NCBI GenBank assembly: GCA_046329885.1
Contig: JAXLTU010000009.1
Coordinates: 1,703-65,702, forward strand
Direction of reading: 5' to 3'
DNA length: 64,000 nt
Source of the DNA: Bacteroidales bacterium
GTDB lineage: Bacteria; Bacteroidota; Bacteroidia; Bacteroidales; VadinHA17
Below the pieces are notes generated by a model. That model did no database searches. It had not been told where the DNA came from and worked only from the letters and a program-made list of their open reading frames with translations. Each line of letters starts with the position of its first letter. Within the stretch, counting starts at the first letter, position 1. The position numbers were made by a program, and so were the translations under genes. This document shows positions 1 to 64,000 of this stretch, piece after piece.

Positions 1-1
1 A

Positions 2-721
2 CTGATACTCGGGTTTATCGTTGTGATCCTGCCATTGCTGGCGTTGATATACTGGGGTATAAGGATGATCTTCTGGTTCAGGGCAAAGGACGGAATAATT
101 AGTCTTGTTGCACTTGTAATATGGGTAGCCAGCCTTACAGCACTTAGTTTAATCCTTGCTAACCAGGGTCTAAGCTTCTCTGAAAGGGGCAGGACAGTAT
201 CCGAAATGACCATTGGGAATACACCTGACACGCTTTTTGTTGTAACCGGAAAGAAAATAAGCGATCTAAAGTACGACAGGGCATTCAAGGTGCCTGATGA
301 AAACTACGCGATGTATATGAATAGTGAAACGAGGGAACTCGACATAACTGCGAATCTTAGATTAGGCACGATACCCGGGAAACAGTTTTCGGTAGAGGTA
401 AAGAAATGGGCAAGCGGGCCTGGCAAACTCGAGGCCAACCGCATGGCTGAAGCAATTCCTTACAATTTCACTTACAGCAACGACACCTTGTATCTCGACC
501 AGTACTTTAGATTACCGGCAGGCCACAGGTGGGGAGCAAATGAAGTAAGGGTAAAGCTGAATGTGCCGGAAGGAACCATCCTCTACTTCGATGAAAATGT
601 CGAGAACATGTTCGAAAATCACATAAACATAAATGATGACCGGTACACTGAAATCGAGGCTTATGAACTTGGCAGAAAATACTGGAGGATCAGTGATGAT
701 GATCTCACAAGGCTGAAATAA
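2..721 (+). CDS. membrane protein, C-terminal part, 5'-truncated by the window edge (possibly PspC-domain family)
   Basis: ORF 23..721 has no in-frame stop back to nt 2. Two hydrophobic helices (LPLLALIYWGIRMIFWF, IISLVALVIWVASLTALSLIL) precede a soluble tail. Family guess is from memory only. Confidence 0.6.
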   Translation: MILGFIVVILPLLALIYWGIRMIFWFRAKDGIISLVALVIWVASLTALSLILANQGLSFSERGRTVSEMTIGNTPDTLFVVTGKKISDLKYDRAFKVPDENYAMYMNSETRELDITANLRLGTIPGKQFSVEVKKWASGPGKLEANRMAEAIPYNFTYSNDTLYLDQYFRLPAGHRWGANEVRVKLNVPEGTILYFDENVENMFENHININDDRYTEIEAYELGRKYWRISDDDLTRLK

Positions 722-760
722 AGAACTCTTCCTGTTTTTCATTCCTGATATTTTCCAAAG

Positions 761-789
761 CCGGATCTTTAACGAGGTCCGGTTTTTTT
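761..789 (+). terminator. weak rho-independent terminator candidate
   Basis: CCGGA(12 nt)TCCGG stem followed by TTTTTTT, 40 nt after the stop at 721. Confidence 0.45.
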
Positions 790-830
790 ATTTTAAATAA
801 GAAATTACTTTTGAAGTAGTGAATACCGGA

Positions 831-1568
831 ATGAAAAGAATCGCGATACTTCCACTGATATTAATCCTCAACGCCTGTTATTTCCTTGCGGCCCAAACCA
901 ATAGCCAGGAGATTTACAATGCCTATATATCCGGCAACATGGTGAAATGGAAATCTGTTATTGATCGTCTTGCATCAAACAGTTCAGGCAAGCCTGCCGA
1001 TCTGGCCGAACTGATTAATTACCAGTACGGCTATGTCGGCTGGGCAATTGGATACAAGAAAACCGATGAGGCTAAGATCTATCTTGAAAAAGCTGAAAAA
1101 AATCTTGACCTGCTCGACAGGTTCCCGGAATATGCCTCGCTGGTGATGTCATATAAAGCTGCCTTTTACGGGTACAGGATCGGGATGAACAAGGTACTTG
1201 CTCCAGTGCTCGGCAAAAAGAGTATCGACTGTGCCAGGGCTGCCATTAAAATTGATGAGAAGAATTTCCTGGGATGGGTCCAGTATGGTAACACTGAATT
1301 TTACATGCCTTCAACATTTGGCGGTTCAAAAAAAGATGCGCTCAAGTATTATCTCAAAGCACAGGCTCTCCTCGAAGCTGATAAAAACCTGGTCAGGGAG
1401 AACTGGAACTACCTGAGTCTCCTGACCGTTATTGCGCAAACCTACTCGTACCTTGGCGATCATCAATCATCGAAAAAATATCTCGACAGGATACTTGAGC
1501 TTGAACCCGGTTTCACCTGGGCAAAAACGGAGCTTTACCAGCAGATCTACAAGAACATGAAGAACTGA
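831..1568 (+). CDS. secreted TPR-like repeat protein (hypothetical)
   Basis: ATG at 831 gives MKRIAILPLILILNACYFLAAQ, a signal peptide (the track's GTG 819 is an alternative start). Helical repeat-like C-terminus (YLGDHQSSKKYLDRILELEP). Confidence 0.65.
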   Translation: MKRIAILPLILILNACYFLAAQTNSQEIYNAYISGNMVKWKSVIDRLASNSSGKPADLAELINYQYGYVGWAIGYKKTDEAKIYLEKAEKNLDLLDRFPEYASLVMSYKAAFYGYRIGMNKVLAPVLGKKSIDCARAAIKIDEKNFLGWVQYGNTEFYMPSTFGGSKKDALKYYLKAQALLEADKNLVRENWNYLSLLTVIAQTYSYLGDHQSSKKYLDRILELEPGFTWAKTELYQQIYKNMKN

Positions 1569-1745
1569 GGGTCAGGCTTACACGTGAACAGGCGGAGGTA
1601 ACTAAACCCTGGTTAACGGGTTATCAAGGAATACTCTTTGTAAAACATTCCCTGAACAATTTTTTGCAGTTGAAGCAATACCCAGCTGAATGACACGTTT
1701 TCAGCATAACTGACCAACTAACCAACCCGAATAACTTTTCCTAAA

Positions 1746-2990
1746 ATGAAAACCGTTCTTTCCATTTTTTTGCTTTTCCTGGCTGTATCTGTACTCGGGC
1801 AGGAAGCCGCTAAAACAGACACTATCAGGAAGGATGCTCTCAATGTCTACATGTCGGCAGACAGTTATATAAAGAAGGAAGTTACCTTTATAAATTACGT
1901 GAGAGACCTCAAATCAGCCGATCTGTACATTATTATTTCTTCGCAAAGCACAGGTTCCGGGGGTGAAGCCGCGACATGCTTTCTTGTTGGTCAGAACCGG
2001 TTCGCGGGGATGAACGACACCCTGGTAATAAATTTTTCTCCCGACGAAACACAGGATGTATCCCGGACAAAGGCGGTGAAGCTTCTAAAGATGGCACTGA
2101 TGAGGTACATGCTCAAAACACCTCTTGCCAATTATTTCAATGTCAATTTCACGGCACCTGTAAAAGAAATAGTGTCGACCGACAAATGGAACAGCTGGGT
2201 TTTCAGCACCAATTTCAACGGTGATTTCCAGAAGGAGAAGAGTTACAGGTCGGTGAGCCTGAACGCGGGATTCTCGGCCAGCAGGGTTACTGAAAAAAAC
2301 AAGTTCATGTTCGATTACAGCTACGGCTGGGACGAGAATCAATACGACTACGGGGATACTCCGGTGAAAAGCTTCTACAGGAACCAGTATGCCGAGGCAG
2401 AATATGTTATTGGTTTGAACGACCACTGGTCAACGGGTCTTTTTTTGAGTGGAGTCTCGTCCGTTTATAATAATTGTGATTTTTCATATAGCATCATGCC
2501 GGCCCTTGAATACAACATTTTCCCTTATTCAATGTCGACCAGGCGACAAATGAGGCTGACATACAGGATAGGTTATGCGTACTATGATTACCGCGACACC
2601 ACTCTTTACGACAAGATAAGCGAAAACCTTTACCAGCATTCTATCTCGTGTAATTATGCAATTATAGAAAAGTGGGGTAACATAAGCCTGAGGCTTTCAT
2701 ATTCAAATTTCCTTCACGACTGGTCGAAGAACTCTGTTTCTGCCAGCTCGAACCTTTCATTGCGAATAGCAAAGGGGCTGAATTTTCATATCAGCGGGGG
2801 CGGTTCAATTATTCATAACCAGCTTTCTCTTACCAAGGGAGGCCTTACCTACGAGGAAACCCTGCTCAGGAGAAGGGAGATGGCCACGTCATTCTCGCTT
2901 TACACCTACTTTGGATTATCGTACACTTTCGGATCAATCTACAATAATGCCGTGAACCCGAGGTTCGGAGGCGGGTCATACTATTATTGA
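1746..2990 (+). CDS. hypothetical outer-membrane-type protein, tandem paralogue 1
   Basis: Signal peptide MKTVLSIFLLFLAVSVLGQ. The C-terminal half has alternating aromatic/polar beta-strand-like patterning. Colinear with the next gene. Confidence 0.7.
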   Translation: MKTVLSIFLLFLAVSVLGQEAAKTDTIRKDALNVYMSADSYIKKEVTFINYVRDLKSADLYIIISSQSTGSGGEAATCFLVGQNRFAGMNDTLVINFSPDETQDVSRTKAVKLLKMALMRYMLKTPLANYFNVNFTAPVKEIVSTDKWNSWVFSTNFNGDFQKEKSYRSVSLNAGFSASRVTEKNKFMFDYSYGWDENQYDYGDTPVKSFYRNQYAEAEYVIGLNDHWSTGLFLSGVSSVYNNCDFSYSIMPALEYNIFPYSMSTRRQMRLTYRIGYAYYDYRDTTLYDKISENLYQHSISCNYAIIEKWGNISLRLSYSNFLHDWSKNSVSASSNLSLRIAKGLNFHISGGGSIIHNQLSLTKGGLTYEETLLRRREMATSFSLYTYFGLSYTFGSIYNNAVNPRFGGGSYYY

Positions 2991-3133
2991 TAAAGACTGA
3001 AAGCAGAAAAGAGTATTCATGTCACGGATAAACCTTTCGAAAGGTTAATGTTATGTTAATCGCGTCATTTTAGTTGCAATCTATAATCGGGCGGCATATT
3101 TTCGCCGTCAGTTTACCAAATTCTGATCTAGCC

Positions 3134-4402
3134 ATGAAAAGAACCATTCTGCTGCTTAGTGCAGTACTGATTACCATGTGCCTGCACGCGCAGGCGGATA
3201 ACGAAAAATCCGACTCCCTACGGAAAGACGCCTTGAACGTGTTCATGGACGCCACCGACTACATCAAGAAGGAAATACCTTACGTTAATTATGTTCGTGA
3301 TATCCGCGATGCAGGAGTGTATATCATTTCAACGTCCCAGCGGACCGGCTCGGGTGGTACAGAATACACGTATTTCTTTGTCGGTCAGCACGATTATGCA
3401 GGAATGAAGGACACCCTCACCTATGTTACAGATCCGGATGAGACTGAAGAAGGGAAACGTGAAAAAGATGTGAGGACCCTAAAAATGGGTCTCATGAGAT
3501 ATGTTGCCAAAACACCACTGTCAAAATATTTCAGGATAACATTCACCGAGCCCCTCTCGGAAACAGTATCGACAGATAAATGGGACAGCTGGGTTTTCAG
3601 GTCCTCCGTTAATGGCTTCCTAAATGGTCAGAAATCCTATAAGTCAAGCCAGATTTTCGGGAACATATCTGCCAACAGGGTAACAAAAGACTGGAAGATA
3701 AATATTAATGCAAACTATAACTACAGCAAGGACAAGTATGACATCGACGGGGACATATACACCAGCGAAAACAACTCGAAGTCGGTAAATGCCCTTATCG
3801 TGAAAAGCATCAATGATCACTGGTCATATGGCGGGTCTGCTTCCCTTGGGGCATCTAGTTTCAATAACACCAGGATCACGGCCAGCGTGATGCCAGGTAT
3901 TGAATATGATATCTTCCCCTATTCTGAATCTACGAGAAGGCAGCTCCGGTTATTATACAAGGTTGGGTTCAACGCTGTAAGCTATGTCGATACAACAATT
4001 TACGACAAGATGAAGGAAAACCTGATGCTTCATTCTGTAATGGCAGCCTACGAGGTTGTTCAGAAATGGGGATCTATCAATGTAAGCGTGGGATACAGTA
4101 ACTACCTGCACGACTGGTCCAAGAACAACCTGTCAATCGATGGCTTTATCGATCTCAGGGTTGCTAAAGGACTGTCTGTCAACTTCGGGGGAGGTGCCTC
4201 GTTGATACACGACCAGCTGGGGTTAACTAAAAATGGTGCTACTGCCGAGGAGGTCCTTTTGAGAAGGAAAGAACTGGCAACTCAATTCCAGTATTTCACA
4301 ATGTTTGGCTTTTCATACACCTTCGGATCTATTTATAATAATGTCGTTAACCCTCGCTTCGGCAATAATGGCGGCGGTGGAATGACAATTATTATGAACT
4401 GA
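3134..4402 (+). CDS. hypothetical outer-membrane-type protein, tandem paralogue 2
   Basis: ATG 3134 gives MKRTILLLSAVLITMCLHAQ. Shares blocks with 1746..2990: RKDALNV(Y/F)M, YI(K)KE(V/I), INYVRD, STDKW(N/D)SWVF, FPYS(M/E)STRRQ(M/L)RL, YSN(F/Y)LHDWSKN, SYTFGSIYNN(A/V)VNPRFG. Confidence 0.75.
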   Translation: MKRTILLLSAVLITMCLHAQADNEKSDSLRKDALNVFMDATDYIKKEIPYVNYVRDIRDAGVYIISTSQRTGSGGTEYTYFFVGQHDYAGMKDTLTYVTDPDETEEGKREKDVRTLKMGLMRYVAKTPLSKYFRITFTEPLSETVSTDKWDSWVFRSSVNGFLNGQKSYKSSQIFGNISANRVTKDWKININANYNYSKDKYDIDGDIYTSENNSKSVNALIVKSINDHWSYGGSASLGASSFNNTRITASVMPGIEYDIFPYSESTRRQLRLLYKVGFNAVSYVDTTIYDKMKENLMLHSVMAAYEVVQKWGSINVSVGYSNYLHDWSKNNLSIDGFIDLRVAKGLSVNFGGGASLIHDQLGLTKNGATAEEVLLRRKELATQFQYFTMFGFSYTFGSIYNNVVNPRFGNNGGGGMTIIMN

Positions 4403-4437
4403 CGATCCTGTATTTAATTTTTTGTAATACTTTTCCA

Positions 4438-4480
4438 CCCCTTTCCCTGAACAAAATGACGGGAAAGGGGTTTAACTTTT
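4438..4480 (+). terminator. rho-independent terminator
   Basis: Perfect 10-bp stem CCCCTTTCCC / GGGAAAGGGG (4438..4447 and 4461..4470) followed by a T-rich tail, 36 nt after the stop at 4402. Confidence 0.7.
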
Positions 4481-4495
4481 CATAATATTTATAAC

Positions 4496-5113
4496 ATGGA
4501 TTTTAATCAGAAAGCTGCGATGTGGGACCTGGACCCGCAGAGAATAGAGAGAGCCGCAAAATTCGCTAACGAGATGAAGAATGCTCTTGGCGGGAAAAAG
4601 CTGAGGAAGGTCCTGGAGTTTGGCAGCGGGACAGGCCTTGTAAGTTTCCAGCTAAAGGATGAATTCAACTCTATCTATCTTGCCGATACTTCGGAAGGTA
4701 TGACTAATATCCTAAAAGGGAAGATCGAGGCAGATGGCATCAGGAATATGACACCCCTGCTTATTATCGATACATCTGATTTGAATGTTCTTGAAGGGAT
4801 CGAGGCAATTTACACCCTCCTGACGTTGCATCACGTGAAGGACCTTGATAATACATTCAAAGTTTTCTCATCGATTTTACCTGCAGGCGGACGTTTGTTT
4901 ATAGGCGACCTGATAACCGAGGATGGTTCATTTCACTTCAGGGACCCCGAGTTTGACGGTCACCTTGGATTTGATACCGCAAAGCTCAAGGCCAGCCTGG
5001 CCTTACGCGGATTCGAATGTGTCAATGACAAAATATTCACCATTATAGAGAGGGAACACGAGGGTAAAGTGAAGAAGTATCCACTGTTTTTTCTCGATCT
5101 TGTAAAAAAATAG
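4496..5113 (+). CDS. class I SAM-dependent methyltransferase
   Basis: Motif I VLEFGSGTGLVS; downstream motifs LADTSEGM and GGRLFIGDL. Confidence 0.8.
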   Translation: MDFNQKAAMWDLDPQRIERAAKFANEMKNALGGKKLRKVLEFGSGTGLVSFQLKDEFNSIYLADTSEGMTNILKGKIEADGIRNMTPLLIIDTSDLNVLEGIEAIYTLLTLHHVKDLDNTFKVFSSILPAGGRLFIGDLITEDGSFHFRDPEFDGHLGFDTAKLKASLALRGFECVNDKIFTIIEREHEGKVKKYPLFFLDLVKK

Positions 5114-5116
5114 GGA

Positions 5117-5551
5117 ATGAAACCAGGAAATGCCATGATTCTCGAGGATCCCAGTCGTTTCACTTTTGATGAAACTGTAGGGAAAATAACTGACTCGATA
5201 ACGAATGCCGGTTGGAAAATGCCTGCAGTGCATGATTTACAGAACACTATCAGGAATTTCGGCAAGGAGATTTTACCAGTGAAGATCCTGGAACTTTGCC
5301 ACCCGAAACATTCCTCGCGACTGCTCGAGCTAGATGATGAAAGGGTTGTATCGGTATTCATGCCATGCAGGATCTCGGTTTATGAAAAATCGGATGGGAA
5401 AGTGTATGTATCCCGGATCAATGCTTCGGTGCTATCTCAAAGTTTCGGCGGGATTGTCGGGGAAGTAATGTCAGCTGCCAATAACGAGATGGAAGAAATG
5501 ATAAGCCCGGTATTGTTGAAACGGGATAATCTGCCGAACAATCCCTCATGA
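5117..5551 (+). CDS. DUF302 domain protein
   Basis: VKILELCHPKHSSRLL ... FMPCRISVYEKSDGKVYVS matches the DUF302 pattern. Starts 4 nt after the methyltransferase stop. Confidence 0.65.
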   Translation: MKPGNAMILEDPSRFTFDETVGKITDSITNAGWKMPAVHDLQNTIRNFGKEILPVKILELCHPKHSSRLLELDDERVVSVFMPCRISVYEKSDGKVYVSRINASVLSQSFGGIVGEVMSAANNEMEEMISPVLLKRDNLPNNPS

Positions 5552-5671
5552 TTATTGTTTATCTGCAGATTAACAGTCCCTTGTAAGACACACATTATCA
5601 GTACTGGTACAAGGGTAAGGTGTTAATTCATTGTATTTACTAACTTTGCAGCACTAAAACAGGAGAGCGAG

Positions 5672-7477
5672 ATGGGAATAAACACGGTTGAACCACTTCT
5701 GGAACTTGACGGGCGTAATCTCTATTACACATTCGTGGCAGGAGCCAGGAAGGTAATAGCGCACCAGATTGAACTTAACAAGATAAACGTGTTTCCTGTC
5801 AATGACGGGGACACGGGTACCAACCTTGCATCAACCATCAGGGGTGTTGTCGAATCGCTTCACCCCGACAGATCTTACAAGATCACCGCCGACAGGATAG
5901 CCGAGGCTACACTGATGAACGCCAGGGGTAACTCGGGAATCATCTTCGCACAGTTTTTCTATGGGTTGAGCAACGAGATCGGTAACCTTAGAACGGTGAC
6001 TCTAAGGGAATTTGCAGAGAGCGTGCAGAGAGCGGTGAGGTATGTTTATGAAGCTGTATCGAACCCGGTCGAGGGTACCATGCTTACTGTCATCAAGGAA
6101 TGGGCTGAATACATTTACAAAAGCTGGCAGAGATATACTGACTTTAACGAGCTGTTGCTGAGTTCTTACGAGGTACTCAAAACATCGCTTGTCAACACCA
6201 AAACGAAGCTGAAAGTACTCGCGAAGAATAATGTTGTTGATGCCGGGGCAAAAGGATTCGTCCTTTTCGTCGAGGGCATTATAGAGTATATCCAGACTAG
6301 AAATGTAAAGGAACTCATACTTGCTAAAGCTGAAAAGACCGCCCTTCCAAAATCGGAAGAGGTAATAACCGAGGATGTTACTTTCAGGTACTGCACCGAG
6401 GCTATTATCAAGAACACGACGATCGGAAGGGATGATCTAATGGGAATCTTAACGGGTTTCGGAGACTCTGTTGTAATAGCCGGCTCGGAGAAGATCAGGA
6501 GGATTCACGTTCACACTAATACTCCTGCCGACCTTTTCTATTCACTGCGGGAACATGGCACGATTACCTTCCAGAAGGCAGACGACATGATACGCCAGAG
6601 CGAGTCTGTTTTCAAAAGAAAATATAACATAGCCCTTGTAACTGATTCAACATGCGACATAGAGGAAAGCATACTCGACAAATACCAGATTCACGTGCTT
6701 CCGATTAATATCAGCTTCGGCGAAAATCAGTATCTCGACAAGGTAACCCTCAAACCCGAGCAGTTTTACAAGATGCTCGACGAATCGCCCGATTACCCGA
6801 AATCATCACAGATAAATGAAAAAGCATTCGTGAATCTTTATTCACACCTGGCTTCGCATTACGACTCGATAATTTCGGTGAATCTTTCCGATAAGCTTAG
6901 CGGGACATTCAATACAAGCAGGAAAGCTGCAAGGATCGTTTCCGATGAATTCGGGAAAAAGATCACGGTCATCAACTCCAAAGGGATTTCAGGTTCTATC
7001 GGTTTGCTTGTACTGCGTATCGCCGAATCGATCGAGAAGGGAATTGCACACGACGATATAACATGGATGGCCGAGCGATGGATCAACGACTCGAGGATCT
7101 ACGTCACGGTGGCTGATATAAAATACCTCATAAAGGGGGGAAGGTTATCTGCCACGAAGGGACTGATTGCCCGTATCCTCCATGTCAACCCAATTGTTTC
7201 TCTTGACGATACCGGCAAGGCTATCGTATTCGACAAGGCTTTTAACAAGAAAGCCGGGATGCAGAAAGTCATCGACACAATAAAGAAGAGGGCAACCGGG
7301 AGACCATTGTGGAACTATGTTGTAATGCATGCCAACAACCTTGAAGACGCCAACTGGTACGCCGAAAAGATGGAAGCTCTTACTGGCAAAAAGCCGGCCT
7401 CTCTCGTGAATATATCCCCGATAATCGGGGCAAATGCCGGGGTAGGTGCTTCGGCTGTTGCCATAATGAACGAGTAA
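5672..7477 (+). CDS. Dak2 (DhaL-like) domain fused to a DegV fatty-acid-binding domain
   Basis: N-terminus VFPVNDGDTGTNLASTI and ARGNSGIIFAQFF are DhaL/YloV/FakA-type. C-terminus IALVTDSTCDI..VLPINISFGENQYLD..SSQINEKAF..SVNLSDKLSGTFNTSRKAA is a canonical DegV pattern. Confidence 0.8.
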   Translation: MGINTVEPLLELDGRNLYYTFVAGARKVIAHQIELNKINVFPVNDGDTGTNLASTIRGVVESLHPDRSYKITADRIAEATLMNARGNSGIIFAQFFYGLSNEIGNLRTVTLREFAESVQRAVRYVYEAVSNPVEGTMLTVIKEWAEYIYKSWQRYTDFNELLLSSYEVLKTSLVNTKTKLKVLAKNNVVDAGAKGFVLFVEGIIEYIQTRNVKELILAKAEKTALPKSEEVITEDVTFRYCTEAIIKNTTIGRDDLMGILTGFGDSVVIAGSEKIRRIHVHTNTPADLFYSLREHGTITFQKADDMIRQSESVFKRKYNIALVTDSTCDIEESILDKYQIHVLPINISFGENQYLDKVTLKPEQFYKMLDESPDYPKSSQINEKAFVNLYSHLASHYDSIISVNLSDKLSGTFNTSRKAARIVSDEFGKKITVINSKGISGSIGLLVLRIAESIEKGIAHDDITWMAERWINDSRIYVTVADIKYLIKGGRLSATKGLIARILHVNPIVSLDDTGKAIVFDKAFNKKAGMQKVIDTIKKRATGRPLWNYVVMHANNLEDANWYAEKMEALTGKKPASLVNISPIIGANAGVGASAVAIMNE

Positions 7478-7482
7478 TTCTT

Positions 7483-8262
7483 ATGACATTTATAGAAACA
7501 TGGCTTATGGCCCTCGCGGCCATAATGATTATGATGTCGGTACTATGGATAATATCCGTGTTCGCCCGTAACGTGAGCATCGTGGATATTTTCTGGGGAT
7601 TCGGCTTCGTCGTCTGTTCAGTTGTTTATTATGTCATTGCTGACGGTGACCCGGGCAGGAAGCTAATCACATTAGTGTTGTCATCAGCCTGGGGACTTCG
7701 TCTTTCAACCTATCTGGCCTGGAGAAATCATGGGAAGGGAGAGGATTTCAGGTACAGGGAGTTCAGGAAGAAGTACGGTGAAAAGAGGTACTGGTGGGTA
7801 AGTTTCTTCCAGACCTTCATGCTACAGGGAATATTAATGTGGATTATTTCACTGCCTCTTATTGGATCCCAGTTCACCGCGGGGAACAGGCCCGGATTGC
7901 TTGACTACGCGGGCATATTAGTCTGGCTCACCGGATTCATTTTTGAAGCGGGAGGCGACTGGCAACTGGCCAGGTTCAGGTCAGATCCGGCTAACAAAGG
8001 GAAGGTCCTCGACAGCGGGTTCTGGAAATACACCCGGCATCCTAATTACTTTGGCGACTCAGCTGTCTGGTGGGGTTTCGGCCTTCTCAGTATAGCGGGA
8101 GGCAACTGGTTCGGGGCATTTGGATCGGTGATAATGACAGCACTGATAATAAAGGTATCAGGTGTTGCCCTTCTTGAAAAATCGCTTGTTAATACAAAAC
8201 CACAGTACAGGGAGTACGTGAGAAAGACCAACTCCTTCTTTCCATGGTTTCCAAGGAAATAA
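7483..8262 (+). CDS. DUF1295 / steroid 5-alpha-reductase-like membrane protein
   Basis: Multi-TM protein with GFWKYTRHPNYFGDSAVWWGFGL signature. Confidence 0.7.
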   Translation: MTFIETWLMALAAIMIMMSVLWIISVFARNVSIVDIFWGFGFVVCSVVYYVIADGDPGRKLITLVLSSAWGLRLSTYLAWRNHGKGEDFRYREFRKKYGEKRYWWVSFFQTFMLQGILMWIISLPLIGSQFTAGNRPGLLDYAGILVWLTGFIFEAGGDWQLARFRSDPANKGKVLDSGFWKYTRHPNYFGDSAVWWGFGLLSIAGGNWFGAFGSVIMTALIIKVSGVALLEKSLVNTKPQYREYVRKTNSFFPWFPRK

Positions 8263-8319
8263 TCCAGGAAGGAAATACCTGAAACTCCCTTCTGGTTTAC
8301 CGTCAAAAAAAATAATACA

Positions 8320-8784
8320 ATGAAAAAGAAAATCTCCGTTGGCGATCTTATCCCTGATTTCATCCTGCCAGATCAGGATGGAAACATGTTCGATATTAAA
8401 TCTGTTAGAGGAAGGAAAAAGCTGGTAATTTTCTTTTACCCAAAGGATGACAGTCCGGGTTGCACCAGGGAGGCCTGTCATTTCAGGGACCTGCACGACG
8501 TTTTCGTAGGTGCCGACGCGGTTGTTATCGGCATAAGCGGACAGTCGCCCGAAAGCCATAGCAGGTTCGCTTCCAGGCACAAGCTGAATTACTCGCTGCT
8601 TAGCGACAATGGCAACAAGGTAAGATCTCTATTTGGTGTTCCCACTGACCTCTTCGGGATACTTCCCGGCAGGGTAACCTATATAACTGATACGACAGGG
8701 ACAGTCGTTCACATATTCAATTCGCAGGTGCAGGCTGAGAAGCATGTTGACGAAGCGTTGAAAATCCTGCAGGACATGAAATAG
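8320..8784 (+). CDS. bcp: thiol peroxidase / peroxiredoxin Bcp
   Basis: FFYPKDDSPGCTREAC peroxidatic Cys motif; 154 aa, typical Bcp size. Confidence 0.85.
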   Translation: MKKKISVGDLIPDFILPDQDGNMFDIKSVRGRKKLVIFFYPKDDSPGCTREACHFRDLHDVFVGADAVVIGISGQSPESHSRFASRHKLNYSLLSDNGNKVRSLFGVPTDLFGILPGRVTYITDTTGTVVHIFNSQVQAEKHVDEALKILQDMK

Positions 8785-8870
8785 TACACGTTTCTTTCCC
8801 GTTTCTGTTTAAAAGCTGATTATTGTTTCATTTTGTTTAGTACTTTTAAAACCTTTTAAATGGAAATCTT

Positions 8871-10178
8871 TTGGAAAAGGGAAAGCTAATCAGCCCCTCA
8901 AGGGCTATCGCCATAGTTGTGTCTAACATGGTTGGTACCGGTGTTTACACCAGTCTCGGTTTGCAGGCAGCCGGTGTTCACTCAGTGTCGGCACTTCTTC
9001 TGATCTGGATTACAGGTGGGCTGGTGGCCCTCGCCGGGGCTCTAACCTACGGGGAGCTTGCAGCCAGGATACCGAGATCCGGTGGAGAGTATGTCTTTCT
9101 TTCCAAAATCTATCATCCCGCCTTTGGCTTTCTCTCGGGTTTTATCTCTATGACAATCGGTTTCGCAGCCCCAATGGCAATTGCCGCGATAGCACTTGGA
9201 AATTACGCCGGGAACCTGGTAGCACTGTCACCTATGATTATCGGCATAGCCGCGATTGTTGCTCTCACCGTTCTAAACTCGAGCAGTTTCAGGACCGGAG
9301 CTAATTTCAATTTTGTCACCACTTCTCTTAACGTCGTACTGATAGTGATTCTCTGCATTACTGCCTTCGCTCATGGCAGTCACGATGGTTATAAATTCTC
9401 ACTTGGTAACCAGGATCTTAAACAGGTTATCAGCCCCGCTTTCGCCATCTCTCTTGTTTACGTTTCCTTCGCCTATTCGGGGTGGAACTCCGCCGCTTAC
9501 ATAACTCACCAGGTGAAAGACCCTGTCAAAAACCTGCCGCTAATTCTCATTACCGGCACTCTAATTGTTATGGTTCTTTACACCATCCTGAACCTGGCTT
9601 TTCTTTATACTACACCTCTTTCAGAACTCGAGGGAAAGGTCGACATTGCATTTATCGCGGCCAGGAATATCTTCGGTGAAACAGGAGGGCGGTTTGTTGC
9701 CATCCTGATTTCCATCGGGCTCATAGCATCAATTAACTCCCTCCTGATACTCGGTCCAAGGGTAACCCAGGCAATAGCCCAGGATTACTCTACTCTCGGT
9801 ATACTAGGGAAAGAAAACAAAAACGGTTCCCCGGTTTATGCCACTGTTCTTCTGACTGTAATTGCACTGATACTCATCTGGACCTCGTCGTTCGAGCAGA
9901 TAATGACCCTGATCGGGTTCACCCTCAGTCTGTTCACGATTACTTCCGTTGCAGGAGTATTCATCATGCGATACAGGATGAAGAAGAACGGGGAAAATTT
10001 CTATCACACCTTCGGTTACCCGTTTATACCGCTCTTCTTCATCATCGTCGAAGGTTGCATGATGGTTTATGTCTTCGCGAACAAACCAGTCCAGTCTCTT
10101 ACCGGCATCGGTATCGCGCTGATTGGACTTGTCATATATTTCATCCTGATTAAATCAAACAACAATGTCACTAATTAG
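8871..10178 (+). CDS. APC-family amino acid permease
   Basis: About 12 hydrophobic segments. N-terminal AIVVSNMVGTGVYTSLG and GELAARIPRSGGEYVF motifs. TTG start as in the track. Confidence 0.8.
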   Translation: MEKGKLISPSRAIAIVVSNMVGTGVYTSLGLQAAGVHSVSALLLIWITGGLVALAGALTYGELAARIPRSGGEYVFLSKIYHPAFGFLSGFISMTIGFAAPMAIAAIALGNYAGNLVALSPMIIGIAAIVALTVLNSSSFRTGANFNFVTTSLNVVLIVILCITAFAHGSHDGYKFSLGNQDLKQVISPAFAISLVYVSFAYSGWNSAAYITHQVKDPVKNLPLILITGTLIVMVLYTILNLAFLYTTPLSELEGKVDIAFIAARNIFGETGGRFVAILISIGLIASINSLLILGPRVTQAIAQDYSTLGILGKENKNGSPVYATVLLTVIALILIWTSSFEQIMTLIGFTLSLFTITSVAGVFIMRYRMKKNGENFYHTFGYPFIPLFFIIVEGCMMVYVFANKPVQSLTGIGIALIGLVIYFILIKSNNNVTN

Positions 10179-11313
10179 CAGAGTACTTGTTCTTCTGGCG
10201 GTTCTTTCGATTAACGCCTCGTGCCAGCAAAAAAAACCCGTTGTGGCTCAGGCCCCGGTCAAGGAGGTTTACAGAGTTCCTTACGATACAATCAATGATG
10301 ATCTCGCGGGCTTTATTGCCGGCAGACCTCACGGGAATTCATCCTGCCTTCCACGACTAGATTCAATTACTAACTGGAAAAGGTTTGCATTCTGGATGGA
10401 CAGCGGATTTACCGAGCTGGATACCGCGAGGTTTGCAAAAATGAAAACATGGGCAGATCAGGAACTTGTTGACAGGAAGAGCTCCACCCCGGTGTTCTAC
10501 CCTTTCGGAGGCCCGGATTTCCTCAACGCGAACATCTTTTACCCCAATGCTTCAGACTACGTGATGATCGGACTTGAACCGGTTGGTGCCATGCCCGACC
10601 TTTGTCATATGACAGACGCCCAGGTAAAGAAATATATTGCTGATGTGAAGATATCTCTCAAGGACATTTTCCTCAGGAGCTACTTCATTACAGGTAACAT
10701 GATTGATGCTCTCAAGAAGAACAGCGTGAATGGAGCGCTGCCTGTAATCTCTCTTTTCATAAAAAGGAATGGATATCATATCGTGAAAATTCAGAATATT
10801 GCTGTCGACAGTACAGGGAGTTGGATTCCTACCCAGGGAGTTAAAAACGGGAAAGGTTTTACCCCTGGTGTTAAGGTCGATTTTGCCGGTGATACAGGGA
10901 AGCTGGTTCAGTCAGTCTACTATTTCCAGGCGGATATATCTGATGCGGGACTAAAGAACAACAGGGGTTTCAGTAAATACCTTAAGTCTGTTCCGGCAAG
11001 TGTCAGCTATCTCAAGGCTGCTTCTTACCTCATGCATGCCAATGATTTTTCAACTATCAGGAACACCGTTTTCGAAAAGAGCAAAAGCGTGCTTCAGGAT
11101 GATTCCGGCATCGCTTACCGTTTCTTCGACAAGAATGTCTGGAACATAAAGATATACGGTAAATACATGAGGCCCGGTAAGGAATTCTCATGGATCAACG
11201 AAACCGATCTGGCCAAAGCCTATACCGATCCCTCGGTCAAGCCTGTCCCATTCACGCTGGGTTATAACTGGCGGACGAGGGCTATTAACCTGCTGTACGC
11301 TGTCAAGAAGTGA
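10165..11313 (+). CDS. hypothetical secreted/lipoprotein
   Basis: Signal peptide with Cys (LAVLSINASC). Overlaps the permease stop by 14 nt. No family recognised. Confidence 0.7.
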   Translation: MSLISRVLVLLAVLSINASCQQKKPVVAQAPVKEVYRVPYDTINDDLAGFIAGRPHGNSSCLPRLDSITNWKRFAFWMDSGFTELDTARFAKMKTWADQELVDRKSSTPVFYPFGGPDFLNANIFYPNASDYVMIGLEPVGAMPDLCHMTDAQVKKYIADVKISLKDIFLRSYFITGNMIDALKKNSVNGALPVISLFIKRNGYHIVKIQNIAVDSTGSWIPTQGVKNGKGFTPGVKVDFAGDTGKLVQSVYYFQADISDAGLKNNRGFSKYLKSVPASVSYLKAASYLMHANDFSTIRNTVFEKSKSVLQDDSGIAYRFFDKNVWNIKIYGKYMRPGKEFSWINETDLAKAYTDPSVKPVPFTLGYNWRTRAINLLYAVKK

Positions 11314-11616
11314 TTAGGAAACAGGTTGTAGAGTTGTAGAGTTGTAAAGTTGTCCTATCCCTGGCATAGCCCTGGCATTAATGCCAGGGTCATGTTAGAT
11401 GCTATGGAGATCTGTATAAAGAGCACCTTCTTCCCCTGTGCCCCTTGAAGAAAGCTGTAGAAGCCTTAACGGCTGTAGAGGCTGTATATCATAAAGTTGT
11501 AGAGTTGTAACAGACTAAGGACCTTCTTCCCCTGTGCTCTGAGCTCTGAGCCCCGTGCTTCTTGGTCCTGGGTCCTTGGTCCTGGGTCCTTGGTCCTCGG
11601 TCTGTTCGGAATGTAT
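11314..11616. repeat. mosaic intergenic repeat, locus A
   Basis: Contains GTTGTAGA/GTTGTAAA tandem units, hairpin CCCTGGCATTAATGCCAGGG at 11370..11389, block GCTGTAGAAGCCTTAACGGCTGTAGAGGC, GCTCTGAGCTCTGAGCCCCGTGC, and GGTCCT(G/T)G x5. Confidence 0.9.
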
Positions 11617-11625
11617 TAACCCCCT

Positions 11626-12678
11626 TTAAACTGGACTAATTTCCAAAGGGTTTAAAAATGAAGATTCTAATATATTATATTTGTTTATCCCAAGCAAAAC
11701 TTCAGGCGAGGAGCCAATTCCTTTTCGAGGATGCGGCTTCTCTCTGAAGAAAAATATCTCTTTATTCCTCTTGACTTTTTTTATTTCTATAATTCCTGAT
11801 TCCCAGAGTTTTAAAAATTTCTTTGGTGGATAACACAGGAGACTTTTCATCACCCTGGTTTCATTATAAGCTTTATAAAAACCTGTAAAAATCTCCCTTG
11901 CATGTTCAATATCCCGGAAGATATTCCTGTTACACACTAATCTTGTAACGGTATTATGAAAGGATTCAATATGGGCATTTTGTTGCGGAGTTCCAGGTCT
12001 GATGAACTCGTGTGCTATCCCGACAGCATCCAGTATAGCTGCAAGCTTCCTTGCAATAAATTGCGGGCCATTATCAGTTCTTATCAGGACTTTAATTTTT
12101 TGATTTTCTAAATACCTCCTTACCTCTGGTTCATAGATTAAATCATAGATAAGTTCGCCTATTTCCTCATTTTTCATAGAGTACCGCAGATCCCATACAG
12201 GAGCATACCTGCAGAACGTGCATAAAAAAGTGATCAGGAATGCATTCCTGTTCTTCTCATGGATATACACGTACTTGATATCAGCTTCTATCGTTTTAAA
12301 TGGGCCTTCAAGAGGAGGAACCGTGTACTTGATGTAGGTTTTATTTAGTGGAACTGACTTCTTCGTGGGCGGATGAAGAAGATTGTTCTCATCCATTAAC
12401 CTGTAGACTTTTTTTTGATTGATTATAAACTCCAGCTGTTTTAAAAGATTTGTCGTAACCTGGTACCCGTAATCATGGTATTCCGGGTCAATAAGCCTGT
12501 TAATCTCATCTATAACAGTCTCGTTAGGAACCATTACTCCATTTCTCATGGTATGTGTTGAAGGTCGTTTACCCTTCTTTCTTCCATTTGGCCGATAGTA
12601 ATATGTGCTTCTCTTCATACCTGATATCCTTACAGCATCAGCTACCCTGATCCCCTTTGCAACATAATTGCAGATCAC
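11626..12678 (-). CDS. IS3 transposase OrfB (rve integrase core, DDE)
   Basis: IRTDNGPQFIARK and GTPQQNAHIESFHNTV motifs. The frame stays open upstream of the listed Met (..VWNTREKREVICNYVAKG). Confidence 0.85.
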   Translation of the reverse strand: MICNYVAKGIRVADAVRISGMKRSTYYYRPNGRKKGKRPSTHTMRNGVMVPNETVIDEINRLIDPEYHDYGYQVTTNLLKQLEFIINQKKVYRLMDENNLLHPPTKKSVPLNKTYIKYTVPPLEGPFKTIEADIKYVYIHEKNRNAFLITFLCTFCRYAPVWDLRYSMKNEEIGELIYDLIYEPEVRRYLENQKIKVLIRTDNGPQFIARKLAAILDAVGIAHEFIRPGTPQQNAHIESFHNTVTRLVCNRNIFRDIEHAREIFTGFYKAYNETRVMKSLLCYPPKKFLKLWESGIIEIKKVKRNKEIFFFREKPHPRKGIGSSPEVLLGINKYNILESSFLNPLEISPV

Positions 12679-13001
12679 TTCTCTTTTTTCCCTGGTATTC
12701 CAAACTTTTTTTTTAAAAGCTCATCTTTTAACTTGGATTCGAGCTCCTTTTCAGCAAGCAACTCTTTTAATACCCGATTCTCTTTCTCGAGTCTTTTTAC
12801 ATGTGCATCCATGTTTTTGCCCCTCCGATCTTCCAGTCCTTCCAATCCAGATGCATTATACTTGTTGAGCCAGTCATAATACATGTTCTTGGAGATCCCG
12901 TATTTCCGGATGCCAGCATTTACCCCAAGTGTCTGGATATCTAATAGTATCCTTTCTTTCTCCTGGGGTGTTCGATTGTGTAGTTTCTTTACCATCAACA
13001 T
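12675..13001 (-). CDS. IS3 transposase OrfA (HTH + leucine zipper)
   Basis: HTH-like LGVNAGIRKYGISKNMYYDWLNKY and a heptad Leu region (VKRLEKENRVLKELLAEKELE). Confidence 0.85.
   Translation of the reverse strand: MLMVKKLHNRTPQEKERILLDIQTLGVNAGIRKYGISKNMYYDWLNKYNASGLEGLEDRRGKNMDAHVKRLEKENRVLKELLAEKELESKLKDELLKKKFGIPGKKEK
12705..12711 (-). promoter_or_regulatory. programmed -1 ribosomal frameshift site A_AAA_AAG
   Basis: Minus-strand orfA reads TTA AAA AAA AAG TTT. The heptamer A AAA AAG is in the canonical X_XXY_YYZ phase. A -1 slip continues as KKVWNTREKREVICNYVAKG, directly into OrfB. Confidence 0.7.
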
Positions 13002-13050
13002 AAAAGTACATTTTAATCTTGTACTTTTAGTCTAGTTTTATACGGGGTTA

Positions 13051-13214
13051 GACCACGGAACCTATCCCCATACACTGCACTACCGAGTACCTAGCACCGA
13101 GCACCTAGCACCTTGAAAAAAGCTGTAGAGGCCTTAACGGCTGTAGAGGCAGTATTTAGAACAGGTTCTTCCTCTGTGCTCTGTGCTCTGTGCTCTGTGC
13201 CCCGTGCTTCCTAC
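13051..13214. repeat. mosaic intergenic repeat, locus B (other side of the IS3 insertion)
   Basis: AGCTGTAGAGGCCTTAACGGCTGTAGAGGCAGTATTTAGAACAGG block, CTCTGTG tandem units, CCCCGTGCTTCC. Confidence 0.85.
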
Positions 13215-13314
13215 CAAAAAATACTTCCTTAATTATAAGTTAAAATACCCATACGGGTAGTATCATAAGAAACAAAAGCGTATATATTTGTATCGACCAT
13301 GGAATCCGTAATAG

Positions 13315-15060
13315 ATGAGCATTATCTCGATTTTTGATCCTGATACCTTATTCTGGTTAAAGGAAAGTGTAGTTATTTTCTTCCTCACCTTCCTTCACGA
13401 GGATGCTGCTATTCTTGCTGCAGGATTCTCGAAAGTTGAGCACGGTTTGCCACTTCTATACGCATATCTACCTGTATACCTGGGCATTGTCGCGGGAGAT
13501 GTTCTTATTTACGGGCTTGGCAGACTGGCTCAGACGAACAAATGGCTGCGAACGAAAATAATCGGGCCCAAGGTTGAAAGGGTCAAATTGTGGCTAGAGT
13601 CACATCTTGTCCGTGTTCTTGTGGTATGCAGACTGACTCCTGGACTGTTATTTCCAACTTTCGTGGCATGCGGATGGTTCAAGATCCCTTTCTGGAGGTT
13701 CGCTACTGTTTCCATCCTGGCAGGTGCGGTCTATTCATCAATAGTTCTTACAATAGTTATACTCTTCGGCGACCTGGTGCTGTTCCACCTTGGCTACTGG
13801 GCGTGGGGGCTGCTGGCAGTGATAATAATTGGTTTCGCCATCAGGAATTCATTTAAATCGAGGTGGAGTAAAGCAACAGAAAAAGCAATGGGCGACATTC
13901 CTCCTTCATTTTTTGAAGTTATTAAAAAGTACATGCCTTCAAGAAAGCACAAGTTCATGGGCATGCCGTCTCTCGGGGATCTCAAGAGATTCGTCTCGAC
14001 TGCAGAAAGAATTCCCAATAACATCCTGTATATCCCGGTTGGGTTAAGGTGGCTTGCTCTTGCAGTTCGATACCATAGCCTGACTCTTCCGACAGTATCT
14101 AACCCGATGATCGAGACAGGTGGGTTCATGGGCGAATCGAAGGCTTCCGTTCTTGATATGGTGGGTGTTACACAACGCGAATGGATAGCAGAATACATAA
14201 AAATGAGCCGCGATGGACAGGAGGCTTCAAAGGACCTTGAAAGAGCCGTTTCACTGATGGAACAAAAGGGCCTGACCTTCCCGGTTGTGGCAAAACCGGA
14301 TATAGGTTGGAATGGTTATGGTGTTCAACTCGTTGAAGATAGCAACCACCTTCAGAAATACATATCCTCATTCCCGGGAGAAGAAAGTTTCCTCTTGCAG
14401 CGACCAGTGCATCACGACGGTGAAGCTGGCGTGTTCTATGTCAGGATACCCGGGGAGGAAAAGGGAAGGATATATTCAATAACCCTCAGATATTTCCCCT
14501 ACGTTGTTGGTGACGGGCATTCAACACTACGTCAACTTATTCACAGCGACCCTAGGACCAGTATAAGAGCGGAGTTTTATCTTGGTGAGAAGCCTAATCA
14601 TCTTGGCTTTGGCAAGGAAGACCTCGATCATATCCCCCAGGAGGGTGAACTTATAAGGCTGGCTTTCATTGGAAGCTTGAGAGCGGGGGGATTATACCGC
14701 GATGCAGCCTACCTCATTACTCCAGAATTAACCCGGCGATTTGACGAGATTGCCAGGAGCATGCCCGAATTCTACTATGGCAGGTTTGATATAAGGTTCG
14801 AATCGACAGACCTGCTTAAAGAAGGAAAGGGATTCACCATTATCGAGATCAATGGTGCCGGGGCTGAAGCTATCCAGGCCTGGGATCCAAACGTCCCGTT
14901 AATGACACTCTACAAGGAGTTTTTCAAGGCTCAAAGCCTGCTGTTCAAGGTCTCGGCACTTAACAGGAAAAGAGGTTATAAGCCAATGACTTTCCGGGCA
15001 TTCGTTAAGGCGATTAGAAAACAAAACACCCTGATAGAAAAATACCCGGCAGCCTGCTGA
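13315..15060 (+). CDS. DedA/VTT-type membrane domain fused to an ATP-grasp ligase domain
   Basis: The first ~180 aa are hydrophobic with DedA-like LYGLGRLA..CRLTPGLLFPTFVACGW. The C-terminal part has ATP-grasp-like FPVVAKPDIGWNGYGV, LLQRPV, and FTIIEINGAGAE. Confidence 0.6.
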   Translation: MSIISIFDPDTLFWLKESVVIFFLTFLHEDAAILAAGFSKVEHGLPLLYAYLPVYLGIVAGDVLIYGLGRLAQTNKWLRTKIIGPKVERVKLWLESHLVRVLVVCRLTPGLLFPTFVACGWFKIPFWRFATVSILAGAVYSSIVLTIVILFGDLVLFHLGYWAWGLLAVIIIGFAIRNSFKSRWSKATEKAMGDIPPSFFEVIKKYMPSRKHKFMGMPSLGDLKRFVSTAERIPNNILYIPVGLRWLALAVRYHSLTLPTVSNPMIETGGFMGESKASVLDMVGVTQREWIAEYIKMSRDGQEASKDLERAVSLMEQKGLTFPVVAKPDIGWNGYGVQLVEDSNHLQKYISSFPGEESFLLQRPVHHDGEAGVFYVRIPGEEKGRIYSITLRYFPYVVGDGHSTLRQLIHSDPRTSIRAEFYLGEKPNHLGFGKEDLDHIPQEGELIRLAFIGSLRAGGLYRDAAYLITPELTRRFDEIARSMPEFYYGRFDIRFESTDLLKEGKGFTIIEINGAGAEAIQAWDPNVPLMTLYKEFFKAQSLLFKVSALNRKRGYKPMTFRAFVKAIRKQNTLIEKYPAAC

Positions 15061-15311
15061 TCTTGTAGCGCTCCCGGATACTTCAAGTTATAATTCCCGC
15101 TTGCTAATTATCATTTATAATGACAATCAGTAGCGGGAATTCCTGTTTCCATACGGGTAAAATACCTGTGCCATTTTCCTCCTGAATCTTTTATTTGCTT
15201 CACGTTGAGTGGTTTCATAACTTTGATAGTTCAAAGGCTGAAAATGTGAAAACCTGATAGTTCAGCTCCAGGGAGAAGAGGATTCATCATTTATTAAATA
15301 ATATCATAGGG

Positions 15312-15827
15312 ATGAGAATAATTATTACCGGATTTATTGTTCTTGTGATCTGGTCATTCCTCTCGATGTGGCTTTATGTCGACATTCTGAAACCGGCCGC
15401 GAAAAAGCCGGTTGTCGTGACCCAACCCGTCGACTCAGCCAAAATAAGGGAGGCAGATTCACTGGCGAAACTAATGGCGGCAATGCCGAAGGTTCTGGTT
15501 ATCAATTTCGATTTCGACAAGTTCGCTTTCGATTCGAAAAATGTTCCTGACACCTCGGTTGCTGCATTCAAAGCATGGCTCGATAAATACCCGTCCTCCA
15601 GCCTTACTGTAACCGGACATACCGATTTTATCGGCACTCCCGAGTATAATACCGATCTCGGGCTTACGAGAGCCAAGGCGCTGCATGACTATCTTGCTGG
15701 AAAAGGAATACCTGCGGAAAGAATGATAGTCACATCCGCTGGCGAAACACAACCGGTGGCACCGCATGTAACAAGTGACGGCCGTATGAAAAACAGAAGA
15801 ACAGAAATAGCAATAAAACATAACTAA
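15312..15827 (+). CDS. OmpA-family (OmpA_C-like) protein
   Basis: N-terminal TM, then TGHTDFIGTPEYNTDLGLTRAKALHDYL..NRRTEIAI. Confidence 0.85.
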   Translation: MRIIITGFIVLVIWSFLSMWLYVDILKPAAKKPVVVTQPVDSAKIREADSLAKLMAAMPKVLVINFDFDKFAFDSKNVPDTSVAAFKAWLDKYPSSSLTVTGHTDFIGTPEYNTDLGLTRAKALHDYLAGKGIPAERMIVTSAGETQPVAPHVTSDGRMKNRRTEIAIKHN

Positions 15828-15829
15828 AG

Positions 15830-16144
15830 ATGAACCTACAGCTTTTAATCCTGGCCAGCCCGGTAACAACAGCCGTGATTGAGATAATTCTCCTGCTTCT
15901 CGGTGCGGCGGCAATTGGTTTCATAACTGCCTGGTTCTACCAGAAATCGTATTACACTCCTATTATCAGGAAGCTTGAAGAGGAAAAAGAAGAACTTAAT
16001 AAACAGGTTGCTTCTCTAAAAAACGAAATAATAGGGCTAAATAACGAGATCACATCCCTGAAGGCAAAGGTTGCCGGCCTGGAAAAAACAGTGTCGGACA
16101 AAAACCGGGAAATTGAGGAGCTCAAAAACCTCAACAAGCACTGA
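15830..16144 (+). CDS. membrane-anchored coiled-coil protein (hypothetical)
   Basis: One TM (VIEIILLLLGAAAIGFITAWF), then heptad-rich EEKEELNKQVASLKNEIIGLNNEITSLKAKVAGLEK. Starts 2 nt after the OmpA-like stop. Confidence 0.6.
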   Translation: MNLQLLILASPVTTAVIEIILLLLGAAAIGFITAWFYQKSYYTPIIRKLEEEKEELNKQVASLKNEIIGLNNEITSLKAKVAGLEKTVSDKNREIEELKNLNKH

Positions 16145-16344
16145 CAAGGCTCCTGGCTTGATGTATTTATTAATTCAGTAGCCATTCTTCTCCGGAATGT
16201 CAGTATCGACTTTCCACTACATGAGTCACCAGGCTGCTCATCGCGGCATTCGGGATTGTAACTGATCGTTTGTTTATCATTAGTCAGGTTGCCTGAGCAT
16301 GCTGAATAAAAAAACATGCTATTTTCGCGGTTGACAGGACAGCC

Positions 16345-16989
16345 ATGAAATACATTTTATTATTTTTTGCAGTACTTCTGCTCCCGGGATGTTCTCATGA
16401 GATTTTGAGATATCACGGGAGGGAATACAAGGTTATACAGGCAGGTGACCGTTACTGGATGGGTGAAAACCTGGCCACGTCGAGTTACCGGAACGGCAAG
16501 AAGATCCCTCTGGTTAACGACACTGAAAAATGGCCGGAACTATATTCTCCGGCCCATGGTTTTTACAAGGGCGACTCTTCCAGGCTCGAAAAGTACGGGA
16601 TGCTATATAACTGGTATGCTGTTGAAGCTGGAAAACTCTGCCCCCTTGGATGGAGGGTAGCCACGCACGAGGACTGGACAAAGCTCGAGGAATCGATGGG
16701 AGGACAACTTCTTGCAGGTGGAAGGATAAAGTCGGTTAAAGGATGGTCGGGGCAACACGTCAGCGGTGATGATCGCGGATTCACGGCTCTTCCGGCTGGC
16801 TACAGGCTCAATGATGATTTTCTCGAGGGAAAAGCAGCAGTATGGTGGACCTCTACTAAGGCAGCAAATGACTGGGTCTGGGGACGCCGGCTTGACTCCA
16901 ATAACAACGAACTTATGAACACCTTCAATAATCCCGCGAATGGTTTCTCGGTGAGGTGCGTCTCAGTACGTAAGGCTAGAAACAGGTAA
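16345..16989 (+). CDS. FISH-domain (TIGR02145-type) lipoprotein
   Basis: Lipobox LLPGC; WMGENL, YGMLYNWYAV, KLCPLGWRVATHEDW, GFTALPAGYR, WWTST, GFSVRCV. Confidence 0.85.
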   Translation: MKYILLFFAVLLLPGCSHEILRYHGREYKVIQAGDRYWMGENLATSSYRNGKKIPLVNDTEKWPELYSPAHGFYKGDSSRLEKYGMLYNWYAVEAGKLCPLGWRVATHEDWTKLEESMGGQLLAGGRIKSVKGWSGQHVSGDDRGFTALPAGYRLNDDFLEGKAAVWWTSTKAANDWVWGRRLDSNNNELMNTFNNPANGFSVRCVSVRKARNR

Positions 16990-17381
16990 ACTGGGTCAGG
17001 GAAACATCCAAGTTATTAACAATGACCTGTCAAGACTGGAAAATGGCCCCGGGATTTGCTAAATTTGCCATATCTGACAAAAAAAGGCCAACTCTTCAGC
17101 TCTTCAACCATAGATGTTTAATTAATAAGTAATTGCGTTTGACATTTCAGTATTGTTGTTACCTGCCGGTTTATACTAATCGGTGAAAACAGGAGATGTG
17201 TTCCATTTCAATTATTGGGATAAGCACTGCTGACTATCAAGCTAAAGAATATTATGACAGGAATCAGGAGAGGAGACAGGTTGTTTATAAAGGGCATGAT
17301 TACCAATGTATTGCGTGGGGAAACATGTTCCTTTGTGATTCCGGGGCTGAACAATTCCAAATTCATTTTGTTTTAAATTCA

Positions 17382-17807
17382 ATGGAAAAACTGAAAAAGT
17401 ACTTTATAATAGCGCTGTTTCTGACAGTAACTTTAAAAGCGCTTGCACCTAACAGGGATGCAGTTGTGATACAAGCTTCCGATCCAGTGAATCCATATCG
17501 GAAGCTGATGTGGGCAGTAGCAATGGTGGAAACAAAACATAACACGCTAGCTTATAACGAGATTGAGGAGGCTGCAGGGATCTTCCAGATCCGTCCGGTA
17601 CGACTTGAAGACTATAATATCCGCACTGGCAATAAGTATACCCGGGCTGATCTCTTTAAATACGAGGTTTCGGAAAAGATCTTCCTCTATTACGCCTCGA
17701 AAATCGGGCCCAACGATTTCGAAAGGATAGCAAGAAACTGGAACGGATCAGGTCCAAAGACTTATCTCTACTGGAACAGGGTAAAAAAGGTACTCCAGTC
17801 AACCTAG
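17382..17807 (+). CDS. lysozyme-like / lytic transglycosylase (SLT-like) domain protein
   Basis: ATG 17382 gives a signal peptide (MEKLKKYFIIALFLTVTLKALA). AMVETKHNTLAYN and AAGIFQIRP resemble the SLT catalytic E-S/T and GLMQI motifs. Confidence 0.55.
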   Translation: MEKLKKYFIIALFLTVTLKALAPNRDAVVIQASDPVNPYRKLMWAVAMVETKHNTLAYNEIEEAAGIFQIRPVRLEDYNIRTGNKYTRADLFKYEVSEKIFLYYASKIGPNDFERIARNWNGSGPKTYLYWNRVKKVLQST

Positions 17808-17964
17808 ATTATTCGCGAATTTCACGCCTGCTGATGTTCCTGTTACAGGTGCAATGAAATATTTATTAATGTACCTCGTCATTTTTTTATAAAATCGCGA
17901 TATAAATAGTCCATGTTAGTGGACTGAAGAATGATCGTTAATCCTGGATTTAAAAACTACTACC

Positions 17965-18765
17965 ATGAGCAGCCAGATTATTATAGTGATCTGCCTTACC
18001 TTCATTATTAACCTGATTACCACTCTTTCATATTCGGTCAGGATCGTCGGTATCAGGACAGGCAGGATAGCTGTTTCCTTTGCACTGTTCAATATTCTCG
18101 TTCTCATTTCGAGGACAGCAAACGGCTTCCAGGCGCCATTGCTCGCGAGCTCTATAGAAAGAAATATTAACGCTGGGCTTGACGGTAACCTCACCGATTT
18201 CAGACTCATTATATTTTCCTGCACTGTCGCCACTGTTATTGGCGGATTAATGATACCCAGCTTTCAAAGGATACTCTCGGTCGCTGTTGAACGATTCAGT
18301 GTTTACAAATCAGTTCCGAAAGTGATTTTCCATGGTTTCACGAGAACAGGATTTTCGTCAATAAAGGATAGTATAGTGCTGCCCAGCACCGAAAACATTA
18401 AACAAATTGATATTAGAAATGACTTCCCCTGGAAGGTATTTCTCATGAACGTTTTCGCCGTGGCCATCATTTCCATTGGTGTGCTCTCCTCCCTTTATGC
18501 CGGCTACATGAATGAATCGTTCCGGTCTACTGCCAGTAACCTGTCAGCGATAATAAACGGGCTGGCCACCATTTTAATGTTTGTTTTCATCGACCCGTTT
18601 CTTTCGGTGATGACCGACGAGGTCGTACTGGGTAAAACGAAAGAATCGACCTTCAGGAAATATATAGTGTACATGGTGATCGCCAGGATAATAGGCACCC
18701 TGCTCGCCCAGGTTCTCTTTATACCTTCAGCAAAGCTTATTGCCTCGGTTGCCACGATGATATAA
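17965..18765 (+). CDS. amj: Amj-like (DUF2837) lipid II flippase family membrane protein
   Basis: N-terminus LITTLSYSVRIVGIRTGRIAVSFALFNILVLISRTANGFQ matches my memory of the Amj/YdaH family; polytopic. Confidence 0.55.
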   Translation: MSSQIIIVICLTFIINLITTLSYSVRIVGIRTGRIAVSFALFNILVLISRTANGFQAPLLASSIERNINAGLDGNLTDFRLIIFSCTVATVIGGLMIPSFQRILSVAVERFSVYKSVPKVIFHGFTRTGFSSIKDSIVLPSTENIKQIDIRNDFPWKVFLMNVFAVAIISIGVLSSLYAGYMNESFRSTASNLSAIINGLATILMFVFIDPFLSVMTDEVVLGKTKESTFRKYIVYMVIARIIGTLLAQVLFIPSAKLIASVATMI

Positions 18766-18788
18766 AAAATAAAACAAGTATCTTTCCC

Positions 18789-19394
18789 GTGGAAACCATT
18801 AAAAATGATATCCGCATGCCGCTTGTAATTCGCTCAATAATCACAATCCTTGTCATTTTCCTGATCATTTCCTGCAACGGGAAACCGAAATCGTCACCCG
18901 ACGGGTTGAAAGGAACTTCAGAATTCGTTTCATCTGAAGCTCAACCCGTCAAGGACTATGGACAGCTCGGATTCGAGATAATGTCGAAGGAAAGTCTCTG
19001 TGGATTGAGGATCGGCATGAACATGAAAGAAGCCGGACCGATGCTTGGTCCGAAATCATCGGAAACTGAAGCTGAAATCTCGCAGGTCGACGGATCAAAA
19101 CACAAGACAGTCAGGTATGACACTAACGGTACCGAATTCGACGTCATTGTAAATACTGACGGTAGCGAGACCATTTACAAGATAACAGCAACTGCTCCAA
19201 GCTCCTTCAAAACGATGAAAGGGATCGGGATTGGCAGTAGTATTGAAGAGGTCAGGAAAGCCTACGAGGAATATATAAAGCCAGGTGAATCGGATGAAAA
19301 TTTTATTGTAGCCGGGACTGTTTACGGGGGATTGATGTTCAGGTTTGAAAATGGCAAGGTTACTTCAATTTTTATCGGTGCGGCAGCAGAATAG
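18789..19394 (+). CDS. hypothetical lipoprotein
   Basis: Signal peptide with FLIISC lipobox. GTG start in the track; ATG 18816 is an alternative. Confidence 0.6.
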   Translation: METIKNDIRMPLVIRSIITILVIFLIISCNGKPKSSPDGLKGTSEFVSSEAQPVKDYGQLGFEIMSKESLCGLRIGMNMKEAGPMLGPKSSETEAEISQVDGSKHKTVRYDTNGTEFDVIVNTDGSETIYKITATAPSSFKTMKGIGIGSSIEEVRKAYEEYIKPGESDENFIVAGTVYGGLMFRFENGKVTSIFIGAAAE

Positions 19395-19566
19395 TATTGT
19401 GTCCTGGCCACTATCCTGGACGCGGGTTCGATACCAGAATTAACAGGTTCAACAATCGTGTTAACAAGCGGGCTATAACCCGTGACCTGGTGCCTGAGCG
19501 AGGAAAGAAAGTTAAAAACGATACATTTAGTAACGACGGTTTCAATAATCTAAAGCTTAACAGATC

Positions 19567-19785
19567 ATGAGCTCATTCACCATTTCACAAATTTTGATAG
19601 TTATCACACTAATTTTGTGTTACGTGGCTGTAACAGGTCTTGGTGCCTACAAGATTGTAAGATGTCACATTTCCGATTACTCTAAAACGGTTCTTGTCAT
19701 TCTCCTGGCTTTCCTTCATGTAGTGGCTGCCATTCCCTTCATCCTGTACCACGACTATATCATGCCCCCCGGGCAAAGGGCCTGA
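19567..19785 (+). CDS. small two-TM membrane protein (hypothetical)
   Basis: 72 aa with two hydrophobic helices. No other support. Confidence 0.35.
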   Translation: MSSFTISQILIVITLILCYVAVTGLGAYKIVRCHISDYSKTVLVILLAFLHVVAAIPFILYHDYIMPPGQRA

Positions 19786-20017
19786 GCTGAAAAAATGATG
19801 TATACTGGTATCCGCTGCCACATAACCTTCCTGAAAACAAAACCAGCGACATTTTTACTTATTGAAAATAATTGTGCTAAATTTATATAAATGTCGAAGT
19901 GACAATAAAAACCAACTGTTCCTGTCAATTCAGGGATAAACACTTTAACACGTGTGTAGTACAACCTGCTATTTTTTGAAGATCAGTTTCGGCAAATAAC
20001 TAAACAAAACGACTATA

Positions 20018-20725
20018 ATGAAAAACCTTATTTCTGTATTCTTCTTACTTGCGATAGTAAGTATGGTACAAGCCCAGCCGACCGGCAAGGGCATCAGCAG
20101 TCCACAATCATTTCCCGTGGGTGGTGTATCAGTTATCCTCCCTGTTCCTGACACTTCGTTCGTGGAGGTAGGCAGTAGCAACCGGACAGGAATGGAAGTT
20201 TTTGTTCCTCAGAGTAACAGGTTACTGGGCGCCTATGTTCTGAAAACTGATTTTCCTCAATTGTACAAGGCCGAAGGTAATTCCACCATGGAAAGATACG
20301 CGCTCGTGGAGGTACCCAGGGAAGCAGAAAGTGTTGATTGCGGCCCGGACGATTTCAAGGAAGTGACAACAGGAGCAACCGAATCACTGGGGCCTGCTCT
20401 TGCCCCGGCAATGAAGGAGTCGGAGGATGAGTTCAATAACAGGATGAAATCGATGGACATATCCAACATGCAGGTTAAGATCGGTGAACCCAAGCAGCTT
20501 GGAGTATTTTATTCCAAGGAAGATATGCTGGGAATGGGTCTGCTGGTAAGTTACGAGATCGGGGGAACGCCCATAAGGATGGCAATGACGATAATGCTTA
20601 TCAGGGCGAAGCAAAGATTAATATTTGTTTACCTGTATTCCGAGTTCAAGAGCGAAGACACCATTGTCTGGTTACGTAGGGTTGGTGAGAAATGGGGAGA
20701 TGAAATCCTGAAGGCGAACAGGTAG
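20018..20725 (+). CDS. hypothetical secreted protein
   Basis: Signal peptide MKNLISVFFLLAIVSMVQA; no family recognised. Confidence 0.65.
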   Translation: MKNLISVFFLLAIVSMVQAQPTGKGISSPQSFPVGGVSVILPVPDTSFVEVGSSNRTGMEVFVPQSNRLLGAYVLKTDFPQLYKAEGNSTMERYALVEVPREAESVDCGPDDFKEVTTGATESLGPALAPAMKESEDEFNNRMKSMDISNMQVKIGEPKQLGVFYSKEDMLGMGLLVSYEIGGTPIRMAMTIMLIRAKQRLIFVYLYSEFKSEDTIVWLRRVGEKWGDEILKANR

Positions 20726-20955
20726 AGGAGCACGGGGCAGAAGGGGAAGAAGCACGGGGCACAGAGGGAAGAAGCTCAGAGCACAGGGCACGGGGCACAG
20801 AGCTCAGGGCACGGGGCACGGAGCGCGGGGCACAGGGCTCAGAGGAAGAACCTGTTCTAAATACTGCCTCTACAGCCATTAAAGCCTCTACAGCTTTCTT
20901 TATGGGTGCTCGTTCCTTGGTCCTCGGTAGTGCAGTGCTTGGGGGACATACAAAA
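20726..20955. repeat. mosaic intergenic repeat, locus C
   Basis: Begins right after the stop at 20725. Runs of GCACGGG/GCACAGG/GCTCAGA units, then CCTGTTCTAAATACTGCCTCTACAGCCATTAAAGCCTCTACAGCTTTCTT and GGTGCTCGTTCCTTGGTCCTCGGTAGTGCAGTGCTTG. Confidence 0.9.
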
Positions 20956-21650
20956 GGCTCTGAAAGAGCCAAATATGAATAACCCCCGGTGCAACCGGGG
21001 GTAACCGGACAAACATGCTTCAAGCTCCGAAGGAGCGTGACTACGATCAAGGGAAATACCGCTCATCAATCTCCAATCCCGCTCTCAGGAGCAAGCTTCT
21101 GTATTCTTCCTCAAAAGTCTTTTTCCCATGATGTTCCTGTTGGGAATCTACATAATCAACAAGACTCCCCATGTCAGAATACGAGCAGGTAAATGATCCA
21201 TACCCTTCAGACCAACCATTAAACGATGGAAAATATCCTGAATTTTTCATCCAGTATGATGACGATGCCTTTATCTCTCTCATGAAGTCAGCCAACGCGA
21301 TCGAGGGATGAACATCAGTCAGGATATGAAGATGATTTTCAACTCCGTTAATCCTGTAAATATGGCTGCTCTTGTTCTTGATTATGCCAGTGATATAGGC
21401 ATATAGCTGACCAGAATGATCCTGATTAATAGTAGGGAGTCCATTCTTTGTTCTGAAAACAAGGTGATACAATAGCTGACGATAACTTGACATGGTTAAA
21501 ATAATTTAAGCGGGTAATGCATCGGGTAAGCTAAGTTATTATAACTCGCACCTGGTTCAAAAGATATTTCGCCCTTTCAGGGCTTGATCTCTTGTAGTGG
21601 CATCTACCCCCGGTTGCACCGGGGGTTATTCAGATACAGCCACTTCGTGG
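20956..21650 (-). mobile_element. IS200/IS605-type Y1 transposase (RAYT-like) unit flanked by inverted three-hairpin clusters
   Basis: AATAACCCCCGGTGCAACCGGGGGTA (20978..21003) is the exact reverse complement of 21605..21630. Each copy is bracketed by small hairpins: GGCTCtgaaaGAGCC and GCTCCgaaGGAGC on the left, GCCCTttcAGGGC and GCCACttcGTGGC on the right. Confidence 0.75.
21047..21493 (-). CDS. Y1 (HUH) transposase, IS200/IS605 family / REP-associated tyrosine transposase-like
   Basis: YHLVFRTK start, HUH motif NHLHIL, C-terminal catalytic Tyr context DYVDSQQEHHGKKTFEEEY; 148 aa. Confidence 0.85.
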   Translation of the reverse strand: MSSYRQLLYHLVFRTKNGLPTINQDHSGQLYAYITGIIKNKSSHIYRINGVENHLHILTDVHPSIALADFMREIKASSSYWMKNSGYFPSFNGWSEGYGSFTCSYSDMGSLVDYVDSQQEHHGKKTFEEEYRSLLLRAGLEIDERYFP

Positions 21651-22049
21651 CTTGAAGAATAAGGTTATATAACTTCATACCCAACCTTTACAGCCATTAC
21701 AGCCTCTACTGCTTTCTATAAAGGGTGCTCGTTCCTTGGTTCTCGGTTCTCGGTAGGGCAGTGCTTGTCTTTTACAACATTACAACATACAACTTTACAA
21801 CTACATCATACAGCCTCAACAGCCTTTAGAGCCTCTACAGCTTTCTTCAAAGGGTGCTCGTTCCTTGGTTCTCGGTTCTCGGTAGGGCAGTGCTTGTCTT
21901 TTACAACTTTACAACATACAACTTTACAACTACATCATACCGCCCTTTATAGCATCTCATGACCCTGGCATTCATGCCAGGGATATTGCCAGGGCTATGA
22001 CAACCCTACAACTCTACAACCTTACAACTTACAACTTACAACCTACAAC
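21651..22049. repeat. mosaic intergenic repeat, locus D (contains a 129-bp tandem duplication)
   Basis: Blocks as in loci C/E/F. 21721..21778 is identical to 21850..21907. Hairpin CCCTGGCATTCATGCCAGGG at 21963..21982. Ends in TACAAC-type tandem units that run into the stop codon of the next gene. Confidence 0.9.
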
Positions 22050-23039
22050 CTACTGCTTCTGCAGATTCAGCATGATACCCTGTCCCGATCCGAGCATGTA
22101 GGTAGGCAGCTGTCCGTTCCACTTGTTGATCCACTCGAGGTCGATGATCCTCGGGTTGTTGGATATTGACTGTCCTTTTATCTGCAGTGCCTTCGATTCA
22201 CCTTCAGCCTTTAGGATGGCGATATCTTTCTTTATCGCTTCCTGTTTCTTGAGCTCTTCCTGCTGCTTGGTCACCTCGTAGAGACGCAGGGCTTCCTGCT
22301 CGGCAAGCTTCTTGTCGTTGATGGCTTTCTCGTAGTCGGGGTTATAGTACACCTCCCTCAGGTCGACCTGCTCGAGTATGAGCTTGAAGGGGCCTATCTC
22401 GGCACGTATCCTGCGTATGACCTCGTCCTGTATCTCCTGTCTCCTGATGCTGTACACCTCTATCGGTGTGAAGTTGGAGACTGTAAGTGCCAGGGCTGAT
22501 TTCAGCTTGGGACGTATGACGTTTTCCTCGAGCCAGAGGTAACGGCCGTTATCGCCGCCATCGTTCTCGCTCACGTTAGAGTAGATCCAGCTTGCCTCGT
22601 TGGCATCTATGCGCCACGATACCGACACGTCGAATCCCATCTTGATACCATCTTTCGTTGGTGCCCACACGGCATCAGCATTCGGTTTGGATCCCTCGTC
22701 AGCCTGGTGCGCGCAGGTATATACCCACACGGTCTTGTCCATCCTGAATACATCGTTCCACGGCATGACTACATGCCAGCCCGTGTGAAGCTCGGTGTCA
22801 CGAACCCCTCCGGGTGTGACGATGACTCCAACCTCCTGTGCCGTGATCCTTATGATAAGGCTCATGATGGCAACGAGGAAGAAGCCGGTAATAAGACTCG
22901 GCATGAAATAGGGAAATCTGAACTTGATCTTACCGGGTCTGTCATCATCGCGTCCCCGCGATGGAAAGAGGTAATGAATCAATAATCCAGCCAGGCCGTA
23001 CAGAAGTAACAGCCACGCGATCAATTTTAATGTGTCCAT
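22050..23039 (-). CDS. SPFH/Band 7 (prohibitin-like) domain protein
   Basis: N-terminal TMs, then SPFH-like core (VGVIVTPGGV..HVVMPW..) and a long coiled-coil tail (AEQEALRLYEVTKQQEELKKQEAIKKDIAILKAEGESKA). Confidence 0.75.
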   Translation of the reverse strand: MDTLKLIAWLLLLYGLAGLLIHYLFPSRGRDDDRPGKIKFRFPYFMPSLITGFFLVAIMSLIIRITAQEVGVIVTPGGVRDTELHTGWHVVMPWNDVFRMDKTVWVYTCAHQADEGSKPNADAVWAPTKDGIKMGFDVSVSWRIDANEASWIYSNVSENDGGDNGRYLWLEENVIRPKLKSALALTVSNFTPIEVYSIRRQEIQDEVIRRIRAEIGPFKLILEQVDLREVYYNPDYEKAINDKKLAEQEALRLYEVTKQQEELKKQEAIKKDIAILKAEGESKALQIKGQSISNNPRIIDLEWINKWNGQLPTYMLGSGQGIMLNLQKQ

Positions 23040-23150
23040 TTTATTTTTAGGGTTTAACGACGTGAAATTAATACAAATCCACTACCGCCTGCAAACGGAA
23101 TAGCCTAAAGAGAAAGATTCCGCCATGAATGACGATGAAGAATCGGTGAA

Positions 23151-23690
23151 CAGGCACGGGGCAAGGGGGAAGAAGCACGGGGCTCAGAGCGCAGGGCTCA
23201 GGGGAAGAACCTGTTCTAAATACTGCCTCTACAGCCGTTATGGCCTCTACAGCTTTCTTCAAGGGGCTCAGGGCACGGAGCTCAGGGGAAGAAGGTAATC
23301 GGTGTTCGGTCTTTTACAACTTTACAACATACAACTTTACAACTTCATTATACAGCCTTGTAAAGCCCTTAAGGCCTCTACAGCTTTCTATAAAGGTCCT
23401 CGGTGCTAGGTTCTCGGTTCTCGGTAGTGCAGTGCTTGGGACCAGATTCCGAAAAGACCCAGGACCCAGGACCGGGGACCGGGAAGCGCAGAGCACACTT
23501 GCCTGCCGGAGCGATAGCGGAGGCAGGGGGGAAGAAGGTGCTCTTTATGCAGCCCTTTATTGCATCTATAGCCTCTAGAGCTTTCTTTAAAGGTGCTCGG
23601 TCTTTTACAACTTTACAACATACAACTTTACAACCGTATGACCCTGGCATTCATGCCAGGGTTATTGCCAGGGATAAACTACCAAAAACC
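23151..23690. repeat. mosaic intergenic repeat, locus E
   Basis: Longest copy, with all block types. Also has hairpin CTTGCCTGCCGGAGCGATAGCGGAGGCAGGGGGG (23499..23530) and CCCTGGCATTCATGCCAGGG (23642..23661). Confidence 0.9.
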
Positions 23691-25133
23691 CTACCTGCTG
23701 TTCTGAAGCTGGAGGAAAAGTGCCACGACCTTATCCGCAAACTCATCGCTAACGAAGTCAACATACTGAAGATCTATTGCACCGGTCTGCTTCCCTTTGG
23801 AGTCGAGCATCTCCACGCATTGCGCCCTGTCGATACAGTCGAACAGCACATCGATCTCGGTGGCCGACCCGGGTCTCCTTATCTTGTGGATCTTCACCTT
23901 GTCGATATTGCAGCTGAAAAATACCTTCTGGTTAATGAACATGCCTGTAAGGGTCCTTGTCTTCGGATCGAAGGCGAAGGCTGTCTTGTTATTCACCGCG
24001 AATACCTTAGTCAGCTTGTTGATCTGGTAAAGGATCTTTTCTGCCGGGCTATCTGGGTTGACTACGGTTGATGATGCCGTTTTGGGTTTGTTGATCACGG
24101 AGTCTGGAATACCGGAATTGATCTCTTCAATCCTTGGCTTTCCCGTGAAGGGAAAATCGAGATAAGCAATAAACGGCTTGTTGTTGTCAACAAAGATCGA
24201 GTAATAATATGCCTTACCCTCCTTTGCCTCACCGGATTTATATTCATACCACCAGCCATTCTTTGCATTATAAACGTTGTAACTATACGTGTAGGTGGGC
24301 TTTTTGTCACCTGACTTGACATAATTGAGTGTAAAAAGATAAACACCGTTCCCTATTTGTGAAATCCTTTCACCTGACAGCTGCGTCTTGTTATCGTTTT
24401 TCCCCATGAAGGCCCACTGGTCGCCCTTGAACATGACAGAGTTATATCGTCCATATCCTTCTTTGTTATAAACACTGAAATTCAGGATCGGGAACTGGTT
24501 CACGACCTGGATGTTATTGTCGGAGTAGTAAACTTTTGGAGGGAAATTCCCGAGTAGTATCCAGTTATTATCAAGAAGCCTGTACACGTAGGCCAGGTCA
24601 TTCCCGTTCACTGTAAGATATAGATCGCCATCGTCTTCAACAAGGCTGAGGTATGAAATTTTTGTTACCTGAAAACCGATATAGTCCTTGAGATATGATA
24701 TTCCTGTATCGTGAAACAGGACCCATTTATCGTTCGCGTATTTTGCCACCTCCAGGCTCCCTCTATCAGTGACAAAGGCCATGCACAGGGTGTCCCTCAG
24801 GAAAGCCAGTGAAGGCATTGTTCCATAATCGTTTGAAAGTGAAAGCTCAGGCAATACCGGGACCCAGGTGTTATTCTCGAACTTCACGAGCGTGTACAGT
24901 TTCTTTGGTTTCTTGCTGAAATCCAGGGCTATCCCGTAGGTATTATTGCCATGCTGGTACATTTTCATTATAAACCGGTCTTTATCAAGACCAACCCTCC
25001 CGTTGCTTGAAATGTTTTCATATTTAAGTGTCCGGCCAGTAATGTTCTGCGATCTTACCGCGACCGTCAGCAGCAGAAAAAGCCCGCAAATCAGAAATAC
25101 CGGGTAATGTCTAAGGATAAAATTGTTTTTCAT
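23691..25133 (-). CDS. hypothetical secreted protein
   Basis: 480-aa ORF with signal-anchor YPVFLICGLFLLLTVAVRSQ; repetitive beta-rich sequence; no family recognised. Confidence 0.7.
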   Translation of the reverse strand: MKNNFILRHYPVFLICGLFLLLTVAVRSQNITGRTLKYENISSNGRVGLDKDRFIMKMYQHGNNTYGIALDFSKKPKKLYTLVKFENNTWVPVLPELSLSNDYGTMPSLAFLRDTLCMAFVTDRGSLEVAKYANDKWVLFHDTGISYLKDYIGFQVTKISYLSLVEDDGDLYLTVNGNDLAYVYRLLDNNWILLGNFPPKVYYSDNNIQVVNQFPILNFSVYNKEGYGRYNSVMFKGDQWAFMGKNDNKTQLSGERISQIGNGVYLFTLNYVKSGDKKPTYTYSYNVYNAKNGWWYEYKSGEAKEGKAYYYSIFVDNNKPFIAYLDFPFTGKPRIEEINSGIPDSVINKPKTASSTVVNPDSPAEKILYQINKLTKVFAVNNKTAFAFDPKTRTLTGMFINQKVFFSCNIDKVKIHKIRRPGSATEIDVLFDCIDRAQCVEMLDSKGKQTGAIDLQYVDFVSDEFADKVVALFLQLQNSR

Positions 25134-25345
25134 ATAATAAATTTTAAATCGACTCTATAAACCTTCCAGGCGACTCATATTAATTAAATCACGACCAGTC
25201 AGAAACTTAAGGTTAAAGTTTACGATGGCCCTCCCGGTTTTCCCTCGTGAGCCATCACCCGTACTTTAAATATAGTGATAAAGACAAAAGTCAAAAAGCC
25301 TTTTCGATTTTTTAACAGTTTTTATTCCGCAAAGCCGGGCGAGAG

Positions 25346-25725
25346 GTGGGGAAGAAGCACGGGGCACAGGGCTCAGGGCACAGAGCACACTTGCCTGCCG
25401 GAGCAACAGCGGAGGCAGGGGGGAGGAAGGAACTCTTTATAAAGCTTTTTACAGTACTTATAGCTTCTACTGCTTTATCATAAGGTGCTGGGTGCTAGTT
25501 GCTAGGTACTGGGTGCTGGGTCTATTACAACTTTACAACCTACAACTTTACAACTACATCATACAGCCTTTAAAGCCTCTACAGCTTTCTATAAGGTCCT
25601 CGGTGCTTGGTCTTTTACAACTCTACAACATACAACTTTACAACTACATTATACCGCCCTTTATAGCATCTCATGACCCTGGCATTAATGCCAGGGATAG
25701 TACAACCTTACAACTTTACAACTTA
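25346..25725. repeat. mosaic intergenic repeat, locus F
   Basis: GGGGAAGAAGCACGGGGCACAGGGCTCAGGGCACAGAGC, hairpin TTGCCTGCCGGAGCAACAGCGGAGGCAGGGGGG (25391..25422), TACAAC units, hairpin CCCTGGCATTAATGCCAGGG (25677..25696). Runs into the adh stop codon. Confidence 0.9.
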
Positions 25726-26895
25726 CAACTGCTCCTCCAGCACCATCCTCACAACCTCCGGTGTGACGAGCTGCCTGTCGCCGAATGCCTTCCATCCCCT
25801 GTCGTCGAAGCGCTTCACTATGGCGTTGATGGTATCCTGGCCGACCCCGTATGCCGACAACCTGACCGGGACATCCAGCGAGAGGAAGAACTCCTCGGTG
25901 CGGGCGATTGTTTTTGTTATTCGTTCCTGTTCGGTGCCGCCGGTGATGCCCCACACCCTCTCGCCGTACTGGAGCAGCTTCTCCTTCTTCTCCTCGCGGA
26001 GGACCTTCCATAAGCCGGGCAGCACTATCGCCAGCGTGCGGCCATGATCGATGCCGTGGAAGGCTGTCAGCTCGTGACCGATGGTGTGCACTGACCAGTC
26101 GCCCGGGACGCCCAGGCTGATGAGTCCGTTGAGGGCCATGGTGGCGCTCCACATCAGGTTCGACATGGCGTCGTAGTCGGCGGGATTGGCATAGACAGCC
26201 GGTGCCTGCTCGACGAGGGTGACCAGTATGGCTTCAGCGAAACGGTCCTGTATGGGCGAGTTGACAGGGTAGGTGAGGTATTGTTCTATCACGTGGACGA
26301 AGGCATCGACTATGCCGTTGGCCACCTGTTTGCGCGGCAGGGTGCCGGCGGCGTCGGGCAGCAGTACGGAGAATCGCGGATAGACGAGTGGTGACGAGAA
26401 GGCCAGCTTCTCGGTAGTGGCTTTTTTGGAGATCACCGAGTTGGCGTTCATCTCGGTACCCGTGGCGGGCAGTGTGAGCACAGCGCCGAAGGGCATGGCC
26501 GCTTTGATAGTAGCGTTTTCAGACAGTATCTTCCAGGGATCGCCGTCGGTGAACAGGGCGGCCGCGGCGATGAACTTGACGGCATCGATACTCGATCCGC
26601 CGCCTGCCGCGACGAGGAAGCTTATCTTTTCCTTCTTTATCAGCTCGACAGCCTTCATGCAGGTCTCGTAGGAAGGGTTTGGTTCTATGCCTGCGAACTC
26701 GCTCACGGTGAACGGGGCGAGGGCCGACATGATGGAGTCGTACACGCCGTTGGCTTTTATGCTGCCTCCGCCGTAGAGGACGAGCACCCTCGATCCGGTG
26801 GGTATATGTGGTGTTATTTTCTGTACCTGGTCTTTCCCGAAGAAGATCCTGACTGGGTTGTGATATTCGAATTCTTTCATGATGTAGTGATTCAA
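25723..26895 (-). CDS. iron-containing (group III) alcohol dehydrogenase, YqhD/butanol dehydrogenase-like
   Basis: YHNPVRIFFG, VLVLYGGGSIKANG, GGGSSIDAVKF, SVHTIGHELTAFHGIDHG metal-binding His pattern. ATG 26880 (MKEFEYHNP) is a plausible alternative start. Confidence 0.9.
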   Translation of the reverse strand: MNHYIMKEFEYHNPVRIFFGKDQVQKITPHIPTGSRVLVLYGGGSIKANGVYDSIMSALAPFTVSEFAGIEPNPSYETCMKAVELIKKEKISFLVAAGGGSSIDAVKFIAAAALFTDGDPWKILSENATIKAAMPFGAVLTLPATGTEMNANSVISKKATTEKLAFSSPLVYPRFSVLLPDAAGTLPRKQVANGIVDAFVHVIEQYLTYPVNSPIQDRFAEAILVTLVEQAPAVYANPADYDAMSNLMWSATMALNGLISLGVPGDWSVHTIGHELTAFHGIDHGRTLAIVLPGLWKVLREEKKEKLLQYGERVWGITGGTEQERITKTIARTEEFFLSLDVPVRLSAYGVGQDTINAIVKRFDDRGWKAFGDRQLVTPEVVRMVLEEQL

Positions 26896-27291
26896 TTGTT
26901 ACCCGGCAAAAATAAAGATAAAAACAGCAAGTGGTAGATAAAAAGACATTGGCTATTCACACAGCCCCCGGCTAAAAATCTAAAATTTTCCAGATATAGA
27001 TATGCCGTGTTTATAATATTATTTAAATTAGTAATGATAAAAGATGTGAAAGCCGTCAGGCTGTAGAATAGATGGATTTCAACGAATGAAAGTGCTGGTT
27101 GCATTACTGTGACTGACGGGGCGAAGCTGTGAGAAGAGGGGAGGTTTTTGAGGGGATTTTGAAACATAAAAATGTTACTTTATCATGATCATGGGAAAAG
27201 CTTAAGGTAATAGTGTCTGTTATATAATCAAGTTAGCTGCCAGGCAATGCACCGAACACACAGTATACCAGGACTTTGCCATCGCACAAGC

Positions 27292-27430
27292 AAGAGTTAT
27301 GTAGCCCGTCCCTGCAACCTTCCCGTCGCTGCAAAACACAACTTGTCCCGCCTCAGCGGGATGCTTCTTTGCCCATCCGGACTCCGCCATCTAGACAACT
27401 TTATGATGACAAAACTACACCCGCCATCCT
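27292..27430. repeat. island-boundary repeat, copy 1 (degenerate, rearranged)
   Basis: AGAGTTATGTAGCCCGTCCCTGCAACC followed by TTCCCGTCGCTGCAAAACACA. These are the same two motifs as in copies 2 and 3, but adjacent and in the opposite order. Confidence 0.5.
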
Positions 27431-27641
27431 TTCAGAACAAGAAAGAAGATACAAATAGCAAACCGTTGTCAATTAATTGTTTTTCACCAGATCATACCAT
27501 TATAATAAACCAATTTTTTAACTTTAAGACTATATTAATATGCGCAAATTAATATCGTAAATATATTTTCATCTCAATAAATAATATTTCACTTTCTAAT
27601 AAATTGCTTTTAAGCATCTTAATAACTAAAATGTTTACGCT

Positions 27642-30602
27642 ATGGGCACATACCAAGAAAGAATCATGTCATTTAAATCCCTACCTTTAATAAAATCTAA
27701 ACTTAGGGAAATTACGTTGAGGCAGGAGTCTCTCGAGAAAATTAGGACTACCATTTCGGAGGATAATTTTGAAACTTTAAATAATAGTTATCTTACTCAG
27801 ATTAAAGAACTCACCGTAAAAAGAGATGAATTGCAAGCTGGTGCTGATTTATTAAAGAATGAGATCGAGCTAGAGTCTAAAATGCTCAAAAGCGAAATTT
27901 CTATCGTAAGCAAAGAAATTCAAGAAAATCAATTGTTATTTGAAAACAAGATTCTGAGTAAACAAAATTTTAAGAATAAGCTCATTATTCTTAAAAAAAG
28001 AGTAAAAAAAGATGAAAAGGCACTAAACCAGATTTTAGTATCATTGAAAGAATTGGATTATTATGCAACATCTATCGGTAATGAAACATATCAAAAAAAT
28101 ATTTATAATGAGAGGATTGAATCAATCAGAACTGGTTCCTCAAGAATACATTTTGGATTTGGAAAACTCTTGAAACCTAAGGTTCTGATTCCAGTCATCA
28201 TTTTAATTATCTTGATAGTTTCTTCAATTTTCTTTCATAGACCTTTTAAAGGAATAATTGAAGAAGAAATAGCATGGCATAAGACCTTAAAACAAAACAC
28301 TTACGAAGCTTATGACCTATATCTTTTATCTTATATTGATGGAAGACATAGATTTGTGGCAGATAAGAATAAGGAGGAAGCTCTTCGTACATTAGTTAAT
28401 TTAAAGAAGACTCCGAATCTAGTAAATCAATATTTAGATACTTACCCTAAAGGAAAATTTATTAATGAGGTCCAGCGAATAAAAGATTCTATAGCTTTGG
28501 TATGCTCTCATATTACTGATAATATGCAACACGAAATTCCGCAATCATTGAATAATTCAAACGAGAATTCTAATGACAAATCTGAATCCACAGAATTGAC
28601 CAATTCACCAAAAAATAATGAGCAATTAACCAATCCGGCTAAAGAATCGCCAAAACTTCAAGAAGGCTTAATAAACTATTGGGATTTTGATTTTTATGCA
28701 GAAAACAAGAAAACAATACCTTTTCATGTAGGAAATAAAGAGGCAGTTGTAAATGAAGTTTCATTAACAAAGGATTCAAAAAACGGTAACGCCATTGATT
28801 TTAATGGTAAATCATCTTTAGTATCAATACCACATAATTCATCATTTAATACTCAAACCTTTACAATAAGTTTCTGGGCAAAATCAATTAGTAGATACAG
28901 ACAAGTTCCTATTAGTAAGTGGTGGAATGGTACAACTAGGCAATGGGAAGTTATTTTTAATGATGATAATAAACTTGGTAATATAAGATTCTTTATCGGA
29001 TATAATGGGTCATTCCAAGCAGTCGATTTCACAACATCTCAAATATATGATGGCTATTGGCATTTGTATAATTTTACAATGGACAATGGCCTAATAAAAA
29101 TCTGGATAGATGGTGAAGAAAAAGCTAGTAGAAATACAGGATACAAAATGTTGTATAATGATCGACCTATCTATATTGGTCAAGACAGTTATTTTGGAGA
29201 GACAAATTATCTTCCGTATAATGGGATAATAGACGAAGTTGCCATTTGGGAAAGAACTCTATCATCTGGTGATATTCAAAATCTTTATAATGAAAAGAGT
29301 ATCTTACCTTCAACAGTAGGAAGTTTTAATCGCGAAAAAAGTACCTTGAAAAAATTTATTCTTGATGAATCTTATGATCTAAATGATAATCAAGTACCTA
29401 ACGAATGGGAATTGATAGTTCCTTCACAAGAAGTCATTTTTGAAAATGGCAAATTGTTTGCTAATCCAGTTGATGCATACGGATTCTTAAGACGAATGAT
29501 TTCTATTCCAAACAATATAGGAAACGCTAGATTTGAATGGGATGGAAATTTAGCCAAAACAAAATGGGGTATGACAAATAGATTCCAAATAAATTTTAAT
29601 AATAACATGTACATAGCGGTATATTTACAAACTGCAACAGCATGGGGTATCAATAATAATAAATTACTTTTCAAACATGATTCCGGGAATGGCGAACAAA
29701 ATTCTGAGGAGTGGAAAGTTCCTCTTAAATATGGCGAATTTCATTATGAAATAAATGTTAATAGACGCCAAATTAAATTTACTAGTTATGACAAGGAAAC
29801 TAATGCAATCTATGTGGATCAAATCATAAACATTCCATCAACTATTTCATTTAGTCTTCAACAAATTACAAGTGTTGATTTTGGCGTTAATTGTACAACT
29901 GAAAACAGTAATTGGCTAGATAATATATCTATCAAATTAATTGATAGTCAGACAAATACTCAATCTCTGAATAAAAAAATTACACAAAATAATTCTGAAG
30001 TAGATCAAGTATATACAATAATTGATGGGTATAGATATAAAACGATTAAAATTGGAGATCAAATATGGATGGCCGAAAATTTAAAAACCACCAAATACAA
30101 CGATGGCACCGCTATTCCTTTGGTTACTAATAATACTGCATGGAGCAATCTTACAACCCCTGGATATTGCTGGTACAATAATGATGCAGTAACATATAAA
30201 AACACTTATGGTGCATTGTACAACTGGTACACCATAAATACAGGTAAACTATGCCCTGCCGGATGGCATGTTCCAAGCGATGCCGAGTGGACAACGTTAT
30301 TAACCTACCTGGGCGGTAAAGATGTTGCCGGTGGCAAACTAAAGGAAATCGGCACCACACATTGGACAAGCTCAAACACTGGTGCAACTAATGAAACCGG
30401 TTTTACAGCCCTTCCGGGGGGCGCCCGTGAGGGAAATGGGGATTTCGAAGGCATTGGAAGCGGCGGTTGTTGGTGGAGTACTACAGAGTACTATACAAAT
30501 TACGTCTGGTACCGGGACATGAATTCCGATAACAGCAATGTAGGCCGGGATGGTAACGACGGTAAACCCTATGGGTTATCAGTTCGTTGCTTAAAGGATT
30601 AA
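27642..30602 (+). CDS. 986-aa membrane protein: cytoplasmic coiled coil + TM + LamG/concanavalin-like + C-terminal FISH (TIGR02145-type) domain
   Basis: TM VLIPVIILIILIVSSIFF. LamG-type NAIDFNGKSSLVSIPH..FTISFWAK..WHLYNFT..IWIDGEE..GIIDEVAIWERTLS. FISH motifs WMAENL, YGALYNWY, KLCPAGWHVPSDAEW, GFTALPGG, WWSTT, GLSVRCLKD. Confidence 0.8.
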   Translation: MGTYQERIMSFKSLPLIKSKLREITLRQESLEKIRTTISEDNFETLNNSYLTQIKELTVKRDELQAGADLLKNEIELESKMLKSEISIVSKEIQENQLLFENKILSKQNFKNKLIILKKRVKKDEKALNQILVSLKELDYYATSIGNETYQKNIYNERIESIRTGSSRIHFGFGKLLKPKVLIPVIILIILIVSSIFFHRPFKGIIEEEIAWHKTLKQNTYEAYDLYLLSYIDGRHRFVADKNKEEALRTLVNLKKTPNLVNQYLDTYPKGKFINEVQRIKDSIALVCSHITDNMQHEIPQSLNNSNENSNDKSESTELTNSPKNNEQLTNPAKESPKLQEGLINYWDFDFYAENKKTIPFHVGNKEAVVNEVSLTKDSKNGNAIDFNGKSSLVSIPHNSSFNTQTFTISFWAKSISRYRQVPISKWWNGTTRQWEVIFNDDNKLGNIRFFIGYNGSFQAVDFTTSQIYDGYWHLYNFTMDNGLIKIWIDGEEKASRNTGYKMLYNDRPIYIGQDSYFGETNYLPYNGIIDEVAIWERTLSSGDIQNLYNEKSILPSTVGSFNREKSTLKKFILDESYDLNDNQVPNEWELIVPSQEVIFENGKLFANPVDAYGFLRRMISIPNNIGNARFEWDGNLAKTKWGMTNRFQINFNNNMYIAVYLQTATAWGINNNKLLFKHDSGNGEQNSEEWKVPLKYGEFHYEINVNRRQIKFTSYDKETNAIYVDQIINIPSTISFSLQQITSVDFGVNCTTENSNWLDNISIKLIDSQTNTQSLNKKITQNNSEVDQVYTIIDGYRYKTIKIGDQIWMAENLKTTKYNDGTAIPLVTNNTAWSNLTTPGYCWYNNDAVTYKNTYGALYNWYTINTGKLCPAGWHVPSDAEWTTLLTYLGGKDVAGGKLKEIGTTHWTSSNTGATNETGFTALPGGAREGNGDFEGIGSGGCWWSTTEYYTNYVWYRDMNSDNSNVGRDGNDGKPYGLSVRCLKD

Positions 30603-30744
30603 TTTATTTGACTATTTTGTATTTGATTATTATCAGATAATATGTCCTTAATATCACCATAATTACAGAAACCTAAATGTCAATAATTAGAGAAAAATAA
30701 GAATATCTTAACTCATTAATTATATACATCTAAACAATATAAAA

Positions 30745-31845
30745 ATGAATTCAATTCAAGAACAAATCAAGAAATTTCGGGAATTACCAGTTTTAAAGTC
30801 AAAACTGGATGATTTATTTTTACGTAAAGAATCGATCCAAAAGATCAAGTCGACTATTTCTGAAGAAAATTACAAATCCCTTAATGAGAATTATCTAAAA
30901 CAAATTCAAGAGTTTACAAATAGACTTGATTTATTGCAATCAGAAATTAATTCACTTAAAAATGAAATTATTTTGGATTCTAAATTGCTATCAAGCGAAG
31001 TATCAATTACTGAAAAAGAGCTTCAAGAAACGCAGTTTCTCTATGATAGAAATGCCTTAAGTAAAGCTGATTACAATAATAAACGAAACTCACTCCAGAA
31101 AAAGATTAATACTAATAGAAGTCTGATTGAAAATAACCGATCCAAAATAAAGAAGCTTGATTTTTATAATTCACATGTTGGAACCGATTCCGGTATAAAG
31201 GACGCTTATAAACAAAATGGGGCATTTATCTTTTCTGGAGTATATAATTTCATAAGTTCAATTAAATCCTTATCATTCAATCCTAAAAATTTAATCATAA
31301 TTGGAGTGATAATGGTTTTAATAGTATTCTTTTTATTTTTCATGAATTCAAAAAGTGCTCAATATTCTTCTATCCTGCCAGATTCTTATTCTAAACTTAA
31401 ACTTGGAATGACATTAGATAAATTTCACTCAAAATATTCAGAGAGAGATTATAAAGAGGATTATAATCGTGATGGATCCTTAAGTATCAGTTTCAAGCTC
31501 AACAAAGCCACAGACTATAAGTATCTTAATAGCTGGGAATTGGAATTTAAGAAAGAACGCCTATATTCTATTGTGGGAATATGTACGTATACATCAGAAA
31601 GGGAAGAATTGTGTAATATGGCCAATGAAATTGATAAACTAGTTAAGAAAATGAAATATGATTCTATTAATCAAGACAAAACATATGATGACTTTCCTAA
31701 TTGCATTGCATATAAGCAATACTATTTAAAATTAAAGACTAAAGGTATGCCGTATTATTATTCAATTGATATTATTAATGACCTTAATGCTAGGAGGTGG
31801 GGCAGGGATTCGTTTAAAGTATTAATCCAAACCGAACAAAAATGA
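30745..31845 (+). CDS. 366-aa membrane protein, N-terminal paralogue of 27642..30602
   Basis: The first ~145 aa align without gaps to the N-terminus of the 986-aa protein (F+.LP+.KSKL..+.LR+ES++KI+.TISE+N+..LN..YL.QI+E.T). TM LIIIGVIMVLIVFFLFF, then an unrelated ~150-aa ectodomain. Confidence 0.75.
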   Translation: MNSIQEQIKKFRELPVLKSKLDDLFLRKESIQKIKSTISEENYKSLNENYLKQIQEFTNRLDLLQSEINSLKNEIILDSKLLSSEVSITEKELQETQFLYDRNALSKADYNNKRNSLQKKINTNRSLIENNRSKIKKLDFYNSHVGTDSGIKDAYKQNGAFIFSGVYNFISSIKSLSFNPKNLIIIGVIMVLIVFFLFFMNSKSAQYSSILPDSYSKLKLGMTLDKFHSKYSERDYKEDYNRDGSLSISFKLNKATDYKYLNSWELEFKKERLYSIVGICTYTSEREELCNMANEIDKLVKKMKYDSINQDKTYDDFPNCIAYKQYYLKLKTKGMPYYYSIDIINDLNARRWGRDSFKVLIQTEQK

Positions 31846-31897
31846 TAAAGAGTCTTAATGTGTAGTTCATTATTCTAACATAAATTATTTTAATAAA

Positions 31898-32305
31898 ATG
31901 ACCTCATTCCTAAAAAGATTATTAAACAGCAGAAAATTAATTATCCCAATTTGTTTTACAATTTTACTTTTTCAGGTAGGTTGTAGCACGAAATCTGAAG
32001 AGGATATTAAAGAATTAAAAAAATCTTTTAATAGTACTTTAAGTGATGCTTGCAAGATTATTCAAAACGGGAAACTTAGTAGTAATCAGAAAATAAATCA
32101 AATTAATATCAAGCAAGTACAGATAGATAGCTTATCAAAAATATGGGATTGTAAAATTGAAAGTTCTATAACAAATCTCTCAGAAAAAGAAATAAATAAT
32201 ATTGAAAATGAGAATAGATTGATGAGCGAGAAACTAATAAGAACGATCCTTAAGGAAATGCCAGAGTATAAAGACCTTCTAAGAGAAAATTTATTTAACA
32301 AATAA
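31898..32305 (+). CDS. small lipoprotein (hypothetical)
   Basis: Lipobox LLFQVGC; 135 aa. Confidence 0.6.
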   Translation: MTSFLKRLLNSRKLIIPICFTILLFQVGCSTKSEEDIKELKKSFNSTLSDACKIIQNGKLSSNQKINQINIKQVQIDSLSKIWDCKIESSITNLSEKEINNIENENRLMSEKLIRTILKEMPEYKDLLRENLFNK

Positions 32306-32306
32306 T

Positions 32307-33974
32307 ATGAAAAAGCTGATTTTTTCAATCATATGGTTAGTAGTTTTTAATGTAATTTCTCAATTGACTTTGTTTTCACAATCAGGCGATAATAATTTAG
32401 AAAATAATTTGAGGGTTTCATATATTGATCCTGTTTCTTTAGCTAATGAATATATTAATGGAGAAAAGTGGAGTTTCTATTGGCAACCTGCTACCAAAAC
32501 AATGGTGAATTTGCTCTATAATGTCGGATTTTCAGCAGCCAGGTATGGAGGCAGGTACATAATCTTAGAATCACCCAGTCTAGCTATAGATATGGTTAAA
32601 GGAGGAGCTTATGTTCTTTCTGATATGACATATGATGGTTTTTTAGAAATTATCAAACAAGCCATAAAAACGCCAGGTAAACTATGTGTAAATATAGCCC
32701 AATCGACAAAAAGAGAAGGGGTCAAGGCTTATAATATAGCATATGATATTGCACAAAAGCAAAAAGAAACAGGCATAGTAACTAATGAAGAGGCTGTTTT
32801 GTTCTTAAGAAGTATGTGGAATTCATTGAAATGTGCTGTGGCACGAACACTTTATATTGATAGTCAAGAAGAATATAATATTGATGAGCTTGCTGCGGAA
32901 AAAGCTGTTGATGAGATCATTGGACAATTAGAACCAGCCATAAGAGCAAAACTTGACATTAATAACCAACTACCATTGATTGACGCCGCTAAATTTATAC
33001 ATGACATTTTTGAAATATTGGAAAACAAGAAAGTTGGATTGGCTGCTTATCCACCATATATTGATTATATGAAGAATATCAGTGAATTAAATAACTTATG
33101 GTTAAATACTTTAGAAAGAATTGGAGGTAATACTATAATTGAATCAAAAGATAAATATAATTATATAATCATTCCTGGCAAAAGCGTTGGTCCAATAAAT
33201 TATTCTACCACTTTAGGGGATTTGATATCGTTTTATGGTAGAGAGAATGTTGATACCAAAACGGAATATACTGCTGGTGAAGGAACAGAATTAGAAACAT
33301 TAACATATATTAAAAACAGAGGACTGACAATCAGATGGAAAGATCAGGTAACACAAGATCCTATTCATCCAAGATTTGTTTCTATAAAAAGTTATCCTTC
33401 GAATTATCATACAGCAGAAGGAATAACAATTGGAACATCTGCCCAGGAATTGGGAATTATTAACGGAGGGCCGTTTGATTACAAAGATATTGAAATCGAA
33501 CCCTTTAAAATGGTAACTGATTGGAAAGGAGGAAAGTTAGAGAAATATGGAAGTGAGGTGCGTAATTCATGGTTAATCAAACTGGATAATTATTCCGATA
33601 TGAGAACTGTTGAATTAGTAATTGATATAAACGAAGATTTGAAAAGTACTTCATCAGAAAAACTAGATTCCCAAGTTGGTGAATCACTAAAAATTATTAA
33701 TCCTAAAGGTGGTGAATCTTGGCAAAAAGGACAAAAGGTGCTAATCAACTGGGAAGCAAATGAGGCACCTGGCGAATTGCATATTTTACTTAGAAGTCCT
33801 GATGAATACAAACTATTGATGATCTTCAGTGTCATTAAATCAGGAAGTACATGGGTCAATATTCCTTATACTATTAAAAATGGTTCAAATTGGCATTTAC
33901 AGTTTATTGTTAAAAATGCGAATGGTGAAGCACTGGTTCAATCCGAAAGATTTTCCATTGGGGGTGATAATTAG
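32307..33974 (+). CDS. secreted protein (hypothetical)
   Basis: Signal peptide MKKLIFSIIWLVVFNVISQLTLFSQ. Starts 1 nt after the previous stop. No family recognised. Confidence 0.7.
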   Translation: MKKLIFSIIWLVVFNVISQLTLFSQSGDNNLENNLRVSYIDPVSLANEYINGEKWSFYWQPATKTMVNLLYNVGFSAARYGGRYIILESPSLAIDMVKGGAYVLSDMTYDGFLEIIKQAIKTPGKLCVNIAQSTKREGVKAYNIAYDIAQKQKETGIVTNEEAVLFLRSMWNSLKCAVARTLYIDSQEEYNIDELAAEKAVDEIIGQLEPAIRAKLDINNQLPLIDAAKFIHDIFEILENKKVGLAAYPPYIDYMKNISELNNLWLNTLERIGGNTIIESKDKYNYIIIPGKSVGPINYSTTLGDLISFYGRENVDTKTEYTAGEGTELETLTYIKNRGLTIRWKDQVTQDPIHPRFVSIKSYPSNYHTAEGITIGTSAQELGIINGGPFDYKDIEIEPFKMVTDWKGGKLEKYGSEVRNSWLIKLDNYSDMRTVELVIDINEDLKSTSSEKLDSQVGESLKIINPKGGESWQKGQKVLINWEANEAPGELHILLRSPDEYKLLMIFSVIKSGSTWVNIPYTIKNGSNWHLQFIVKNANGEALVQSERFSIGGDN

Positions 33975-34158
33975 ATTTTATTAAATATTTTTTTGATTAC
34001 CAATTACAACAAAAATCTTTTAGCAAGTTTATCGGTGTTAACTGGTCACTATTAAAAACAAGGTCATCGGAAGTATTTATATTGCCATTACAACTTCAAA
34101 ATAATAGGTGCCATATTATAAAGGGAATCGATATTACGTATGACTCCATCTCAAACAC

Positions 34159-34354
34159 CATCCCGTCGCTATAAGGCACATTACGCAATTATTAAATTCT
34201 GTACACAAGTTGAAGATTGAGTTTGCATAAAGAGCCTTCCAGCCCCTCCCTGCCAACCATAGAATTAGGCTGCTAAAGCAGAAGACTTAATTACAACATG
34301 TCAACTCCCAAATTTGCCATGCAGCTATCTCCCTGGCAAATGTAATAAGCTATT
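34159..34354. repeat. island-boundary repeat, copy 2
   Basis: Colinear with 42657..42858. Core TAAAGAGCCTTCCAGCCCCTCCCTGCCA begins at 34228, a 27/28 match to 42732... Confidence 0.8.
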
Positions 34355-34411
34355 ATAATAGATGTCGGAAATCGAATAATTGAAATTTCTATAAATGAAG
34401 AGGAAGATTTA

Positions 34412-34951
34412 ATGCCAATTCGTAATCATTGTGTAAGCACAAAAGATTGGAATATTGCATTTATAAACTTTAAGCAAAAAGAAGACATTGGAGATCACTG
34501 TAATGGTAACTGTTCCTGTAAATTTGATTTCTTTATTGTTGAACAGAATGGCCGATGTTTGCTTCAGTCAAGGAACTTATCTCAAGTCAATAAATATTTA
34601 AAGTCAAATAAACTTTTAATACATAAGGATATTTCAAAAATATGGAATTACCCAGCAGCAAAATACAAATACTTAGTTGCAAAATTTCGAAATATTGATC
34701 AGCGAGTTAAGAATTGCTTCATCTGTAGATATCATGCAATAAATGAAAATTTAGAGGAGGAAAGATCTCCAATATTTTGTAAATTTTTAAAAGTTACAGG
34801 CAATTCTAATCTTGCAGTTGATTGTAAATATTTTAGAGCTGAAAAAAAATACATCGATGAGTATGTGGAAGAAGGTGAAGCTATAATCAAACATTTAAAT
34901 CAAAGGATTCCTGACAATGTGGGGAATTTGGACGAAGAAAATTTTGAATAA
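34412..34951 (+). CDS. Cys-rich hypothetical protein
   Basis: 179 aa with clustered Cys/His (HCNGNCSC, CFICRYH, FCKF, DCKYF). First ORF after repeat copy 2. No family recognised. Confidence 0.5.
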   Translation: MPIRNHCVSTKDWNIAFINFKQKEDIGDHCNGNCSCKFDFFIVEQNGRCLLQSRNLSQVNKYLKSNKLLIHKDISKIWNYPAAKYKYLVAKFRNIDQRVKNCFICRYHAINENLEEERSPIFCKFLKVTGNSNLAVDCKYFRAEKKYIDEYVEEGEAIIKHLNQRIPDNVGNLDEENFE

Positions 34952-35064
34952 AAACGGTAGTTAACACGGACTGTATAATTAATGAGCTCCTTACGGTTTT
35001 TGCGGATACTGAACCCATATATAAGGGCCTGATTATTATTAATTCACATATATTTTCTACAAGT

Positions 35065-35913
35065 ATGGAAAATTTAACTTTTACTGCTTTTGACACCGAG
35101 ACTGCAACAAATAAAAGTACAAGCCTATGCCAGATTGGGTATGTAGTTGTAACCGAAGGACAAATTACCACCGAAAAATTATTTCTGATTCAGCCACCTA
35201 ATAATGAATATGATGCCCGCCATTCATGCATCCATGGAATTGATGCCTTAACAACATGGGACAAACCGCTATTCCCGGAGGTATGGGAAATTATTAAAAA
35301 TGAATTTATCGGTGCACTCCTAGTTGCTCACAATATTAGTTTTGATCTTAATATACTACATTCCACTCTGGACTTTTACAACCTTCCTAAACCGCACTTC
35401 TCCTTTGATTGTACCTACAAATTAACAGGATTAAAGCTTAAAGCACTAGCAGAAGCATTTCAAATACCTATAATAAAACAGCATGATGCGTTATCTGATG
35501 CAAAAATATGCGCACTGGCTTATATGCTTATAAAACAAGGGATTAATCCAAATAATAATTTAATAAATGAAATAGTGAGTACAGATGCCTTTGCTGGTCA
35601 TGAAAGATTAGTGGGAGATATTTTAAAACCAGATTTGAAAGTAGAAAATAATTCCACTCCATTCTATGCAAAAAAAGTGGTATTCACCGGGGTTCTTCAA
35701 ACCATTACAAGAGAGGATGCCGCAATATTAGTTAAGAATTTAGGAGCCGACATAGACACTGGAGTTAATAAGAAAACTGATTATGTTATAGTTGGAACTG
35801 GGGCAGGTCCTTCAAAACTTAAAAAAATACAAGACTTTAACGCTGCTGGCTCTAATATAAAAATCATAAATGAAACTGATTTTCTCAACATTATAAATAA
35901 AAGCAATAAATAA
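35065..35913 (+). CDS. DEDDh 3'-5' exonuclease (DnaQ/epsilon-like) fused to a C-terminal BRCT-like domain
   Basis: ExoI FTAFDTETA, ExoII LVAHNISFDLNIL, ExoIII HDALSDAKI. C-terminus KKVVFTGVLQTITREDAAILVKNLGADIDTGVNKKTDYVIVG is a BRCT pattern as in NAD-ligase tails. Confidence 0.8.
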   Translation: MENLTFTAFDTETATNKSTSLCQIGYVVVTEGQITTEKLFLIQPPNNEYDARHSCIHGIDALTTWDKPLFPEVWEIIKNEFIGALLVAHNISFDLNILHSTLDFYNLPKPHFSFDCTYKLTGLKLKALAEAFQIPIIKQHDALSDAKICALAYMLIKQGINPNNNLINEIVSTDAFAGHERLVGDILKPDLKVENNSTPFYAKKVVFTGVLQTITREDAAILVKNLGADIDTGVNKKTDYVIVGTGAGPSKLKKIQDFNAAGSNIKIINETDFLNIINKSNK

Positions 35914-35989
35914 TATCAGTGTAAATGCTAATATTTAAAATTAAGAACGGAATATTGGTAGTTTGTAATTCAGAAAACACAATATAGAA

Positions 35990-38900
35990 ATGGAAACACA
36001 ACTACAGAAAGAGTTCAAAGTTGATTTCGTTTACTCTCGGGTAATTAGTTTTTCAATGCAACAGAATCACATTCCTGTTATTAGAAAACTACTCATTACA
36101 AATTCAACGGGAACAGATATTCAAAACATTAATATTGAATTGAATTTCGAGCCGGAATTTTCAACACCAATTTCTACAAAAGTTTTATTTCTAAAAGAAG
36201 GCGAATCGATACACATAAACAACTTTGACCTGAAACTTTCACCGAAGTTTCTTTCTGAACTATCAGAAAAAATATCTGGCAAAATAAAATTCACAATACA
36301 AAAGGAAGCTGAAATTCTATTTAATAATGAATATCTTATTGATGTTTTAGCCTTTGATCAATGGCAAGGAATATCCATTCTTCCTGAGACAATTTCTTCC
36401 TTCATTACACCTAATAATCCCAACATCTCAAGAATAATTTCACGGGCCTCTGAAATATTAAACATATGGACTGGAAATCCCTCCCTTGATGAATATCAGA
36501 GTAGGAATCCTGATAGAGTTAAAAAACAAATGGCTGCAATATATGAGGCTATACGGGAACTTGAAATAGTATATTGTCCACCACCGGCAAGCTTTGAGGA
36601 ATCCGGTCAAAGGATTAGGATGATTGATACCTTGTTAAACCAAAAATTAGGGACATGTCTTGACTTATCCTTATTATACTCCTCTTGTATTGAAGCAATT
36701 GGAATCAATCCATTATTTATTGTTATCAAAGGACACGCTTTTGCTGGAGCCTGGCTCATTGATGATACGTTCCCAGATAGTATAAATGATGATTTCTCCT
36801 TACTTACGAAAAGAATCGCCGATGGTATAAATGAAGTACTATTGGTGGAGACTACTTGTATGAATAGTGGAAGCTCGATTACTTTTGATGATGCAGTTAA
36901 AGCGGGAAATTATCATCTAGTGAAAAGCGAAGATTTTATTCTTTTCGTTGATATAAAAAGATCGAGGTTTGCTGGGATAAGACCTCTTCCTCAAAGAATT
37001 AAAACTGATTTGGGTTGGGAATTCTCAGATGATCAAAAATCCATAACATTCACAGAATCACCCGAAGAAATATTGCCAGATAATATTATAATTGATTATC
37101 AACCAAAAGAATTTTCAAAGCAGCAGCTATGGGAACGTAAGCTTCTTGATCTGAGCCTCAGAAATAATTTGCTTAATACCAGAATAACCAAAAGTACAAT
37201 TCAGTTAATTTCAGTCAGCCTAAATTTACTTGAGGATTCGCTTTCTGCCGGAGAAGAATTTCAACTATTACCAAAACCTTCTGACTGGGAGAATCCATTT
37301 AGAATAGCAGGGGTGTATCAAACTTTAAATCAGACTGATCCGGTAATTGATCTTGTAAAAAATGAACTTTCTCAAAAACGTTTACGGACTTACCTTACTG
37401 AAACAGAACTTTCTCATGGACTTACTAACCTCTATCGGTCCTCTAAGCTTTCATTGGAAGAAAATGGTGCAAACACTCTTTATCTGTGTATAGGTCTTTT
37501 GAAATGGTTTGAGACCCCTGTAAGTGAGCAGCCAAGGTTTTCCCCTCTTTTACTAATACCTGTTGATATAATAAGAAAATCTGCTCTTAAAGGATATGTA
37601 ATAAGAAGCAGAGAGGAAGATATTTTGATGAATATCACACTAGTTGAAATGCTGAGGCAGGATTTTAAAATAAATATTACCGGCCTTGATCCCTTACCAA
37701 AAGATGAGAGCGGTGTTGATGTTAAAAGAACTTTTAATATTCTCCGTCAATTTATTATGGGACAGAACCGATGGGACATAGAGGAACAAGCTATCCTGGG
37801 TATCTTTTCATTTAATAAGTTTATAATGTGGAACGACATCCACAACAATGCTGATAAGCTTTCTGAAAATAAAATAGTAACAAGTTTAATTTCAGGGAAG
37901 GCTCAATGGGACGTAACATCAAATCAAATTTTGCCAGAAGATCTGGATTTGAAATATCATCCTTCAGAATTAATTCTACCTATAAGTGCTGACTCTTCAC
38001 AATTAAATGCAATAAGCGCATCCAGTCAAGATAAAAGTTTCATTCTACATGGACCTCCGGGGACAGGAAAATCTCAAACAATTACTAATATTATTGCCAA
38101 TGCTCTGTATTCAGGAAGGAAGGTACTTTTTGTTGCTGAAAAAATGGCCGCACTTGAGGTCGTTCAACGAAAACTAGAAGGAATAGGTATCGCTCCTTTT
38201 TGTCTGGAATTACATTCCAAAAAAACCAAGAAATCAGTTCTTCTTGAACAATTGAAAAGAACAACTGAAATCGTTCGTAAAACTTCACCAGAAGATTTTT
38301 TAACTGAAGCTGAACGAATATTCCAAATAAGAAAAGAGCTTAATCATTATGTTGATTCTTTACATAAAAAATATCCTTTTGGATTTTCTCTATTTGAAGC
38401 GTTTTCAGGTTATGCCTCTATTCGGGCATTCCCAACTGAAATTAAATTTGAAAAAGGTGTTATCGATTCGCTTACAAGAGAAAAGGTAAGAATCTGGACC
38501 GAACTTGCCGAAGAGTTGAAAGCTGCAGGAATTATGTGCGGGGAACCTCATAATCATCCATTAAGAGCAATTCGCACTACTTCATATTCGACACAAATTA
38601 AATCAGATGCTAAACTCCAAATTGATAGATACTATACAGCTGTAAAAGAGCTAAATCTCAATACAATTGCAGTCCAGAAAGTGCTAAATACAAAAATTGA
38701 AATTAAGCAAAGATCACAAATTATAGCACTGAATGAAATTTGTAAAATTTTGGAATTATCCTCAGATGTTCCATCCTCACTACTTATATTAAAGGACTTA
38801 GATGAATCTATTAAAATAATAATCAGCATAGCCCAGCATGGTAAAAATCGAAACAAATTAAGAGAGGATTTACTTGAATCATTTACAAAGGGGATATTAA

Positions 38901-41833
38901 ATATTGATGCAGAAAATTTAATAGTTGAATGGAAAGTATCACTTACAAAATGGCTTATTCCAAGGTTTTTTCATCAAAGAAGTATAATTAAGATCCTTAA
39001 AACACTGTCAATTAATAGAAAAATAAGCACATCCGCTATTGAGCCAATTTTAAATAAGATAATAGAATATCAGCAGGAACAAAGTCAGATAGAAGCCCAA
39101 ACTAGCTATTTAGCACCTATTCTGGGCTTAAAATGGCAAGGTGGAGAAGGTGATTGGATGGAAATTGAGAATTCCTGTCTCATTATATCAAAACTAAATT
39201 CTTTATTACTAGCATTTTCGCTAAATCCAATAAAGGCTAAGGAAATAAGAGAATCACTAGCTAATTGTTTACTGGAAGGTTACAAAGCTTTTCATTCAGC
39301 TTACAAAGAGACTTTTCATATTCTTCAAGAGAGCTTTAAAAGTGTTTTTGAGATTGAAAGAATTCTAAATGAATTACTTGTTATTGACTTTGAACAGATT
39401 GAAATCATTAAAGAAATCCACTTAGAGAATTTACTTGAACATTGTAATAACTGGAAAAGCAGAATCGATTCCTTAAGAGATTGGGCAGGGTGGAATAAAA
39501 CTGTACTTAACGTTAGAAAGGAAGGATTGGACCAGCTTGTTAGAGATTTTGAGAATGGATCCATTCAGGGCCAGGATATTGTAGAATATTTTACAAAGAA
39601 TCTTTATCGCAATTTTGCAGATTTTATAATTGATAAGGATATTCTACTTTCTTCTTTCAATGGTAAGCTTTTTGACGAGAAGATCAGAAAGTTTCGGCAG
39701 TTCAATAAAAGATTTGAAAAACTGACCAGGGATGAATTATATGCAAAATTAGCATCAAAGGTTCCATCTTTCGCACTGGAAGTAGCTCAGAGTTCTGAAA
39801 TTGGAATCTTACAACGAAATATCAGGAATAATGGTAGAGGTATGAGTATTCGAAAGCTTTTTGACACCATTCCAACTTTGATTACTCGGATTTCCCCCTG
39901 TATGTTAATGAGTCCAATTTCTGTGGCACAGTATATTGATATTTCTAATTTTAAATTTGACTTGATAATTTTCGATGAAGCATCTCAAATGCCCACAAGT
40001 GAAGCTGTTAGTGCAATAGCAAGAGGAAATAATCTTATTGTTGTTGGTGACCCAAAGCAAATGCCTCCAACTAATTTCTTTTCGACAAACAATATTGATG
40101 AAGAAAACATTGAAAAAGAGGATATGGAAAGTATACTCGATGACGGTCTTGCATTGTCATTACCTTCAATCCATTTACTCTGGCATTATCGAAGTAAACA
40201 CGAAAGTCTGATTACATTCAGTAATTCTCAATTTTATGAAAATAGCCTTTTGACTTTTCCCTCGCCTGACGATCTAACGACAAAAGTCAAATTCATACAT
40301 ATTCCAGGGTATTATGATCGTGGTAAATCAAGGCAAAACAGTTTTGAAGCCAAAGCAGTAGTAGAAGAGATTATTACAAGGCTTTCAGATCCTACCCTTT
40401 CAAAAATGAGTATAGGAGTAGTTACTTTTAGCTCTGTCCAGCAAATTCTTATTGACGATATGCTAACTGAAGCATTCAAGTTAAGACCCGATCTAGAATT
40501 AATAGCAACTGAATCAAATGAGCCTATTTTTATTAAAAACCTTGAGAATGTCCAAGGTGATGAACGGGACGTTATTTTATTCTCTGTCGGCTATGGGCCT
40601 GACAAAGACAACAAAGTAAATCTAAACTTTGGTCCATTAAATCGCGAAGGAGGATGGCGTAGGTTAAATGTTGCAGTCTCTCGTGCAAGATATGAAATGA
40701 AAGTTTTTTCTACGCTTAAGTCTGAGCAAATTGATATAACCAGAACGGCCTCTGTAGGTGTCTCGGGATTAAAAGCATTTCTTGAGTATGCCGAAAAGGG
40801 TAAAAGTTCTTTAACAATGCCAAAAGTAAATCAAAAAGCACACGATATAGGTTTAATTGCAAGTCTTTCTAGTAGATTAACAATGGAAGGATTCGAAGTA
40901 CGAACCAATATTGGAAGCTCTGGTTTCAAAATTGATATAGGAATTATAAATCCTAAGACCCCTTCAAAATATTTACTGGGAATATTATGTGATGGGCCCA
41001 ATTATAGAGATTCTAAGACCGCAAAAGATCGAGAGATAATTCAATCAGAAGTACTTGGCTTATTAGGATGGAATATCTATAAAGTTTGGTCATGTGATTG
41101 GTGGGACGATCAGGAAAAAGTATTAAAGGAGATTATTCAGGCAATCAACGATCCAACATCATCAAAAATAGAACCTGAGGTGATACCATCTCCGCTGATA
41201 AAAACAGAGATTCCAATTGTGATTACAAATAAAGTTGAGAAAAGTGTTAATGCCTCATCTCAATCTAAGTATAAACAACAATATAATATATGCAATCTAC
41301 CCCTTCAGATTCGTTCTCCTCAATTTGATCTGCTTAGTTCAGATAGATTTAAGTCAACAGTTGGAGTAGATATTTTGTTAATTCTTGAAAAGGAAGCTCC
41401 CATCAGCAAGGAGTTATTATGTCGTAGAATTTTGGACTCATGGTCAATTAGCAGACTTGGATCAAGAATTGACTCCTATTTTAGTACCCTTTTTAAACAA
41501 CTAGGACTTAAATATACTGATGGCGGACGACGTTTTTATTGGTATGAAAATCAAATCCCAGATTCTTATTCTTATTATCGTGTCTCAGAACTCGAATCTC
41601 AAAGGCGTGATGCAATTGATATTTCACCAGAGGAAGTCTCAAATGCAATTCACGAAATCCTAGAGAATATGATCAGCCTTAATAAGACTGATCTCGTTAA
41701 AGAGTCCGCAAAAATTTTTGGTTTTAATCGGATAGGAGGGAATGTAGAAACATCGATGAATCAAGGAATAATCAAGGCTGTAAATCGTGGTTTTGCCCTT
41801 ATTGAAGGTGAACGTGTATTTCTAAAGGAGTAA
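35990..41833 (+). CDS. 1947-aa multidomain protein: transglutaminase-like core + DUF4011-like + SF1 (Upf1/AAA_11-AAA_12) helicase + Vsr/DUF559-type endonuclease fold + DUF3320-like C-terminus
   Basis: LGTC223LDLSLLYSSCIEAIGINP..KGH249AFAGAWLIDD; WERKLLDLSLRNNLLN; Walker A GPPGTGK694S; LIIFDE1330ASQM; VVGDPKQMPP; WHYRSKHESLITFSN; VQGDERDVILFSV; LNVAVSRARYEM; GFKIDIGI..LGILCDGPNY..W; tail ISKELLCRRILDSW. Confidence 0.85.
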   Translation: METQLQKEFKVDFVYSRVISFSMQQNHIPVIRKLLITNSTGTDIQNINIELNFEPEFSTPISTKVLFLKEGESIHINNFDLKLSPKFLSELSEKISGKIKFTIQKEAEILFNNEYLIDVLAFDQWQGISILPETISSFITPNNPNISRIISRASEILNIWTGNPSLDEYQSRNPDRVKKQMAAIYEAIRELEIVYCPPPASFEESGQRIRMIDTLLNQKLGTCLDLSLLYSSCIEAIGINPLFIVIKGHAFAGAWLIDDTFPDSINDDFSLLTKRIADGINEVLLVETTCMNSGSSITFDDAVKAGNYHLVKSEDFILFVDIKRSRFAGIRPLPQRIKTDLGWEFSDDQKSITFTESPEEILPDNIIIDYQPKEFSKQQLWERKLLDLSLRNNLLNTRITKSTIQLISVSLNLLEDSLSAGEEFQLLPKPSDWENPFRIAGVYQTLNQTDPVIDLVKNELSQKRLRTYLTETELSHGLTNLYRSSKLSLEENGANTLYLCIGLLKWFETPVSEQPRFSPLLLIPVDIIRKSALKGYVIRSREEDILMNITLVEMLRQDFKINITGLDPLPKDESGVDVKRTFNILRQFIMGQNRWDIEEQAILGIFSFNKFIMWNDIHNNADKLSENKIVTSLISGKAQWDVTSNQILPEDLDLKYHPSELILPISADSSQLNAISASSQDKSFILHGPPGTGKSQTITNIIANALYSGRKVLFVAEKMAALEVVQRKLEGIGIAPFCLELHSKKTKKSVLLEQLKRTTEIVRKTSPEDFLTEAERIFQIRKELNHYVDSLHKKYPFGFSLFEAFSGYASIRAFPTEIKFEKGVIDSLTREKVRIWTELAEELKAAGIMCGEPHNHPLRAIRTTSYSTQIKSDAKLQIDRYYTAVKELNLNTIAVQKVLNTKIEIKQRSQIIALNEICKILELSSDVPSSLLILKDLDESIKIIISIAQHGKNRNKLREDLLESFTKGILNIDAENLIVEWKVSLTKWLIPRFFHQRSIIKILKTLSINRKISTSAIEPILNKIIEYQQEQSQIEAQTSYLAPILGLKWQGGEGDWMEIENSCLIISKLNSLLLAFSLNPIKAKEIRESLANCLLEGYKAFHSAYKETFHILQESFKSVFEIERILNELLVIDFEQIEIIKEIHLENLLEHCNNWKSRIDSLRDWAGWNKTVLNVRKEGLDQLVRDFENGSIQGQDIVEYFTKNLYRNFADFIIDKDILLSSFNGKLFDEKIRKFRQFNKRFEKLTRDELYAKLASKVPSFALEVAQSSEIGILQRNIRNNGRGMSIRKLFDTIPTLITRISPCMLMSPISVAQYIDISNFKFDLIIFDEASQMPTSEAVSAIARGNNLIVVGDPKQMPPTNFFSTNNIDEENIEKEDMESILDDGLALSLPSIHLLWHYRSKHESLITFSNSQFYENSLLTFPSPDDLTTKVKFIHIPGYYDRGKSRQNSFEAKAVVEEIITRLSDPTLSKMSIGVVTFSSVQQILIDDMLTEAFKLRPDLELIATESNEPIFIKNLENVQGDERDVILFSVGYGPDKDNKVNLNFGPLNREGGWRRLNVAVSRARYEMKVFSTLKSEQIDITRTASVGVSGLKAFLEYAEKGKSSLTMPKVNQKAHDIGLIASLSSRLTMEGFEVRTNIGSSGFKIDIGIINPKTPSKYLLGILCDGPNYRDSKTAKDREIIQSEVLGLLGWNIYKVWSCDWWDDQEKVLKEIIQAINDPTSSKIEPEVIPSPLIKTEIPIVITNKVEKSVNASSQSKYKQQYNICNLPLQIRSPQFDLLSSDRFKSTVGVDILLILEKEAPISKELLCRRILDSWSISRLGSRIDSYFSTLFKQLGLKYTDGGRRFYWYENQIPDSYSYYRVSELESQRRDAIDISPEEVSNAIHEILENMISLNKTDLVKESAKIFGFNRIGGNVETSMNQGIIKAVNRGFALIEGERVFLKE

Positions 41834-41849
41834 GGAAACAATACATATT

Positions 41850-42650
41850 ATGAAGCAAAAGATCTATCATTTGATCGAGAAAGGTTCTCATGGATCCAAA
41901 GTTAATCTCTTATTCGATTACTTTATTATAATCCTGATTATATCAAATGTAATCGCTATAGCCATAGATACCCTTACCGGCTTATCTGACCAATTGCGAT
42001 ATGAGTTGAAAATCTTTGAGATTACTTCTGTAATAATTTTCTCGATAGAATATATGTTAAGAATTTATATATCTGATATTACACATCCGGCTAAAAGCAA
42101 AAAGGCATCAGTAATTAAGTTCATATTCTCTCCTTTTGGTATTATTGATATGTTGGCAATACTTCCTTTCTATATTCCTTTTATTATTAAGGTTGACCTA
42201 AGATTCTTAAGAATCATTAGGTTAATAAGGTTTTTCAGAGTTCTAAAAATTAACAGATATAATTCAACCCTGGTATTATTTAGAGATGTTTTAAAAGAAA
42301 AAAGAGCCGAGATTGGGATGACCTTTTTCATAGTCTTTATCTTACTTCTTATTTCCTCATTTTTAATGTATAGTGTTGAGAATTCAGTACAACCAGATAA
42401 ATTTCAAAATGTGTTTGCATCATTATGGTGGGCAGTTGCTACTCTTACCACAGTTGGCTACGGAGATCTTTACCCAATAACAACATTGGGCAAAATAATA
42501 AGTGGAATAGTCTCAATCTTAGGAATTGGGCTCATTGCCTTACCAACTGGCATAATAAGTGCAGGTTTCATCGGAAAGATTAGTCAAACAAAAAAAGACA
42601 TGAATACACATGTTTGTCCACATTGTGGTAAAGAAGTTAACATGATATAA
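41850..42650 (+). CDS. voltage-gated-type (6-TM) K+ channel
   Basis: S4-like LRFLRIIRLIRFFRVLK with Arg/Lys every third residue (nt 42201..42257). Selectivity filter TTVGYGD (nt 42447..42467). C-terminal CPHCGK. Starts 17 nt after the helicase stop. Confidence 0.85.
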   Translation: MKQKIYHLIEKGSHGSKVNLLFDYFIIILIISNVIAIAIDTLTGLSDQLRYELKIFEITSVIIFSIEYMLRIYISDITHPAKSKKASVIKFIFSPFGIIDMLAILPFYIPFIIKVDLRFLRIIRLIRFFRVLKINRYNSTLVLFRDVLKEKRAEIGMTFFIVFILLLISSFLMYSVENSVQPDKFQNVFASLWWAVATLTTVGYGDLYPITTLGKIISGIVSILGIGLIALPTGIISAGFIGKISQTKKDMNTHVCPHCGKEVNMI

Positions 42651-42656
42651 AAGAAT

Positions 42657-42858
42657 CATCCCGTCACTTCGCTGTCAAGTACATTACACAGAAAGTAATA
42701 CTTCGTTCTGAATTAAGTTCTCAGGGTTGTGTAAAGAGCCTTCCAGCCCGTCCCTGCCAGTCGGCGAGACAGGCGGTTAGAGTAGAAAGTTCTAATACAT
42801 CATGACAACTCCAAAATATTCCCAACAGCTAACTCATTGGCGGATGTAATTAGCTGTT
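42657..42858. repeat. island-boundary repeat, copy 3
   Basis: Colinear with 34159..34354. Contains local stems CAGCTAA/TTAGCTG and CGGATGT/ACATCCG. Confidence 0.8.
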
Positions 42859-43114
42859 TAACATCCGTATAAATAAGACTCAGCATATTACACTTGCCAG
42901 CAAAGTTTCGATAAAAAGAGGTCAATATTACTAATTGGCTAGTCACACTTCATCCCAGACCTTCCATCAGTCATCGTCCGGTTACACAATATCAAATTAT
43001 TGAAAGCAGTGTAGCTAGTGAGAGCAAACATCCCACGTTTATTTTATAAGTTTTTCTCGTGCAGCTTTCTGATATTCAGCCAGTCTTTGTGATGTTAACC
43101 GAACGTCTCGAAGC

Positions 43115-44155
43115 ATGAAGAAGGTAATTTTTGCCCTGTCGATAATCCTGATAATACCCGCATGTTCTCAACAAGCCCCCGGCGATAAAGAGGTAAAGCT
43201 CTTCCTGGGAGAGGCAACGGAAAAGGCAAACGCGGTAAACAAAACCCTGATACTTGAATTCTGGGCCCCGGAGTGCGGTCCATGCATGAGGCTCAAACGC
43301 GACATCTTCGAAAATGAGAATACGAAAGATCTTTTGTCATCAGCCTTTTATCTTGTCCAGGTCTCTCCCGCCGATTCTATTTACAGGAAGCTATGGAACC
43401 ATTTTCATCTGGTATATCAAAGTACAGTGGTCTTTTTTGATAAGTCGGGTAATGAGATTGACCGCACCGTGAGCTATGACGGTAACCGGGATTCCTACCT
43501 CAACTTTCTGAAAGATGTCGCCTCCGGCAATAACCTTTTTGTGAATGTTTACCAGGCCTTTCTTAAAGACTCATCCGATGTCACGATCAATTACCTCCTC
43601 GCTAACAAGTTTTTTTTCAGAAACCAGCTAAAAGATGCATATTACCGGTACAACCGCGTGACAGAGCTCGATCCGGCTGATAAATCCGGGTTTAATTCAG
43701 AATGCGTCTATAAAATGGCTGAATGCGATTTTTTGCAGAAGGGTAGCCTGGAGAAAATGAAAGATTTTTTAAAAAATGATCCGGGTGGCAGGTTTGCTCC
43801 AAAGGCCTATGAATACCTTATCGGTGATCTGATCAATAAAAAGGATACTTCTAACTGTCTGGCAGCGTGCGAAACGGCATTTCAAAAACATCCCGGCAGC
43901 TGGGAGATATTAAACAAATACGCCTGGGCTATCTGTACCTTCAAAAAGGAAAAGGATTACGAAAAAGCCCTCGCGATGGCCCGGAAATCAATTGAACTGA
44001 ACCCGTTCCGCGCCGGTACTTACTCTACCGAGGCCTGGATCCACTTCGAAATGGGAAACAAGGAAAAGGCAATCGAGCTCCAGACTAAGGCAATTGAGAT
44101 CTATCCTAATCCATCCTACCTAAACGATCTGGAGAAATTTAAGACAAGTCGTTAA
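43115..44155 (+). CDS. thioredoxin-fold lipoprotein with C-terminal TPR repeats
   Basis: Lipobox IIPAC, CxxC in EFWAPECGPCMRL, TPR-like ALAMARKSIELNPFRAGTYSTEAWIHFEMGNKEKAIELQTKAIEIYP. Confidence 0.7.
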   Translation: MKKVIFALSIILIIPACSQQAPGDKEVKLFLGEATEKANAVNKTLILEFWAPECGPCMRLKRDIFENENTKDLLSSAFYLVQVSPADSIYRKLWNHFHLVYQSTVVFFDKSGNEIDRTVSYDGNRDSYLNFLKDVASGNNLFVNVYQAFLKDSSDVTINYLLANKFFFRNQLKDAYYRYNRVTELDPADKSGFNSECVYKMAECDFLQKGSLEKMKDFLKNDPGGRFAPKAYEYLIGDLINKKDTSNCLAACETAFQKHPGSWEILNKYAWAICTFKKEKDYEKALAMARKSIELNPFRAGTYSTEAWIHFEMGNKEKAIELQTKAIEIYPNPSYLNDLEKFKTSR

Positions 44156-44454
44156 GAAGGGCAGCGTAAATATTTATATCCCGATACAGAGATTTAGTTT
44201 TCGTCCTTCCTCTATTCAGGGAGCAATTATCAACATTTCCCCTCGTGTAACAAGACAAGGTTACTACTGGGTCCACTGTATCTATGTTGGTCAACATACC
44301 CCTCGATTTTCCCTTCATCACGCGAACAGCTTTGTTGAAAGCCTAGTAGTTTGTTTTCCCCGAAATCTGATATTTTCAGCCCGCCAGAGCCATTATTGAA
44401 ATGTGTGGCATCCCTATAAAGTCATTTGTGTTAACCCTTTAAAAAATTATCAAG

Positions 44455-45051
44455 ATGAAAACGATTAAATTTCTTTCTGTTATTGTTGCTTTTTTACTTA
44501 TTGGCAGTTGTACCAAAAAGGCCGAACAACTTGATTCATTACCTCCCGATGCAGTTCTGACGGCGGATACCTCTTACATCTCTAAAGATGGCTCGGCAGG
44601 GAGCAAAAGTTATGATTACTTCCACGAGCTGATGACATACGACTATGCATCAGGGACATGGTTTGCCTCATGGGGAGTAAGTTACCAGAATAATACCAGA
44701 CTCACGTTTTCCGGTCCGGCACCGGAGGATATAGATCCATGGGAACAACCATATTTTGAGCTTACAGCCGTTCAGAACGGGACCGGAACATGGCTGTCGA
44801 CTAACTCCTGGTCGATTTCATACAATATCGCCCCGGTAGGTTCGACTCAAATTCCCGTGAGAACCGAACAGACAACAATTCACAAATGGGTACTTGGTAA
44901 TGAAATTCTATATGATATCCTGATACATTACAGATATACTTATACCTACCCAAGTTTCGTGACTTATACTTCATCATGCAAAGTCTACAAAATATACAAC
45001 GACTTTTACCTGGTTAATATTGATTTTACACCTCCGGGTAACGAGGAATAA
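44455..45051 (+). CDS. hypothetical lipoprotein
   Basis: Lipobox LLIGSC; flanked by a perfect 14-bp inverted repeat (see findings). Confidence 0.6.
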   Translation: MKTIKFLSVIVAFLLIGSCTKKAEQLDSLPPDAVLTADTSYISKDGSAGSKSYDYFHELMTYDYASGTWFASWGVSYQNNTRLTFSGPAPEDIDPWEQPYFELTAVQNGTGTWLSTNSWSISYNIAPVGSTQIPVRTEQTTIHKWVLGNEILYDILIHYRYTYTYPSFVTYTSSCKVYKIYNDFYLVNIDFTPPGNEE

Positions 45052-45623
45052 ACTTTGAATCTTCACGGCGATGCCACACATTTTTTTAAATAGTTAACTG
45101 ACCGGCAATAAGAACCAGGAGTCCTAGGTAACCCATAACCTGACAGTCTCAAAAAACGGCTCGCATATGCCATAAGGGTCAAACCAAAGCAAGGCCTTCC
45201 ATTTAACCACTTACGCTTGCTTTAGCATCACCAGAGGTCAGAGACCTGTCAACCTTATGACTGCTATACCAGAGTATCCCGTCCTGAAAATGGTTGACAA
45301 TTTTTTAATTAACCCAAGGAGGATTGAGCTAGGAAATGGACAGGTACTGCGTACAAAAAATCGACGACCAGTTAAATTCACACAGTCAAAATAGATGTGA
45401 TAGAGACCTTTTAATGAAAGACAAGTGGACCAAGGTCAGGTAACAAGAAAGTAAACGGTTCATACGGGTAAAATTGTTGTTTGGGAAATAGATATGGTAG
45501 TTTAGAGTAAAATTATTTGAGAATAGAGGGAAGATATCCCGTAAAGGATTTAATTGAGTTTCGGGAAACCCTCAATGCTAACAACAAGTGAAACATGACT
45601 CTCAAGTATGTAATATTATAGTT

Positions 45624-47447
45624 ATGAGGCTGTTACTATTTTGCGCACTCATTTTGATTTGTTTAATAGGCTGTAACAAGGGAGAAGATGAAAAAACAGG
45701 TTGCCTTACCGGTATTGTAATTGATGAATTCGACAAACCAATTGAGGGAGCAGAGGTTCTAATTACATCACCTTCATATACCAGGTATTCAAAAACTAAT
45801 AATCTGGGTCAATACTATTTTATGAATTCCCCGGTTTCAACATATACGCTGGATTTAAAAAAAGAGTCTTACATTTCATTAAGTGAAATAGTAACACTGG
45901 TTCAAAATGATACTGTTAAGAAAGATTTTGTACTTAAAGTAGGCATCCCTATTCTAACGATTTCGGATTCAATAATTAGCTGTTCTTCAGGCGTTTCCGT
46001 TTTTACTTGCAATATACTTTCAAATACCTCCTGGGTAATTACAAATACATGTAACTGGATCTCCACCAACATTCAATCGGGCAACAGAGATAATCTGTTA
46101 AGAATAAGTATTGCACAAAATGAAGGGAATACCGTCCGTAATGGAACAATCGTCATTAATGCGGGTGGTCTTTTTAGAACCATACGAATAACCCAGGATT
46201 TCGGTTTAAATCTTTTAGCTTACACAGGCTCGGACGGTAAAGCCGATTTATCAGATACTGTGTTTGTATTATTCAACAGGAAGGTTAAAGCCTTGGGTGT
46301 AAGAATGATTTCAAATGGGTTATCTTTTTACAGAGATGAAGGCGCAATCAGAAGCTTTAGCAATTCAAACGGCTTTAAGTTCCAGTGCACCGGAAAACTA
46401 ACAAGAGAGGATACATTTGAATATGCTGTTGTTGATATGAAAAATGGAGAGACTTGTACCGGAACCTTTAAAGTAGTCCATTTTACAAAAAGGATCGATC
46501 TAAAAGGAAAGATTAATGATTGTTATATTAGCCCTGACAATAATGAAATCTGGCTTGCATTGCAGGAAAATGATGAATTAGTTAAAGTTTCCCTTACAAA
46601 CCTGGAAATAGAAAAGAAGTATAGTTTGAGTTTCCCCCCATTGAGGATAAGGTTTAATCCTTACAATAGCAGGTTTTATATTATTCCGGGTAGGTACAAT
46701 TATTATCCGCCAGATCCCAATCTGTATGTGTTTGATTTTACTCAGGAAAGAGTTATCAAGACAATGTCATTTCAACCACATCCTGATGATCATCCTCAGT
46801 ACCCGGCAATATACCCCGGGGATGTTATGTTTACTAATTCCGGATTCGGAATTATCTTGTTTTCTTCTAATGGATCCAGCGGGGGCAATTATGACGCCAT
46901 TGATAGTTCACAGGGTGATAGCATCTACCATCCAACAAACTGGTCGCTAGAAACTAACACGGGTCATTCTCTTTACAGTAATTTTGATTATAGCAAAATT
47001 TACCTGACCGAAACTGCCTGTGTATTAAAGGTGATTGACGGGAACAGTCGTGAAATGAGCATTCTTAAACCTCCCATTGATGAGTGGCAGAGATTTGGAG
47101 GACTATCGGTAAATCAGAAAACAAACAAGATATATCTAAGTCAATATAATAAACAGTACATCTATAATCCGGATAACCTCGAGGTAGATGGGATTTTATC
47201 CTATTTCTGTCCGGGGCCGACCGGTAACTTCTCATACAGGCAAGGTGATGATAACATCATTTATGCCCTAGATTACTGGGATGATTATTTTTATGTTTTG
47301 GATTACAGAAATGCTCGTACATTAAGAACGATTCCAATTTATAACGATGGCAATTATTATAGCAAGGTCTTAACAACAACTGACGGAAAATATATGATAA
47401 TTCCACTTAAGAATAGGCTGTATGTATTTGATACAGAGCTGTTTTAA
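45624..47447 (+). CDS. lipoprotein with carboxypeptidase-regulatory-like and BACON-like domains plus a beta-rich C-terminal region
   Basis: ATG 45624 gives MRLLLFCALILICLIGC. GIVIDEFDKPIEGAEVLI..NNLGQYYF is CarboxypepD_reg-like. NTSWVITNTCNWIS..RNGTIVINAGG..IRITQ is BACON-like. Confidence 0.6.
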   Translation: MRLLLFCALILICLIGCNKGEDEKTGCLTGIVIDEFDKPIEGAEVLITSPSYTRYSKTNNLGQYYFMNSPVSTYTLDLKKESYISLSEIVTLVQNDTVKKDFVLKVGIPILTISDSIISCSSGVSVFTCNILSNTSWVITNTCNWISTNIQSGNRDNLLRISIAQNEGNTVRNGTIVINAGGLFRTIRITQDFGLNLLAYTGSDGKADLSDTVFVLFNRKVKALGVRMISNGLSFYRDEGAIRSFSNSNGFKFQCTGKLTREDTFEYAVVDMKNGETCTGTFKVVHFTKRIDLKGKINDCYISPDNNEIWLALQENDELVKVSLTNLEIEKKYSLSFPPLRIRFNPYNSRFYIIPGRYNYYPPDPNLYVFDFTQERVIKTMSFQPHPDDHPQYPAIYPGDVMFTNSGFGIILFSSNGSSGGNYDAIDSSQGDSIYHPTNWSLETNTGHSLYSNFDYSKIYLTETACVLKVIDGNSREMSILKPPIDEWQRFGGLSVNQKTNKIYLSQYNKQYIYNPDNLEVDGILSYFCPGPTGNFSYRQGDDNIIYALDYWDDYFYVLDYRNARTLRTIPIYNDGNYYSKVLTTTDGKYMIIPLKNRLYVFDTELF

Positions 47448-48367
47448 TAATGTCGAGATGTAAGCCATTATTTTGAACCACAGGAATTACTTCGGTTAGG
47501 AACATTTTCATTTATGCTTATGCTACCTTCACGATTGACCACGTTTTCATCCGCTAAACCGCGCCTGTAGGAATGGACAAAAACTTATCCATTCATGGTA
47601 AACAACGATTATTATGAAAATTTTTGCCGATTATAAAATGTCTTTGAATGTCTTGTTATTTGTATTTTTCCTCAAAAAGACATCGATAAGATTACGTGGC
47701 TCAAAAAAAATATACTATAGAAACCAATAGTAATTGATGCATTCCAATTTTATACTGCTGTTTAATTTTTGAATAAATTCCAGACTTTTATTGGGGGAAG
47801 GATTAATTATATTCATTATCACCTTGTTACTCATTACCATTCTGATTCTTTTCACCCCATGATTTAATGCTTTCTTATTAAAAAGAGAAAATGAGAAATA
47901 TTTTGGCTGTTCATTACTACAGGCAGAGGCACTAGATCAGAAAGAGATTTAATTATTAAACTAAAGAAAAATGGGACCCAAAAAAACAATATTCATTGAC
48001 CTTTAGTAAACAAAGAAAATGGCGACTATTCCCAGGTAGAGTTTATAATAAATTAACAAGTCCGGATTATCGTTATTGAAGTAAACTGTCTTGATGGCTG
48101 GATTTTTTGCAACGCGCAATATGATCAATGGACTAAGGTTCTAATATTTGGTAAAAGGAAATACTCGCGTTTTAACCCAATAAAGCATTATTCAACTCAT
48201 ATTAAAGATAAAGTAATGCTCCTGATTATCATCTATACCGGCTCTTCGACGCCGAGAAAGATGTCAGGATTTTTCAAAAGAACGGAGCACTGGATACAAT
48301 ATGCAGATCGGTCCCGACAATGTACAAGGGATTCTTCTGAAAAGAGTGTTGATATAGTTAACTAATC

Positions 48368-48967
48368 ATGGATCTGGACTACATCAGGTTCACAAAAAAA
48401 TCGCCAGCTGATCAGATTATCAATTGCGGCAAGTCGAAAACCCTTCTTGATTTTTGGCAATGGGCGTACTCCGATCTTGTAGGAAATACCGAGAGAGGAA
48501 TACTCGCCGAGTACCTGGTCGCGTTAGCCTGCAATATCGAAGAATCTGAACGTATCAGCTGGGATAGCTTTGATCTTCTGGTCGACGACAAGATCAAAGT
48601 CGAAGTTAAATCATCTTCTTACCTGCAATCCTGGCGACAAAAGAATTACTCCAGACCAATATTCGGTATAGCCAGGACCAAAGCCTGGGATCCGGTAAGT
48701 GGTATTTTCGAAAGCCAATCAAAACGACAAGCTGATTTATACGTTTTTGCACTCTTGTCGCATCAGGATAAACCGACCCTTAATCCTGTAGATACGAATC
48801 AATGGGAATTCTATGTTTTAAGCACCAGGATCATTAACTCATTCATGGGTGATAAAAAGTCGATTTCACTTGACAAAATAAAAGAACTCGGCGCCGCGAA
48901 ATGTGATTTTAAAAACCTGCATTTCAACATACAGGTAACATATGGTAACTTAGCTTCCAAACTTTAA
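48368..48967 (+). CDS. hypothetical protein with a PD-(D/E)xK nuclease-like motif
   Basis: ILAEYLV..SFDLLVDD-KIKVEVKSS fits the D...(D/E)xK arrangement. Orphan gene after a 0.9-kb ORF-free stretch. Confidence 0.45.
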   Translation: MDLDYIRFTKKSPADQIINCGKSKTLLDFWQWAYSDLVGNTERGILAEYLVALACNIEESERISWDSFDLLVDDKIKVEVKSSSYLQSWRQKNYSRPIFGIARTKAWDPVSGIFESQSKRQADLYVFALLSHQDKPTLNPVDTNQWEFYVLSTRIINSFMGDKKSISLDKIKELGAAKCDFKNLHFNIQVTYGNLASKL

Positions 48968-49132
48968 ATTTTCCGCGCAAACTGACAGCACTACTCAAAA
49001 AGACCAGATGAAGCCTGCCGAAACAAAAAAAATTCAAAATACAGTCTCTTTTTATTCTTATTCAGGATTCTGGCGATGGGACAGCCACGATCAAGGATTT
49101 CGTCAATACAAACTAAAGATTATATATTCAGC

Positions 49133-49990
49133 ATGAATTATAAAAAACCAACTCCATTCCTGACCTGGTTGCTTTTTAGCTTCATCACGGCCTCATCATT
49201 CGCGCAGGTGGCAAGCATGGACCAGGTAACTGTTTTCAGTTCAAGGGTTAAAAGTCCAATCAAATTTGATGTTAAATACGATACCGGCAATGTATATTTT
49301 AATGTCATAAACAGTTCATTCTTCCCCTATACCCTGGAAATAGAGTTTAACCAGTTCAGCAATCTTAGTCCGGTTGTTTTCAATGAGAAGACGGTTGTTC
49401 AACCTGGAAACACGAGACTCTACACTTTCAGGATAATGAACAGGAACGTCGCGCCGGAATTATCATATAAAACGAAGTATTACATGGCATATTCAAATAC
49501 GGGAGATGAAAGATATGGTCCCTACCTGGTACCAATTGGACGAGGCAGGATCGTTGAACTGGCCCTGAAGACAAATGAATCTACAAAGTCAATCATTTCA
49601 AACCAGTTCGTGTTGAACCCGGGTGATACAGTTTTCGCTGCCAGGAAGGGACTGGTTACAGCACTTCCGGATAACCAGGTCGAAACAGACAGGATCATGA
49701 CCTTCAGCCTGGAGATCAGACACGATGATGGGACTATCGCAGTTTATACCGGCCTCGATCCCGGAATAAAACTAGTTCAGATGAACCAGAAGGTTTATCC
49801 CGGCCAGCCCATCGGGGTGATCGGCGATTCAAGATCTTTAACATTCAATGTTTTCGAGATAAAGGACGGGGGAAAACTTTCTTCATTTGAGATAACTTAC
49901 AACGGGACAAACAAGGAGATTTTTTTACTATCAAAAATCCATAGCCAATGGCAACACGAAACCAGGATTGCTGTCCTACCTTCGAGGTAG
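49133..49990 (+). CDS. secreted protein with a degenerate M23/LytM-like beta domain (hypothetical)
   Basis: ATG 49133 gives a signal peptide ending SSFAQ. GDTVFAARKGLV..LEIRHDDGTIAVYTGL..VYPGQPIGVIGDS resembles M23 but lacks the full His set. Confidence 0.5.
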   Translation: MNYKKPTPFLTWLLFSFITASSFAQVASMDQVTVFSSRVKSPIKFDVKYDTGNVYFNVINSSFFPYTLEIEFNQFSNLSPVVFNEKTVVQPGNTRLYTFRIMNRNVAPELSYKTKYYMAYSNTGDERYGPYLVPIGRGRIVELALKTNESTKSIISNQFVLNPGDTVFAARKGLVTALPDNQVETDRIMTFSLEIRHDDGTIAVYTGLDPGIKLVQMNQKVYPGQPIGVIGDSRSLTFNVFEIKDGGKLSSFEITYNGTNKEIFLLSKIHSQWQHETRIAVLPSR

Positions 49991-50436
49991 AAAAATGGGA
50001 CGGGAAAACAATTAACTGGGAGAACAGGATTTTCCTTAAAGAATCGATTACCACTTTCTTTCATATTCCCTTTCCACCCGCCATTGGGAAAAAGGTGATG
50101 AAGATGCATAACCTCGCCCTGGAGACCGGGACATCTATTCCTGACAAGAGCGAGGCGCTGATCCTTTTCAGGGACCCCTCGGCTTTTAAATCGGAAATCT
50201 ACTATGCCGTGACAAAAGAGATAGAGGGTGCAAATGTCTCGAAGATCACGGGATCGTTTGTCGCGAGGGTATTCGACGGGCCGTATAACAGCATACCCCG
50301 CTTCATGAACGAAATGAACAGTTACCTGAAAGAGAAAGGGCAGGTTGCACTCGACTATTACGTCCATTATGCCTATTGCCCGAAATGCGCCAAGGAAACC
50401 GGGCATAATTACATGATACTGTTCGCCAAGGTGTGA
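49948..50436 (+). CDS. conserved hypothetical protein (CCP..W..W N-terminal motif, C-terminal CPKC)
   Basis: 162-aa ORF that overlaps the previous gene by 43 nt. No confident family. Confidence 0.5.
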   Translation: MATRNQDCCPTFEVEKWDGKTINWENRIFLKESITTFFHIPFPPAIGKKVMKMHNLALETGTSIPDKSEALILFRDPSAFKSEIYYAVTKEIEGANVSKITGSFVARVFDGPYNSIPRFMNEMNSYLKEKGQVALDYYVHYAYCPKCAKETGHNYMILFAKV

Positions 50437-50622
50437 GATAACTCAACCAGGTACCCCTGGTGATAATTATCCTGGTTGAAACCACATTAGTCGTTATTAT
50501 GGTGTAATTTTGAATTTACAGCCCGTTCTCAGTCCGGGTGGCATCAAATTACAGTTCAAGATCCTGTTTCGTTACAGATAGTGAAACCTCGTTCCTCGTT
50601 GAAATTGCAAAAAACGCCGGTA

Positions 50623-51066
50623 ATGAAAAAGACTCTCTTGTTATTCTTGCTTGCAGGTTTACTAGTGCCCGTCGACGCCCAGGTAAAATCTACTGTTCAA
50701 CAGGAGCAGCTGAACCTCGATCTCGATATGGCAAAAAGGACAAGGAACGTCGGCCTGGTCATGACTGTTACAGGTGGTGTTGCCGCCATAGGAGGAAGCG
50801 TGATGGCAACAAACGGTTTATTCAGGCATTATCCCGATACCCCGGGGAAAGTGAATAATGATACCTATTCAACAATGGGAGGGGTTATCGGGCTATGCCT
50901 GGTCATCACGGGAGTTTCCCTTGTCTGCATTGGAATACCGGTCTTCAGCATCGGTTCGATGAAATATCACAAAGCACAGAAGAGCCTTCAGATCTCCCTG
51001 GTAGAGATAAATGGTCCGGATAAATATACCCCGGTTAATGGCCTGGGATTAACGCTCAGGTTTTAG
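50623..51066 (+). CDS. hypothetical membrane protein
   Basis: ATG 50623 gives signal peptide MKKTLLLFLLAGLLVPVDAQ; two further hydrophobic helices. Confidence 0.55.
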   Translation: MKKTLLLFLLAGLLVPVDAQVKSTVQQEQLNLDLDMAKRTRNVGLVMTVTGGVAAIGGSVMATNGLFRHYPDTPGKVNNDTYSTMGGVIGLCLVITGVSLVCIGIPVFSIGSMKYHKAQKSLQISLVEINGPDKYTPVNGLGLTLRF

Positions 51067-51217
51067 CGGAATCAAAGCCTGCCCGCCTACGCAACCTGCA
51101 CGGCAAAACTAAAGCTTCTGAAAGATAACGTTACGGAGCGTTTCTTTTCGGGATTCTCCTAATAAACAGAGCTCATGTTACGTTTATAACCTGAGCGTTT
51201 TTTTAAATATTCCAGGC

Positions 51218-51787
51218 ATGAGCAAAACTAAACTTATTTCAGGCTTTGTCTTCTTATTATCCCTTGTCAGGGTATTCCCGCAGGATGCCAGTGATCAATC
51301 CTTCCTGAAGAACCAGGTCGGTATTCAGTTTAATCCAATTATTAATAAACGATTGTTGAGTAATGGAGGTTTTGGTCTTATTGAGACTGTTTCTTCCTTA
51401 CGTTATGGGTATAGAATTACCAAAAATTTCACAACGGGATTGGAAGTTGTCTTCAAATTTCCTATTCTTACGAATCCGTCATATCGGAAAGAGTCAGATA
51501 AATTTAACTACTTTGTTTATAGCATCGGTCTTACTGAAAGATACTCCATTTTTTCAGATAAAAGACTCCAGGTCTTCGCTGAAGTATCTCCTTACTTCGC
51601 GCACGCCTACAAGGAAGTGTGGACTTCTGGTGACCCGGCTCCATATACGAATGACGAATTCGGATGCTACGCTGCACCCGGTGTAACTTTATACTCGAAA
51701 AGCAGAAGAGTCAGCTTCGATCTATACTATGAAATCTTTTTTACCGGTCATACGATGCTTTCCTATAAAGTCAACTACAATTTTTAA
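51218..51787 (+). CDS. hypothetical outer-membrane beta-barrel-like protein
   Basis: Signal peptide; alternating beta-strand patterning; ends in aromatic ..KVNYNF. Confidence 0.55.
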   Translation: MSKTKLISGFVFLLSLVRVFPQDASDQSFLKNQVGIQFNPIINKRLLSNGGFGLIETVSSLRYGYRITKNFTTGLEVVFKFPILTNPSYRKESDKFNYFVYSIGLTERYSIFSDKRLQVFAEVSPYFAHAYKEVWTSGDPAPYTNDEFGCYAAPGVTLYSKSRRVSFDLYYEIFFTGHTMLSYKVNYNF

Positions 51788-52665
51788 TGCGTCCCTTTCT
51801 TAACGCCCTCGCGCTTTTTGCTGTACTCACCTCTTTTCAGTCGTGCAGAAAGGTTATTGAAATAGACCTTCCGCCGGCTAATTCAAAAGTTGTTGTCAAT
51901 AGCTTTTTTACAGATGGCAATCCGATAAAAGTCCATCTGTCGAAGAGCATTGGAGTACTCGATAATATAATCCCGGAATGTAACAACGCAACTATCATTT
52001 TATTAATTAATAATGTAAAAACCGACACTCTTTATCCGGATAACGGATATTATTATTCTCACGTTCTGGCCGAAAGAAGGAAGAACTATTCTCTGATTGT
52101 TCACGTTCCTGATATGGATTCTGTTTTCTGTGAGGATATCATCCCTGAAGAAACGATTCTTCAAAACTGTATTTGCACTGATTCAGTATTAATTGACGAG
52201 GATGGATTTATAATTAATGAACTAAAGCTTGATTTCCAGGATTCTACAGGGCCTTCCTTTTATGAAGTACAATTGTCTGCAAAATATATCATCGATAATA
52301 ATTATACATCAATTTGGTTTAAGAAAAACTCTGACCCTATAATAGCCTCAACCGGGCTTCTTGATTATAATCCAAAAACTCTGATTTTCAATGATAAGAT
52401 GTTTGATGGCAAACACTGCCAGGTTAAAATTTATTTCGCCACGCAGGCTTACGACGATTATAATCTCCGGATCATATTCAGATCGGTCTCGGAAGCATAC
52501 TACAAATACAAGGAAAGACAGGTCGTTTACCTGTTCAGCCTCGAAAATGACATTTTTGGCGGGATGGGTGAACCGGTAAACCTCTATTCAAATATTACGG
52601 GTGGTTTCGGGATTTTTGCCGCCTATTCGACTGATGAAAGGATTATCACCATTTCCGGCAAATGA
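51787..52665 (+). CDS. DUF4249-like lipoprotein
   Basis: Lipobox SFQSC, C-terminal GGFGIFAAYS motif. Overlaps start/stop with both neighbours, and sits directly upstream of a TonB-dependent receptor, the usual pairing. Confidence 0.65.
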   Translation: MRPFLNALALFAVLTSFQSCRKVIEIDLPPANSKVVVNSFFTDGNPIKVHLSKSIGVLDNIIPECNNATIILLINNVKTDTLYPDNGYYYSHVLAERRKNYSLIVHVPDMDSVFCEDIIPEETILQNCICTDSVLIDEDGFIINELKLDFQDSTGPSFYEVQLSAKYIIDNNYTSIWFKKNSDPIIASTGLLDYNPKTLIFNDKMFDGKHCQVKIYFATQAYDDYNLRIIFRSVSEAYYKYKERQVVYLFSLENDIFGGMGEPVNLYSNITGGFGIFAAYSTDERIITISGK

Positions 52666-55043
52666 TTAAGAAGTTCCTGATATTGCTTTCTCTTGTTGCA
52701 TTTTATGCTGACGGGTATTCCCAGAAGATAACCGTCAGCGGTTATGTCAAAGATGCAGCATCGGGAGAAATAATTGCCGGGGCTACTATTACCACTGCCG
52801 ACCTTCTTTATCACGCGACTTCCAACAGCTATGGCTATTATATCCTCAGCCTCAACAGGTCGGACGATTCAGTCAGAATACAGGCCTCTTTTGTCGGCTT
52901 TTCACCCTCGTCAGTCCTCGTGATACCCGGCGCGAACACGTCTGTTGATTTCGCGTTGATGAACACCAATATTCTTGATGAGGTGATTGTAAGCGCTGAA
53001 AGAACAGCTACCCGTGAAAAAAGAAGGGAGATGAGTGTTGTCACCCTGCCAATTTCGAAAGTCATGGCGATGCCATCTCTTGGAGGAGAGACGGACATAC
53101 TGAAATCGCTGCAGCTGATGCCGGGGATCCAGTCAGGTAACGAGGCATCAAGCGGGCTATATGTCAGGGGCGGGAGTCCTGATCAAAACCTGATGGTAAT
53201 CGACGACGTGCCGGTTTACTATGTCAACCACCTGGGCGGTTTTGTTTCAACCTTTAACTCCGACGCCATAAACAGCATCAAGCTAGTAAAAGGAGGGTTC
53301 CCTGCTCATTACGGGAGCAGGCTGTCGTCAGTCGTCGATATTAAAATGAAAGAGGGAAACTTGAAAGAGTTCCATGGAAACGCCATGATCGGCATGCTTG
53401 CATCTAAGATCATGATAGAGGGACCAATCAGGAAGGATACCACCTCTTACATGATTTCTTTACGGCGGTTCATGTACGATCTCATAACACGGCCATTGAC
53501 AAAGGCTACTTCAATAAATGGCACATCTATCGGTTACAATTTTTATGATCTGAACGCGAAGGTCAATCATATTATCTCTCCCAAAGACAGGCTCTACCTT
53601 AGCTTTTATTCAGGCGGGGATAAGATTTTATCAAGGCAAAGAAGCCAGACCGACCTGAACAAGCTGATCCTTGAATGGGGAAATATACTAGGGTCCTTCA
53701 GGTGGAATCATCTTTACGGGGAAAAACTCTTTTCCAATCTTACCCTTTACTCTACAAGGTACCGTCTGGCGAATGACTTCTCGAACACTTTTACCGTCGG
53801 GAACACCAGGGAAAAGACTTCAACGGCTTACTGGTCGGGTATCGTCGACCTGTCATTGAAAGTTGATTTTGATTATTATATCAGTCAGAATTACAGAATG
53901 AAATTTGGAGGCACTTCAATCTTCCATCATTTCAATCCCAATACCACCACGTATAAATCCGTCGAAAGCAGCGCGGCTGTTGATACCAGTTTTGGAAGCA
54001 GGAAGCAGAACGGTCTCGAGAACGCGGTTTATCTCGAGAATGAGATTTCAATCGGACCGAGGTTATACACCAACATCGGTTTCAGGGTCACAAATTACCG
54101 CATACCGGGCAAGGATTATTTCTCGTTTGAACCGCGATTCCTCGCAACATACATGATAGCAGAAAATACTCTCGTGAAAGCTTCTTACTCTTCGATGAAT
54201 CAATACATCCACCTGCTTACCGGATCGGGTCCAAACATGCAGAACGATATCTGGGTTCCTGTAACCGATGTCGTGGAGCCTTCGCTATCGAACCAATACG
54301 CCATCGGTCTTGAAAAAACAACGGGAAACGGGATGTACGAGATAAGCCTGGAAGCCTACTACAAGACGATGAATAACCTGATAACATACAAGGATGGTGT
54401 TGCCATCCTGTCGTCTGCCTCCGACTGGCAGTCACAGGTTGAGACCAATGGAAAGGGAAAGTCTTATGGTTTGGAATTTCTTCTTCAAAAAACAAGAGGC
54501 TCGGCAACAGGCTGGATAGCATATACATACTCTAAAACAACCCGCCAGTTTGAGAATAAAAATAATGGAAAACCATATCCTTTCAAGTACGACAGGACCC
54601 ACGACATCAGCATCGTGTATCAGCAGAGAATCAGGAAGAATATTCAGTTTTCCGCGACCTGGGTCTACGGGACAGGCAATCCATTTACCCTGGCGTATGG
54701 AAAATATAAAATGATGCCCGAGGTGATCAATGAGCAGGTTAATGAAAGCAACTATTTAAATTATGGTCAGGCCTATAATGATCTGAATTCGTACAGGATG
54801 CGTGCTTATCACAAGCTCGATATAGGAGTCAATTTTTACAAGAAGGTGAAGCGCGGCGAGAGGACCTGGAACATCAGTATTTATAATCTTTATAACCGCC
54901 AGAACCCGTATTACTATTTCCTTTCTTCATCATACCAGTTCGACCAGCTGGGTCAGGTAATACCCGAAGCAACAAAAACTGTCCTGAAACAGCAGAGCTA
55001 CTTCCCGATCATCCCCTCGTTCAGCTACAGCCTGCGGTTCTGA
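52662..55043 (+). CDS. TonB-dependent receptor with N-terminal carboxypeptidase-regulatory-like domain
   Basis: ISGYVKDAASGEIIAGATI (CarboxypepD_reg), plug motifs DILKSLQLMPGIQSGNE and GLYVRGGSPDQNLMVIDDVPVY, long barrel ending in aromatic ..SYSLRF. Confidence 0.85.
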   Translation: MIKKFLILLSLVAFYADGYSQKITVSGYVKDAASGEIIAGATITTADLLYHATSNSYGYYILSLNRSDDSVRIQASFVGFSPSSVLVIPGANTSVDFALMNTNILDEVIVSAERTATREKRREMSVVTLPISKVMAMPSLGGETDILKSLQLMPGIQSGNEASSGLYVRGGSPDQNLMVIDDVPVYYVNHLGGFVSTFNSDAINSIKLVKGGFPAHYGSRLSSVVDIKMKEGNLKEFHGNAMIGMLASKIMIEGPIRKDTTSYMISLRRFMYDLITRPLTKATSINGTSIGYNFYDLNAKVNHIISPKDRLYLSFYSGGDKILSRQRSQTDLNKLILEWGNILGSFRWNHLYGEKLFSNLTLYSTRYRLANDFSNTFTVGNTREKTSTAYWSGIVDLSLKVDFDYYISQNYRMKFGGTSIFHHFNPNTTTYKSVESSAAVDTSFGSRKQNGLENAVYLENEISIGPRLYTNIGFRVTNYRIPGKDYFSFEPRFLATYMIAENTLVKASYSSMNQYIHLLTGSGPNMQNDIWVPVTDVVEPSLSNQYAIGLEKTTGNGMYEISLEAYYKTMNNLITYKDGVAILSSASDWQSQVETNGKGKSYGLEFLLQKTRGSATGWIAYTYSKTTRQFENKNNGKPYPFKYDRTHDISIVYQQRIRKNIQFSATWVYGTGNPFTLAYGKYKMMPEVINEQVNESNYLNYGQAYNDLNSYRMRAYHKLDIGVNFYKKVKRGERTWNISIYNLYNRQNPYYYFLSSSYQFDQLGQVIPEATKTVLKQQSYFPIIPSFSYSLRF

Positions 55044-55434
55044 TATTCTGATTTCAGTTTACCCGGCTACAGTGCTTTCGGCTTGTGATGTCAATGAAAA
55101 GAATTTCAGGGAAGCTTTACCCCGGATTTAACCATTAATGGCGAAACACCCTGCAGAGTTTTCGAAGAAATTACGGCATGACGGGTTAATCCCTTTTCAA
55201 CCTGGCCGGGAATTCATTAAACCCGTGAAGTTTAACTAAGCCTGTTCTGAAACTTGTAACACCTGCCTTTTGTCGCGGGTTAAAACCTTACAGATCAGTA
55301 ATCTCATTGCTAACATAACATCACCATCCAATGACCATCCGATTGGCACGAAGATCAAAGCACCATGTTTGTCTAGCCATAAATGCCACAAGGAGATAAG
55401 ACTGGTGATTTTAATATATTTGAAAAAATCTTGC

Positions 55435-56331
55435 ATGTTTAAATGTATTTCAATAAAGCTTTTCCTTCTGCAGGTGTTATTCACTGCCCCGGTTCTGTTG
55501 TTACAGGGACAGTCCAGCCTGTTAAAACCCAATACACTCGCGGGAAAAATAGCTTCAATAGACGGGCTGGTCTCTTTATGGACGTTCAGTGAAAAACCGG
55601 GAGAGGAAAGAAAAGCCACTGGCAAGGGAGAATTCCCGTTAAAAGAGACAAATGGGAATGTAACAAGGGTCAATGAAGGTCCCCTCTCGGGATACTCGAT
55701 TGCACTCGATGGTATTGCTTATTTGTCGCTTGACCATCGCGCCACCGGCCAGCTGAACATTCATGGTGAAAAAGCTGAGGTAACAGTCGTGGCCTGGATA
55801 AAATGGACAGGTGAACAGACAGGGTTCGTGGGAGGGATGTGGAATGAATACCAGGATGGTGGTAAAAGACAATACGGCCTGTTTGTTTCATTGCCTCATT
55901 ATAACGGGAAGGATCAGGTATGCGGGCATGTATCAAAAACCGGGAAGCCGACACCTCCTTTCCCCTATTCAATAGACTACTCGGCAAGCAGGCAGAAAGT
56001 CCCGGAAAATGAATGGTGCACCGTGGCTTTCACATACGACGGCAAATATATAAGATCGTACCTGAACGGGGTATTTGAAGCCCGTGAACCTGAGCTGATA
56101 AGTAACACCGGCGGGTTTGCCGGCTATCGCCAGGGACTGGTATGCAGCAAGAATCCTTATTACTTCCCCGACGGCATGGGGAACAATGGCTCTGATTTTA
56201 CCGTGGGTGCCGTACTGCTAAAGTCGGGGATGGGTAATTTCTTCAAGGGCCTGATAGGGGGACTGGCCGTGTTTGACAGGGTTCTTTCGGAAGATGAGTT
56301 GAAAGGCATTTGCCCGGAACCTGCCGGCTAA
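55435..56331 (+). CDS. LamG/concanavalin A-like domain protein
   Basis: ATG 55435 gives a signal peptide. VTVVAWIKW..WCTVAFTYDGKYIRSYLNG..GGLAVFDRVLSEDEL matches the Laminin_G_3-type pattern. Confidence 0.6.
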   Translation: MFKCISIKLFLLQVLFTAPVLLLQGQSSLLKPNTLAGKIASIDGLVSLWTFSEKPGEERKATGKGEFPLKETNGNVTRVNEGPLSGYSIALDGIAYLSLDHRATGQLNIHGEKAEVTVVAWIKWTGEQTGFVGGMWNEYQDGGKRQYGLFVSLPHYNGKDQVCGHVSKTGKPTPPFPYSIDYSASRQKVPENEWCTVAFTYDGKYIRSYLNGVFEAREPELISNTGGFAGYRQGLVCSKNPYYFPDGMGNNGSDFTVGAVLLKSGMGNFFKGLIGGLAVFDRVLSEDELKGICPEPAG

Positions 56332-56392
56332 ACAACAACCAGCACAGGATTGTTTTTTAAAAAGATGATCAGGTTAAACTAAAAAGTGTAAA

Positions 56393-57619
56393 ATGGTTTT
56401 TAAAAGTATTCTTATACTGCTGGCGATGTTCGTCTTCCACGAAGCAAGGGGGCAGATAGTTCCACCAACCCTGGAACCTGACCTGACCGATTTCAAAGAA
56501 GTGCCGGAAATAAAATGGACCTTTGAAACAAACTCCCCGGTCTTCTCATCACCGGTAACGGATGGGGATCTGGTTTTCTTTGGCGGGTGCGACAGCGTCT
56601 TTCATGCAGTGGGTTTATCATCCGGGAAAGAAAAATGGAGATTTCACACCAGGGGCGAGATCCGTTCAACGGCTCTTGTTACTGGAAACAGAGTTTTCTT
56701 CAACGGGGGCGACGGGTCATTCTACATGCTTGATAAAAACAACGGGACCCTGTTATGGAAATACAGTACCGAACGGGAAAAAAGATATGACTTCGCTGAC
56801 TACTTCAACTCGTCGCCTGTTCTGTACGACGGCGTGTTATATTTCGGTTCAGGCGATAATAATCTCTACGCTATCAATCCTGAAAATGGAAGGCTGATCT
56901 GGTCGTTCAGGACCGGGAACATTGTCCATTCAACACCTGCAGTTTCTAACGGGAAGATATTCTTCGGATCGTTCGATGGTTTCGTTTACGCTCTCGATCT
57001 GAAAACCGGCGGACTGGTATGGAAATTCAAAACAGTCGGCCATCGCTACTTCCCGGCAGGAGAAGTCCAGGGCTCTCCCGCGGTATTTAAAAATCTCGTC
57101 TTCATAGGCGCGAGGGACTATAACGTGTATGCCCTTGACCAGGAAAAAGGGTACTGTCACTGGAACAAGGCTTTCAAAGCCGGATGGGGATTGAATAACA
57201 ACATCCACGATTCGGTATTATACACGGGGTCGGCTGACGAGCGTGTACTTATCGCCTCTGATCCGGCAACGGGTAATGAATTCTGGAACAAAAAGATGGA
57301 ATTCCTCGTGTTCGGGAACAATGCCTATTCGGAAAAAAATCTCTATATCGGCACAACTAATGGCAAGCTCCACGCGATAAGCATGAAGACCGGGGAAAAA
57401 CAATGGAGCTTTGAAACGGACTCCTACAAACGAAACAAGTCAAAATATTTCAAACCCGACGATAGCTACCGCGACGATATTTATTCAATAATCAAATCGA
57501 ATATCCAGTTCCTCGAGGTCGAATGTGAACTGGGAGGCGTGTTCTCGACTCCACTGCTGGTGAAGGATTTTTTAATATTCACGAGCACTAACGGAACCGT
57601 GTATTGCCTAGGGAAATGA
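56393..57619 (+). CDS. PQQ-like beta-propeller repeat protein
   Basis: Repeated G.LYFGS.D..LYA+....G...W+F modules (at least 6). Confidence 0.75.
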   Translation: MVFKSILILLAMFVFHEARGQIVPPTLEPDLTDFKEVPEIKWTFETNSPVFSSPVTDGDLVFFGGCDSVFHAVGLSSGKEKWRFHTRGEIRSTALVTGNRVFFNGGDGSFYMLDKNNGTLLWKYSTEREKRYDFADYFNSSPVLYDGVLYFGSGDNNLYAINPENGRLIWSFRTGNIVHSTPAVSNGKIFFGSFDGFVYALDLKTGGLVWKFKTVGHRYFPAGEVQGSPAVFKNLVFIGARDYNVYALDQEKGYCHWNKAFKAGWGLNNNIHDSVLYTGSADERVLIASDPATGNEFWNKKMEFLVFGNNAYSEKNLYIGTTNGKLHAISMKTGEKQWSFETDSYKRNKSKYFKPDDSYRDDIYSIIKSNIQFLEVECELGGVFSTPLLVKDFLIFTSTNGTVYCLGK

Positions 57620-57677
57620 AACTAGTAAAACGGGCTTGCAGCAAAGCGAGTTCGTTAATTTAATCCGCCAGATGAAA

Positions 57678-57712
57678 GCCTGTCCTCGTCAAGAAGACGG
57701 GCTTTTTGTTTT
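57678..57712 (+). terminator. rho-independent terminator
   Basis: GCCTGTC(11 nt)GACGGGC stem with one G-U pair, followed by TTTTTGTTTT. Confidence 0.65.
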
Positions 57713-57832
57713 AAGGTGACCATGGTTTCGGGGCGGAGTAACAATGTTAGAAATCATTAAATGGTGAACTAATTTGTCGCACGCGTGTTTATAGCATACA
57801 GAGCTATTCTGTAAGTATTTAAGATTGAAAAA

Positions 57833-58243
57833 ATGGGAAATAAAATCGTTGTTGCCGCGACAGTAAAAGCGGATAGTGCAAAGGTCTGGGACTACTATAC
57901 AAACCCGAAGCACATTGTTAACTGGAATTTTGCCGATCCCTCGTGGCATTGCCCGAGTGCTGAAAACGACATGAGGGTGGGTGGTACCTACAAGGCCCGC
58001 ATGGAAGCAAGGGACGGGAGTTTTGGATTCGACTTTGAAGCCGTCTATTCACGAATAACCCCGGGGAAAGAATTCACCTACGAGTTCGGGGGAAGAACAG
58101 CCAATGTAAGCCTTAAAAGCGTGAAGGGATATACTGAAGTTGTCGTGGCTTTCGATCCCGAGACCGAGAACCCGGTTGAACTTCAGAAGAACGGTTGGCA
58201 GGCCATTCTTGATAACTTCAAGACCTACACGGAAAATAACTGA
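57833..58243 (+). CDS. SRPBCC/AHSA1-like domain protein
   Basis: VWDYYTNPKHIVNWNFA..W.C...ENDMRVGGTY..ARDGSFGFDF.. pattern; 136 aa. Confidence 0.7.
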   Translation: MGNKIVVAATVKADSAKVWDYYTNPKHIVNWNFADPSWHCPSAENDMRVGGTYKARMEARDGSFGFDFEAVYSRITPGKEFTYEFGGRTANVSLKSVKGYTEVVVAFDPETENPVELQKNGWQAILDNFKTYTENN

Positions 58244-58253
58244 TACCTGAACC

Positions 58254-58706
58254 ATGAAACAAAACAAGATAACACCATCACTCTGGTATCATACCAGCGA
58301 TGGCAGGGTAAAGAGCGTGACAGACTATTATTCACGGATCTTTGATAAACAGTTCGAGGCGGGAGAAACCATTCCGCTTGGTGATACTCCTTCCGGTTAC
58401 ACGGAAATGTGTTATGTGAAGCTGTTCGGGAACCCGTATCTGATAATGACAACCTCTGTCGAGCATCACAAGTTGAATGACTCTTTTTCGATAATCCTGA
58501 ATTGTGACGGGCAGGCCGAGATTGACAAGTACTGGGATTATTTCACCAGCGAGGGCAAGGAATCGCAGTGCGGGTGGTGCGTTGATAAGTATGGATTGAG
58601 ATGGCAGATCGTGCCAGAAAATCTGGATGAGCTCCTGAGCAGGCCAAATGCCTGGGAGGTAATGGGGAATCAGACAAAAATAATTATTGAAGAATATTTT
58701 AAATAG
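58254..58706 (+). CDS. VOC-superfamily protein (3-demethylubiquinone-9 3-methyltransferase-domain type)
   Basis: ITPSLWY..YY..IF......FGN.YLIM..SFSIILNCDGQAEIDKYWDYF..QCGWCVDKYGLRWQIVP. Confidence 0.7.
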   Translation: MKQNKITPSLWYHTSDGRVKSVTDYYSRIFDKQFEAGETIPLGDTPSGYTEMCYVKLFGNPYLIMTTSVEHHKLNDSFSIILNCDGQAEIDKYWDYFTSEGKESQCGWCVDKYGLRWQIVPENLDELLSRPNAWEVMGNQTKIIIEEYFK

Positions 58707-58713
58707 AGAAAAG

Positions 58714-59154
58714 ATGGCTCTTATAAATCCTTATATACATTTTAATGGAAACGCTGAAGAGGCTTTCACTTTTTATAAATCAGTCTTTGGCGGGGAGTTC
58801 GCCAGGATAACCCGGTTCAAAGATATGGCAGACGCCACCTTCCCTGTCCCTGAAAAGGAAAAGAACAAGATAATGCATATTGCCCTGCCAGTAGGCGCGG
58901 TAAACATATTGATGGGAAGTGATGTCCCCGAAATGTTCGGGACGGTGAACGTGCAGGAAAACAGGAGCAAGATCTCCATCAGCGCGGAGAGCAGGGAAGA
59001 GGCCGATAGATTATTCAACGGTCTTTCAGCCGGCGGAAAGGTGGAAGTTCCCATTGCCAGCAGTCCATGGGGCTCGTATTTTGGCATGTTCAGGGACAAA
59101 TACGGCATTGAATGGATAGTTGATTACGACGAGAAATACAAGGGTCAGAGATAG
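58714..59154 (+). CDS. VOC-family (PhnB/glyoxalase-like) protein
   Basis: ATG 58714: MALINPYIHFNGNAEEAFTFYKSVFGG..IMHIALPVG..LMGSD..WGSYFGMFRDKYGIEWIV. Confidence 0.7.
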   Translation: MALINPYIHFNGNAEEAFTFYKSVFGGEFARITRFKDMADATFPVPEKEKNKIMHIALPVGAVNILMGSDVPEMFGTVNVQENRSKISISAESREEADRLFNGLSAGGKVEVPIASSPWGSYFGMFRDKYGIEWIVDYDEKYKGQR

Positions 59155-59269
59155 ACTGGCGTGTGTGACATGCAAGTAATAACCTGTCCCGGGAATCACT
59201 GCCCAACTTTTCTGTTAAACTTTTAAACAGGTTTCGGCAATCTTGATTAACATCCTGTACGTGTTTTAA

Positions 59270-59433
59270 GATTCCTCGCTGAAGCCCGGTATGACATGGA
59301 TTAAGCAAGGAGGCACAGTGAAGAAGCGGCGATTTGCATAAGTTCATCATCTGATTTTACTTTGCCGGTGCAAATCGCCGCTTCTTCCACATCCACACCG
59401 GGGAACCTGTCATTCCGAACGAAGTGAGGAATC
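59270..59433. repeat. ~165-nt near-palindromic element with a perfect 19-bp inner stem
   Basis: Inner arms GAAGAAGCGGCGATTTGCA (59320..59338) and TGCAAATCGCCGCTTCTTC (59369..59387). Outer imperfect arms GATTCCTCGCT..ATGACA (59270..59296) and TGTCAT..AGTGAGGAATC (59408..59433). Confidence 0.8.
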
Positions 59434-59917
59434 TCCAGCCCGATTAACAAGAAATACTTTTTTAATATTTCCCGATACTCATTATTCTCTGATTGCAGGA
59501 TTGGGAATCCCCTTTTGTTCATGTTTCGTTAGGCAAATTCGTTGTGATTCATTAGTAAATCGTGATTTTCTAAAGAAAAATTTGCGCGATTTATTTAGAA
59601 TTTTCTCATACCTTTATATATCAAACCAATAGGCTTGCCGGGAGGTGTGATCTGGTGGTACGGCTTCCCGGTTGTTCGTGGGCTCTCCTATTAATCGCGA
59701 CTGGCTAAAATCCTGTCTTGCTATCCTCTCGCGATTGTTGTGCTGCAATACTGACATAGCTCTGCTTCTCAGTTACTTAATCGTGGATGCCCGGGGCCAG
59801 GATGCCTGTATTCGCACCTGCTTCCCGTCATGAACCGTATTATTCCTGTAACGAGTTGATCAGTTATTATCGATTGATTTTCATGTTAGAGATATTAATT
59901 AATCAAAACTTAAAAGT

Positions 59918-62043
59918 ATGCTGCGAAAAGTGCTATTATCGTGTGTACTGTTGATTATTACAGTATGCCTGATTGTTTCCTGCAAGAAGGAAAAGAATGA
60001 ACCTGCCCCTGACGAGGTTGTTATAGCCGACAATGTAAGCCTGATTCCCACGGAAACATGGGATGAGAATTTTGTTTCGATTGATTCATCGACCTACACG
60101 CTTACCTTCTCCGACGACATCAGTTCGAAAATGGACATCAAAACCGGGGATATTCTTGTATCCACCGCCGGTGATGGTATGCTGCGAAAAGTTACAGGCG
60201 TGAAAACGGTTGGATCACAGATAGAGGTAAGCACCGAGTTTGCAAGCCTTGTGGATGCCATCGAACAAGGGGATGTTGAACTGGACCAGCCTCTCTATGC
60301 CTCCCAGGTCAAGAGTATCGAATATCATGTGCCAGGTTTGAAATTCAAAAGCGAGAACCTGAAAGGACCTGATGACCTGAACTTTTCGTGGGACATCAAT
60401 TCCGTTATCTTCGATTCCGATCATAACCCGGGAACAATTAATGACCAGATAAAACTGGAGGGGGATTTCAGTTTTAACTGGAGGCTGGTGGCGAAGATCA
60501 AGATTGGTTTTCTTCAGGGATTGAAAGAAGTGAAGTTCGGGGTAGCCGCTTCCGAGAGCCTTAATCTTAACCTGGTTGCCAGCATGACGGCCGCCCTGCC
60601 AAATAACCTCGATATTGTACTGGCGACCGTGAGATTCAGCCCTATTTACGTGTACATGGGAGGGATCCCGGTTGTTTTAAATCCTGTTATGAAAATACAT
60701 GTAGGCGTCGAGGGAGAGCTGACAGCAACGATAACAACAGGTATATCGCAAGGTCTTTCAGTGAGCGGGGGTATTCAATACATTAAATCGAAAGGCTGGG
60801 CTCCTTACCATACCTTCGACACAACCTTCCATTATTACCTGCCGCAGCTGTACGTAAACGCGAACGTGACAGCCTATCTCAAACCCGAATTCGAGATGAA
60901 AGTGTACGGTGTGGGTGGGCCTTACGTGAACATGAAGCTTTATGGCCGGTTCGCCGCAAAACTGTTACCTAATCCAAGTTTTGATATTTATGGAGGGATA
61001 TCGCTTGGAGCAGGGGCAAGGATAGAGATCTTCGACAAGCTCGAGCTCGACTATTCGATTAACGAGATCTTCAAAGCTGAAGGTCTGCTTTACCATAAAC
61101 AAAGGTCACAGCCAGTGCTGAAGCCAACAGTTACTTCAAACGTCGCGGAATTTACCTCCGTTTCTGCCCTGCTTGGCGGAAACGTGACTGATGATGGTGG
61201 CTCGCTCGTGACGGAAAGAGGAATTTACCTTGGAAGCCTGGTTGACCCTGCCAATACCGGAATAAAATATAAAGCCGGGGATGGTTCAGGCGCTTTTTCA
61301 ACAGCCGTAAAGGATCTTAAACCTAACACGACTTATTATTACAGAGCCTATGCCACAAATAGCAAGGGTACATCGTATGGCGATGAAATGAGCTTCATGA
61401 CATTGTCCGGACTTGTTGCTGTTGATGTTGATGGCAACGTGTACAAGACCGTTACCATAGGGCAGCAGACCTGGTTCAGCGAGAACCTCAGAACAACGAA
61501 GCTTAATGACGGTCAGGCCATTCCCCTCGTTACTGCCAACACCGCGTGGAATAACCTTTCAACGCCGGGTTATTGCTGGTATAATAATAACCAGGCCCAG
61601 TATGCCGTCAATTATGGAGCACTCTATAACTGGTACGCCGTTGGCACTAATAAACTCTGCCCGGCCGGATGGCATGTTGCCAGCGATAATGATTTCAAGA
61701 TACTCGAGAAATCGCTTGGAATGAGTGAGTCTGAGGCTGATGCCATTGGCTTCCGGGGTATAAACGAGGCGAGTAAACTGGCGGGCGTTCCAGATCTGTG
61801 GAATACCGGGGCATTGAAATCCAATGCCGTTTTCGGACAAGCGGCTTTAATGCTGTTCCTAATGGTCATCGTTATTTTGAAGGTGCCTTCATGAATATTA
61901 ATGGATCTTCCTGTATTTATACTTCTACAGAAAATAGCACCACCGCGGCCTGGTACCGGCAAATTAATGACAGTAACCTTAAGATAGAGAGAACTGTCTT
62001 TGACAAGAGAGACGGTTTTGCAGTCCGTTGCGTGAAGGATTAG
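59918..62043 (+). pseudogene. FISH-domain (TIGR02145-type) lipoprotein interrupted by a frameshift near 61836
   Basis: ORF 59918..61894 carries the first half of the FISH domain (TWFSENL, YGALYNWYAV, KLCPAGWHVASDNDF). ORF 61798..62043, in another frame, carries the rest (SGFNAVPNGHRY..STENSTTAAWYR..GFAVRCVKD). Confidence 0.75.
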
Positions 62044-62083
62044 CTCATGAAAAGATGATATAGCATTATCGTCTTGATGCCAA

Positions 62084-62138
62084 AGCCGGGGACCGGAATT
62101 TAACCTGCAAAATGGAGTGATTCCTTCCCCGGCTTTTG
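62084..62138 (+). terminator. terminator candidate (long hairpin + T tract)
   Basis: AGCCGGGGA (62084..62092) pairs perfectly with TCCCCGGCT (62126..62134). Inner GGAAT/ATTCC extension. Followed by TTTTG. Confidence 0.5.
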
Positions 62139-62198
62139 TTAATTTAATTAACTGTTTGCAGGTTATTTGTATCTTGTATTATCTCGAAATCTTATTAT

Positions 62199-62513
62199 AT
62201 GAAGAAACTATTGGTGCTTACTGTTTTCCAGTTTCTGTTCGCCAATGGATTCTCCCAGCCACGGGAAGTGATAATCGAGGGAAGGATCCTTGGATACAAG
62301 GGGCACGAGGGGGTTGCTTATAGCCTGAACGATTATTTTGGAGGAGGAATGAACACCCGCGTCTTTCCCGACAGCCTGGGCCGCTTCGTTATCAGGGAGA
62401 CCTTTCCCCGGACTGCCTTCTTCAGCATGACATATATTCAGGATAATACCTGGCATTCGTGCAGGTTAATCCTGGAGCCTGAAGCCACTACTCTTTCATT
62501 TCCAAAGGAATGA
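62199..62513 (+). CDS. small secreted protein (possibly the detached N-terminal domain of the next gene)
   Basis: Signal peptide MKKLLVLTVFQFLFANGFSQ. The stop overlaps the next start (ATGA). Confidence 0.55.
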   Translation: MKKLLVLTVFQFLFANGFSQPREVIIEGRILGYKGHEGVAYSLNDYFGGGMNTRVFPDSLGRFVIRETFPRTAFFSMTYIQDNTWHSCRLILEPEATTLSFPKE

Positions 62514-63730
62514 ATCATGATGACTGGAAAACCCATTATTCCCCTGATATATATCAAGTCCCGATAAGGAAAAATGATTTTAATTCTTATTACAAGACTG
62601 ATCTGGGTCAGCAGTATTTCAACCTTATAGATAACGGTACTTCGGGATCCCTTTATCACGAGGATTGGAACCTGCTTCAACCAGACAGCCTTCTTCTAAT
62701 TCTCGACCGGAGGATCAAAAACCAGTTATCGTATTTCGATGGGTTATTGAAGGCCGGCGAGATCAACAAGACCTTTTATGATATCGCCAGGCTCAATATC
62801 GAGTACACGAATGCCTACAGGCTCGTGGCGACAATTTACTACTCGTGGCCCCAGGGTAAATTCAAAACCTCCGATACGACAATTTACCCGCGGCTGAAGA
62901 AAATATACTCCGAGGTTTTCAGGAGGTATCCCGTTAACAAGGAACTGAAGATCGAGACTCATTATTGCTTTGACAGGTACGTTGATCTTTACCTCTTGTA
63001 CATTGCCGATAGTGAAACCGGTGAATACATCCCCGGATCGCGAAAGGGAAAGGCTTCAGAGATCCAGTTGACCTATTCCGAAAACTATCTGAACAACAAG
63101 GCAAATGATTTCTACAGGATGCTGAAAACACTGACATACATGTTCGATTACGGGTCTAATTCCCTCAAGGTGGGAAAGGAATACCTTTCAAAACCACATC
63201 TTGAAAGCAAGTTTGCTGACAGGTATATCGAGGAATTTCTTATTCCGAGGGCAAAGGAATACGAGGATCAGTACAACAGACCTTTACCTTCTGGTATTGT
63301 TATTCTTGATGAAAAAGATACCCTCGAAACGTTTGAACAATTACTTTCCCTGGTCGGCGGGGGACCGGTCTTTATTGACCTGTGGGGGACCTGGTGTCTC
63401 CCTTGCCGGTACCAGTTCCAATATATCGATAGCCTTAAACCCTTTTTTCATGATAACGGCATAAAGAAAATCTACATAGCCGTTGAATACCAGACTGGAA
63501 GGGAGGAATGGAAGAACTTCCTGAAGCTATATAACCCTGAAGGCTATCACATGATGGCAAACAGCCGTTTCAAGGCTGACTTCGAACGACATGCTGGCAA
63601 AATCTCAAAGTTCCCGACTTTCATGATAATTGATAAAAATGGAGAAATAGTGGAACGAAATGCTTTCTTTCCCTCCGACGCGAAGTTGCTTGTTGACCAG
63701 CTGAAAGAAAAGTTGAAATTAGTACCGTGA
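62510..63730 (+). CDS. TlpA-like thioredoxin-fold thiol-disulfide oxidoreductase (C-terminal domain) with a helical N-terminal region
   Basis: FIDLWGTWCLPCRYQF CxxC motif and ..KFPTFMIIDKNGEIV at the C-terminus. No signal peptide of its own. Confidence 0.7.
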   Translation: MNHDDWKTHYSPDIYQVPIRKNDFNSYYKTDLGQQYFNLIDNGTSGSLYHEDWNLLQPDSLLLILDRRIKNQLSYFDGLLKAGEINKTFYDIARLNIEYTNAYRLVATIYYSWPQGKFKTSDTTIYPRLKKIYSEVFRRYPVNKELKIETHYCFDRYVDLYLLYIADSETGEYIPGSRKGKASEIQLTYSENYLNNKANDFYRMLKTLTYMFDYGSNSLKVGKEYLSKPHLESKFADRYIEEFLIPRAKEYEDQYNRPLPSGIVILDEKDTLETFEQLLSLVGGGPVFIDLWGTWCLPCRYQFQYIDSLKPFFHDNGIKKIYIAVEYQTGREEWKNFLKLYNPEGYHMMANSRFKADFERHAGKISKFPTFMIIDKNGEIVERNAFFPSDAKLLVDQLKEKLKLVP

Positions 63731-63858
63731 AACAATATTTCGCCTGTAGTATTAACCGGGACCAGGGATATTATAAGAAGGGGATTCCTTCCTGATCAAC
63801 ATAAATAAACACCAGTTTACGATTCGGGCATGTTTTTTGCGGTATTACTGTAAAGGCC

Positions 63859-64000
63859 ATGAATATGAAATACAAGTTGTTATCTTTAATGATCGCGGTT
63901 GTATCAATAAGCGGCTGCGAGAAAATTGACAAGGATTGTCCTGATTGTATCCAGAAACAAATCCGAGAATTTTCAAAAAGCCCCATTTGTGATGAAGGAG
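63859..64000 (+). CDS. lipoprotein, 5' part only (runs off the right edge)
   Basis: ATG 63859 gives MNMKYKLLSLMIAVVSISGCEKIDKDCPDC.., lipobox ISGC. Open to nt 64000. Not in the ORF track because it has no stop. Confidence 0.5.
   Translation, partial: MNMKYKLLSLMIAVVSISGCEKIDKDCPDCIQKQIREFSKSPICDEG

Follow-up and report, generated by a model that had tools for sequence, protein, structure and literature searches.

A ProA-family protein of a Bacteroidales bacterium with a predicted transglutaminase-like head, a helicase core and a Vsr-like domain

The ProA gene and its helicase core

The window analyzed here, a stretch of 64,000 nucleotides from contig JAXLTU010000009.1 of a Bacteroidales bacterium, carries an intact, full-length ProA gene (35990..41833, + strand) that starts with ATG, encodes 1947 aa and matches the NCBIfam model NF058533. 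The protein is composed, in this order, of a beta-sandwich, a transglutaminase-like Cys-His-Asp domain, DUF4011, an Upf1-like SF1B helicase, a Vsr-like domain with an REase fold and a DUF3320 wHTH. The gene lies between two others on the same strand, one encoding a DEDDh (RNase_T) exonuclease with a BRCT domain (35065..35913, +) and the other a voltage-gated-type K+ channel with a TTVGYGD filter and an Arg-rich S4 (41850..42650, +). Scans for sigma-70 promoters and terminators gave counts at or below shuffle expectation, and the window contains no tRNA gene.

The motifs quoted in the preliminary description all occur in the 1947-aa open reading frame at the residues assigned to them: QKLGTC, the last residue of which is C223, KGHAFAGAWLIDD (aa 247-259, including H249), GFKIDIGI (aa 1645-1652) and ILCDG (aa 1665-1669). 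The DUF4011/AAA_11/AAA_12/REase_MTES_1575/DUF3320 architecture named at the same time is likewise borne out, since Pfam matches all five families: DUF4011 (aa 384-555, 37139..37654, +, 156.6 bits), AAA_11 in two stretches (64.9 bits), AAA_12 in the RecA2 domain (aa 1392-1573, 40163..40708, +, 59.1 bits), MTES_1575 and, in the tail, DUF3320 (aa 1798-1828, 41381..41473, +, 38.8 bits), which is a wHTH according to PMC3710099.

The helicase motifs are intact, with motifs I, II, III, V and VI (GPPGTGKS, DEAS, VGDPKQ, QGDERD and RRLNVAVSRAR) all present and at least 98% conserved; the last two lie in RecA2, which matches Sen1 and Upf1 chains, and the core as a whole matches PDB chains of Sen1, Upf1 and IGHMBP2. 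Motif I, the Walker A (aa 688-695, 38051..38074, +), is 633 aa away from motif II (aa 1329-1332, 39974..39985, +), so that the insert of ~560 aa initially reported between them was roughly right. This RecA1 insert, of ~580 aa in our delineation (aa ~730-1310, 38177..39919, +), splits the AAA_11 match in two and is poorly conserved, with column conservation of 0.40-0.59 versus 0.8-0.9 in the helicase motifs. Its supposed richness in Lys, Glu and Leu amounts to a slight enrichment that is only marginal over the whole protein (9.0 versus 7.2%, 9.0 versus 7.9% and 11.9 versus 11.0%, respectively). The insert is present in all homologues, and the gap is even longer (940 aa) in Hhe, a relative without the N-terminal head. 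The long Walker A-motif II distance is therefore a clade-wide trait.

The transglutaminase-like head

The first 120 residues (35990..36349, +) are modeled by AF2 as a domain made of strands only, with a pLDDT of ~90. In a Foldseek search with the two-domain head model, beta-sandwich matches (Ig-like, CARDB, UNC119) dominated, and the best match was TG2 (E value of 5.8e-4), through its N-terminal sandwich plus core. Because the search was swamped by these matches, the core (aa 121-347, 36350..37030, +) was modeled again on its own. The resulting model, with a pLDDT of 92.6, matched almost only transglutaminase-fold chains, namely 3kd4, PNGase (2f4m/1x3w/3esw), Rad4, 3isr, PeiP/PeiW, LapG, TglA and 1g0d, with individually weak E values of 6e-3 to 1 and TM scores of 0.27 to 0.39.

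The preliminary description had proposed a protease-like head and had named an empty profile search as the result that would overturn it. With aa 1-380 as the query, Pfam indeed gave no match at an E value of ≤10, and an HMMER profile of 55 homologues found only noise among PDB sequences. The isolated core, however, matched Transglut_core with 12.7 bits (cutoff, 23) and DUF553 with 12.6 bits (cutoff, 20.5), both below the gathering threshold, and among the cores of 21 homologues 13 matched Transglut_core and 9 matched DUF553 (best E values of 0.0014 and 4.8e-4, respectively). The isolated-core searches and the structure comparison thus reversed the empty 380-aa result, and the assignment of the head stands. 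An N-terminal HEPN domain was considered and ruled out, as aa 1-120 are all-beta and match neither HEPN nor DUF4145 in Pfam. Family members with an N-terminal DUF4145, a HEPN-clan domain, do occur, P0348 being one example.

Residue conservation points in the same direction as the fold. C223 (nt 36656-36658, +) and H249 (nt 36734-36736, +) are invariant across the 55 homologues, and in a set of 141 representatives with pairwise identities of 50% or less they are kept in 138 and 139, respectively; for D267 and D268 (nt 36788-36793, +) the counts are 118 and 138. The Cys/His pattern, which answers positively the initial question of whether these two residues are conserved, is far beyond chance, and column conservation in the head (0.77-0.80) is on par with that of the helicase motifs. 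In the AF2 model, C223 opens a helix (residues 223-236), H249 opens a strand (residues 249-255) and D267/D268 come after a bridge (residues 265-266). PNGase, with its Cys191/His218/Asp235 triad, has a spacing similar to the Cys-26-His-18/19-Asp of the ProA head. A Cys at the N terminus of a helix is shared, together with the fold, by PNGase, 3kd4/3isr, PeiP/PeiW, LapG and animal transglutaminases; transglutaminase-like thiol enzymes have their His and Asp on the following strands, as in the modeled ProA head, and TG2 also has a beta-sandwich ahead of its core. The ProA head differs from these enzymes in being fused to a helicase and in having only subthreshold sequence similarity to them. Based on the models and on conservation, we consider aa 1 to 347 to be a genuine transglutaminase-like module, a beta-sandwich followed by a core with a conserved Cys-His-Asp set. 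Our literature search found no demonstrated activity of the ProA head.

Family membership, the Vsr-like domain and the relation to Hhe

The protein scored 2178.9 bits against NF058533, an equivalog model named "anti-phage protein ProA" (cutoff, 1500), and aligned in one stretch, head included (aa 20-1914 to model positions 1-1903). It also matched PADLOC PDC-S37 with 1226 bits, a model that begins only at DUF4011. By its sequence it is a complete and unremarkable member of a large, curated and already known family, from which it shows no structural difference, the beta-sandwich and transglutaminase-like head being shared. The annotation value of the locus is consequently small, as a current pipeline would call the gene "anti-phage protein ProA." More than 3700 proteins match at E values of ≤1e-10, and collinear full-length homologues of 1920 to 1960 aa occur at 62 genome loci; with most relatives it shares ~50 to 80% identity and with its nearest database match 94%, and the exact window protein is not on record in the protein database. 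The profile of the head finds 6005 protein clusters, and, among the matches listed, nearly all of the full-length clusters measure ~1900 to 2400 aa. Giants that fuse a transglutaminase-like peptidase, an SF-I helicase, an MTES_1575 Vsr-like REase and a DUF3320 wHTH, as the window protein does, were already described in 2013 (PMC3710099), with a proposed modification-independent defense and a protein-cleaving role of the head; they have an N-terminal HEPN, whereas the window protein has an all-beta sandwich in its place. The head, previously regarded as an unusual extra, is thus a standard and constant part of the family and is not new.

The architecture had also been called functionally uncharacterized, but Hhe, a defense gene of Gao et al. 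2020, is a validated anti-phage protein: it defends against lambda, T3, T7 and PhiV-1 and requires its own Vsr domain. It has in common with the window protein DUF4011, an SF1 helicase whose Walker A and motif II lie very far apart and a Vsr-like nuclease. The two proteins are ~31 to 35% identical over aa 464-864 and aa 1162-1732. Against the Hhe model NF042953, the window protein scores 786.2 bits over a partial coverage, well under the cutoff of 2000. A Klebsiella Hhe begins directly at the DUF4011 motif, whereas the window protein has 380 aa ahead of it, and the head profile did not match Hhe even with filters off and at E values of ≤100. The transglutaminase-like head is therefore what sets the window protein apart from Hhe. 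The anti-phage role of ProA rests on the name of the curated NCBI model and on homology to Hhe, since our literature search turned up no original publication behind the name ProA; it also found no paper on PDC-S37.

The restriction-endonuclease-fold block noted after motif VI was confirmed by a Pfam match to MTES_1575 (PF18741) at aa 1627-1719 (40868..41146, +), with 88.2 bits for a gathering threshold of 38.2. D1649, D1668 and D1680 are conserved in this Vsr-like domain. Hhe keeps IECDG..YH, whereas the window protein reads ILCDG..YR, such that L1666 and R1673 occupy the Glu and His positions of the ExDG..YH motif; the equivalence to E1731 of Hhe was inferred through a Klebsiella Hhe. The Glu is found in 6 of 102 aligned sequences (four family representatives, the ProA of a P. 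aeruginosa plasmid and Hhe as a control), and four of these six also have a His at position 1673. The P. aeruginosa copy hence differs from the window protein and from most members, which have Leu and Arg at these positions. Most ProA proteins, the window protein included, thus lack the Glu and His of the Hhe nuclease motif, and since both are missing, the three catalytic activities originally envisaged for the polypeptide are not secure.

Proposed function, mobility and alternatives

We propose that full-length ProA is a single-polypeptide anti-phage protein, a sister to Hhe, and we give this explanation, including the mechanism outlined here, a probability of about 85%. The wHTH tail and the helicase would engage invading nucleic acid, using ATP, and the Cys-His-Asp head would be an active thiol enzyme, whether a peptidase, an isopeptidase, an amidase or a transglutaminase, that acts on a protein, be it a target from the phage, one from the host or ProA itself. 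The Vsr-like domain may add DNA binding or cleavage, and its chemistry would have to differ from that of Hhe, given the missing Glu and His.

The head could instead be a noncatalytic transglutaminase-homology domain that binds DNA or protein as in Rad4/XPC, with ProA working as a helicase-nuclease like Hhe. The Rad4 domains among the Foldseek matches of the core, the defense provided by Hhe without any head and the start of the PDC-S37 model only at DUF4011 are in line with this proposal, which we nevertheless judge quite unlikely, considering that C223, H249 and D268 are nearly always retained, that the head is as conserved as the helicase motifs, that its spacing resembles the one in PNGase, and that the nuclease motif needed by Hhe is degenerate in the window protein. 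Even less probable, to the point of being hard to sustain, is a housekeeping helicase for DNA repair or RNA surveillance rather than for immunity. Such a role would agree with the Upf1/Sen1/IGHMBP2-like core, with the adjoining DnaQ-like exonuclease with its BRCT domain and with a large DUF4011 gene, not equated with ProA, that is a core gene flanking a P. aeruginosa defense hotspot (PMC10250203). It fits poorly with the curated anti-phage name and with a patchy distribution, as a 12-sequence alignment retrieved at least 301 relatives (a lower bound) among 185,579 species genomes, and with the mobility of the gene. ProA is horizontally mobile and has defense-island neighbors in relatives: relatives occur on 496 plasmids, all three head-bearing plasmid copies that were examined, one each from Bacteroides, Acinetobacter and Pseudomonas, score above the ProA cutoff, and one relative adjoins a Type ISP restriction enzyme and AbiH. 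The gene in the window sits in a low-GC tract (34.4% GC versus 41.6% for the window), and its immediate neighborhood is not a typical defense island.

The functional unit might also comprise all three genes rather than ProA alone, the channel serving as a membrane effector and the exonuclease as a processing partner. The genes are separated by gaps of only 76 nt (exonuclease-ProA) and 16 nt (ProA-channel), with no terminator-like site found between them, and positions 35029..42634 form one block that is 93.7% identical to two metagenome contigs with otherwise unrelated flanks. ProA and the channel are kept together at 73% DNA identity in the related loci L002, L003 and L008, and a distant ProA, at locus L006, likewise has the channel after it. 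The exonuclease is found close to ProA in 14 of 80 loci, with no constant side or strand. However, most ProA loci have neither gene and their neighbors are otherwise heterogeneous, as expected of a single-gene system; neither neighbor matches an NCBIfam or PADLOC model for a partner of ProA, and the exonuclease matches PDC-S48, a separate single-gene candidate. We therefore rejected the two as obligate partners of ProA and retain them as possible accessory genes that travel with it, the channel within the clade of the window protein; a three-gene unit seems unlikely to us.

In the window protein and in most ProA proteins, the Glu and His apparently needed by Hhe are lost from the Vsr-like domain, whereas the Cys-His-Asp head hardly varies, and on these grounds we raise, as a speculative idea of low probability, that ProA has exchanged DNA cleavage as its effector chemistry for the cleavage or cross-linking of proteins. 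ProA would then be a helicase-guided, protein-targeting immune enzyme, maybe coupled in this lineage to the K+ channel and the exonuclease. The locus thereby raises the question of the role of an invariant Cys-His-Asp head in a helicase-based immune protein and of whether the degenerate Vsr motif is a sign that this head took over as effector. The window offers a compact, intact example of ProA with a possible two-gene accessory set. Together, the exonuclease, ProA and K+ channel genes make up a 7.6-kb cassette within the low-GC tract.

The ProA gene and its family

The gene at 35990..41833 on the forward strand is a single uninterrupted frame with an ATG start and encodes 1,947 residues. On re-check in the translation, every landmark placed in this giant helicase by the preliminary description was exact: C223 within QKLGTC, H249 within KGHAFAGAWLIDD, Walker A GPPGTGKS (aa 688-695), the DEAS of motif II (aa 1329-1332), GFKIDIGI (aa 1645-1652), and ILCDG (aa 1665-1669). 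Pfam assigns DUF4011 (aa 384-555), AAA_11 in two separated stretches, AAA_12 (aa 1392-1573), MTES_1575 (aa 1627-1719), and DUF3320 (aa 1798-1828).

The protein scores 2178.9 bits with the NCBIfam equivalog NF058533, "anti-phage protein ProA," whose curated cutoff is 1500. The alignment is one stretch in which aa 20-1914 correspond to model positions 1-1903, and the curated family thus takes in the N-terminal head (aa 1-347). The PADLOC candidate PDC-S37 matches aa 380-1932 with 1226 bits, and models of Hhe, a head-less anti-phage relative, match partially (543.7 bits in PADLOC; 786 bits versus a cutoff of 2000 in NCBIfam). More than 3,700 proteins are similar to the window protein at an E value of ≤1e-10, the best at 94% identity, and those homologues named by their source are mostly labeled "DUF3320 domain-containing protein." Full-length, collinear homologous frames occur in 62 genome loci of Bacteroidota and Ignavibacteria and are 1,917 to 1,996 aa long, nearly all between 1,920 and 1,960 aa. 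The window protein is an unexceptional representative of a defense family that is large, curated, and previously described. A literature search found no primary paper behind the name ProA. Giants built from HEPN, a peptidase of the transglutaminase-like type, an SF-I helicase, MTES_1575, and wHTH domains were described by Anantharaman et al. in 2013 (PMC3710099), and the window protein is a HEPN-less form of these. In that work, MTES_1575 is a novel REase of the Vsr family, the wHTH domains overlap DUF3320, and the giants are proposed to act in modification-independent defense, in which the transglutaminase domain would cleave proteins as an additional line. The residual interest lies in the chemistry of the invariant head, in a degenerate Vsr motif, and in a small exonuclease-ProA-channel cassette.

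A transglutaminase-like head

The head had been described as a transglutaminase/papain-like domain with a Cys-His core, and this inference of its fold is borne out: structure comparison, Pfam matches of the isolated core, and residue conservation concur on a transglutaminase-like head. An AlphaFold2 model built from a 55-sequence alignment (pLDDT 86.5) comprises an all-beta sandwich (aa 1-120) followed by an alpha/beta core; its top PDB match is transglutaminase 2 (E value of 5.8e-4), and the second is 3kd4, a bacterial putative protease. Modeled alone (aa 121-347; pLDDT 92.6), the core retrieves almost solely transglutaminase-fold proteins from the PDB: 3kd4, the PNGases 2f4m, 1x3w, and 3esw, Rad4/XPC, 3isr, PeiP/PeiW, LapG, TglA, and a fish transglutaminase, with arylamine N-acetyltransferases and menin farther away. 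Each of these matches is weak (E values of 6e-3 and worse, TM scores of 0.27 to 0.39), and the structural case, as modeled, rests on the consistency of the list and not on single E values.

At the sequence level, Pfam gave no match to aa 1-380, even at an E value of ≤10, and an HMMER profile of the 55 homologues found no transglutaminase among PDB sequences. Once the core was isolated as a 227-aa segment, sub-threshold matches did appear, to the DUF553 "transglutaminase-like domain" (E value of 0.098) and to Transglut_core (0.16). Among 21 homologous cores, Transglut_core was found in 13 (best E value of 0.0014) and DUF553 in 9 (4.8e-4), with one match each to Transglut_core2 and the CEP76 peptidase-like domain.

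C223, H249, D267, and D268 are invariant in the 55 homologues. The expected conservation of the Cys and His also held across 141 representatives of at most 50% mutual identity, which retain C223 in 138 cases, H249 in 139, D268 in 138, and D267 in 118. In the model, a helix (223-236) starts at C223, a strand (249-255) starts at H249, and D267/D268 come after a short bridge (265-266), so that the predicted arrangement is the canonical one. In its spacing, Cys-26-His-18/19-Asp, it is similar to yeast PNGase (Cys191/His218/Asp235).

A core-only profile searched against 1.84 billion cluster representatives matched 6,005 proteins at an E value of ≤0.001, 3,741 at 1e-10, and 1,333 at 1e-30. Among the best 150 of the 6,005, full-length proteins are nearly all 1,900 to 2,400 aa long with the head at about 115-345, and in a few an N-terminal extension shifts it to about 315-540. 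One such extended protein, a 2,420-aa representative (P0348), carries at its N terminus DUF4145, presumably a HEPN-clan domain. P0137, P0139, and P0141, a subgroup of 64 to 65% identity, have an extra 188-aa N-terminal segment without a Pfam match.

Unlike ProA, the Hhe annotated on a Klebsiella plasmid (1,911 aa) begins directly at the DUF4011 motif, and the head profile did not match it with all filters off at an E value of ≤100. Plasmid copies from Bacteroides finegoldii, Acinetobacter baumannii, and Pseudomonas aeruginosa all exceed the ProA cutoff and all carry the head, which is thus what sets ProA apart from Hhe.

The helicase insert and the Vsr-like nuclease

Of the Lys/Glu/Leu-rich insert of ~560 aa reported between Walker A and motif II, the length is about right (the gap is 633 aa), but the region is only marginally richer in these residues than the remainder of the sequence. 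The gap is longer still in Hhe, at 940 aa (Walker A at aa 447, DEASQ at aa 1387). The insert region occurs in all ProA homologues, with a column identity of 0.40 to 0.59 versus 0.8 to 0.9 in the motifs; judged from these alignments, it is a trait of the clade and not particular to the window gene. Alignments to PDB helicases extend as far as about aa 724-746 and resume at about aa 1316, so that the insert presumably occupies the site of accessory domain 1C in Upf1-like helicases.

The MTES_1575 match is well above threshold, and D1649, D1668, and D1680 are nearly invariant. The Vsr-like motif (40982..41011; aa 1665-1674) reads ILCDGPNYR in the window protein, whereas Hhe has IECDGAAYH and the P. 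aeruginosa ProA the Hhe-like VECDGATYH, with both Glu and His. Across 102 aligned sequences, the Glu position holds L, I, or M in 82 and Glu in 6, namely four family representatives, the P. aeruginosa plasmid copy, and the Hhe control; His accompanies Glu in four of the six, and its position is otherwise unconstrained. In most of the ProA representatives aligned, Glu and His are lost together. The substitution E1731A in the Vsr domain of E. coli Hhe abolishes defense (bioRxiv 10.1101/2022.06.16.496414). Since the Glu of IECDG is the only one near position 1731 in the Klebsiella Hhe, we infer that the two are likely the same residue. The nuclease fold of the window protein may be altered or inactive, and the suggestion that one polypeptide has three catalytic activities is not secure, given a motif without the Glu and His of Hhe.

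A low-GC tract and a putative three-gene cassette

ProA (34.4% GC versus 41.6% for the window) is part of a tract of some 15 kb with low GC (~28000..42800; 0.30 to 0.35, against 0.43 to 0.47 in the flanks). The tract also holds a Fib_succ_major/LamG protein and several frames without a family match (30745..33974, 34412..34951). No tRNA gene was found in the window. A BRCT-containing DEDDh (RNase_T) exonuclease (35065..35913), which matches PADLOC candidate PDC-S48 (71 bits), ends 76 nt upstream of ProA. A voltage-gated-type K+ channel (41850..42650), with six transmembrane segments, an Arg-rich S4, a TTVGYGD filter, and a C-terminal CPHC, starts 17 nt after the ProA stop.

Exactly these three genes (35029..42634; 7.6 kb) are 93.7% identical to two metagenome contigs (L081 and L082), which match nothing else in the 64-kb window and carry a UvrD helicase and an SMC_N/AAA_15 ATPase in their flanks. 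The block looks like a three-gene cassette found in two unrelated contexts. In relatives at 73% DNA identity, what is shared with the window is limited to ProA and the channel. The channel lies directly 3' of ProA in the window and in four genome loci (L002, L003, L006, and L008), including one whose ProA is 56% identical (L006); it is possibly an accessory gene or an effector. Of 80 loci, 14 have the exonuclease in the vicinity of ProA, on either side and either strand, and these are confined to one half of the ProA tree (Bacteroidales/Marinilabiliales). In most loci, neither gene lies beside ProA.

Elsewhere, ProA occurs near an SMC_N/AAA_15 ATPase. In L083 (1..4958), a 68% identical relative immediately follows the genes of a Type ISP restriction enzyme and AbiH, a typical defense-island setting. 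Relatives of the helicase-nuclease segment (aa 1301-1730) occur on 496 plasmids, a set that mixes Hhe and ProA copies. The B. finegoldii record (L084; NZ_OY725931.1), in which a convergent reverse-transcriptase family gene follows ProA, is labeled a plasmid but has rpsA, glutamine synthetase, and trxB and may be a chromosomal fragment. On the A. baumannii plasmid pOXA58_005078 (L085), ProA is 1,718 aa long, covers model positions 1-1710 of 1903, and stops behind the Vsr-like domain, without the DUF3320 tail; it is flanked by an integrase on one side and WYL/ThiF genes on the other.
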